Assembly: GCA_046563655.1 (NCBI GenBank)
Contig: CM102283.1
Location: 9,362,001 to 9,426,000 of the forward strand
DNA from: Yuukianura sp. NJ FZ-2021
Lineage: Eukaryota
Length of the DNA stretch: 64,000 nt
Direction of reading: 5' to 3'
Positions 1-64,000 of the stretch are shown one piece after another (position 1 is the stretch's first letter; every line of letters begins with the position of its first letter). The notes below the pieces were generated by a model. It searched no databases, was not told the DNA's origin, and worked only from the letters and a program-made list of their open reading frames with translations. Position numbers and translations under genes: made by a program.

Positions 1-828
1 CTGAATATTAACTTTCTATTGTCAAAATACAGAAAGAGGAATGTCAAAGTTCGAAACACAAGAGAGAAATTAATCAAAATTTTTCGAAATGGAACTTCTT
101 ACATGTCAAATTTTTCGTAAATGTGCATTTTCACTTCCGCAACTTCTTGAAAACTTGATATCGCTGACACAATTTTTGAAAATTTTTCCATTGGCGCGTG
201 AAATGCACTTAGAGTCTTCACTTAATTCAAAACGTTTGGTGCCCATTTAGTTTTTCGCGCCATGAATGAGCATTAGCGTTAGTGTTTGAATGGGTGCCAA
301 GAGGGCGGCCTGTTTGAAATTCAATACAAGATTGAAAATGGTGGGTGGGGCTATTGTTGGTGGGTCATTGGTGGGGCCATTTGGAAAGGAGCTTAATGGT
401 TCCTTTGCAGTAACTACAAAGTACAATGGGGCCTCATAAAAATGGAAATGGTGAAAAAGTGCCAGAATTTTTGGTAAACAAAGGAGGTCGTTTATAATCA
501 AGTCCTTTGACTTTCATGTTCATGACAGTTTGCCCAACTGTTGTAAAACTTACGTAAAAACGTAAAAATTTACGTGAATACGTAAATGAGAAACCGTTTT
601 GAATCACTTTGAAGTACAAAGTTCAAGTCTTGCGTAGTTTATTTTTGAACGAGCGGACATAAACGTAAGTTGATGTTTAACGGCTAGCTTAACCATGCAT
701 AAAGTTTAACGTACTAAGTTAAGCCATTGTCGTTAAAGTTAGGTTTACCTAATGCCATTTCTGGTTCGATTCTGGTTTCTGGTAAGTTTCTGGTTTCTGG
801 TACGATTCTGGTTTAATGTTAAACTTAC

Positions 829-5114
<4,286 letters not shown>

Positions 5115-5175
5115 TCAGCAAGTGGGTGACTAACTAACTAATTACTACTCTTGAACGTCGCCACCCGCATGGCAA

Positions 5176-5206
5176 AGGTCAAAGGTCACCGCGAGGTCAT
5201 TGACCT
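5176..5206. promoter_or_regulatory. Cluster of nuclear-receptor half-sites (DR1 + IR1) ~90-120 nt upstream of the K2P ATG
   Basis: AGGTCA-A-AGGTCA at 5176-5188 and AGGTCA-T-TGACCT at 5194-5206. Confidence 0.5.
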
Positions 5207-8200
5207 CATCACACTTTTGACTAACTTTTACACTCTTTTAGCCACAAGTACGCTTGAAATCAATTATTCAAAACAACCCATTTTCTCTCCCACGTCTTCC
5301 CAAATCTCTTCTTTCACCAAAACGGTGATGAAACGAGCTGTTTTCTTCTTTTTTGGACAACACTTTTGTTCAAACAAGGTTTTCTTTCGAAATCCACTTT
5401 TTTTGGAAACAGAAAAAATGAAAAGCTGCTTGTTTTGTTCCGTTTCGTTTCCAATATCCAATTGTATCGGTTTGCTAAAACTCCGTGTTTCCGCTTCAGC
5501 GATTTCTTCCACCCGATTCATCAAATCCCAGCAGATGGTTCTTGATTCCACTAGACATGGCACATTCTCACGCTTTTTATCCCAGGGATAACAACACTAT
5601 CGAGGTCTCGATAACATGATATCGCAACACTTCGATAAACTGGGATCCTTGTATGAACTTACAAACGTAAATCGATGTTAACTTGGTCTTAGAACAAAAA
5701 CTTTCACTAAAATTTTGACGTTTGAACTTTTGGGCGCCCTTTTGACTATGATTGAAAACTGGAGGAAACTTTAAGTTGACACAACTTTTTTAAAAAGTTT
5801 GAAATTTTTGTTTGAAATTTTGAAAAACGGGAGAACGTGGTTGTTCGATCGCCTGTAGTGAACTGATGGGTAGCTGGAGAAAGTGCAGAGAAAGTTTTTC
5901 TCTCAGAGCAGAGAAACTGCAGCAGACTCCGCACTCTCCAGTTCTCCAGCGCTCCAGCGATCTCCAGCTTTCCAGCCACTAAAACCCAGCGGCTCCAGCG
6001 ACTGTTGGACTAAAATTCTCCTGCGTCTGTTGGAAAAACAGCTCTCTTGTGCTGCTGGAGATTTCAGGAGCGCTGCAGGAGGGGGAAAAAGAGAGGGAAA
6101 GTTTGAGTAGTTTGGAGCTTCAAAGTTGACTGACGAATGGGAGAAGGCCATTACACTCCAACTGAAACCAAAAGTAATACGACTTTATTTTGGACCACGG
6201 TGTACTTTGTCTATTGTGGACAACGGTGTACAAAGTTCCTCAGAGACTGTCATTACCATGATCATCACCACGCACTCAACCATGACTTTTTTACTTTACT
6301 TTAGGTGAAACCTGACCTCTTGGTGGTCTTGACCACTTCAAAACAAGAACTTGGCGTCTCTGTTCAAACAGAAACAGAGAGATCTTGTGTCACCAAAGCA
6401 TTAAACGGCTTTACTCTTCTCTTTTTTTGCTAAAGTTACGATCAAATTTACTTTCTCCCGCGGAGAAAATGTGACCAAAAGTAAACTCAGGATCTCATTT
6501 CATAAAATAAAAAAAAAAATGACTTCCGAAATTGATTTTGATACAATTTTTCCAAAAAATAGTCTACATTTTTGTAAGTATCGAGTGACAGTAAAATTGA
6601 TTCAAATTAAAACAAATCGATTTAAAGCAAAAGTGAACAAGTGAAAATTGTTTTCAAATTATTGGCCATTTTTAATTCAAAATCGACGTTTTTCAAAAAA
6701 AAAGTCAATTTAGGTCGTTAGACATGAAATTTTTGATTTTAGGATAAAAGTGAGGCTTGAAGTTCGGTTATGAGAAAATTTTAGTTGGAAAATGTAGGTC
6801 AGAGGTCATTTGTTTTAAGTTTATGGCGTATCGTTTGGCCAGAGGCGGGAAAATTTGAACCAAAGGTGTAATTCATAGGATCGTTATTTACTGTTCTAAT
6901 TTCGGGTTGGATGTTAACGTTAGGCTTTTCAGAAGACTGTTTAAATGGAGTCTGTAGACTCAAAGACTAGAAGACTAAAAGACTAGAAGAAAGTTTTAGA
7001 CTCCACCGGTTAGAGTGAAAATGACTCTGATCAATTTAATTCCCACGTTCTAATTGCCACCTTAACTTCCGCTCTCCACCAATTTCACTTTCTCTCACCA
7101 AACTCCTTTCACCACCTAAACTCAAAGTTCAAATTCAAACTTTCCCGCTCTTTTCAAAACTCCCGCTTTTTGAAACTCTGCTTTTCAAACTACCTGCTGT
7201 TCCTAGCTCAAACTTTGGGAAAAGTTGAAGCCGCTGCATTTTCAGCAGTACTTCCAATAATAGTATCAGCTAAAGCATTTTCAGTAGTAGCAACAGCAGC
7301 ATTTTCAGTAGCAGCAGTAGTTTTGAGTAACTGCGTATGCCATGCTGCACTGTTTTGTACAAGGAGGAGTTGCAGTAGAAGTAAGAGGGGCGGATTTTAA
7401 TGGAAAATCGATGCCTCTGGGGAACGGGAGAGAGTAGTATGGTGGTTCTTACGTAACGTTTATTATATTATTTTCAAAGACTCCCGCACTACTCCTGCCA
7501 CACCAGCCACTTTCCATTCAGTCCTCCAAATGCCACTCATGAATTCAAATGCAACACACAGACACATCTCTCCCGCCAACTTCAAACTCTAACCTCTCGC
7601 AGTCTGGAGAAAGCATTTTTGAACTGGAGAAAGCACCAAAGAAAGCACAAAGGACAATGAACTCGTAAAAGTCTGCCAAAACTACAAAAGTGTGCCAAAT
7701 TTTTGAATTTGTTTTGAAAAACACTAGACTCTTTGAGACGTTACAAGTGATGCAACGCAGCCTCAAGTCAACCTCAAGTTTCACCTAAAATTACACAACT
7801 CGTGCCAGTTCTTGAATTTTTTTTAAGGATTTCACTTTTGGTGTGCTTTCGAAATTTTGAAATAAGGATTTGAGGTCACGAAAGAGTGAAATGCTAAAAA
7901 GTGAGGTCAACCTGGATCAACTCCTGGAGATCTTGTATTTTGGAATGCGTAGTGAAAGTTAGTGTAAAAAGAGAAAGTTAGGCTAGGTTTTTCACAAGTT
8001 GACAGAAAGTGAGAGCTCTCTTGTGGACTTTTGGACTCACAAGAAAAAGTGTAGAAAAAGTAAATCCAATTCAAAAGAATCATCACAGCCAGACGGCTAC
8101 GAACTAAAACACTTTTTTTTCTTCATTTTGAAAAAAACTACCAGTGAGTGTCACCATTTTCAATAAATTGAAACACTTTTAAAAGAAAACGGCATTCATG

Positions 8201-8717
8201 AATTTGTTTTTCAAAAATTTCACGACCCTGTCGTTACACCTTCCCCACACAAAATGTGTTTGGACTTAGGCTTAAGAAAAATGAGCAAAAAAAATTCTAT
8301 TTTGGCGGGATTTTTTTTTGAAAGTTTTTTTTTTAGTTTATCAAGATTTTGAAAGTAACGAATGTTAACTTTCTCTTTTCTTTGTTCCTGATGTCCAAAT
8401 CCTTTTTGGCGAGTGACTAAGACTAAGAGGTCATTGACCCTAATCTCCTCTTCCTAACGTCACGAAGTAAAGGAGGTCATCAAGTTAAAGTGGTCTAGTT
8501 ACATTTGAGGTTGGCCGCTCCAGGAAAGTGCACTCCAGGAAAGAAAACACTTTGTCCATGTCTTTTGTGTCTCAATTATTGATGCCCCACCATGATTACT
8601 CCAAATGGGTACAGAAACAGCCTCTCTCTGGACACATCAACCAACTCCTTCCACAAACAACCTCCCTCTGGACACATCCAACCACCAAATGAGCATCTCA
8701 CTTCAGTGGTCAACATC

Positions 8718-8945
8718 AACTGCCTGCTAGCTGCCTGCTCACTGCCTGCCTAGTCACTGCTTAATCATTGCCTGGTAGCTGCCTGCTCACTGTCTAGTGA
8801 CTGCATGCTAACTGCCTGCCACTGCCTGGTAGCTGCCTGCTCACTGCATGGTAACTGCCTGCTAGCTGCCTGCCAGCTGCCTGCTGACTACTGCCTGGTA
8901 ACTGCCTGCTCAGTGTTTGGTAGTTGCCTGCTCACTGCCTGCATG
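8718..8945. repeat. Degenerate minisatellite of ~11-12-bp CTGCCTG-core units
   Basis: Repeated CTGCCTGCTAG / CTGCCTGCTCA / CTGCCTGGTAA units. Confidence 0.75.
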
Positions 8946-11193
8946 TCCACTGTCTTGTAACTGGTCGACAACAAAAAGCAAAAAGAGGGTCAGAGCAAAT
9001 CAAACAAAACGGCATTTTCCAGGATTCAGGGTAACAAAAACCGAAAGTAGGAGATTGTTGTTGACTTTTGTTCTAAAAATCTGTTTTGTTTCAACTTTCT
9101 AAAAAATGGCGTTTTTTTTTTAGAAAAGTGGGCAATGACCTCAGTACTGTAGCAGCTTCCAAGCAAAACTTTTATCGCCTTCTATCAGAGTTTGGGAAGC
9201 GATTTGTAGGGAGCATAAACCTGTTCGTGTTATCTCGAGATAAACTTGCGTGTATTTTTAGAATCTAGGTTCCCGCCAAAATTCAATTCCAGAAAAATAG
9301 GGTATTCGAGTACAACTTTCACTATACTTGTGATAGTCTTAGATTCTAAGAATCTAGGTGGAGAAAGTGATGAGAGAAATGTTAGTTTATGGACCAAAAG
9401 CAATCAATCACAGGCGTCCTAATCTAATTTCACTGCAGCACATCTTCTTCACACTTTCTTCCATGTCTTCACAATTTCGAAAAAAAAATTATAGAAAAAT
9501 TTTACTGAAATTCTCGTTTCCATTTTGGCTCCATTTTGTTTAACTTGCATTGAGTTTTTGCAAAACATAAAATTTTGGGTTTTGGTTAAAAATGGTTTGG
9601 ATTTTCTTCTTTTTTTCAAAATGCGACCTATTCAAAACTTTTTAGACTTCTTTAGAGTCTAGTCAATTTCGAAATTGAAAAAGTGTTTTCCATTTTTTGA
9701 AAATGCTGGCAGCATTTGCCGTTTTAGGAGGTGAAGCCACATTGTCCGTGGTGAAAGTCAAAGGAAAGTTTTAGAAAGTGATTGGAAAGGTGTAGTCATA
9801 AAAAGTGAGAAAAAGATGAAAAGGAAGTAGTGGCTGGAAAAGTTATTTGCCTGAGAGCGCTTCCAGCGATTCCAGCCGCTTCCAGCCCTCTTTCCAGACG
9901 CTTGGAGCGTCAAGAAGCAGCGGCTGGTGAGAAAAGAACAAAAGGGGCTAAATTCACCAATTTCCTTGGTTTTTGTGCTCCTGTGCCACCTTTACTAACC
10001 AACCAGCTTTTGACTTTCTCCTGAACAGCGTCATTCAATGTCAGTCGAGTGGACAAAGTTGAGGCTTTGGTGTCTGTCACTTGGAAAGACAAAATTTTTG
10101 GAAATCGTGAAAGTAAAGAAAAGATTTTTGATTACAGGAGAAAGTGAGTGGTGGAGCGAAAGAGAAATTGAAATGAAAAGGCATCAAAAGAACAATCTTT
10201 GGAGATAATGATGAAAAGAAAATTTGAAGAGCAGGAGAAAGTTGAGATAAAATTTTGAAAAAGAAATTTTTTGGAGATATTTTGAGCCTATCGACTTCCA
10301 GAAGTGCTTTCTTTTGCTATTATTTATTATGAAAGAGGCGGAAATGGAGAGCATATGAAGCTTTCACTACCGGAAACTGGCCAAGTTCATTTTTGGCGCC
10401 AAAAAATTTTTTTGAAAAAATTTCGGTGAAAGTTTATTATAAGCGGAAAGTGGCCGCGAAATTTGTGGTTTTTGAGTGAGGCTGAAACTAGCTCTAAACT
10501 TGAGTTGACTGCAATTCGCATGAGCGGGAAAATTTTTGCCGACATTTTTTGAATTTTTGACATAAAAAAAATTTGCTGAAAAAAAGTTTGTGGCTCAGCT
10601 GGTGTAGTAAAATTTTCCATTTCAAAGAAAGCCATTCCCCCGGAGAAAGCAAACATAATTTCCCATCAATCCACTTTCCCCTCCTCCTATGTTTGTCCCA
10701 CTTCTTCCTTTGGTGGGACAGGGTGGGACTCACTTCTTTTTTGGTGGGGCTCATATCCACTTGAGTGGGACTTGGTTTGGAATCTTCATCCTCGTATTTT
10801 CTACTTCAATGGACAAAAAAGAAGAAAGTTGACTTTCTCATTTTTGAAAAACGGTTTATTCCAGATCCTTGTTGGAATTGGATAGAAGAAGAGAGAGAGA
10901 AAAGTCAAGTGGACTTTTTACTCAATTCATCAAACTTCATCATCCAATTTCTTTTTCTCAAAGTAAACAATCGACTCAAAAGTGGCTCTCTTTTCCATTT
11001 TTAAAAAGTTCAAACTAATTTGAAAACCAAAATTCTAAACTAAAAGCCAAAAATTCAAACTTCCTAAAATTAGAAACCATTTCTGTCAAATCCTCCAAAA
11101 ATTTTATTCAACAACGCTAGAAATTAAAGGATCTCAAAAATTTACTTCAAAATTTTTCAAAATTGTTTCAAAATTTTACTTTTTTAAAATTTT

Positions 11194-11561
11194 TTATCTA
11201 GACCATCCCTTGTGACCTTGGTTGTCCTGTGGCTGTCTGACCCAGTAGCCAAATGGAGCAAAGTAGTCGTGTCCATGACCTTGTTGTTTGGATTGACCTC
11301 GATACACTTTGACCTGCACTCGACCACTTCCATGCTGAGTATCATGAACATTTCCTAAGGCAAAACACACTTGATTAATTAAGTAATTGATTAATTAAGT
11401 CATCTTTTGATTAATTACGTACAACAATTCAATTACTCTCCACTTGTTCATTAGTTACCTGCCGCAGGCTCCAAATCCAGAAAATCTCGTTCGATTTTTC
11501 TACTTTCGGAGACTAGGACCAGAATTCCCAATTGGACCAGCAACAAACACAGCAGCTTCAT
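11194..11561 (-). CDS. Small secreted 87-aa protein, two coding exons (11459-11561, 11194-11354); not in the ORF track
   Basis: Translates MKLLCLLLVQLGILVLVSESRKIERDFLDLEPAA|GNVHDTQHGSGRVQVKVYRGQSKQQGHGHDYFAPFGYWVRQPQDNQGHKGWSR*. It has a signal-peptide-like start, a GTAACT donor, a TTAG acceptor and a frame-preserving phase-1 join. Confidence 0.75.
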
Positions 11562-12027
11562 TCTGTAATGCTGGCAAGTACTGGCAAATGCTGGCAAGTA
11601 TTGGCCACTGGCTACTCAACTACTGCCACAGTAAGTCGCTTCAGTGCCTGTTATTTATGGTTTGCATCTTCACCTAACCTGATCCTCCTCCTATGTTAAC
11701 AATTTCAACTTCCTTGCTGCTCTGATTCAGTCAAAAACCATAATGAGTTCAAAAATTTTCATTGTTTTTTTTTGAAAAATTTTACAAGTTTACAGATTTT
11801 GGAACAATTAAAGTCAAAAGGGCACTGGGCCATGTACACAAAATTTCACTTTCATCTTCATTCAAAAAATCCTTAAGTGTAGAAAGCTAGAGCGTATCGC
11901 GAGACCACTCACCTTGAATTTACCTAACCGTGAAGATTCAACTTTTAACTAATTAGAACAAACCTTGTGATTGACCCACTTTTTCAAAATTGCAACTTTT
12001 ATGAAAAACTTTTTCAAAATTTGTTTT

Positions 12028-13526
12028 TCAAACTATGACTTCCAAGTCCTTATTTGGTTGTCGTTCAACTTCAATCTCAAATTCCCCCGACGGCATCGTC
12101 ACTCTCTGTCTTCTGCCGAACTGATCATGCGTCGTTGGAGGGCGCGAAGAATCTTCTGGTGGATTTGAACTTCGGCGCGGTCTGTGGTGCCTTGTGGAAT
12201 GCCGGTGGTTGTCATGGTGTCCATGACTGTCTGGATGGTTGTCATGGTGACCAGGACTGTCCGGATGGTGGTCATGGTGACCATCACTTAGTCGATGGTG
12301 GTCATGGTGCGCATGATGGTGGCCCCTGGCTGAGCTGTGGCGTCGCTGGTGCTGTGTTGTTGGTTGGTCAATGGGTTTTCCTGGACGATAGAAGCAAGTG
12401 ACGACGATTATGAAGAGAATGAGGCTGAGAATGAAATTAAGCAGCAAGATAATTGCAACGATGATGCCAAGGAAACTGGCTTCCAGGAAGGCCCAAATAT
12501 ACCGCCTGGGGTACGCTTTCAAACAACCCTGGTCGAAATTTCAAAAAAAAAATTCAAAATTTTGAAAAAGTTCATAAAACTTTTATTTTTGAAATTTACT
12601 TTAGTGTGGATGATGTCCAGGAGGGTGTGATCGGCATTGTCCGGATGCTGGCCGAGGTTGTAACCACACTCCGGAAAAGCATATTTTTCATTACAGCAGG
12701 AATTGGGCAGTTGGCGAGCTTTTCCTACAGGCGTGTCTTTCCAATCGTACCAATCAAACATTCCACAACAGTGACTCTGACAAATCAAAATGAATTTTGA
12801 AAAAGTTAAAATTTTGGAAAAATTTTAAATTTTGAAATTTTACTTGATGCTGGATGTGGTCCCAGTACTCTTTAGTACTTTTAGGGAAGATGCCAAAAGT
12901 TGCGTCCTTGGTTAAATAGTTCATCATGCTTTGGGCCATGCTGTCCAGGAAATCCATTAAACTTGATCGCTTAAAAAACACTTGAATCCCCCACACATAG
13001 TCGAAAATTGCTAATCCAATGAGTAGTAAACAGTACTAGAATGAGAATAAGTTTTATATTATTTAATATTACATTATGTTTTATTATATTATTTTATATT
13101 ATATTATATTTTATCATTATTATTTAATGACTTACAATGCCAGTTGACCACCACCGACCACCACTTCCAGCAAAACATCCAGAACTTGTTGTGATGCCGA
13201 GAGCAACTCCGTAGTAGAACAGAATTGTACAAGGTGTGGTCAAAGTCAGATCATAAAAATCAAATGCCCATGTAATCTTCACAGTTTTTGAATAGAATCC
13301 AACCAGCATCGCACCAAGGATGCACAACATCCCTACCGTCTTCAAAAATTTCGAAATTTTGAAACTTTTTTGAAATTTTTAAGAAAGAAAAACAATGGTC
13401 GAAACACGAGGAACTCACCCATGCGAATCCGTTCAAACAGAAAATGAGAACACGGAGAATGCGTCCGAAGGTACGACAACCTTTGGAACGTCTCAGATTC
13501 AATATCTTCAATTTCTTCAATTTCAT
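12028..13526 (-). CDS. Tetraspanin with His-rich C-terminal tail (5 coding exons)
   Basis: Four hydrophobic segments and a large loop with CCG, PNSCC and GCL motifs (WDHIQHQ|SHCCGMFDWYDW...LPNSCC...|GCLK). Confidence 0.85.
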
Positions 13527-13958
13527 TAATTAATAGGACATTAATTAACTTCACAGTTAATTGATTAATTCACATACACAATAATTAATCAGCACTCAAA
13601 ACAACAGAATTGGCACGATTTACGATTGACAAAAATTAATTTGTGCCTGGATGATGCTACTTTTGTTGTGTTGATTTGCAGAATGGGATCGTCCGATGCG
13701 TGTCCAAGGTGTTTTCTAAGAAAACTGTTTTTGAAAAACACAATTTCTTAAAATTTTACGGTTGCATTTTCAAAATTTTGGAAAAAGATGCTTTTGGGAA
13801 TTTTGTGGACCTTGCGCCATCTCGGGATAGGGAGTAGAAATGAGTGAAATTTTTGATTCTGCATTGAAAACCAGAAATTGCAGCGTGTTGAATCCTGTCT
13901 GTCTTCTGTCGGTATTTTCAGTGAATTTTACAAGTAATTGTTGATTTTCTAACACAAA

Positions 13959-15109
<1,151 letters not shown>

Positions 15110-15708
15110 GGAAAAGGACAGGAATCGGAGAATATACACACTAAATATACTACACGTTTTTAATTCCCATTTTTTGATCCTTTCCAAACTAATTAATAAA
15201 ACGATCCATCTTGTTTTATTAAATTACGAATTTATTCTTATTGTTCTTGCTATTTTCCATATTTTCTTATTGGTCTAACATTTTTGAGATTGTCTCATTT
15301 TGCTCAGTCGAAGCCAAAAGAATTTTGGTGGAGGCGCGAAAATTTGAATTGTGGCAACGCCTGCGCAGTGCTCCGTTTCTAAATTTTAAAAGACAGAATG
15401 ATCTGCATTTTGTTCTTTTTCTTTTATCCACCGCTCTCTCTTTCAACGGACGTGTCGACTCTTCTTCCGTCGTCAGTTTGTTACTGGTGAGGTGACTAAC
15501 TGGTTTTTCGGATTACCGCAGGCAAGTAATCGATTACTTTGTACGAAGGAAAGGTCAGATAAATCGGTTGTAAGGTGAGACATTAAGTTTACATAGTGTC
15601 ACTGCTAATTACGTACTTTGAAAACTCATGTTACATAGTAAGTACATAGAGATAAGAACAACAATCTATTACTAAACTTTGTTAGTCTTTTTAGTGCAAT
15701 TCGTCAAG

Positions 15709-17277
15709 ATGCAGATCACACTGAGAACGCTGCAACAGCAAAATTTCCAAATTGAAATTGACCCGGATCAAACGGTAAATCTCAATCAACTCTGTAAACA
15801 GCTGATACTCTTTTTTCAGTGAATAGGTTGACTAAAGTTTTGATTTGTATGTTGATAGGTGGAAGATCTGAAACAGAAAATTGAAGAGTCTCGGGGAAAG
15901 GATTACCCTGTTGGTAGTCAGCGACTAATTTATGCTGGAAAGATCCTTGAAGACAAAACGAAAATAGGTGATTGTCAAATTGAGGATTCCAAGTTTGTGG
16001 TAGTCATGGTCACGAAGCCCAAACCAACTACTGCTGCCACGTCTCCTGCACCACCGACTCCTGCTGCAGTACCGACTCCAACTCCACCACCAGCAGCTGC
16101 TGCTGCTACTGCGCAATCACAACCAACGCCTAGTACTCCGGCACCAGCGGGGTAACCTTAAGTTTCAACTATTGTATCATCACATGCCTTACCTTCATTG
16201 CTTTGTGATTTTCAGCGCTGCTCCGCTTGGAGATTTGTTGTCGGGTCCTGCCTTTGATGCCGCCGTGGCATCAATCATGGCGATGGGCTACGAACGGCCA
16301 TTAGTTGAACAAGCCTTGCGAGCCTCCTTCAATAATCCCGAACGAGCAGTTGAATATCTTCTTATGGGTATTCCAGATGAACTGATTCAGGTAATTGCCT
16401 TCTCCCTTAATCAGTAATCGTTCTTTTAATCGTAATTTAAAGAGAATGTTATGTTTAGGAGGATGCTGCCGGTGGTGCGGAGGTTGCAGCGGGCGGTGGT
16501 GTTGAGGGCAGTGCTGATTCGGCCAGTAACTCCTTAGCTTTTCTTCGGTCCCAGCCTCAATTTGAACAGATGAGAGCCGTGGTTCGACAAAGCCCACAGC
16601 TTCTCAACGCAGTCTTACAACAAATCGGTCAATCAAATCCAGCTTTACTGCAAATCATTACTGAAAATCAGGTACACTTATCATAGGAAGTTATCAACGC
16701 TGACGATTAGTAAAATTTTTAATTGGTGATGGATTTCTAGGAAGAATTTGTTCGTCTTTTGAACGAGGATTCAAGTGGTAGCAGTACAGGAGGAAGCGGA
16801 ACTCCAGTGGCAGGTCAAACTCCTGGTGGCGCTTTCCAGATTCAAATCACGACTCAAGACAAGGAGGCCATTGAAAGAGTTAGCAAATCTTACAAATTAC
16901 TAACATAATTCAACAACCGGACATAACTAATCTAATATGTTATCTAACTATCCGATTTTGTTATCTAGTTACAGATAACATACTAGGATAGTAGCACAAT
17001 AGGACCGATAGCATAATCGGATAGGTGGATACCATTGTTATCTAAAACTACCGATTATGGCATCTAACTATCCCACTATGTTATCTTGCTATCCCATTAT
17101 GCTAATATCTAACTATCCCATTATGTTATCTAACCGGATATGTTATCTTTGTGTCGTTTGCAGTTGAAAGGACTTGGATTTCCTGAGCACCTTGTCGTTC
17201 AAGCCTACTTTGCTTGTGAGAAGAATGAAAACATGGCGGCCAACTTTCTTATCCAGAACGGATTTGATGATGACTGA
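15709..17277 (+). CDS. Rad23: UV excision repair protein Rad23 (UBL-UBA-STI1-UBA), 6 coding exons
   Basis: [21 protein letters not shown]...[10 protein letters not shown]...[13 protein letters not shown]1: IMAMGYER...[24 protein letters not shown]-binding region: [10 protein letters not shown]...IGQSNP. UBA2: [29 protein letters not shown]. Confidence 0.97.
16935..17148. repeat. Degenerate ~21-bp minisatellite with an internal inversion in the last Rad23 intron
   Basis: Units like ATGTTATCTAACTATCCCATT recur, with reverse-complement units (GATAACAT, GATAGCATAATCGGATAG) at ~16973-17025. Confidence 0.6.
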
Positions 17278-17722
17278 CCACTTTGAGGATAACTCCAACC
17301 AATAAGCCAACAATATCCACAACATAAAGTAAGAAATCAACTCATCAACTACTGGAATACTGGATTCCCCACACACCTTGGTTATAGAGGGAAACAGTAA
17401 GAAATAAGGGATATAATTGAAATGCTATTTAGATACGCTGTCCCTTTGTTCTCTCCCGCTCCAAATTACTGTCAATTAAAAAAAAAAGCTAAGAATTATT
17501 AAATTAACAATCTTAAATTAAAAACTTAATGTAATACGGTTATTTAGCTCAAGTTTTCGGGGAATTGGCCAGTTATACTTTCGTTATTGTCTAACTCTCA
17601 GTTTAAATGTAAAATCCAGCTCCACATTTTGGCAGTTTCACTTGTAAAAAAAAACTTGGTTTATTTAAAACGTAACGGAATACTGTTGCTATTGAAGAGA
17701 GCTTCAATTAATCAATAATTAA

Positions 17723-18909
17723 CTAATGAGGTAAGATAGACGTACCATCTTCTGTAACGGTAAGTTGACCCTCATCATCTTCATCGGTAGTACTTTCGTC
17801 AGCATCGGCCCAAAGTTCTTCCAACGTCCGTTCTTCTGGCCCTACGTTATTGGTCACCTCTTTGATAAAGTCGTCGTTGTCCAGAACAGAAGGGAGGTTG
17901 CTATGGATACGCCTTTTGTCGGCCCTGACACGGAATACATCAGGTTCCAACACTTCTGTGTCCGACTCATCTGGTCCACCGCAGTCATCCGATCGTCCTG
18001 CCTTGTCCGTCGGAAGTGGAAAAATGTAACCTCGCCATGCTGCTCGTAGTGGATTGGACATTAACGTTCGACGTTCCCATTTCTTGGCTTGCAGAAGTAC
18101 GTAGGATGTGAACTCTTCAGGACTCAATTTCTACATAAACATCAATTCTCAATTCATATGGAAGAAGTTAATTGAGATTAACTAATTAACTTTACCATCA
18201 AGTACTCCTCGTAGTCGCCCAGATACTTCCGTGTATCACGGTAAAGTTTTTTCGTGTAGACGAGTTGACCCTCTTCACCCAGGCTGGACCAGGTTGGCAG
18301 TGGTTTCTTCAGTCGATCTGCTATTTTCTTTTCACGTTGATAAAGAGTCAAGGCAGTTCTGGAATAAAAAATACCGTAAATCTCCGAATAATGCCCCATC
18401 TTCGAAATAATGCACCATCTTTTGAATTTGTAATCGCAACTTACGGTACTGGTGGAACTGGTTCTCCAGGCATGAGCATGTCGTCACCAATACGCTGCTT
18501 ATGTGGAATTGTGCTCTTGGTGGATTCATGCCATTCCCAGGATTGGTGTATGAATAAGTTCTGGAAAAGGAAATCAAAGTTTCATTAAAACTTCAACTAA
18601 AAAACGCTTTTTCAAAAGTTACCTTCTTGTGATGTGTGAGACCAAGGAAGGTGTTAAAAATCATCTGGGCTGATTTGAGTAATCCATCCTTCTTAATTAA
18701 CTTAACCCACGCCGAATGTGGAGCAACGTATCTCGCGTAGTAGTAGAAGACGGAAAAGTTACGTCCAATGTGCGGACGTCCATCGAAAATACCTCGGATC
18801 ACATCATCAATATCATCTGAGACACCAAATAACTTTAAGTTTACATTTAAAAAAATATGCTAACACATTTTTGTAAATATTATAAAACCAAATGAAAACC
18901 TTTATTCAT
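17723..18909 (-). CDS. Divergent HMG-box-like protein, 3-4 coding exons; start uncertain
   Basis: Spliceable exons at ~18623-18816, ~18196-18561 and 17723-18130. The segment RTALTLYQRE...PTWSSLGEEGQLVYTKKLYRDTRKYLGDYEEYLM|KLSPEE follows the HMG-box helix pattern, and there is an acidic tail. A putative micro-exon ATGAATAAAG lies at 18900-18909. Confidence 0.55.
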
Positions 18910-19408
18910 TCATGCTACCTAAAGTTATTCAGTGTGATGATATGATCCGAATGTCACCCAAACCGTAAACTGGAGTTCACTTAAAGAAAACTTACGGTAT
19001 TTGTCAACAATTAACTTTATACATTGTGTACTTATCAAAATAGATTTATTTCCCAAATAACATGGCTCCCTCATTACTAAAATTCTAAATTATCCTATTA
19101 AACACTATTGAAACAAAGTTACAGTTAACTGATTGATAACTTCGATGTGATTTGCATAATTACACATCAATTACCAATTTTCGTGTGCTGATTTCTAAAA
19201 ATTTAGTTTTCCCTTCTAAATGTCCAAGTTTAAAAAAAGTAGAACAAAACGATTACAACAGAATGCCAATATTTCAACACGTTTTTGAGTAGAAAACTTG
19301 GGTAAAATTTGCCAAGTGAAGTTAACTTCGGTAGCATGAAATGGATAAAGGGGTTCATCGCATTGAAAAATATTGGCAACATTTTAAGACTAAATGAACA
19401 ACTACGAT

Positions 19409-21661
19409 TTAAAAACGTTTATGCTTACTTGTAGTGGGTGATAAACCTTCCCGGAAGTCGTTTGGCTCAGGTTTCTTGTGAATGGGGTATCTCACTTTCA
19501 CTTGCTCTTTCGTCTTGACCTTGTGACCTTTGTCCTTCGTGACCTTCCCATTCAGAATCTTGTCTTGGTCCACGTACACTACAATGTCATCGTCATCTTC
19601 CTGCTCTTGACTGTGTTTCTTCTTCTTCTTATGTTTCGGTTCTTCCGGTTCTGGAACAGTATCGTCATGTTTTCGTTTTTTCTTTGGCGACGGAGGTTCA
19701 TGTTTCGGAACAACATCAGCTGTTTCCTCGAATCCCACGTTAGACTTTTTTCTCTTCTTCTTACTTCCGGATTCAGCTAACGGATCCTTGTCAACCTCTG
19801 TAAATGCAAAACAGGATTAGACCAACGTTAATTCCGGGCTAAGATTAACGTTAATCATTAGATTAAGTTCGATTAACTGAAGAATTTCGAGATTACTTTC
19901 GTACCTGGGTCCTGGTCATCCTCTTCGTGTTGTTGTTGCAACATAAGCTCCGCTTTTTCCTCCGCTTCCAGAACAAAGTTGGCTGGCAGTTTCTCCACAT
20001 GAGTCATGATAACTGACTGGTATTTCTTAGGAATTCGGTACAAGATGTGTGGTTTGAGCATGTCCGGAGTCCACTCAAAGAACCTCTCAATGTTCTTCTT
20101 ATACTCAAGGACATTCTTGCGGTAATTGATTTTCCAAAGTTCCTTGTCATAGGCATCTAACGTCTTGTACTCTTCTTCAGCCAATCGACGACTGTCCAGG
20201 TCTTCTAACTCAACATGTTCTGGCTCAGAACGACGACTTCTCCAGTAGAAATCAAAGATGTTGTTGGCTGGTTTCTCTGGTTGGCCATTCATGTAGGCCC
20301 AGAGGTCAATGTCAGCTTTGGTCAAGTGATTCCGCACTTTCATGGGACGAGGAGTGTAGTCCGGATGTTCCTGCTGATATTCTTGCAACTCTTCGCAGTA
20401 ACTGTGAAGTCGCTCCAGGACGTGAAGGACCCATTTACTTTTCTTCCGATCTGAGAGTTTCTCCCACTTTCCTTTGTACTTTTGTTTCAGTTCGGTAAGT
20501 AGCGTTCCTGTTGGCACGGGATCTAATTTATCAATTTTTGACTGAACAAACTCCTGAAATGAAAAAAAAAATGTGTTGGTCTTTTGTTTTTGAAAACTGC
20601 GATTTTGGTATTTTTGAGAGTTTAACTTACTACTTGAGGATTGGATGGTAACCGAGGTGCGTCTGGGAAAAGTTCGGACTGTTGGCTAGTTGTCGTAATT
20701 CGAGTACGAGCTTTTTCACGTCCAGGTTTTTCACCCTTTGCTTTACTAGCCTTCGATGCAGCTAAAGCTCTCCGACTCGGTGGCTTCTTGCTTGCTTCAT
20801 AGTCGTAATTTGGATATTTAGCGTAGAATTCCCGCACTTTAATTTCGTATTCTGCATTGGCATCGTCCAGCTTCTTCTGCCAACTTAACTGCGTCCTGCT
20901 CGTAAGTTTCTGAAACTCCTCCATGCACTCTTTCTGGAACTGTGGAAATAAAGATTAAATTTTTTGTTTACAGGTAAAGAGTTACCATTTTGCTTTGAAA
21001 CTGAATTTGAAACTTACAACTAGAAAATTGATCTTGTGATTCTCTGGATTAGCCTTCCACATCTCTCTGACGAACAAAGTGGCAGCACTTGGGGGCGGTT
21101 TCTTAGGATACCCAGGTGAAGTTTCAATAAGGCGACAGCGGTACCTCTCAATGTCTTCACTCGCAGCCAACTTAATTTCTTGTACAACTTCATGCATTAT
21201 TCGAAACTTGCGAGCTTGGTGCTTGATGTACAGCCAGGCTACTCGGCAGTCATTGGCTGAGAAATCGTCAAAGGCAACCTTGTCCCACTTTATCCGCTTC
21301 GTTCGTACGTAAACTGAGAGTGTATCGGTCGGAGCACACATGGAATCCAACGTTTCAATTAAATGGTTCATCTGCTCTGCTGTCATGGCCGATACAACCT
21401 AAAAGTATTCAAAACCGTCTAAAATGCCCATCCAAAGTGACATTATAAATAAACTATTAGAATCCATACCTCAAATCCAGCTAACAAGTCACCTTCCGCC
21501 AAATCGTTTGTTGATAATGCCTTCTTCTTTCTGCTGATTGGTTCAGGGTCCAGTACTCCTTCGTCACTGGAAGATTCTTCATGGTATCCCATATCCGATT
21601 TCCCCGCTGGAGTATTTGGCTGCTGTTCATCAAAGTCTTCGCCTTCTGATTCTGAGTACAT
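19409..21661 (-). CDS. UBTF: Nucleolar transcription factor UBF (UBTF)-like multi-HMG-box protein, 5 coding exons
   Basis: WDKVAFDDFSANDCRVAWLYIKHQARKFRIMHEV matches the UBF dimerisation domain (human, from memory: [34 protein letters not shown]). It is followed by PKKP-type HMG boxes and a Lys-rich tail. Confidence 0.85.
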
Positions 21662-22354
21662 CCTTCATTCGATTCTCCAAATTCTCTAGCGACCTAAAAA
21701 AAAACAAAGAAACGATATTTTATAGGTTCTACTTTTTACTCTTTTTTTGAAAATTTTCACAGCTGAAAACAATGTTTTCGAAAAACACATACCTCGCTAA
21801 CTTTCGTCGTTTACAATGAAATCTCGATACCAGTGTATCATGAACACTCAAAAATATCAATATTACAATGTAATCACCAGTGTTATTCTGTTATTCCTTA
21901 CGATGAGGCTAAAACTGCTAATAAATTAAAAAAAATCTTACCAACAAATTTATACTGTCTGTTGTGTTAAAAAATTCAAATTAAAAAAAAATTTAGACAA
22001 AAAAAATACTATCACAAAACCACGCATTTTTGAATTTCCCGCCTTGAACTAATATCGCGCCCTACATTTCAGCACCACGAAATTTGAGTAAGTAGTTTAA
22101 GACAATAGTGTCAACACAATGAAGCCGAAAAAGTGACAAAGCTTGAGTGGGTCAAGTCAATTACTGTATTTTGTCCAGTTGAATCAATCGTATGTCTATG
22201 ACATGGGAACCATGACAGTTCATTAAAATTTATCGACAAAATATATAAACTAGCGTAACCTCTGCATGTCTATTAGTCTATTTGATACTTTATGAAAAAG
22301 TAGAATTTATTCCGAACGCTGAGTCTCTTTACTCCGGAGTCGGATCGTCCTTCT

Positions 22355-24644
22355 TCACTTTCCCCGCGGCGGAAGTTTGTTGAGTTTGAATGATTTTGCG
22401 GAAGTGCTGGGCATGGCTTTGGACAGCGGGCTGAAATGGTCACTAGTTCCTGAACTACTGGAACTTTTGCGACGTACTCTTCCATCGTCAGAGTTTGTGT
22501 TTTGGGTTGTCTTGAGAGGAGAATACTTGTTAGGGGAATTAAAAACGGAACTGGATGGGGAAGATGACGATGACGAAGGAGGTGTCGGTATCGGCGAATC
22601 GGTACCTGTACCGGGATGATTCGGGAGTGACGAAGTTCCATTTGATTGGCCAGCGTTGAAACCGTTTCGAACAGGAACAGCTGATGCTGAAGAAATTCGG
22701 CTTTTGGGGGGATCGTAACCCAGTGGAGGGTTTCGTCTTGTTGAAGAAGGAATTGGCGCTCGGACTTTCGAAGATGTCGGAACACGGATCGTAGTGTTAC
22801 AGGCATCAGTTGGGTCAAAGTTTCGTGAAACTGCGGGTTGGTAATTGGTTGGTGGAAAACTTTTGAGTGGATCTTCATCATGTCTATACATTTGTTGAGG
22901 AAGAGGAGGAGGTTGATGATGACGAGGAGGAGGTCGATGATGGGAGAGGAGGAGGAGGTTGATAATGATGAGGAGGAGGAGGCTGATGTTGATGATGAGG
23001 AGGAGGTTGATGTAGATGATGAGGAGGAGGAGTTATGTGTCGGAAGTTTTGCACTTGCGGACTTGTTGGTCGAAACCCACTCGGTATCCTTGGTTGTGGA
23101 GGGGGACTTTGAAAATTCCGGTAGTATTCCTGAGAATTAGTATTGAATCGCGGCGGACTTTGAAGACGAACAATTCGTGGTTGGTTTTGAACTTGATGCT
23201 CCATCGGATTCGGATACCCCGGAGGTCTGGAAGCAGTTTGCGCCGAATTGGGTAACCGCTGCTGCTGCTGGTGAAAATCATTTGGATGTGAACTTCTCGG
23301 ACGCTGTTGACTCGGAGGTTGTTTTGGGTACGGGGCAAAACGGACGTTTGTTCTTGATGTTGAAGATTCCGAACTACCTTGAAAGTTCGTCGTCGTCATG
23401 TCAATGTCGGAGTCGCTCGGGTGGAGTTGATGCTGATTGGGAGGCAAATCCTGTTCATGATGCTGATTCGGAGGCAAACGCTGTTGCTGATGCTGATTCG
23501 GAGGTAAATTCTGTTGCTGATGCTGATCCGGAGGCAAATGCTGTTGCTGATGCTGCTCCTGAGGCAAATGCTGCTGATGTTGTTCTTGATGTTCGGGAAG
23601 AGACGAGTAGTGAATCATTTCCGACTTAACGTCAACGGAACCGTTCTGGTGGTCTGTCGGAGTACGTTCTTGTTTGTGTTCCGCGGGAGGTTTAAAACCT
23701 GGGCGTGTCCTGGATCCAGGTCCCGGAAACGGCAAATATTCAACATCATTTTCCACTTTATGCTGAACAGCACCCCACTCCATGTCAAACTTGAGCTCTT
23801 GAACTTCGTCCTCATCCGGCTCTTCATCAGCCACATCGTCTAGGTTCACTTCCTTCGCGTAGTTTCTTGTAATCATAGCAGATTTGTTGAGTAAGGATTT
23901 AAAATTGTCTTCTGTGTAGTTAATGGGGGAACTTGGGTCATCTATGACCTCCAGTATGAAGCTGACTTCTTTAAAATCTTCTACCATTTCGACCGTTTTG
24001 CAGTTCCCTAAGAATATCTTCAACTTCTCCAAAGTTCTTTTAGATTTTTTCAATCCACTGAGTGCCGATTGATCTCCACAGGTAAGAGGCTGCTCCCGAT
24101 CGCAATTGCCAGCTCGGTATGCAGATCCAAAACTTGTGTTATTAGTTCCCCCCTAAATCAATCAAGGAACATTATAAGTAATCCCGCACATTGAGAAGTA
24201 ATTGACTAATTAATCAAGGTAAACTTACCCAATCGAAGTCGGCAGTTCCTTTGCCACATGTGAACTTATACTCTCGACTCAAGTCCTTTCCACGCGAACT
24301 ACTACCACCTATTGAAACTTAAGAAGTTAGTTAACTTAATCACGTTTCCTATTGTGTGTTTTCTCACCGTCCCAGGAGAAGTTGGACGTTCCTTTACACA
24401 ACGAGGCCGTCCAAGAGCCAGAGCCCCTTCCAACCCCGAGTTTTGTGTCCTTAAAATCATGTCCAGAGTTCCGTGGCCCCTCTGTTGACCTCCCCTCTCC
24501 TTCTGCTAAATGTGACGAAAGTGGAGCAGTTCCTGCATCGCCGTCACCATTACAGTACTGCGTATTTATGCCTAAATCGTATCCGAAGTCCCGAACTCCA
24601 TCGTTGTCATGAGACATTGGGCGGCCACGACCCCGGGCACTCAT
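22355..24644 (-). CDS. Uncharacterised low-complexity (Q/H/P/S-rich) protein, 3 coding exons, with an apparent frameshift near 22945
   Basis: Exons ~24368-24644, ~24229-24308 and ~24153 onward splice in frame into the 22884-24053 ORF. The HHxQPPP repeat continues in a shifted frame into ORF 22355-22891. Confidence 0.6.
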
Positions 24645-25239
24645 GTCACTTATTTGCTGCTTCACTAATTTCCAGTTCTCATGTCAAAGTGAAACGGTTC
24701 GTCGCGATGATAAATTGGTCCATCTTTAAAAAATCAAACATTAAGATTAAATTAGCCAGAATTCCATTATGTAAGTGTTAATAATACGACTCACCGATGC
24801 TGGTCAGAATGTAACTACTTCCTGGATAAACTCGATTAGTCTAAATAGACAAGTTTACTTAACTATCGTTTTATTCGTCTTTCCTCCAAACTAATCGACT
24901 AATCTAATTAAATTGATATTGAGGCGAGGGTAAAAGAAAAATATCACATTCGCGCCCTTCAACTGATGTGATAAACAAAATTCAAATGTAGCGGGCTTTG
25001 ATAAGTTTATAATAAAAATGCGTCTCTTCTTTGGTAAGTAAGTCCGTGTAATTTATGTTTTGTTTTAGTAACCTTAGTCATTAGTTTACAGTTACAAGTT
25101 AACATAACGGCATTAAATTAACTTTAACAATTACAGAGGATAAGATCCAGTCACAAAAGACAGATCAGGAGATGAGTTGACGCAGCATCTTTTGCTATTC
25201 GCCTACTTGTAACATTTTTCTTTTATAGTGGAACCAGAG

Positions 25240-26254
25240 ATGAAAATTCTTGACCTATTGACCTTTGAACTAATAAAGATTGTGGTGCTAGCGGAAGCGG
25301 TAAAGGTTCCCGGAAGAAACGCTAAACTAATTGGTGGCATAGATTCTGAAGTAGAAGAGTTTCCATGGATGGTCTCTCTCCAGAAAATGTCGCCGGAGAC
25401 AAAAACGTTTGTTCATTTCTGTGGCAGTGGGACCATATTTGATGAAGAATCGGTTGTCACCGTGGCCCACTGCGTCCATGACAAGCATCCTGAAGAACTT
25501 CGCATTCTCGCTGGAAGTTTGATTTCAGCGATACGAAACGGTGACGACAATCAACACTGGAGAAACGTCACCAGTATTCGGCTTCATCCAAATTACACAA
25601 CGTAACCAAATATTCTAAAAATAGAAGTTGGACATCATTTATTACAACGTTTTTATAACGTTATAAGGAAAGGGATCACTCCTGGACAGAATGACATCGC
25701 CTTGTTGACAGTCCACCCACCGTTGACCTTTGGCCGGAACGTCAACGCTATCAAACTACCAGATCCAGGAATGTCTCCCGCCAATTTTTCTTGCTGCGTG
25801 ACCATGGGCTGGGGCAACACTTTTCCAATTGCTTCACTCTTGTTTTCCAGAGATCCAATTCTACAAAAGGTCAAGACAGAGGTCATACCCAGCATCTACT
25901 GTAAACTGGCTTACCCGTTCTTACTTCCACAACTGACGAATACAATCTGCGCCAGTAGTGGCTTGTACTATGGACCATGCAATCATAGAGTAACCATGAC
26001 GATTCGATTTTTTTTCTTTTAACAAGTTAAAAGAAAAAAAAATCGAATCGTCATGGTTACTCTAAGCATGCAATGGTGACTCTGGAAATCCACTTGTCTG
26101 TTATAGCAATGGTACTCCTTATGTCCTTGGCCTGGGATCGTGGGGCTGGGTCATCTGCGGAGACGGAGTCCATCCGGACGTTTACACCAATATTAACCTT
26201 GTCCATGATTTATGGAACGCTACAATTACAAACCTTAATCAAAAAGTTAATTAA
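25240..26254 (+). CDS. Trypsin/chymotrypsin-like serine protease (S1A), interrupted by a MITE just before the catalytic Ser
   Basis: Signal-like MKILDLL..., activation site K|LIGG, FPWMVSLQ, TVAHC (His), NDIALL (Asp), GDSGNP (Ser) and GLGSWG. Intron at 25602-25667. Confidence 0.85.
25984..26066. mobile_element. 83-bp palindromic MITE/foldback with 8-bp TSD CATGCAAT (25976-25983 and 26067-26074), hAT-like
   Basis: Arms TAGAGTAACCATGACGATTCGA(T8)CTTTTAAC and GTTAAAAG(A9)TCGAATCGTCATGGTTACTCTA flank a 2-nt loop. Removing the element plus one TSD restores GPCNGDSGNP exactly. Confidence 0.9.
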
Positions 26255-26891
26255 ATTTTTTAAATAATTTACACAAGTTATTCATCAAAAAGGAAATGTT
26301 GATGCCCATACACGAAAATTAGGAAGAGGATGGTGAGGGTGTTATGCAGGAGCTGCTAGCCTTGCCGGCTTATTGCATCAAAATATTGGTTGAAACAGAC
26401 TTTATGGCTAACGTTGTATCCACGCGCAAAATTCAAAAATCTGAAATTGTCATTGTACTCCCAGGTTAGAGTTAGGGTATGAATGCCCAAAGATAGCTCA
26501 GAGGTTCAGTACAAATTCGGGTTTTTTTAATTTTCCGCTTGGAATTTGCCGATTGCCGCTTAGAATTTATCCCTGTTGTACCCGGGTCCAACAATAACGG
26601 GGGGTACAATTATTCGGTATAAAGTTTACTTCAACCAAAATACATGACAGACAAGAAGATTAGAAAGGAAAGAGAAACAGATAAACAGAGACGAGGTCAA
26701 CGGGGAACGTGTGTACGTGACTTCTGGATTCACATAAAACACGACGACAAGAACTTTCGAGCTTAGTAATCAGTGACAGTCAATTAGTAATTGGATTTTG
26801 GAGTGGAGTAAACGAGTAAAGTACGTACCTATTAATTGAATTTGAAACCTATACCGAATAGATCAACTTATTTTGTGTTTTAGAACGGAAC

Positions 26892-27555
26892 ATGGCAGAT
26901 GACAACTCGTCAAACGCAACACCACGGTCCAGGAGCTTCACACGTCGGTCGCACGTCCGCTTTGTGAACACTACACGTCGAAGAGTTGACGTAATTTGGA
27001 TAAATTATGAAGGTGTTCAAGTCAAGTACCGAGTAAGATTATTGATTAATCTAAACTAAACGACTCAATCTAATTGTGAAACACGATTACTGAATTCCTA
27101 TGACCGTTTTTGTGAAACATAGACGTTGGACCCTCAAGAGTACTTCGACGTGACATCTTTCGTAACTCATCCCTGGGTATTTCTAGATTCTGAGACCCAC
27201 ACCAAATTGGTCGTGAGTAACAAAGAGATTTTCGATGTTCCTGAGGTATCCTGTCCAAACTCCAAAAGATGAAAATGAGCAAGTTTTTGGACATGTGCTG
27301 ATTCTTTGCTGTTTTTTTTAGCCAATCGTCATTCGTGGTCAGAATGGAGCTATGCTTCAGACCAGATTCTGCGTTCGCATCATGCTACCGGTCTACTCCC
27401 TCAGAGAATGTGCATTCCAAGCGGTCCAGAAATGTCTACGACTGCCTGAAGATGCTTTCGAACTGGAAATCCCCAAGTTCTTACAACGTGACCTGCACGC
27501 AAGATGTTCAAATTCCATAGAACTCAGTGGCAGAGTGGCTCAGTTTCCGCACTAA
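26892..27555 (+). CDS. VHL: von Hippel-Lindau tumour suppressor homologue, 3 coding exons
   Basis: Beta domain VRFVNTTRRRVDVIWINYEG...|TLDPQEYFDVTSFVTHPWVFLD and alpha domain/BC box LPVYSLRECAFQAV...LEIPKFLQRDL. Confidence 0.93.
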
Positions 27556-27795
27556 AACTTGTCTAAAGTAACCGTAGCTAGACGTACGACTTAAATGTAA
27601 GTTTACATTGTATCCAGGACAAATCTGATTCAAAATCCCGCACGACGATTGTTAAGTCTTGTTACTTTTTACCATTTAATTACTACCTCTTTGTCGAGAG
27701 TTTAACTAAGGATATGTTTATGTCAATGTTCAAAAACTAAGACCGACATAAAGTAAATATTTTTCTAGACATGTTACAGCTTCCCTCTTTTAGTG

Positions 27796-30495
27796 TCATT
27801 GGTCATGGTCACTCTCAGCATCGTCACTTCCACTCCCACTGTCCACTCCAGCACTTCTCCTTTTCTCTATTCGTGAATTGAGAATCGGAAAATGGTTTCT
27901 GGTCAATTCATCCAACACTTCCAGCTCATCACTCTCTTCTTTTGCTTCGTCTAGACTCTCTTCCAGGTCATCATCTGCCAGTGGAGCTGTGTACTCTGTA
28001 AATTCTGCATAGACATTCAAAGCTTCCAGTTCTGCCATGCTGTCGTCACTCTGAAGTTCGTCCGGCATCTTCCAAATGTTGACGTAACCTTCCGAGTCTG
28101 TCACGGCTAAGAAACTTATCCTAACGTAAGCAAAACGTTGAACATTTGGGAAAAAGTCAACATGAGATTTTGCTAAATTTTCAAAATTTTATTTTGTTCT
28201 TACTCTTCTTTGTTCCAGTCAATTGATCTGCAAAGTGCTTCGTGATCCAGTTGCAGCACCTCCACGCGTTCATGAACACTCAAGTCGTAGACATACGCTT
28301 GCTTGTGATTCAGAACGCCAAAAACCATTGGGCGGACGGACCAACCAACACTGAAAGTTCCTTTGCCCTCCAGGTACGTTTTCAGAATGGGTTCACCAGT
28401 GTTCTAAAATTTTGAAAAAGTTTGAAAATTTTAACATTTTAAAAAATTTCCTTTTTCTTAGAAAGCTTTTGTGGAGGATCGTACAAATTTGATGCTGCGA
28501 ATGAACAGACTTCCAAACAGGGTGCCGTAGACGTACAAATAGGGATTGAACGGACTGCAGGCGATGCATCGGACGTAGTCGATCTCCTGTTTGATCAGGA
28601 TCGGCTCCGGATCGTAGATGTCCGATACGTTAATTCTCGGATTACACAACTCATCCTCCGCTAAAACATTTTGGAAAAGAGTGAAATTTTTGTTGAACTT
28701 TTAAAAAGTGATGTTTTTTTTTTATAACTTTTTTGGAATCGTAACTTACTGTATTTCGTTTTGCTAAGCAGATTTCCAGTGAAGAGGTAGCTGCCATAGG
28801 TTGAGCAGACGAATCTCGTTGGATCCAGTTTGAAAGCATCCCAAGTCTGAATTCCAATTTCTTTTATCCAGAGGTAACTACTCATGTTTTTCTTTTTGTA
28901 AGAATCGGGAATTGCTCTAGTATGGATAGCATAACGACGTTCTAATGTTATCCTTCCAGACTTGTCCATGGACCAGAGTGCCATGTACCCATCGACAGAA
29001 GTTGTCACGACCATGTAGGGCAATGGACTTTTGTTCTTCCTTGCTAAAGTCTTGACATCTTTTGGGGTCAAGTGGATCCAACGAATGGCTGTGACGTGCA
29101 TGGCATGCGCAGAAGAATCGGTGTTCACAAAGATGTCGTTTTGCTTAAACTCAAACCGTGCTGGATCGTGTCTCTGTCCAGATTCTGGTAAAAGACAACC
29201 AAAAACAAAATTTCTACCTAATCTGAACTTTTTTCAATTTTTAAAAATTTTGAAATTTTGAACTTAGATACTTTCCGCCGATGCGTTACCTTCTGGATTC
29301 AGAATGTCGAACTCTGGTCGTTCATCAGCGCCGTTCAAATTCATCATGCCAACCTCCCCTGACTGGAAGCCAAACGCAAGATACTGGCCATGTTTGGGAT
29401 GAAACTGGACACAAGTAATGCATCCATCGAATCTAACTTCATACAGTGGACCTTGCTTCAAAAGTGGCTCAACCAGGGACCAAATTGTGAGTGGAATGGA
29501 GTGGTGGCGGCAAAATCCAACATGGCTGAACGATCCATGACCAATTGCAACTTGGCGTCCACGGGGACTCCAGGAAACACAAAGTGCTTCATTCCCTTCC
29601 TACGACAAGAATCGGCAAGTTTTAACTTTTAGCTTTTAACTTTTAAAAGTTGCTAAAAGTTACCCCTGGAGGTAAATTTTTTGTGCGCAGGCGATGTACT
29701 CTGGTGGGTTTCAAAGATCGGATGTACTCAAATTTGGCATCTTTGTCAGTCGGAATGGAATTCTTGTGGAAAAACTTTTCTTGTTCGGCTGGTTGCAAAT
29801 CTGGTGGGATTCGGATATTTTCTCGGATTTCCTGGATCATGCGTTTCCCAACTTTTGAAATGAAGGCGAACAGTGAAGGTGGATAAGGCTTGTTGAAAAA
29901 CGTTCTGCCGGAAGTTGGCGTCTCGTCTTCATCCGGTTCGTACTCAAATTCAGTTTGTGTCTGAAATTTTTGAAAAATTTTAGAATTCTTTTTTACGATT
30001 TCAAACAGGAATGCCTCACATTGATGCTGACTGACTCCACACTGCCAATATTCACATCCTGTTTTGAAATTTGGACTGTCTGGACTTCTTTGTCTTTGAA
30101 TATTGCTGGACTGAAAAAAATTAATGATGGTAATTTTTTTACTTGCCAAGAAAATTTTTTGTCGATATTTTTTGTGTTGTCAGTTTCGCTAAAACTTACT
30201 CTGGCTTTTGTTGTGCAAATCCAACGACAGGGGAATGCCAATCTGTCCAGTGACTCGTGTCCCACTTGAGCAAATCTTCTAGAAATATTTCTCTTCCAAA
30301 AGCGGGCGCAAAGATCTTCGTTTTTTCTGGTTCAGTGGATGCTGGAGGTGGTGGAATGTTCGTCTTCAGTGTCCGATCCGGTCTGGCAGAAGCAATTCGT
30401 CCAATGTTTTTCCAGATTTGTCTTTTAGCTTCTTCGGCTTCAGCTTCCGTAAGTTCAGTTCCTCCTCCTGATAACCTCCTCTTTTTTTCATCCAT
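27796..30495 (-). CDS. WD40 dynein intermediate chain-like protein (WDR34/DYNC2I2-like), multi-exon
   Basis: LC8-type QTQTE motif and WD repeats (CITCVQFHPKHGQYLAFGFQSGEVG; VTTSVDGYMALWS; IACSPFNPYLY; LAVTDSEGYVNIWK). Confidence 0.7.
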
Positions 30496-30701
30496 CGCTG
30501 AACACTTTTTCAATCCACAGTTTTAGCTGTGTCTTTTACAAACTCTGAAGAAAAGTGACACTTTTTAAGAAAATTTTCGGAAATTGCAAAAGTTTATTTT
30601 GCATTTTATTTACAAAATGGTCTGCCATGGAAAACTTATGTTTTGAATTTTTGTTGTCATAGAAACGTACCAGAAGCTAGGCAAAAGGCTCAAAATCACT
30701 C

Positions 30702-31860
30702 GTAGGAAAATCACTCTTTCTAAATAGCATAATTCCAAATTCCAAAAAGTTAAAAGTTTAGTAGGAAAATCACTTTCTAAATAGCATAAATTCCAAATTC
30801 CAAAAAGTTGAAAGTTTAGTAGGAAAATCACTCTTTCTAAATAGCATAATTCCAAATTCCAAAAAGTTAAAAGTTTAGTAGGAAAATCACTCTTTCTAAA
30901 TAGCATAATTCCAAATTCCAAAAAGTTAAAAGTTTAGTAGGAAAATCACTCTTTCTAAATAGCATAATTCCAAATTCCAAAAAGTTAAAAGTTTAGTAGG
31001 AAAATCACTCTTTCTAAATAGCATAAATTCCAAATTCCAAAAAGTTGAAAGTTTAGTAGGAAAATCACTCTTTCTAAATAGCATAATTCCAAATTTCAAA
31101 AAGTTAAAAGTTTAGTAGGAAAATCACTCTTTTCAAATAGCATAATTCCAAATTCCAAAAAGTTAAAAGTTTAGTAGGAAAATCACTCTTTCTAAATAGC
31201 ATAATTCCAAATTCCAAAAAGTTAAAAGTTTAGTAGGAAAATCACTCTTTCTAAATAGCATAATTCCAAATTTCAAAAAGTTAAAAGTTTAGTAGGAAAA
31301 TCACTCTTTCTAAATAGCATAATTCCAAATTCCAAAAAGTTAAAAGTTTAGTAGGAAAATCCCTCTTTTCAAATAGCATAATTCCAAATTCCAAAAAGTT
31401 AAAAGTTTAGTAGGAAAATCACTCTTTCTAAATAGCATAATTCCAAATTTCAAAAAGTTAAAAGTTTAGTAGGAAAATCACTCTTTCTAAATAGCATAAT
31501 TCCAAATTCCAAAAAGTTAAAAGTTTAGTAGGAAAATCCCTCTTTTCAAATAATATAATTCCAAATTCCAAAAAGTTAAAAGTTTAGTAGGAAAATCACT
31601 CTTTCTAAATAGCATAATTCCAAATTCCAAAAAGTTAAAAGTTTAGTAGGAAAATCCCTCTTTTCAAATAATATAATTCCAAATTTCAAAACGTTAAACA
31701 TTTAGTAGGAAAATCACTCTTTTTAAATCACATAATTTCAAATTTCAAAACGTTAAAAATTTAGTAGGAAAATCACTCTTTTTAAATAATATAATTCCAA
31801 ATTTCAAAACGTTAAACATTTAGTAGGAAAATCACTCTCTCTAAATAACATGATTCCAAA
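30702..31860. repeat. 59-bp tandem satellite array, ~19-20 copies
   Basis: Unit GTAGGAAAATCACTCTTTCTAAATAGCATAATTCCAAATTCCAAAAAGTTAAAAGTTTA is repeated head-to-tail with no spacers; the right-hand copies are more diverged. Confidence 0.97.
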
Positions 31861-33030
31861 TTTTTGTTTTGTTTTTTTCCTTTTAACGCTAAAAGGAAAA
31901 AACGCAATTGCACGGACCTGGGGTAAGCCCCAGCAAGCATGTGTAGCAGACTAACTTTTCCACATCATATTAAAGTAAGCCATTTTTTTCAAATTCTAGT
32001 TGTTCATCACTCATTTTTTAAATTTGGAAGCATCAATCGACAGATCGTTGTCGGATCTGTGAAACCCCTAGGGGCTTTTGCCTTTTGAGATCAATTTACC
32101 AAACCGACACTTTTTTTTGTCTAAAAGCTCTGCTTTTAGTCGGTTAGTTTTTTGTTCCAGAAGGGCCCTTCATTTCAAGTGTCGTCCAAAGGGCATTTTC
32201 CCTAGGGAAAATTTCAAATTTTGTTAAGCTATGGACTTCCCTTATACTTTTGTTGTACTTTAAGGTTGTAGGGATCACCACTTCCACTTTATAAAGCAAA
32301 GTGGATTCACCTGGATTCGGACAATTGTAGTGGGGGTGAAAAGTGGCAGTGGCACCTCATACTAGAAAAAAAAAGTAACTTCCCTATGTGTAGTGAACAA
32401 TCACACGCACACAGGTTCTACTCCTATGAATTTACACCAGAACTTAAAAAGTGTAAAATTCAAAAGCCTTTTCCTGGCAGTGTTTGGCAAAAAAAGCATT
32501 TCCTGTCACCGTATTGCGTTAAAAAGAATTTATACTGTGCGTTTTCATTAAAAGTGTTAGTATATCGTTTGTATCATTGTGCGTCCTCATGTTGTGTCAT
32601 CCATAAATTTCTGATTCTGGTTTGGTATTGCTCAATTTAAAAAGTTGAACAAAGACGATGACTCAAGAGGTGGATTTCGATAGTCACAAAAGTGTTTTGT
32701 TTTGAAAGGTTATCAAATTGTGTAACTTGAAACTCCAACTTTCGAATTGATATTTTAATTGTCTTTGTATTTCTGTTTGTAGGACGCTAGATTGCATTTA
32801 GTAAACTTTCATAGAAGGGGGTGGATATTTCCGTGTTGAATTCTGGAAATTTGTGCCACTAAACTTTTGAATCTCTGCGCTTCCGATTGATAACACAAAA
32901 GTTATTTAGACAACGGTGAATGTGGATTCGTGATAGTGAGGAAGCAGAATGTGCGAAATTTTTCATAACGGGATGAGAACATGAAATTTTGGACTAAAAT
33001 TTGGTGAAGTGGAGCTGAAAAAGTAGTCAG

Positions 33031-33087
33031 AGGTCATTGACCTGAAGTGCAAAGGTCATTGACCTGAAGTGCAAAGGTCATTGACCT
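33031..33087. promoter_or_regulatory. Three tandem perfect IR1 palindromes (AGGTCA-T-TGACCT) at 22-bp period, ending 43 nt upstream of the NKAIN ATG
   Basis: Copies at 33031-33043, 33053-33065 and 33075-33087; IR1 is the consensus EcR/USP (FXR/RXR) element. Confidence 0.55.
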
Positions 33088-33130
33088 TAAGCTGATCTAA
33101 CAGGGTCATAGGTTAACTTAATTATGGGCA

Positions 33131-35597
33131 ATGGGTCTCTGTACCAAGCGGAGAATTCATGTTATGTTTCTGCTGGTCACCGTACTACAAATTGTAAGCT
33201 AAAGTTCAAAAATATTTTCAGTTTTTTTATATTTTGAATTTTGGATTTATGAAATTTTGACCTTTGTTTTTTTTTAATTTGACCTCAGGTCACGACCTGC
33301 CTTCGTCAAGTGTCAGACTTCCTAGGTCCCTTATGGGCTCTCATTCTTACGAATTTCTTCAACATTGTGTTCTGTATTTTCGGATTCTTTGGAGGATATA
33401 CACGGCGGAAATATTTTGTGATACCGGTAAATTTTCGAAAAATTTTTTCATAAAAAGTTGAAATTTTGAACTTTTTGAACTATTTTTACTCTTGTTCTTT
33501 TTCAGTACATCGTGTGGTCAATTTTATGGACAGGTTGGAACATCCTCATTTTCAGTCTTTATGTTCCAAGCCTTGGACTGGGCAAGTACAAAACGTCAAT
33601 TTTGAGCGTCGGAACTGGCGGATTCTCGTGGTGGGAAACACGGTACTGCCAGCACATTTCGCCAGTACATTTGCCAGTATTTTCAAACTACTTGTGATTG
33701 TAATGTCACAAACTTTATGATTTTAGTGCTCCTGGATGTCGGTCTGTCTGGATCAGTGGGACGCAGCTAGAAGCTACCAATTGCTACTTTGACCCCAACA
33801 TTCTGGAAGGACTGCTCGCCAGCATCCAAATATACTTGGCCATTTGGGGAATCTGCGCAGCATTCGCAATTTTGTGCTGCCCATACCACCCAGACGACGA
33901 AGAAAAAGGGGATCACCGCAGTATCAAAAGTAGCGACTACTATACTTCCAGAAGTACTGTTCCAGCATTCATGTCACTCACACGCAGTACTGGCAGTACT
34001 TCCAGAAGACATTCTAGCTTAGGACGACCCAGAAACAACACAAGTACTGGCAGAATTGCTCAGCGTGGTCCACTGGGCCTGCCAGAACAGAATCAGACTA
34101 AAGTCAACGGAGATACTTTGAATCACTCCGGAATTGATGACAAGTTGAGACCAATGACACCCAGAAAAGTAAAAAGAAGATCTGCCAGGAGTATCCAGTC
34201 ATCCAAGTTTGGTCCTGGAAATGCTGGAAGTACTGGCAACAGTCCTGCAAAAGCAGAAAGTACTGCCAGTACTTCCCGAGGGGCACACTTTTCTGGAAGT
34301 TCTGGAGGGTCTGGAAGGAATTCGTTGAGAAGCAATCACAGTTCGGGCAGAAAAAGTACAAATCGAAATTCTAAACGAAAGCAAATCAACAGTCATCCAC
34401 AATTTGTGTCACCAATTAATCGATTAATGCAGCAACAACTGGATTCTGAAACGTCTCATGACGAACCACGCTATCATCCACATTTGAGAGACATGGTAAA
34501 TCAAAATTTTCAAAATCTTGAAAATTTCAAAAATTTAACGTTTTTCAAATTTTGAATGTTTTTCAGGGTCATGTCAACCCTGTGGCACCGCAAAGTGCTT
34601 CAGGAAATGCTTCTGGTACTGCTCATGCGCCGCCGCGACCACCGTCAGCTCGCTCGTCATATTCAAACTATCATCCAGCACGACTGCCGCCAATGAGTAC
34701 TGCCAATACTGCCAGTATTCAACCAAATGCTTACAATTTGGACCAAACGTTGTTTACCAATCCAGCATACGACTCGTCAGTGGACTACAATGACTCTATG
34801 TTGTCTCATCACACTAACTTTGGTTACTATGACGACGAGGTTCAACTTAGGCCGTCCATGGGTGTAGCTCAGTTTCACAATTCAACCAATCATATCCCTC
34901 CAGTACCAATTCCACGACCATTCAACATCGTCACGCCAAACAATCTCATGGCTCATACTTCTCATTCAGCTCATGCGGCTCATACTGCTCATTCGGCTCA
35001 TAACGCTGCTCCCTCTCCACCAATCAAAAACTTTGCTGATTTGATGTTCCACCAACAGCAAAATTCAAAAAATACGCTGCAATCGCTTCATCCCTCAAAT
35101 CACCCCACTCTCACCTACCCCCTCGCTCATTCTCCAGTATCACAGGTAACCAAAATTTTGCAAAATTTCAACAAAACAATTTTTTTTTTCGAAAATCTGT
35201 TTTTCAAAATTTCTAAAGATTTTGTAACTGTTGTTCTTTACTTTTCTGAACTTTACCTTCCGTTTTTCTGCGTTTCAAATTAAGTTGAAAGGATTGTATG
35301 TCTAAAAGGTACTTTCTAATCTTTTCTGTCAAATTTTCAAAATATGGTTTTGTATTAATTCAGTTTGTGTTTTGGAAATTTTTTTTTTTCAAAATTTTGA
35401 TATTTTTGCAGGAATCTTTTCCGATGTGGGGAGTTGCTCAAGCACAAGTGCCTACTCAGAGTCCGGGAGTTCAATCGTCTTCATCCGGCTATCCCCCACT
35501 TACGCCAATTACTAATCGTTATGCTAACCCACCTACGCCACTTAGACTACAAAAACTTCACCATTCTGCAGAAACTAACTCAGAAACAGTGATTTAA
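33131..35597 (+). CDS. NKAIN: Na+/K+-ATPase-interacting protein NKAIN with a long disordered C-terminal tail, multi-exon
   Basis: MGLCTKRR...LQI|VTTCLRQVSDFLGPLWALILTNFFNIVFCIFGFFG...WSILWTGWNILIFSLY...LSVGTGGFSWWE matches the NKAIN pattern. Confidence 0.88.
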
Positions 35598-36538
35598 CAT
35601 TACGTTTATAACTAAATACTGTCAAGCACAACTTCGAAAACTTTCCAAAAAGCTCAATTTATGACAAAGTTTCCTTGAAATGACTTTCTGGAAGTAGAAA
35701 AATGCATAGTTATTCGTAAAAAAACTGAAAAGGCATGATCTCAGTTATCAAAAAGTTTATAACTTTAACAAATTACAAAGACAGTTATGTAGTTACGTTA
35801 TTTACAATAAGTAACATCTAAAGGATAGAAAAAGTTGAAAAACATGCTTGAATTAACTAATTCCAGAATTATGTTTAACTAATTCTTGTTTTGACACTTT
35901 CATGAGGCTAAATCCATATTTATGACTTTCATAAATTTGAATTTGTTAATAAATTATTTATTACATCAATATTCCACCTTTATTTCCAAACATGAAATCA
36001 ATTTTTTTTAAGGCGATGACTTTATTTTGAAAACTTTCAAAATTTTGATAACATTGGCCATTCTGGAGGCGTTATAGCCCGTGGCATTTTTCTTAACAGG
36101 ACAAGTGTTATATGGCCATTAGCCTTGGAGTTTCCATAGAAGTGTAGACAAGGGAATAAGTAATAGTACTTTAGCACTTAATCTCTAAAAGCCTATAACG
36201 ACTATAAAAACTTGATTATTTTAATTGCTTCACTTCACACCTCCTACAATAAGCAGCATGTGAGTAGTCCATTTCCAGAAGTCCTGAAGTTAGTTCCAGT
36301 TGCTCATTCTCCAGGCGCAATTTAGCACAAAGCACAAGTGTGAATGCGCCAACTGCTAAAACAGTTTCTAATTAGAAATTATTAATTAACGCTAAAAGAT
36401 TATAATTAGCAAGAACTTGGATTTTTAGACCTCCAGAACTACAGCGTGACACCGACTATAAGTTTTCGTTAGTCTTTTGGTACAGCAGAGGTGACACAAA
36501 GTTGAAGTTGACCTCGTGACCTTTTGACCTCTTTAAAA

Positions 36539-37619
36539 ATGACCTTGTTGGTGGACTTGATCGTGTCAGTGGGCTGCATCGTTGTAACTCTCAGCCTTTC
36601 TCAGTTTTTGCGGGAGTTTGCTAGGAACCAATGGCACAAAGGAGGGCTAGGACGCTTAGTTTTTCTAGAATTTGTAGCAACTTTTGAAATGGTCGCCATA
36701 GCCTGGGAAACTGCAATCAGTAAGAAGCAAACTAAAAACTTTTTCAACATTTTTAAGTTTTTCAAAAATTGTCAAAATTTTGAATTGTGTACTTGCAGTA
36801 TTTGGATTTGGTGGTATTCGGCTGTACTCCGTGTTTCTCTTCAGCATTTGGTTCTGGAGAACTCAGAATTGGCGGGAAGTGGCAGCATCTCCTGTTGTGG
36901 CCTTGGAAGACTGGGCTCTGCGCAGACTCTCTTTGATGGAATTCGTTTTGGCCGTTTCTGCGCAGGTCGCTGGAGGATTCATGGCTTACAAGTACTTCAA
37001 TGCACTCTACTGGAGTTTAGGATTGTCTGACGCCCACAATTCCCAAGTCCACGAAGGATTCTCCGAGTGCAAATCAGCCATTAACGTAAGTCTCCCTAAA
37101 ATTCCCAACAAAATTTCAACATTTCAAACTTTTTTCAAAAATTCATTTTTTTGAAAACTATTTTTTCAAAAATTTACTTCTCCAGGCCGTTCCGACTATT
37201 GCCATGCTGTGCGAGGCAGCTGGAATCTTCGTCTACATCGTCGCAATCAACTTGATTTCAAAAGTAAAAAGCTTGACTCCAGTAGCCGGACTTCTAAAAG
37301 CTTTGATAGGAACGTCCATAGTGCTCCTCGGTCAGTCCAGCATCCATACTCTAAAACATTAATTAATTGATTAATCAATTGATTAATTACTAATTACTCA
37401 ATGATTAATTGGCTTACCTTAGCATTTGACATCTCGGGAGGTTTCTACAGTCCAGTGTTGGCTTCTGCCATGCAGTATGGCTGTTCCGGCTCAACAGTTT
37501 TAGAGCACCTTCAAGTATACTGGCTCGGTAACGCCTTGGGCACATTTGCTGCCTACCACTTTGACCAATTTCTGAGCAGCACATTTTCCAAGGCCAAACA
37601 ACCTCAAAAACTAGACTAA
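36539..37619 (+). CDS. Unorthodox aquaporin (AQP11/12-like superaquaporin), 4 coding exons
   Basis: LEFVATFEM, A-SPV-VALE, AQVAGG, YWSLGLSDAH, CKSAI, AFDISGGFY-SPV-LASAMQYGCSG...EHLQVYWLG are AQP12-like signatures. Confidence 0.88.
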
Positions 37620-37874
37620 TCAATCAATTAATCGATTAATTTAAAAGTGGTGATAAAATAAATGTTATTCACAAAAAGTTGAGTTTAAAGAATAATACTA
37701 AAAAGTTCAAAACAATTAGAATTGACAATTCTAAGTTGAGGAGACAGAATTAATTGACAGTAACAAATGAGAGCCTGTGGAGGTTAAGTTAATTAGTTGA
37801 TGACACTAAAATGTCTAAGATGCTAAGCCACTTAAACATAATGTAAAGTAAGTAATTAGTTAACTGTTGGATAA

Positions 37875-40643
37875 TTATAAGGATGCAGATTCAAACTTGT
37901 TCCCCCGCGTGACGACGATGTCTTCATAAGAAGTGTTTTGAACCAACTCCACTGCTTGTGCTTTCTTGAGGACGAGCAGAGTGTAGAACTTCTGAGCCAC
38001 TTGTTTCCTGGAGTTCCTCGTATTGCACATGCTGGAGAATGGAATGGAGGGTTCAGCGTCCAGCTTTGACTTGATGATGTGGTACATCTGAGCTGCTCGC
38101 TTGTTCAGCACACGCTCTTCAAACTGCTCGTAAGTTTCGTCAGTTGCTTGCTCCTCGGGCTAAAACAAAAATTTTCCAAAGTTCAGCCAAATCAAATCAA
38201 CTCAAAAAGTTAAAGTCAAAATATCAAAGTCAAGACACGTCAAAAGTTTTCAAAATTTGAAGCTTACCGGGCCGACGGATGCTGGGAAATCATAATCTTC
38301 ATTTGCGCCTGCCCATGGCGTATTTGGTAAGACAGATCCAATAGCTGCAGCGATTTGGTCTGAAATTGTAATCAAGTCGTTAATATCACAAATTCATAAA
38401 TCATAAGTAATTGAACCAATTAGTTTTCAGTTTTACCAGGATTGACCGGAGTAGCATTGAGGTCAACTGCGCCAGCATCGTATCCAATATTCTCCATGAG
38501 TGACATGTTGATCGTACTTTGGTTAGCCGAAGCAGGGACGATTGAAGTACTTCGTTCAGCCTGAATCTGAGGAGTTCCAAGCACATTTTGTTCCAGTTGT
38601 GCTGGAAGTTGTGCCAACAGATTTTCATTTGGTGTGGCATCCAAAGCAGCAGTGAAGGAAGGAGTCTCTTCCAGTGCAATGTTGTTTGCCAGCATTCCAG
38701 CATCGCTTCTCAGCATTCCAGCATCATTGGCCAGCATTTCCGGAAGTTGTGGCTCAACCGATAGATTGGGTAACTCTCCCTCCAGAGTGAGGACCGGTGG
38801 AATGTCACTTCGGTTGTAGCTGTCATCGTTTTCACGGTACTCTTCCAGTGGTTCAAGTGCTTTCCTCTTGGATCCGCGAGGAGCCCTTTTGCCCTTGGCA
38901 GAAGACACTCTTGGAGATGCTGCTGGTGGGGGAGCCATGGGGGTCTGAGGGGGGCCAAGGGGCGGGGGCCCTTCGCCACCGGGCTCCACATTTTCATTGT
39001 TGGTTGCAAATTCTTCGTTTTCGGCTGGACGAGAAGTGAGATGTGCTTGGTAGTTGCGGGCAATCATGCGAGATGGAATGTGTCTCCCAGGAAGAGCAAA
39101 CAGTTTCTCCACTCCTCCAGTTTCCTTCCAGTGCATGAGCCGTTTAGTGGGAGGAGCCAAGTCCAAAGTTGTGACGATATCAGAAGTATCTGACAGTTGA
39201 GACTTCATTTCTTCTCCCGAAATGTTCTTCACTTCGTCCACGATAAGCTTTCGCTTTCGACGTGCTGCACGAATACCGCCTACGGACAGAAAATTTCAGT
39301 TTTTAGACCTGATTTCAAGTTTTTTCTTTAGAAATTGATAGAATCTTTACCTTTCGCAGCAACTGGAGCTTCAATTGGCGCCAAAGCGAAAGATTCTTCC
39401 TCATTTTGAATCAAAGTTGTTTGATCAGCGGGATTAATTCCGTCCAAGTTCTCTGCTCGGTTGAAAATGTCCAGTTCAGGCTCAATCACTGGCGGTGGAG
39501 GTTCGAATGGACTTGGTGGTCCAGAACTGTTGCCAACCGACGGTGGCCCAGCGAAGTCGTCATCAGAATCCATATGCATCGGTTCATCAGTAGTAGCTAC
39601 TCCTGCTGCTGCTGCTGGAACTGGCAACGTAGTTATGTTTGAGGTGCCAGAAGTTCCAGGAGTTGGTTCCGGATTGGCTGCTTCTGCAACTTCCATTGGT
39701 GTATCGTCAAACAGTCCGCCATCAAATAGACCATCAGCTAATAAAATCAGAATGAACTTCAATAATTATAAAATTATATTGTGTAAAATTATATTATTCT
39801 TCTAAAAAAAGTAAAATTTTGTCCGTACCCATCATGTCTTGTCCTAACTGAGCTCCGAAACCATCGTCCACTGCCATTATCCCGGCGCCTTCTTTACTAA
39901 CACGCTGAAACGTTTCAGCAAATGATGAGCCAGATTCTCCAAAAAGATTTCCAGAGTGTCCAGCAACCGGGTCACGCAATAACTCTGGCCCGTCATCGTT
40001 GAATTCCAAGTCTCCAAAACCTTCATCATGATGAGCAAGGCTCAACGATCCATAATCCTCTCGCATCGTAATTTCTTCAGCTCTTGATTGGTTCATAGTC
40101 AACTGTGCTTGAATGTCCACATCACTAAAAACGAAAAGGTAGGCAACGATTAGCTATTAATTGAATAACAAAGTTAAAGTTACGATTAGTCTTACTTAAT
40201 TTCTGGTATAACAGCATCAAAATCATGAAACACTTCCGGAAGTGTAATGGCATTCACAGCAGCCTCCCTGTTTTCCTCCGGAAGATCAACCATCCCAGGC
40301 CGAAACGCCATTTTGATCTTCACGAACGCCTCGTTACAATCCGCCAGCAGATATTTTGCTTTCCGGGAGTAAATCCTCACGACTCCAAGCAGAAGGTGAC
40401 CGCTCGTTCTTAGCGCCATTTTGACCTATACAAGATACCATAAATTAGATATGGAATTTCATGAAAAATTTACGAATCGTTCATAATCGTTCATCTTACC
40501 TTCGGATGAAGAATCCCTTCAACGGACTTTTCAATTGACGTTTCAAAGACATGGGCCTTCGTTAGCTTCTTGTCCCAGTGGGCAGCTAGCCAGATTCTGG
40601 CCAAGGGGCCCTTCTTGGCCAACACAAAGTGAGCGTAAAACAT
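37875..40643 (-). CDS. Rad21: Cohesin kleisin subunit Rad21, multi-exon
   Basis: [76 protein letters not shown]...[28 protein letters not shown]. Confidence 0.98.
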
Positions 40644-41353
40644 GTCAGTGTTCCAGGATCAAATTGGATAAACTAATTGAACAATTGATCAGATGATGTT
40701 GTTAAATTTAGGATTAACAACATCAGGAGACAAATTGGAACAGACAGTACGCCACCACAGATCGATGAGTAAATAGCCTATCCCCATAGCCTCTTTCTGT
40801 CCTAAAAGTTACGGTTTTTTCCCTCTCTCTTGCGCCCAGCCATTCAACACAAAAGACTATAGAGAGAGAGGGGGAAAAGACAACGCATAAAAATGGAGGG
40901 AACATTGGGTGGCGGCGATTCCCATAAATGTATACACTGATTTTTTTTTTGACGTTTTTATTGCAAAAGCTTAGTCTTTTCAAAATTTTTGTTTGATTAA
41001 TATTAATTTGAATGCTAAATTACAACTGACTTGAATTGTTAATTATTATTTTACTTACTTATTTATTACTTATGTATTTATGGAATATTTTTTCCGGTTG
41101 ACTTTACAATTGAGGCGCCAAAGTCATGTATCCACAATTTTGTAGTAAAAAGCGCGGGCCCGCGAAGTTTTTAAATTTGAATTCGATTTGACAGTTTTTT
41201 TTTTCAAAAATTAAAATTGAGATTTTTTTTTATACATGTAAGAGCACGGGAGTTTGAGTTTGACAGTTTGTAAAGAAAGAGAAAGCTCTTCGATTTCAAT
41301 TTCTGAACGTTTGACATTTCAAATTTCCTTCGCTAGTCGCTACCGTAATAAAC

Positions 41354-42237
41354 ATGGGCGATTCTTTGTTACCGGCTGGTTCAGCAGACAGTACTGCAAT
41401 TCTGGAACAATTGAAAGAAATTGTTCCAGAAGAAGTGCAAGACTTGGTCACTTTTGAAGACAGTCTCAAAGAAGATGGCCGTCATGCCGTACACGCTTTT
41501 ATATATGCGCCAAGACCATCGGACACTCTGGTTGGGCTGGACAGTGATAAATCAGCTCACCTCAAAGTACAGGCTAGTATCATGGTAAGTGATTACGTCG
41601 AAAATACGACATTGAAACGCTTTTTGGAAGGATTAACATTCCCTATTTTGTTACAGATGCATCTCCGTTTTGACGGGCAGCTCGGATTTGGCGGTGGGAT
41701 TGTAGATGAACATCTGACGGGATTATCAGTGGAAGAGGGACGACGAAAAGTCGTAGAAGCACTTGCTAGAGAATTACACGAAGAAATTAACTTCGATACA
41801 TCCAAGCATGTGATAAAGGAAGAGGATTACCTCTTCTCAACTCGGTGTCCCAATTTAGTCAAGGGCCCAAAGCCCTTCTTCCTCCATTTTTACGGCCACA
41901 AGGTAAGCCAAGTCACTAGAGAACATTGATTTGCTATTGTTGATAATTTTCTGGTCGTTTGTTTCAGATTTCCCCAGATCAGTTTGTTGAAGTTGAGAAA
42001 AGAGCTATGGCGTCCAGAGATTACGGAAGAGAAGTGCTTGGAAACATTCGCGTTCCGCTATACACAATGTCTGACAAGTACCGTGGATTTCCAGCGTTTC
42101 TTAGAAATCAATTCGTTGGAACTGCCAGGTTGGAGTTACTCTACGCACTGCTTTACTATGGGCTCAAGACGAAAGAAGAAATCCAAGCAGCCTTGGCCTC
42201 AACGACTCCGCAACGACTGTGTTTGGCCCAGCGATGA
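41354..42237 (+). CDS. NUDT16: U8 snoRNA-decapping Nudix enzyme NUDT16 homologue; introns 41585-41656 and ~41903-41967
   Basis: HAVHAFIYAP, MHLRFDGQLGFGGGIVD...RELHEE, LHFYGHK, DYGREVLGNIRVPLYTMSDKYRGFPAFLRNQFVGTARLEL. Confidence 0.9.
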
Positions 42238-42999
42238 TTCTGTCACCGCGATAAAAATATGACCTGGACATTTCAGTGTTAAGGTCAATTAAGGGGCCCA
42301 CTGGCTTCCTCATATAAAAATTTCTTCCACTTGATTAAGACAATTTAATTTTTTGTCTTTAGTTTAATATTTATTTTGGCAAGCACCTAATCGTGAAATT
42401 TTAAAATAAAACGGCAGCATTTATAAAATAAAACACCGATTTGTTTTATTTAACTCCACAAAGGATCTTAATTTTTCTTAATCGCATTTAAAATTAAGGC
42501 GGGAATTTGAAAATCCAAATTGTAATCACAGTCAGCTGTTAAATTTTGGGTAGTAAATTGTTTAATGAATTGATTGATTCACTTCTTCCAGAAACATCTT
42601 CAAAACATTGCAGAAAAGTGGAATAAAAAGGACAAGAATTTGGCACATTCGAGCAGTCGGTTTCTTCTGCACAGACGACAAAGAGGTTGTGAGAGTCTAA
42701 TCTAAATTCACAAGTTTGTTTTGTACCAACAACATTCACATTTTACACTTTTTTTTGCACCAAGCAGGAGATCTCTGACGAGGGAGAACATAAAATTCGC
42801 ACAACCAAAACCCCTTCACTTTTCACACGGTTTTCCTGATTAATAATTGGCACTACAACTACTACATCTCATCTCATCTTCTTCTGCATTAGACTGGTCC
42901 ACCTCCCCGGATAGTATCGATCCCCTGCCTTCGTGTGTTCGTCAACAACATCCTCTTCTCGTTTTTGTACCCACCGTATCACTTCACACTCTCAATCAA

Positions 43000-43673
<674 letters not shown>

Positions 43674-44427
43674 AGAGGGGTCAAACACACAACGCAGCGT
43701 TTACACCGAATAATTTAAAGTATAATTTAACTTACTAACTCAAGTTCTCAAGTTCCGTTCAGTTATTTTAGTTCAGATATATGAAACTGAGAAAGTGTAT
43801 AACTTTTAGTTTGCTAACTAAAAGTTCAGTTTAAGTAACTAACCTAACGTTTTGTATTTTCAAGATAAGTGTCTCCATTTTGTTACTTTGTTTCTGTTCT
43901 CATTTATTAAAGTTGAAATTCAAACTCGTTAGAATTAAGTCATAAGCTGCTTAATGATTAACGTATCGAATCGATCAGCTACAGCTTGCGATCGCCTGTT
44001 GCTGAGCTCGACCAGCTTCAGGTATCATAGTGTTTCGGGATAGATGGCGCCACTTTCCTTATATTTTTTTTTGTGTTAGCCTTGCTTTCCTTGTGTTTCG
44101 TCGTTCGTTGGTATTCGCAGGTGAGTTTGTGTGTGAGAGCATTAAACAGGAGGAAAGGAGTGAATTCGAGTCTCATTTTTACACGAAGGGTGTTTTCAAT
44201 TAATTTTTTACTAAGCTGACGATTAACAGAACAGAACAACTTGAAAGTAATTGAAGCCTTAACCTTAATCAGTTGATTGGAACAAGAACGGAAGGAATAG
44301 TGAACCTATTACTATACAGGTAAACTGATCTCTAGCATTGCAAACTTTTACGTCTCTCACCTCATCAGCTGTTTAGTGGAATAAGTTTCTTAGGTTCTGG
44401 ACATGTTAATTAAGTACTTTAGTTATT

Positions 44428-44566
44428 TTGGCACCGGCTAGAACCCGTGTCAACTTAAATTTGACATGGGCGTAGAAGACGTGCTAGATTAAAAAGTATG
44501 GAAGCTATCGGAGAGGTCGATCAGTAAAGATCAGACTGTCTGACCTTTGGGTTTGGCCATACACCT
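44428..44566 (+). ncRNA. H/ACA box snoRNA in the 5'-UTR intron (44320-44669) upstream of UBE2S; 5' hairpin predicted to guide an LSU rRNA pseudouridine
   Basis: Hairpin 1 has a GGCAC/GTGCT base and a CCCGTGTCAA/TTGACATGGG upper stem. H box AGATTA is at 44486-44491, hairpin 2 has an ATGG/CCAT base, and ACA is at 44561-44563. Pocket GCTAGA + GTAGA pairs with 28S UCUAC-UA-UCUAGC, 14 nt from the H box. Confidence 0.82.
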
Positions 44567-44749
44567 ACTAAAATCAAAGTAATTGAAGAAACTAAAGAAG
44601 TGCTGATGAGATTTGAGATATGAGTACTTTTATGTCAATTGGATAGTAATTTTGAATTGATTTTTACAGAAGTCACCTTGTATGAGAAGCTATCGGGCAG
44701 GAGCCTGATACCCACCGGTCTCAAAATTGCTAGCAATATCCAGACAAAG

Positions 44750-45500
44750 ATGGCCTCTTCGGTAACACATTGTAACACAGCATAACTAAAACGTTGTTGT
44801 CTCATATTTCTTGTCCTTTAGGTGTCCAATGTTGAAAACTTGCCACCACACGTTCTCAGAGGAATCAATAAAGAAGTGCTGTCACTATCCAGTGATCCTC
44901 CTGAAGGAATCAAGTTGATTCCCAACTTCGACGATGTGACTGATATTCAAGCTACTATTATTGGCCCCGGTAAGTCTACGATTATGACGCTATACACGGT
45001 CATCAATTGACTAATTGATTAATGATTGCAGAGTCAACTCCATATGCTGGTGGTGAGTTCAAACTGAAATTAGTTCTGGGTAAAGACTTTCCTGCTGCTC
45101 CTCCCAAGGGGTTCTTCCTCACCAAAATATTTCATCCAAACGTTTCTGCTAATGGAGAGATCTGTGTCAACGCTCTCAAGAAAGATTGGAATTCTGAGTT
45201 AGGACTCAAACACATTCTGATGGTAAGTAACACTTACAAAATGTGTCACCCTACTCTGCTTTACTAAGAAGTAATTGATTTCATTTGTAGGTGATTAAAT
45301 GCCTCCTGATAGAACCCAATGCTGAATCAGCTCTCAACGAAGATGCTGGCAAACTTCTGTTGGAGAACTACGAAGAGTTTTCGCAGAGAGCGACTCTGAT
45401 GACGGAGATTCATGCCAAGCCTCAACCATCTTCTCCATCCCTGCTTGCCAAGAAAGCCAAACTGCGTAAGGAGAAGAAGAAAACTCTGAAGAGACTTTAA
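44750..45500 (+). CDS. UBE2S: Ubiquitin-conjugating enzyme E2 S, 4 coding exons
   Basis: [12 protein letters not shown]...[70 protein letters not shown]; basic C-terminus KKKTLKRL. Confidence 0.96.
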
Positions 45501-46011
45501 AATTGTGAGGTATTGCCAGTATCCGTAAGTAATACAGCGGAAAGTCAAATCTGATTATTTAACTCTGGCGTTGTACTAATTAGGTAGAAAGGATGTTAAT
45601 CAGTAATTACACAACAGTGTCTTTGACAGGCAGATTAATAAGATTCACTTTCTCACATATGTTTCATCAAGATTGTTGTAAAGTAGTGGCAGGGTTGCGT
45701 ACTGGCAACACTGTTTGGTCGGTTGGCTACAAGTTACACTCTTGATTTAATGGAGAGCACAACTTTTTGTGTTAATTACTGTATAATATTTTGTATTCTA
45801 AGCCAGGTTAGTGCCAGTATGGTTAAGGTTTTTAGGAATTCGGACGGTCCGAATGGGACTACCCTATTCGGACCGAATGGGTGTGTGTCTCTGTGAAATT
45901 TTGTAAAAGGTCGCTTGACTTTGATTTTTATACAAAGGTTTTCAAAATTGTAAAAATTAATTAGAATTAATTAGAATTAACATGTTAATTAATTAGAATA
46001 AGTTAAAATAA

Positions 46012-47666
46012 TTAGCGGATGAGGAAGACTAAAATGTGAGTAATAATAAGGATCTTGGTGAAAACGATTACAGTTGGTTTGAAAGTGTTCATTTTGGCGC
46101 CGTTTTTGTGTTGACTCGGTCTGTTGTATTGTATTACCGATGGATTGTGCAAAACTTGATCTTCGGACACTGGATCCTGCAGGATCGGAAAAGTACAGGT
46201 CAGCACTCCACTCGGTTCTCTCTTGGATTTCATTTTGGTCAGCACGGACAACTGCAACAGACAAGGTCAGAACCCATTTTTTGAAAACCTTTTTTTTTTA
46301 ATTTGAAATTCTAACTTGTTTTTTTGAAATTGGAATCGTTTTCTTGAGGACATAGATTCTCGGAATGGAAAAGCATGGTGGAATGGGGAAGTTCCCTTTG
46401 TAGTAGTAATATCCAGAATCTTGTGGAAGAAAGGCTAATGGCGACCATTGTTCCTGGATTAACACTGGTCCGTTACCATAGTCAGCTCCGTAGTCAGCTC
46501 CACTGAACTTTTTAGCAGCTTTGATCATCGGTTGTAACTTTGGATTATCCTCTTTCGAAATCTGAAATTAAATTTTGAATTTTGAACTTTTAAAATTTCA
46601 GGTTTGACCGAATCCGACCTCTCCAAGGACCGAAACCATGACGATGTCGTTGTACTTTTCTCCGAAAACCATTTTGTCTATTCCGATTTGCAGTGTGAAG
46701 CCAAAGAAGAGCAGATGAACTTCAAAAGGGTACCTGAGAAATTTTGAAATTTTGAAAATTTTGACAAATTTGAAAAAAATTTCTTATTTGAACCGTTTTC
46801 CGTCAAGTTGATGTCCGGACCGATTGGCCGAAATGTTTTTAAAGTCACAGAAAGTGACCAATGCAAAAGTGAAGTCGAACATTTTGGATTTTATTCCGTC
46901 GGCCTTTTCATGACTGTCGTATTCATCCAGAAGCTGAAGACTTCCGTAAGCTTTTGGCATAATTGCAACTAAAAAAAAGTTTTTTTTAAACAGGTTTTTC
47001 AAAATTTTGAAAACTTTTTAGAATTCTAACTTCCATTGAACGTGTCTTCTGGAAATCCAAAGTCCCATCCAGCAGAGTTGATGCCAGGCGATGATACGAG
47101 TGTAATCGATTTAGCTTCGTGTGTGTTCACACCGGCACCGGGGTCCATTGAGGCGCGCTAAGTTTCAAAATTTTGAATTTTCAAATTTTCAAGTTTCAAA
47201 TTTTGAAATTTTTTTTTAACCTCGGCCAATCCAGCCACTGATGTGTTGATATTCATCGGCGTAAATTTGTTCATCGGACACTCATTTGTGCTGAACAGAG
47301 CACTTCGAACTTTATCCCACCGTTCCGGACCTATTTGGATCAAAATTTTGAAACGATTTCAAAATTTCAGAAAAACTTTCAAAATTACCGAACTTATCTG
47401 CATCTCCGTAAGTAAATCGCATGATTGTTTTGTCCGTTGGGTATTTTTTGAACGGTGGATGTGGATGCATGTGGAGTTCCATGTATTTCAGCTCTTCATA
47501 TTCAGGGTAATCTTCGTCAGCTTCAGTAGTTTCATCAGCATGAACAGCTTTAAAAAAAAAAGATTCAAAATTTGGAAAAATGTTGTTTTGAATTTGGAAA
47601 ATGTCTTTATTCCTTACAGATTTCCAGGAAACTGAAAATTATGAACAATTTCAAAACGAGATGCAT
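46012..47666 (-). CDS. Secreted/membrane-anchored alpha-carbonic anhydrase-related protein, probably acatalytic, ~8 coding exons
   Basis: Signal peptide MHLVLKLFIIFSFLEISVHA; FTYG..FGPERW..C....TPMNINT; SGHQLDGKR|YPFEVHL; FLPQDSGYYYYKGNFPIPPC; hydrophobic C-terminus. Confidence 0.8.
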
Positions 47667-47792
47667 GTCGCCACTGAAATAATTTTCACAAAATTCGAAA
47701 ACTTGGCTGCTTCAGTCTGATTGTACTTGTTCCCACAATTCATTTTCTCAAGTAAGTTAATTAAACTAAACAGTTTTTTAGAAAAAAAAAGT

Positions 47793-49254
47793 TTAGTTGC
47801 TATGACGATTCGATTTTTTGGGCGTTGCTCTACCAGAAAATTGCGCCTGAGTCGTCTCTTGATGGTTGCAATTTGGATCGATCGTTGAAACACGTCTGCG
47901 CAGAAGTTGTTGCGAGGCAGCCAGAATGAGTTGACTAAAGTTTCTATCTCTCTCGATGTCGCCAGTCGCCAGTACTTCGCTTTCAATTGATTCCAGTGTC
48001 GGTGGTCCACCATCGCTTAAACTTCCATCGCTGATTCCTCCAGGCACTGGCTCAATGTTGACCGACATTAACAATTCTCCGTCTTGCTCGAAATGTTGCA
48101 ACCAAGAGTCCGGTCCACCGAAACAAAGTCCGTCTCGGATTATAGCCGGTCCGGTGATCCGGATGGGGTAGACCGGTCCACGCCATTCCAGTGACATAGT
48201 CTATTCAAAAACATTCAAAATTTCAAAAAAGTTAAAAAATTCTGAAAAATTTCAAAAATTTTGAACCTTTGGACTGTGAAATTTGACGGAGGCGGTAAAA
48301 TTGAATCTTTCGGTCAATTCGGCTTTCGGACAGTGGACCCACACCCATGTCCAGAAAAACGGACGGATGATTTCCAGCATGACGTAGAACGTACAGCCAT
48401 AAGCCATGATGTAATATGGAAGCCACTTTCGATCTAAACAGAGTTAAATATAATATAATTAATATAATTTAATTAATTAATTAAGATAATTAATTAACCT
48501 CTGATTGGACATTCATTGTCCGTGACGTAGTGAATGATCACTGGCAATTCAGTTGTGCCGCCTATTTTGTGGTTTTCTTTCAAGTGGCTCAGGAGTGACC
48601 GGTAGCCGACGGTAAGTGAGCAAGATGGAACGAGGCATTTGATCATTCTAAAATTTTGAAAAATGAAATTTTGCAAAATTTTGAACTTTTGAAATTTCGA
48701 AATTTACCTGTAAGGACATGAACCTTCATGTGGTTGCATGTTGTCTCCCTTCCATCTAAGAAATTTGCACCCATCTTTGGAAAACTTGCAACTTTGGGAG
48801 TACTGCTCGATGAAATTTTCAGCAAAGAGATTCCGGACAGTGGAAAATGGCTCGCGACATGTCGGACACACGGTGACATTGCGGCGACATCGACTGCAAA
48901 TGATGTGGCCATTGACACATGTAATGGGCGACACGCATGTGTTGAAACAAACTAAAAAACACAATTTTAAAACACAAACTAGGAAAATTATAGTATTTTT
49001 TAGAGTTTTTTTTGAAAACCTGGACATTCCAGCTCCTTCAAAACGACTTCCAAGTTTTTCAGTTTTGTTTCAATTGACGGTGTGATTTGGTTCAAACCTT
49101 TCTTTTTCTTTTTCCTAAACAAAAAGTTTTAAAAAAGTTAACTTTTTTGAAAATCAGATTCAAGTTACGAGGTCAGTGACCCCAAGACTTACACAAGATC
49201 GACCTTGTTTCTGCGTCTTCCTCCACAACAACAACCGAACATTCGAAACCGCAT
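47793..49254 (-). CDS. Siah/SINA-like RING E3 ligase, ~6 coding exons
   Basis: ELECP|VCFNTCVSPITCVNGHIICSRCRRNVTVCPTCREPFSTVRNLFAE is a Siah-type RING. It is followed by zinc fingers (CKFSKDGC...HEGSCPYR; CLVPSC...HLKENH) and a SINA-like C-terminal LEWRGPVYPIR...RDGLCF. Confidence 0.85.
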
Positions 49255-49952
49255 CTTCTCTACTTCTTGTTCTCAAGATGATTCCAAATTCAACCGGATT
49301 TCTAAAAATTCAAAAATTTTAGTTTTGACCTTTGACCTAATGCTTAGCACTTCAATTTGAAACGAACACTTACCTCCTATCCTCAGCCAAACCTACAAAA
49401 AACCTCCACCTCAAATTTAAAAAGTCGGTAAACTTTTGGCTTGTGATGCCAGACAATCAGAGAAGAAAAATTGTCGTTTTGTTTTGTTTAAAAATTTAAA
49501 GTGGTAGATGACATGGAAACGTCATCAAGTGGGAAAAATTCGACAAGGAATTTAAAAAAAACAGTTTTTTGAAAATGATCAACCTTGATCTTGAGATCTT
49601 GAACTTGCTCGTTTCAAAAGAAAAGTTGACCGGCCATTTACCTTTCCTTTCTCGAACTTTTCGAAAAAGCACTTTTCGAAAACTGACCTTGGGAATAAAA
49701 TGAAATTGTTTTGAAATCTCCTTGGAAGGGTTAAGGTGAAACACCTACATTGAACTTTTTGAAATTTTTTTCAGAAAAAAAAGTTTTCATTGTACAGTAG
49801 GATTTGCTAACACTAAGGTGAGGAGACGCTATTATAAAAACTGTGGATTTCGTCCAGCGACGTTTAGTTTTACATAAGAAGCTGCTGAGCGGCATCAAAA
49901 GTCGACAAAGATTTCAATAACATTTTAAAACTATTTTCAAAATTTTGTCAAA

Positions 49953-52900
49953 ATGAGGCAGTGCATTTTGATTTCAATTTTATATACTTTGTGTTTGGTC
50001 TCTTGCGTTCACAGTTCTACAGACCAATCACAAGTCGTTGTTAGTAATTTGCGTCAAGCATTTTTGGATTGTTCTGCGAAATGCTCACGAGATGCCAACT
50101 GTGTTGGAATTGTCATTTACAAAAAAATTGGTTTGAAATTTGAAATTAAAAATGACAATTACTACTGTCGAACGGAAACAACAAACGAAATTTCACTGGC
50201 CGAAGATTTCAACGAAAGTCATCCAGCCATTGTCTACAAAATTATTTTCAAAGGGAAGTCAATCCAAGATATTCAAAAAATTCGCCAACGAGCGTCTTCC
50301 ATTCGGAGCAGACGCGAAGCAGAAGAAGAAACGAACACCATAACGGAATTCAATGCTCTCAATGTTGCAAAAGATCAACTGATTCACAATCACACTGCGA
50401 AACATGAAAAAACGGCACAAGCGAACTTAACTGTCGAAGGTGCTAGCACTTCAGGTAATTCGAAATATTGGTTGGTGGGAGTTAGGTGTAAATGATGACA
50501 TATTTTTTTTTTGCGTTGACTGTTGAATTGCTAGGTTTCGCTGGAGTGTTCGGTGGGAATGTGACCAACGCGAGTGTCAGCGTCCAAAACATGATAGCTT
50601 CTGGAAATGGATCTTCAGTGTCAAACGGAGTAGGAATTCGGGCGGAAAGTGGATCAGCCCCCTCAGAAGCCTCATTGACAGCATCTACCCCGTTAGAGAC
50701 GACAGACGTTCCACCTACAGAATCTACCCCGTTAGAATTAACATCAGCAGAGTTGACACTCTCAGACGTTCCAGCTACAGAATCAACCCCTACAGAAGTT
50801 CCAGCTACAGAATCTGCTGCTTCAGAAATTCCAGCTACAGAATCTACCCCTACAGAAGTTACAGCTACAGAAACTGCTCCTTCAGAAGTTGCAGCAACTG
50901 AATCTACCCCTGCAGAAATTCCAGCTACAGAATCTGCTCCTTCAGAAGTTCCAGCTACAGAACCTACCGCTACAGAAGTTCCAGCAACTGAATCCACCCT
51001 TACAGAAATTTCAGCCACAAAATCTGCTCCTTCAGAAGTTCCAGCAACTGAATCTACCCCTACAGAAGTTCCAGCAACTGAATCCACCCTTACAGAAGTT
51101 CCAGCCACAGAATCTGCTCCTTCAGAAGTTCCAGCAACTGAATCCACCCTTACAGAAGTTCCAGCAACTGAATCCACCCTTACAGAAGTTCCAGCAACAG
51201 AATCTGCTCCTTCAGAAGTTCCAGCAACTGAATCCAGCCTTACAGACGTTCCAGCAACAGAATCTGCTTCTTCAGAAGTTCCAGCAACTGAATCTACCCT
51301 TACAGAAGTTCCAGCAACTGAATCTACCCTTACAGAAATTCCAGCAACTGAATCCACTCTTACAGAAATTCCAGCCACAGAATCTGCTCCTTCAGAAGTT
51401 CCAGCAACTGAATCTACTCCTACAGAAATTCCAGCAACTGAATCCACCCTTACAGAAATTCCAGCCACAGAATCTGCTCCTTCAGAAGTTCCAGCAACTG
51501 AATCCACCCTTACAGAAGTTCCAGCAACTGAATCCACCCTTACAGAAATTCCAGCCACAGAATCTGCTCCTTCAGAAGTTCCAGCTACAGAATCTACCCC
51601 TACAGAAGTTGCAGCACCTGAATCCACCCTTACAGAAGTTGCAGCCACAGAATCTACTTCTACAGAAGTTCCAGCAACTGAATCTACCCTTACAGAAGTT
51701 CCAGCTACAGAATCTGCTGCTTCAGAAATTCCAGCAACTGAATCTACCCTTACAGAAGTTCCAGCAACTGAATCTACCCTTACAGAAGTTCCAGCCACAG
51801 AATCTGCTGCTTCAGAAATTCCAGCAACTGAATCTACCCTTACAGAAGTTCCAGCCACGGAATCTGCTGCTTCAGAAGTTCCCGCTACAGAAGCTGCTGC
51901 TTCAGAAGTTCCTGCTACAGAATCTGCTGCTTCAGAAGTTCCAGCAACTGAATCTACCCTTACAGAAGTTCCAGCCACGGAATCTGCTGCTTCAGAAGTT
52001 CCAGCTACAGAATCTGCTCCTTCAGAAGTTCCAGCAACAGAATCTGCTCCTTCAGAATTTCCAGCAACTGAATCTACCCTTACAGAAGTTCCAGCCACAG
52101 AATCTGCTGCTTCAGAAGTTCCAGCAACTGAATCTACCCTTACAGAAGTTCCAGCCACAGAATCTGCTGCTTCAGAAGTTCCAGCAACTGAATCTACTCC
52201 TTCGGAAGTTCCAGCTACAGAATCTGCTGCTTCAGAAGTTCCAGCTACAGAATCTGCTCCTTCAGAAGTTGCAGCAACTGAATCCACCCCTGCAGAAGTT
52301 CCAACAACAGAACCTATCGCTACGGAAGTTCCAGCCACGGAATCTGCTGCTTCGGAAGTTCCAGCTACAGAATCTGCTGCTTCAGAAGTTCCAGCAACTG
52401 AATCTAACTTTACAGAAGTTCCAGCCACAGAATCTGCTCCTTCAGAAGTTCCAGATACAGAATCTACTTCTACAGAAGTTCCAGCAACTGAATCTAGCCT
52501 CACAGAAGTTCCAGCCACAGAATCTGCTGCTTCAGAAGTTCCCGCTACAGAAGCTGCTGCTTCAGAAGTTCCAGCTACAGAATCTGCTCCTTCAGAAGTT
52601 CCAGCAACAGAACCTACCGCTACAGAAGTTCCAGCCACGGAATCTGCTGCTTCTGAAGTTCCAGCTACAGAATCTGCTGCTTCAGAAGTTCCAGCAACTG
52701 AATCTAACCTTACAGAAGTTCCAGCCACAGAATCTGCTCCTTCAGAAGTTCCAGCAACTGAATCCACCCTTACAGAAGTTCCAGCCACAGAATCTGCTGC
52801 TTCAGAAGTTCCCGCTACAGAAGCTGCTGCTTCAGAAGTTCCAGCTACAGAATCTGCTCCTTCAGAAGTTGCAGCAACTGAATCCACCCCTGCAGAAGTT

Positions 52901-54876
52901 CCAACAACAGAACCTATCGCTACGGAAGTTCCAGCCACGGAATCTGCTGCTTCAGAAGTTCCAGCTACAGAATCTGCTGCTTCAGAAGTTCCAGCAACTG
53001 AATCTACCCTTACAGAAGTTCCAGCCACAGAATCTGCTGCTTCAGAAATTCCAGCAACTGAATCTACCCCTACAGAAGTTCCAGCAACTGAATCTACCCT
53101 TACAGAAGTTCCAGCCACAGAATCTGCTCCTTCAGAAGTTCCAGCCACAGAATCTGCTGCTTCAGAAATTCCAGCAACTGAATCTACCCCTACAGAAGTT
53201 CCAGCAACTGAATCTACCCTTACAGAAGTTCCAGCCACGGAATCTGCTGCTTCAGAAATTCCAGCAACTGAATCTACCCTTACAGAAGTTCCAGCCACAG
53301 AATCTGCTCCTTCAGAAGTTCCAGCAACTGAATCTACCCTTACAGAAGTTCCAGCAACTGAATCTACCCTTACAGAAGTTCCAGCAACTGAATCTACCCT
53401 TACAGAAGTTCCAGCAACTGAATCTACCCTTACAGAAGTTCCAGCAACAGAATCTGCTCCTTCAGAAGTTCCAGCAACTGAATCTACACTTACAGAAGTT
53501 CCAGCCACAGAATCTGCTCCTTCAGAAGTTCCAGCTACAGAACATAACCCTCCAGCTACTGAATCCACCCCCTCAGAATTACCAGCAACAGAATCAGTAA
53601 CTGAAGCAGTGTTTTCTACAGTAGAAACAATTACAGAAATGCCAATTATCCCCACCCCATCATTTCCCGAATTGAGTACCGTAGAAACCATTACAGAGGT
53701 GCCAATTATCCCCACCCCTGCAGTTCCAGAATTGAGTACCGTAGAAACCATTACAGAGGTGCCAATTATCCCCACCCCTGCAGTTCCGGAATTGAGTACC
53801 GTAGAAACCATTACAGAGGTGCCAATTATCCCCAGCCCTGCAGTTCCGGAATTGAGTACCGTAGAAACCATTACTGAATCCCCCTCCATCATTGTCAACG
53901 TTGACCAGATTAATGCTACCGAAGTTCCCCACCTCCAGGCGGGAACCAGCACAGAAATCGCATTAGAACTCCCGCCAAATTCATCTGCAACTGAATCTTC
54001 TGCAGAGATTCATCACTCCGAAAGTCACGTGATGGCTGACCCTGGTTGTGTTTTTGAAGATGAAGAGATGTTCCGTAGAAACATAAGGGCAGGAACTTAT
54101 GCCGTGTTGGATGGCAATCCTGTCCTGCTGACCTTTGTCAACAATTCGGATTGTGTTGCGTCTTATGCAAAAAGTGGGCGTAAAAGTGGGTTGCACAGTT
54201 TGAGAAAATTATTTCCAGAGTTTCCGTTTGATGCACAAGTAGACGCAGCAGGATTTTTTAACAACAGTTTATACCTCATTGACTCAACCGAAGGTACAAC
54301 GAGTAGTTGAAAATTTGTATTTTCAAAATTTGAAAATTTCCTGATTTTACTTTTTGTTCTTTTAGCTCAAAATGTTCATGTATACGAGTACAACCCTATG
54401 ACAAACACGTACAAGCTTTCCAGCGTCATGACTCGAGGCGATTTTCTGGATCAAAACTGCGGAATGTCGCTGAAATCTGATCGGAGGATTAAAGCTCTTG
54501 CACAACTTTCGAGCACTGCTAGAAGTTGCATTATTTTCGATGGGTACAATATTTAACCAATTTGGCAAATTTGAATTCAAAAACATTTTTTTCAAAGTTT
54601 TGTTAAATTTTTAGACACAAAGAACCAATTGTTTCTCCGTTGGCATCAGAAGAAGAAATTAGCCTTGCAAAGTCCATCAATTTTGCATTGAGTGAAGAAT
54701 TTGTGTTATATGCTGAAGCCATTTTTTCATGGCTGGATGAAGCGCCGCTGATTTCAACTGTTTACGTTTTTGGCAGCAATGGAGAACTCTACGCAGTCTC
54801 AAAAGATTTAACGAAAGGAGCCTCTTGGCTTCCCGGCAATTTCAAAAATATTCCTTACGAATCTTTTCCAAACTAA
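49953..54876 (+). CDS. Large secreted mucin-like protein: signal peptide, PAN/apple-like Cys domain, T/S/E/P repeat stalk, hemopexin-like C-terminus; exons 49953-50454, 50535-54293, 54366-54543, 54615-54876
   Basis: In-frame GT-AG joins; LDCSAKCSRDANCVGI...YYCR; RSRR furin-type site; EVPATESAPS/EVPATESTLT repeats; LFPEFPFDAQVDAAGFFNNSLYLI resembles a hemopexin blade. Confidence 0.8.
50705..53595 (+). repeat. 30-bp coding tandem repeat, roughly 95 units (10-aa EVPATESxxx)
   Basis: Unit of the type TACAGAAGTTCCAGCAACTGAATCTACCCT / TTCAGAAGTTCCAGCTACAGAATCTGCTCC stays column-aligned in the 60-nt lines. Confidence 0.97.
53612..53880 (+). repeat. 60-bp coding tandem repeat (~4.5 units, STVETITEVPIIPTPAVPEL)
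   Basis: Near-identical 60-nt lines at 53641-53880. Confidence 0.93.
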
Positions 54877-55403
54877 TTCCACAAAATTCAACAAAAAAAA
54901 AATCGGCAGGCCCGATATTTTTTCCACTCTTCATTTTATTATAAATTTTCTTTAAATTATAATTTTTATGTTACTAAATTTTTAAATTTTTAGTCAGAAA
55001 TTAACAATTTGCAACAGTTTTGGTTAAATTTGAAGCCAATTCTTTTGATTACTCCGTGCACGTACTTTTGCCTAATAAGAGTAAAGGCCGTTAAGCAAGT
55101 GGCTTAAGGCAAAGTGAAGGTGGTGCATGAGTCTACTTGTAGGAGGAGGTGCATGAGTCTACTTGTTTCGATTGTTCCAGGTCAAGGTCTTTGCCTCCCA
55201 CATTGGCGAATCCACTTGATGATTTCAGTTCACAATTGCATCTCTTGAGACCCAAACCAATTCATCTTCTGCTGATCTTTTGTGTTCAGCATCTCATTTG
55301 TTGTGCTTTGCAAATTTAAGTGGGGATGACGACAATTGTTTCCAAACAGTTTTACTACTACACCGCACAGCACCATTCCTCGTGCATTTGAATCAACAAC
55401 TCC

Positions 55404-57296
55404 ATGATCAAGTGTGAACTGTCCTTGTTGACACTTTTGCTGTCGACTTGTTTTCTGGGTGAGTCCAAAACACTAAATTTCTTGTTTTGGAAACTTGTTT
55501 AAAAGTAATACGACCTTGGGTTTTAATTGAAGTGACAAACGAATTGGAGCAATGGCTGCCCTTGAACACATACAAAGTCCACACAGATCCGAATCATACC
55601 AAGCCAGACAAAATTTCAGCTGGAAATTTATTCGCTTGGCTCAATTTGAAAAATAGCATCAAATTCAGACTATGGACCAGGTAAGGATTTTCGAAATTTT
55701 GAAAATTTTCAAAAAATGGTTTTCCGTTTGAAAATTTTTTTGCATGTGAATTGAAATTTAGTGCAAATCAATCCAAAACAAACCAGTTTTCAAACTGATT
55801 TTTTTTTGTGAGTGTCAATTAAAATTGGTAATGGCAATCAATTAATTTCAACTTTTATGAGTTGACCTTGGTAAAATTGCATGTATTTAGCAATGAAATA
55901 TTTCATTCCCTTATGAATTATGACTAAAATTACGAAATTTTGATAGAATTTTTAAAAACTTGGCCGATGTTGAAAAATTTTGAAATCCTTTCAGGTTAAA
56001 TCCGCACTTGGCCCAGGAAATCAAGTACAAAGATGCAGAAACTCTGAAAACGAGCAACTTCGATCCGCGCAGACTCACTAAAGTGATAATCCACGGATTC
56101 GCTGACAGTGCCACGGAAGCAGGCGTCACTCCTTATTTATTTCACATGCGTGATGCTTATCTGCACTTAGGAGATGTGAATGTGCTGATCATGGACTATG
56201 CTTTGTTCAGTCTGCCTGTGTTCTACTACGCTGCTGCCCCGGATTTGCCTGGAGTTCGGTTAGCCGAGTTCCTGGAATTCCTTCTGACGGAGTCTCCCGA
56301 TTTAAGTCCAAGGTCAATCCACTTGATTGGATTTAGTTTAGGAGCACAGGTTGCAGGGTTAGCTGGGCATAGATTGAAAGGTCAACTGGGCAGAATCACG
56401 GGACTTGACCCGGCAGGACCAACTTTTCATTATGTGTCGAATGACCTGAGACTGGACCGTTCAGACGCACAATTTGTGGACATAATTCACACTTCTTCGG
56501 GCAAAAAGTTCTGGAGCCAAATTCATCTTGGAATTGACGAAGCTCTGGGGCACGCGGACTTTTATCCGAACAACGGCACACACCAGATTGGTTGTGTCAA
56601 ACCAAAAATCTTCAATTTTAGTTACAAAAGTAAGTCTAACATACAAATATTAGTTTTTAAAAAGTTTTTTTTTTGAAATTTTGACTTTTTGAAATTTTGT
56701 GACAGATTTGGAGTGTAGTCATGGAAGATCTGCTAGATACTTTATAGAATCAATTACATCGCCTCTGGCCTTTCCTGCTGTGAGGTGTTCGTCATTCAAA
56801 AATTTTGTGGCGGGAGATTGCAGTTGCAGCAAAATTCGCACTGAAGACATTCCATTTATGGGGGAACATTTGAACCATGCGTAAAATCCAAAATTTTTAA
56901 AATTTGAAACAAAATCAAAATTTTTTAACTTTTTGTTGATGTTTTTGTGAATTCAGAACTCGTGGGATTTTTCAACTTGTGACGAGAACGCAAAAACCGT
57001 TCGGTCTTGGCCCTCCAATGAACATTCAGCTTCCAAATGTCACTCCAGCACTGAACAAACGATTGGGTGACCTCATTGACCCCCGGAGGGCAATTCAAAA
57101 TCAAAATTTTTCAAAATTTGAAAGTCATGAAGCTACAGTAACGTTCAACAAAACAAAAATGCAATTGGAGTTCAAAAACACGTACAACGCCCTGGACCCG
57201 CCGAACGACGACGTTGCCAAACTGTGTCTTGGTTTACTCTATGCAAATAATTCTACAATTAACGGAAAATATTTACAATTACAATATTTATGTTGA
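55404..57296 (+). CDS. Pancreatic lipase-like / phospholipase A1 family protein, 5 coding exons
   Basis: Signal MIKCELSLLTLLLSTCFL; TKVIIHGF; IHLIGFSLGAQVAG (Ser); ITGLDPAGP (Asp); RLDRSDAQFVDIIHTS; GHADFYPNNG..QIGC; CSHGRS (His). Confidence 0.92.
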
Positions 57297-57377
57297 CTAT
57301 TTATATTTTTTATAATACATGACATTTTATATATAATACATTTTGTATAATATATTTTACAGTAGTATAACTTTTTC

Positions 57378-58361
57378 TTAGTTCTTATCAGAGTGGTTTT
57401 CGTCGAGGTACCACTTCTTCTTTTCATTTGGCAACTTCGCTTCTTTTCCTGGGGTTCGATCCCTAGGTGGGAGGGTGGCGATGATCCCCGGGGGTACGAA
57501 ACCCCCCTCCGACGGGGTTTCTGTAGTAGAAGTTTCATTTTTGTTTCCACCTTCTTCATCAGCAGCATCAGGAGGAGGTTCAGAAGTTGTTGTTTCGGTA
57601 CCTTCTTCACCTTCTGCAGTTTTGGCATCAGGCTCTTTTTCGGTATTTTTGTCTTTACCTTTGCCTTTACCTTTGTTCAATCCCTTCGCAACCCCGTGTG
57701 CTTGTGGCGGTAACTTTTTGTTGATACCCCTTCCTGCGGTACCGTTTGTTGTTCCTGAAACATCAGTGGCGTTTGGAGGTAATTTGTCCGTGGCGTTAGC
57801 AGGCAGTTTGCCCGTAACAGAACGCCCAGGACCGTTTTTCACATCTGTGGCGTTAGCAGGCACTTTGCCTGTGACGGTACGCCCGGGGCCGTTCTTCACA
57901 TCTGTAGCGTTAGCAGGCACTTTGCCTGTGACGGTACCCCCAGGGTCATTCTTAACATCTGTGGTGTTAGCAGGCACTTTGCCTGTCACTGTACGCCCAG
58001 GTCCGTTTTTCACATCGGTGGCGTTAGCAGGCACTTTGCCTGTTACGGTACGCCCAGGTCCGCTCTTCACATCGGTGGCGTTAGCAGGCACTTTGCCTGT
58101 CACTGTACGCCCAGGCCCGCTCTTCACATCGGTGGCGTTAGCAGGCACTTTGCCTGTCACTGTACGCCCAGGTCCTTTTTTCACATCGGTGGCGTTAGCA
58201 GGCACTTTGCCCGTCGCTGTTTTTGTGACGTCTGTGACATTGGCCATTTCGTCAACTCCCGCGTACCGTTTTGCTCTTCCCGCACTTAAAATTTGTGTAC
58301 TTACTTGAAAAAATAGTGTCGCAAGAATAAGTAAACGAAGTTTCAGCCTCGCTCTCCCCAT
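57378..58361 (-). CDS. Intronless secreted repeat protein, paralogue A (327 aa; seven 19-aa TGKVPANATDVKxGPGRTV repeats)
   Basis: ATG-initiated ORF with signal peptide, RAKR site and 57-bp tandem repeats; the N- and C-termini are conserved with 58968-59660. Confidence 0.85.
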   Translation of the reverse strand: MGRARLKLRLLILATLFFQVSTQILSAGRAKRYAGVDEMANVTDVTKTATGKVPANATDVKKGPGRTVTGKVPANATDVKSGPGRTVTGKVPANATDVKSGPGRTVTGKVPANATDVKNGPGRTVTGKVPANTTDVKNDPGGTVTGKVPANATDVKNGPGRTVTGKVPANATDVKNGPGRSVTGKLPANATDKLPPNATDVSGTTNGTAGRGINKKLPPQAHGVAKGLNKGKGKGKDKNTEKEPDAKTAEGEEGTETTTSEPPPDAADEEGGNKNETSTTETPSEGGFVPPGIIATLPPRDRTPGKEAKLPNEKKKWYLDENHSDKN

Positions 58362-58967
58362 TTCGAAAAATTTGTGAACGGAAAGTTAAATTTTTGTTGT
58401 TCCAAATGAATACAGTGCGTGTTAACAAATATGAGCTTTAGGTTTGAGCATGTAACCACTAAAAATTGAAATCGTCTATAAAATTGGTGTTCAATTGGTA
58501 TATGGCTTTAAACAATGGGCTTTTAAAAAGAGTTTTTGAAGAATGCCATTCTTCGACTCATGGCTTTCAAGGACATTAAGCACGACGAGGTTAAAGTAGT
58601 TAGTGACGTAATGCTCGTAAAACAAACTAAAATTTCTAAAACCCATTTGTGTTTTTATTAGTAAACAAAATATTGAAATATAACTTTAGAACAAAAATTT
58701 TGAAATTGTGAGGATTTTGAAACATTTGTGCGAAAACAGCATATGACAATGACATTCGTATTTAATAATTCTTTTTCCCGCATTTTTTTTACAGTTTGAC
58801 CTTTGACCTCTACCAGACGTAACACAAAGACTGACAAGGTAACAAAACATTACCGTCCGATTTTATAGACAGACATAAATTTGGGCAAAATTTCTCAGAT
58901 AAGACGCGTATTATATGCGAGGAAATACGGTATATACATAATATATTATAAATATGTATAGATACGA

Positions 58968-59660
58968 TCATTTAGGCGAGTCGTCGGTGCTGTACCACTT
59001 ATTCTTTGGAGTTGTGGACTTCGGGGCTTTTCCGGGGGATCGATCCCTGGGGGGTAGGGTTCCGACGACCCCCGGGGGTACGAAACCCCCACCCCCCGAG
59101 GGGGTTTCTGTCGTGCTAGAAGGGGCTTCTCTTTTTCTACGCTCTCCGTCGGGGTTTTGAGAAGGTGGTTTAGTTGTGGTACCGTCTTCATCTTCTTCTT
59201 CGGAAGGACGTGCCGTGGTTGTGGTCGTGTGTTTGTGTCCTTTGCCTTTACGCTTGAGTTTCTTGGTACCTTTCTTTGCAGCCTCTTGTGCTTCTGGCGG
59301 TGACTTTTGACCTACGGTACCGTTTGTTACCCCTGAGGTATCAGTGGCATTTGGAGGTAACTTGTCCGTTACGGTACCAGTCGTGTTAGCAGGCAGTTTC
59401 CCAGTCACTCCTTTTCCTGGTCCATTTTTCAAATCAGTTGCGTTTTTCGGTAATTTGCCCGTCACGGTACCCCCAGCGCCGTCTTTCAAATTGGTACCGT
59501 TTTTCGGTACAGCGTCCGTCGCTGTTTTTGTGAGGTCTGTCACGTTAGTCACGTCTCTTGCGAATCGCTTTCCTTTTCCCGCACTTAAAATTTGTGTACT
59601 TACTTGAAAAAACAGTGTTGCCAAAATGAGTAAACCAAGTTTCACCCAAGTTCTCCCCAT
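58968..59660 (-). CDS. Intronless secreted repeat protein, paralogue B (230 aa; ~2.5 repeats)
   Basis: Near-identical signal peptide (LLILATLFFQVSTQILSAG) and shared TTETPS.GGFVPPG..xTLPPRDRxPGK...KWY C-terminus. Confidence 0.85.
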   Translation of the reverse strand: MGRTWVKLGLLILATLFFQVSTQILSAGKGKRFARDVTNVTDLTKTATDAVPKNGTNLKDGAGGTVTGKLPKNATDLKNGPGKGVTGKLPANTTGTVTDKLPPNATDTSGVTNGTVGQKSPPEAQEAAKKGTKKLKRKGKGHKHTTTTTARPSEEEDEDGTTTKPPSQNPDGERRKREAPSSTTETPSGGGGFVPPGVVGTLPPRDRSPGKAPKSTTPKNKWYSTDDSPK

Positions 59661-60048
59661 TTTTAAAAATTTGTGAACTGAACGTTAAATTTTCATTCGA
59701 AATGACTAGAGTCCTAAGCATGTTATGTAAAATGAATTTGTGGTGTAAACGTGTGAGTACTAAAAAATTTATCGTCAATAAAATTGTTGTTCAATTGTTT
59801 CTGGTTTTAAACAATTGACTTTCAAAAAAGTTTTTGGAAAAATGAAATTCTCCGTCTTTCAGCTTTCAAGGACGCGAAGTACACCGAGGTTATGTCGTTA
59901 ACGACCTAATGCTCGTAAAACGGATTAGAAATTTCAAAAACTGGCTTTTTATTAAAGAAAATATTAAAATATAATTTAGAACACAAATTTTTCAAAATTT
60001 TAGTTAATTGTTGAGTATTTAGTTTTTAGAGAGATGCACAGATTTTGG

Positions 60049-62749
60049 TCAGAGACATGCTTCCGTAGCAGAGTCGCCGTTTGCACCCATTTCACTCTGT
60101 CTCCTGATTATCATCGTCTACAAAAATTAACACCTAATTGTTAGTTAATTAAAATAATTCAAAACTAGTTAAAATAATTAAAATATGATAAATTAATGTT
60201 TTAGCAACACACTAAGCAATTTAAAGTTTCATCCAAGTGTTTTTAAATTAAGGTTCAGAAATAAAAATATTTTTAGTAAAAAAAAAACACTAAGCAATTT
60301 GTTTTCATACGACCATCCACCACCCACCACCAACATTGAAGGCTGTGCAAATAGAGCCGCTGCGGTGCAGACTTTTAGAAAAACTGAGATTTTGAAAATT
60401 CAAAATTTTGAAAATGTGAAATTTTGAAAATGTGAGATTTTTGAAGCATTTGTGCAAAACCAGCATGTGACAACGACATTCTTATTTAATATTTCATTTT
60501 CCCGCGTTTTTTTTACAACTTGACCTTTGACCTCTACAAGACGGACACAACATTACCAAGCTAAGCATCTTTCATAAAGAACACACCGTGACTGCTAGAG
60601 CATACTATGTGAGTATAAGTTTTTAAATATTATAATGTATTAATATATAATAATTTTATATAATATATTAATATATTTTATGTTGACTGAATCTTGTGTA
60701 GATTATTTACCGACATTGTCGTAGGAGCACAAGAGTAGTCTCCACGTGACGACTTCCTTGGACAAAAGCGTCTGCGTAGAACAGACCGCACTTCACCATT
60801 TCCAAAGCAAAACAGCATTGAGACACAGAGACCCTGGAGTCAAAATTTTAAAAAGTTCAAAATTTTGAAATTTCGAAAGTTTTCAAAATTTCCTAACCTG
60901 GAGTGAGAGTGAAATGGAAGAAACGTATTCGTAGACCAGTTCCCAGTCGGATCCAGGTTCTGGACGAAAGGGAGTGAGGAGGTAGTGCAATCCCAGCAGC
61001 GGAATCAAAATCAAAGTTGCTTTGGCTGCCTTCAAAATTTGAAATTTTGAAAATGCAAAGTTCCAAATTTTGAAAACTTTTTTTGAAATGTTTTTAACTT
61101 ACTAAACCTACCTTGCGAATAGCATTTTGGTTGTTGGGGTCAACAATGCCCGATTCCCGGCGAGCTGCCTGATTTGGATTTCTGCGGTGATTGTCATGCA
61201 GTTTGTGGAGCAGAATACGCAGAATGTTGATCAAAAAAACCAAACTTGAAACCAAACAAATGCAAACTGGAACGGACAGGAACCAATTATAAGATGAGTC
61301 GCCGACCCAGCACCTAAAAAAGCAAAAATTTCGGAGAACGTGACAGCTCACTGGTATAGGCAGCCTTCCTGGATCGCAGGACGTGGGTTCGAGTCCCGCT
61401 CGGTTCATTTTTTTTCTTACCTGTCGTTTTCATTGGGGTCCAATGACCTGAATACTGAGTATAATGTAACAGGTATGATTGGTCCTAGCCATCCGAAGAT
61501 GTAGAAGCCAATCAAAAGCTTTCCTTCGGCCCGGGTGAAAGTAAAGACAATCAGAGTGTGGAGGTAGAAGCCTTCACAGAACATCCAGAAGTAGTTGGCC
61601 ACCATGAAGTACTGGACGTTAATGTGAAGTGGGATACACCAGATCTAAAATTTAACAAACTTTCAAAAAGAATTGTTTTTTCAAAATTTTGATTTTGAAT
61701 AGTTACCCCGTTGTCTGGATTTTGTAAAACTTTAGGTAGAGTGACGACTGCTCCGTACCAAGTGAGCCACAGAAGGTTGTTGATTATAAAAGATACAAAA
61801 AGATGCTTGTGAATTCGGACTCTCGTGCACTCCAGGCAGCTAGATTTAAAAAACAAGTTTTCAAAATTTTGAAAATGATTTTTTTAAGTTTTTTTCAAAA
61901 TTTTGAAGTTACCGAAACGAGCAGAATATGATGAGGGATATGATGAGAGCACAAATGGATATGACGTAACCCACTTGATGAATTTTGATTACCGTGGTTC
62001 TTGTCTGCTCAAAAAAGATGTCAAAATTTAAAATTTCGAAAATGACAGATCAGCAATAAGTTATGGAAAGTTTAGAAGAAAAAAGTGTGGTGAAAATGTT
62101 TTTGATTTTTTTTTGAAAAATGTTTTAAACATGACACTTCAAGTAATCTCTTGAGAATTTCATCTTCAAGAGCTTTCGTTACAACAAAAAGGCTTTTCCG
62201 GAGGTGTAACAAAAGCTGACAACAAAAAGTTTAGTTGAAACAGAACACAAAAGGCGCAAAAATTATTGCCAAACTTTTTTTGAAATCTGAAAACCTCGTT
62301 CGAAGGTCGATCTGGTTTCACTTTTTCAAAAAATCCAAAAACATTGCTACAAGAAACAAGAACCAGAGTACTTGTAGCAATTTGTACAAAGAATTGTGTA
62401 GCACAAACAAAATTTTGAAGTGTTTTAGAAAATCTAAAAAAATCTTTTAAAAAAAATTGAAACTTGCCGCTAAGTCGTCAATGTCCACACAAGTTGTGTA
62501 ATTTGACCAAGTTGCGTTGGTTTCTGGATGTCTAAACCAAGTTCCATCTGGCAAACACGTCTTGTGAGCAAAACCTGCGTAAAAATGAAATTTTATTTTC
62601 AGAAATTCCAAGTTTTCAAAAATTTTGAACTTACGATGACGATCAAACCCGATAATAAAATATGGACAAGGTTCCTCTGCTCTTTGTCCCGCTCTAGTTT
62701 CGTTCCAGCATGACCATCCATCAAAAACGCGAGGACAAAAGAGTCCGAC
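60049..62749 (-). CDS. Class B GPCR of the calcitonin/CGRP/DH31 receptor family; the extreme 5' exon(s) were not identified
   Basis: FCPRVFDGWSCW...CP.F..GFD; CLPDGTWFRHPETNATWSNYTTC; LECTRVRIHKHLFVSF; ANYFWMFCEGFYLH; AKATLILIPLLGLHYLLTPFRP; QGLCVSMLFCFGNGEV; the last exon 60049-60117 ends SATEACL*. Confidence 0.92.
61336..61415 (+). pseudogene. tRNA-like element (degenerate tRNA or SINE head) antisense inside a 107-nt GPCR intron
   Basis: A-box-like CAGCTCACTGGTATAG, perfect B box GGTTCGAGTCCC in a GTGGG/CCCGC T-stem, GAAC/GTTC acceptor remnant and a T8 terminator; the anticodon arm is not canonical. Confidence 0.6.
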
Positions 62750-63428
62750 TGGAAAAAAAATTCAAAATAAATTACATTTTGGCATTTCTAGGTGTACTAT
62801 GCCAAAAAGGCGTCAAAATATTTTGAAGCGAACCTTTTTGTTCAGTACAATTCATCAGGATTAGTGTTTTTGCAGGCACGCAACGGCCATGGTTTTGTTT
62901 TTAAAAAAATGTGGCTAACTGTTTCCAAAATTTAACAAGTTATGAAAAAGTTGAAAAGTTAGACAAAATCTTGGTTGAAAGAAACCAAAAAACTGAAATT
63001 CTGAAAAAAATTCAGCCCAATTTTTTCTCCAATTTCAAAGTTTTTTTTTCTTAGTTAGTATTGTGGATTACCGCTCACTTTTTCGCCAAACTTTTCTGGT
63101 TTTTATAAATTCAAGGCACGATTTTTGATAGAAATCAGAGCATCAGATGGACTTTAATTGTGTGACCACCCGCCAGTATCCGCAGCATCACATCCATCAT
63201 GGCCAGCACATTTCTACTGCCAGCACATTTAAGACAGTTCTATTTTTAGGAAAGTAGGAATCTAGCATGTGGCTTTTCTAAGTTTCCTGAGATGGCCATT
63301 TCCTTAATACCTTCGTCCACGAATCTCACAAAAGTTTGAAGATTGTAGCCATGATCCATCGTCATCATAATTCCGTCTGACAAGCATTCCTGGTCGCTTT
63401 CACTCTCACTTTCACCAAAGCTTCTTAC

Positions 63429-63516
63429 AAAAACTTCCCCAGTATTTGGATTTTTCCAACAAAAACTTCCCCAGCATTTGGATTTTTCTGACAAAAACTT
63501 CCCCAGCATTTGGATT
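63429..63516. repeat. ~31-32-bp tandem repeat, ~3 copies
   Basis: CAAAAACTTCCCCAG(C/T)ATTTGGATTT recurs three times. Confidence 0.8.
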
Positions 63517-64000
63517 TACTCTAATGGAACTTTCTCAAATCCCACCGCTTTTCCCGCGCTTAAATGCTTTCATGACGCAGTTCCGATTTTTTCATTTTTA
63601 CTTAGATTTTTTAACTGATTAAACTTTGGATCACGGCATGCCAGAAACAAAGAAATTTTCCACTTTTTGAAAGTAGTGAAAGCGACACTTTCTAAATTTA
63701 AGAAATTTCCAGAAACGAAGAGTGCTTGATACAAAAGTAGACAAAAACCTAATTTTTCTAAAGTGTTTCAACAGTTTCCTTATTTAAAAACTTTTGAAAT
63801 TTGTATTTACGAGGTTCGTAAAAGTCAAAGTAGAAATCAAAGTTTTCCGTTTGAGACGATTCGATTTTGAAACAAAAGTTTTTCGCTTTTGACAAAATTT
63901 TGGACTTTTTTTTTAAAAGAAACGTGAGAGTTGTTGCAAATTGGGGATAAGGACGACACTACTTTGCTCTTTGATGCTGCCAGAGTTTCAAAATTTTGAA

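Follow-up and report, generated by a model that had tools for sequence, protein, structure and literature searches.

Does a transposable element that lands in a coding exon simply destroy the gene, or can it leave the transcript as a newborn intron? This question is raised by a trypsin-family protease gene of Yuukianura sp. NJ FZ-2021, whose last coding exon is interrupted by a palindromic element ending in AG. An initial annotation of the DNA had offered both answers, intron gain in progress or a fresh knockout allele. We analysed the 64,000-nucleotide stretch that contains the gene (hereafter the window) and compared positions 24800-26700 with four public DNA runs, X1 to X4. The reading that we favour, with a probability of roughly 85%, is a very recent and polymorphic loss-of-function allele, produced by insertion of a miniature inverted-repeat transposable element (MITE) into a single-copy S1 (trypsin-fold) protease gene.

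The protease gene lies on the forward strand. Its first coding exon (25240-25601) runs from the first ATG, the putative start, within an open frame at 25213-25605; it carries the activation site K/LIGG and the catalytic histidine (TVAHC) and matches positions 2-81 of the Pfam Trypsin profile PF00089 (E 6e-11, 43 bits). The 66-nt intron that follows (25602-25667; donor AAC/GTAACC, acceptor TTATAAG/G) was placed there because the frame continues across it and the profile matches run from 2-81 to 86-169. The last exon upstream of the insertion (25668-25983, within the open frame 25606..26022) contains the catalytic aspartate (NDIALL), matches profile positions 86-169 (E 2e-10, 41.2 bits) and ends in ...YYGPCN, which includes the left copy of the target site duplication (TSD). 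The rest of the last exon (26067-26254) encodes CNGDSGNPLV... with the catalytic serine; its open frame (26066..26254) reads ACNGDSGNPLV... up to the stop codon at 26252-26254, and it matches profile positions 175-217 (E 8e-8, 32.9 bits). All three pieces score above the curated Pfam Trypsin cut-off of 20.6 bits and together span positions 2-217 of the 220-position profile, and the AHC, NDIAL and GDSG motifs are all present in the translations. Profile score and His, Asp and Ser motifs thus place the product in peptidase family S1. The annotated intactness of the gene, catalytic triad included, was borne out by these matches, and apart from the insertion the gene looks whole. The window contains no paralogue of the protease. 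A homologue search with the exon-2 piece against longer proteins returned 71 candidates, none with E <= 0.001, which carries little weight as evidence.

Several features surround the gene. Just upstream, on the reverse strand, lies a 422-aa open frame rich in Gln/His/Pro repeats (22887-24152) that had no match in Pfam, and a search of the ESM Atlas with a neighbouring 291-aa open frame gave no usable match. Directly downstream of the gene, a second multi-copy repeat at 26595-26636 reached a depth of 840-1150, compared with about 135-230 nearby. This region contains a small inverted repeat, TTGTACCC...GGGTACAA, and a joint from 26503 to 26601, of the 'opposite strands' type, was present in X1, X2 and X4. 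At ~30747-31641, BLAST matches followed each other at a regular 59-nt spacing, which suggests a tandem repeat of about 15 units of ~59 bp. A very long repetitive stretch at 50485-54307 has open frames in both directions (forward strand 1272 aa, reverse strand 1175 aa). Its match to Extensin_1 is below threshold (78 bits, cut-off 105), and it is probably a gene for a low-complexity repeat protein. Among named proteins, those closest to a lipase open frame nearby come from the springtail Allacma fusca (60%, 57% and 46% identity); numerous others from arthropods and molluscs follow with identities of about 40-45%.

The insertion point lies between the Cys-Asn and the Gly-Asp-Ser of the active-site serine motif. 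The element itself, a palindromic, non-autonomous MITE without strand assignment, occupies 25984-26066, with arms at 25984-26022 and 26027-26066 and a 4-nt loop. At 83 bp it is short and has no room for a gene. Exact 8-bp copies of CATGCAAT (repeat family D4) abut both termini, the left one at 25976-25983 and the right one at 26067-26074. A repeat search recovered the 83 nt between the TSD copies as a near-perfect palindrome (inverted repeat I1), which stood out as the one strong case in a list of 12 inverted-repeat pairs from the 64-kb window, and a pattern made of the 24 terminal nucleotides matched the two arms and no other place in the 64 kb (chance expectation 0). By itself the 83-mer was predicted to fold into a stem of 37 base pairs closed by a 4-nt loop (-49.5 kcal/mol). 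When 24 nt of flanking sequence were included at either end (25960-26090), the predicted fold reached -59.7 kcal/mol (z = -11.2), and none of 200 shuffled sequences was as stable. Repeat search and folding hence agree with everything that had been described of an 83-bp near-perfect hairpin with an 8-bp TSD. The further description of one substitution as the only difference between the arms needs correction. There is indeed a single substitution among the 37 paired positions, an A at 26065 in place of the T expected from the left arm, but the arms are also unequal in a homopolymer run (8 T versus 9 A, giving a 1-nt bulge), and the central 4-6 nt of the palindrome are not symmetric.

No Rfam family was found at its gathering threshold; the best match was MIR7504 with 60.5 bits against a threshold of 83, and the sub-threshold matches fell on both strands and belonged to unrelated plant and animal families. 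We rejected an identity as a known miRNA precursor, since sub-threshold matches on both strands reflect a generic hairpin effect. At 47802-47819, next to a separate A/T-rich hairpin, 18 nt are identical to a subterminal stretch of the arm (ATGACGATTCGATTTTTT; BLAST E 7e-5). The bases around them agree poorly with the element, and these 18 nt may be left over from a related one.

Public DNA contigs contain the site without the element. A contig of 1060 nt from X1 (depth 135.6) joins 25975 directly to 26067 and thereby skips exactly 91 nt, and it shows no other letter over the 1060 nt of flank that it covers (25106-25975 and 26067-26256). The same joint from 25975 to 26067 was found in a contig from X2 (depth 182.4). 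In both, 8 letters at the joint fit either side, and a single copy of CATGCAAT remains. X1 and X2 come from one sample of one study and count as one independent observation. Such contigs demonstrate the presence of a sequence and say nothing of its absence or of allele frequencies, and X3, from another study and labelled as organism B, has no cover flanking the site. An allele with a precise empty site, which the initial annotation had proposed to look for, thus exists as DNA on an otherwise identical haplotype, and the 83 bp with one TSD copy are an insertion and not ancestral sequence. Because this haplotype lacks the element and is otherwise the same, the insertion is recent and either polymorphic or heterozygous. 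Another X1 contig (depth 69), whose shorter side has only 30 letters, connects 25135 with 26194 through 37 unrelated letters. This joint would remove nearly the whole protease gene and could represent a deletion haplotype or an artefact of repeats or paralogues.

The element belongs to a family with many copies. In X1 the summed depth over the element was 11993 and 8730, compared with 135.6 in the flanks (~90x), and the jump in depth over the element was similar in all four runs. Depth serves as a rough guide here and not as a copy number, so we say only that the family has copies on the order of a hundred. Loose contig ends before 25984 and behind 26064 had a consensus agreement of 0.47-0.70, and ends that agree so little point to many copies at different places. 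Excess depth and unrelated flanks, the mark of a dispersed MITE, were seen in four of four runs. The window holds no further copy. Near-full short copies occur in other contigs (X3 record 20 and X4 record 24). In many further copies the likeness is confined to the outermost ~40 nt of each arm, followed inward by a different segment that is itself palindromic; the loose ends that lead into this inner segment, at 26023 and 26025, have an agreement of 0.76-1.0. The 83-mer is hence a short variant of the family, reduced to the terminal inverted repeats (TIRs).

The same loose ends identify the terminus of the family. Behind 26064 they begin with TG in X1 (5 contigs), X3 (2 contigs) and X4 (4 contigs), so the family ends in ...CTCTATG, and the AAG, with its AG, is private to the copy in the protease gene. 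Whether TATG or TAAG ends predominate had been posed as a question, and the answer is TATG, as the comparison of the arms had implied. The private change is a T-to-A substitution at 26065 (+ strand), the second-to-last base of the element, and it creates the terminal AG. We also looked for the family by its sequence in other sources. A full-text literature search for the 12-nt terminus gave two matches, both unrelated and of the primer type, and the single match to a 20-nt piece of the arm in a metagenome scan lay in a GC-rich, bacterial-looking contig (L001), had no similarity beyond the 20 nt and was dismissed as chance.

The superfamily is less certain than the family. The element has the 8-bp TSD of hAT transposons; TSDs of 8 bp are also made by P elements and some Mutator-like elements, which makes their length non-discriminating for hAT. 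Elements of the hAT superfamily tend to have the terminal motif YARNG and TSDs of the pattern nTnnnnAn. The terminus CATAG fits YARNG at four of five positions, and CATGCAAT fits the TSD pattern at position 7 and not at position 2, both comparisons referring to this single site. A Pfam scan of 14 selected open reading frames, and of the 150 with starts at 74-20130 among the 412 listed of at least 55 aa, found nothing like a transposase. By the length of its TSD the element is a candidate member of hAT, and P or another superfamily may fit as well.

What would the insertion do to the transcript? The addition of 91 nt and of a stop codon, as annotated initially, was confirmed from the open reading frames. 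Left unspliced, the upstream frame would read ...GPCNHRVTMTIRFFFF and then meet a premature TAA at 26020-26022 (+ strand; open frame 25606..26022), upstream of the catalytic serine. We propose that a TIR-only 83-bp member of the multi-copy family jumped into the last coding exon and duplicated 8 bp of target. The protein made from an unspliced transcript would end 16 codons after Cys-Asn, before Gly-Asp-Ser; the stop would lie in the last exon, and by the general rule nonsense-mediated decay would not be expected. If, alternatively, the best-looking splice sites were used, a GT at 25990 and the AG at 26066, 77 nt would be removed and the frame shifted. These are the two likeliest fates, and either would mean loss of function. 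The knockout that had been suggested for this locus therefore agrees with the empty site, the multi-copy family and its TATG terminus, while the loss of function is what the altered reading frame predicts. One coincidence is left unexplained by the knockout reading, namely that the private change created a terminal AG and that an in-frame solution with a GC donor and this AG exists.

To judge these splice sites we needed introns of the same genome. Unsupervised intron finding from pairs of open reading frames by expectation maximization converged on noise (the prior went to 0.9 and the matrices became flat), and we replaced it with a set of 11 introns of the window curated by hand from the continuity of Pfam profiles or homologues. 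The set comprises introns of Sad1/UNC, uL5 (two), RAD23 (four), the protease itself and the lipase (three), at 2668-2754, 14303-14359, 14510-14579, 15775-15858, 16152-16215, 16391-16458, 16672-16740, 25602-25667, 55681-55994, 56630-56705 and 56881-56956. All 11 are of the GT-AG type and none has a GC donor. Ten are 57-87 nt long and one has 314 nt. The donors read GTA[A/C] in 10 of the 11 introns, with G at +5 in only 3 and G at -1 in 8. The acceptors are CAG (6), TAG (4) and AAG (1, in the protease's own intron) and are preceded by short pyrimidine tracts. Scored leave-one-out with a position matrix that is crude because it is built from these 11 introns only, the native donors obtained 0.0 to 4.6 bits and the native acceptors -4.1 to 4.3 bits.

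On this scale the two candidate donors are very different. The internal GT (GA/GTAACC, 25990-25995, + strand) scored 3.3 bits, which places it in the top 1.8% of the 7227 GT sites of the window, and still 2.7 bits when the gene's own intron was left out of the matrix. The GC in the left TSD (CAT/GCAATC, 25979-25984, + strand) has a C where all native donors have a T, and its flanks scored 0.3 bits. A weak GC donor and a stronger internal GT had been noted at the outset, and the scores agree. The splice arithmetic was also correct when recomputed. Removal of 25979-26066 takes out 88 nt and leaves an in-frame product, ...YYGPSCNGDSGNPLV, with one extra serine (3 nt), whereas joining the GT at 25990 to the AG at 26066 takes out 77 nt, leaves 14 extra nucleotides and shifts the frame. 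The AG at 26066 is a poor acceptor in either case, with -2.6 bits and 24% of the 7480 AG sites of the window scoring the same or better. The native AAG acceptor of the protease scored -2.1 bits in the leave-one-out test, about as poor, which indicates that weak acceptors can work in this genome. Two other ways of removing the element were considered and rejected. Splicing out precisely these 91 nt would need GT-AG or GC-AG ends, and inspection of the nine equivalent registers found none. The exonic GT donors upstream at 25955 and 25958 would, with the AG at 26066, produce in-frame deletions, but they scored -4.8 and -7.9 bits.

The alternative that survives best is splicing from the GT at 25990 to the AG at 26066, which would yield a frameshifted mRNA and hence a knockout by another mechanism. 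Two of the 11 curated introns, the protease's own and RAD23 intron b, begin with the very hexamer found here, GTAACC; the score of this GT is high for the window, and an intron of 77 nt would lie within the native range. Against this, all six bases of the donor are paired in a 37-bp stem closed by a 4-nt loop, and the acceptor is weak. Binding of U1 to a donor buried in a tight hairpin is usually hindered or blocked, and a long perfect duplex is a potential target of editing or dicing. Judged from these predicted signals, we regard such splicing as rather unlikely, albeit a candidate worth keeping in mind.

Far less probable is the nascent intron, in which the GC donor at 25979 in the left TSD and the private AG at 26066 would give an in-frame GPSCNGDSG mRNA and possibly an active protease. 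If a segregating copy of the MITE were removed in frame in this manner, or by non-canonical removal guided by the hairpin, it would constitute a nascent polymorphic intron of a hexapod, an outcome to which we give very little chance. The reading frame works out, and 88 nt is close to the native 57-87 nt. In the predicted fold the hairpin brings both sites together and leaves the AG unpaired, owing to the private substitution. There is precedent as well in Gozashti et al. 2022 (PMC9860276), parts of which describe introners that bring along a 3′ site while the TSD provides the 5′ one, GC donors and 8-bp TSDs. However, GC donors occur in none of the 11 native introns, the 0.3-bit flank of this one lacks a G at -1, and a much better GT donor lies only 11 nt downstream. 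The acceptor is matched by almost a quarter of the AG sites of the window, and the family, ending in TATG, carries no 3′ splice site. In addition, the protease may not tolerate one more residue beside Cys191 and Gly193, the glycine of the oxyanion hole. Overall, the in silico signals argue against intron gain, which appears unsupported and most unlikely.

An assembly or sequencing artefact, with the palindrome absent from the germ line, would account for the public contigs that span the site without the element and for the fraction of sampled words present in X1 (0.89, a shortfall close to that expected if all words touching the insertion were lost, 113/1071). However, a perfect 8-bp TSD, family-matching termini and a precise empty site are what transposition leaves behind, unlike a fold-back or chimeric read. 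The junction with a high-copy repeat can be lost from De Bruijn contigs, and we give this explanation next to no credence.

How does the element compare with known insertions and introns? Exonic MITE insertions that create null alleles share its features: a short, TIR-only element with a TSD, a multi-copy family, presence and absence of the insertion with a precise empty site, and an interrupted reading frame. We see no essential difference between those and the element described here. An exonic MITE insertion is of a textbook kind already known and in itself not surprising.

Introners are families of transposon-derived introns, some of which have the 3′ splice site on the element and the 5′ site in the TSD, according to parts of PMC9860276 and of a 2024 review, PMC11282704. 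Sections of PMC9860276 list introner families in which 0-50% of the 5′ sites are GC, and its Fig. 2F-G legend describes introners of Aureococcus that have 8-bp TSDs and add 12 nt to the mRNA. Like the element in the protease gene, the Aureococcus introners are DNA elements that lie in coding exons between 8-bp TSDs, and their splicing leaves a few extra in-frame nucleotides (here it would be 3). Unlike it, they bring both canonical splice sites on the element, form many introns and were defined from annotated introns; here a single exonic copy is read as DNA, the consensus terminus has no AG, and the GC donor lies outside the element. Introners with the acceptor at the end of the element and the donor in the TSD (PMC9860276, Fig. 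2B legend, and portions of PMC11282704) have the same geometry as the intron model, but in them the TSD is 4 bp and the arrangement is a feature of the whole family, while here one copy alone has gained the AG, by a private substitution. We do not classify the element as an introner because its family supplies no functional splice sites: the family terminus is ...CTCTATG, and the only in-frame pair needs a GC donor.

Introns with non-canonical ends offer another parallel. Passages of PMC11282704 describe MITE-derived non-canonical introns in Fritillaria borealis and nonconventional introns of euglenids that form hairpins. In these, as in the protease gene, TIRs pair, the ends of the element meet in the RNA and TSDs lie at the borders. 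According to the same passages, those organisms have an altered splicing that accepts non-canonical ends, whereas all 11 curated introns of the window are GT-AG. The nearest parallel in an arthropod is found in Daphnia pulex, where neointrons flanked by direct repeats of 4-12 bp were attributed to double-strand-break repair (Li et al. 2014, PMC4202315); the word 'transposable' is absent from the available text of that paper. These neointrons, too, are polymorphic insertions into exons, with a short stretch of the exon repeated directly at both borders. They are demonstrated introns, while the insert in the protease gene is a recognisable transposon and a candidate intron only.

Filled and empty alleles with identical flanks and a perfect TSD make this locus a clean case of a very young insertion, and the MITE family is active now or was so recently. 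An RNA read without the element may stem from the empty allele, and hence RNA and DNA would be needed from the same genotyped individual to follow the fate of the insertion in the transcript. If transcripts of insertion carriers were spliced in frame, the locus would show an intron arising from a transposon in an animal at a stage when the insertion still segregates, and the single-base change that turned a knockout insertion into an intron would be identifiable. As it stands, the insertion can serve to mark present MITE activity and, by its predicted effect, offers a naturally occurring null allele of one protease gene.
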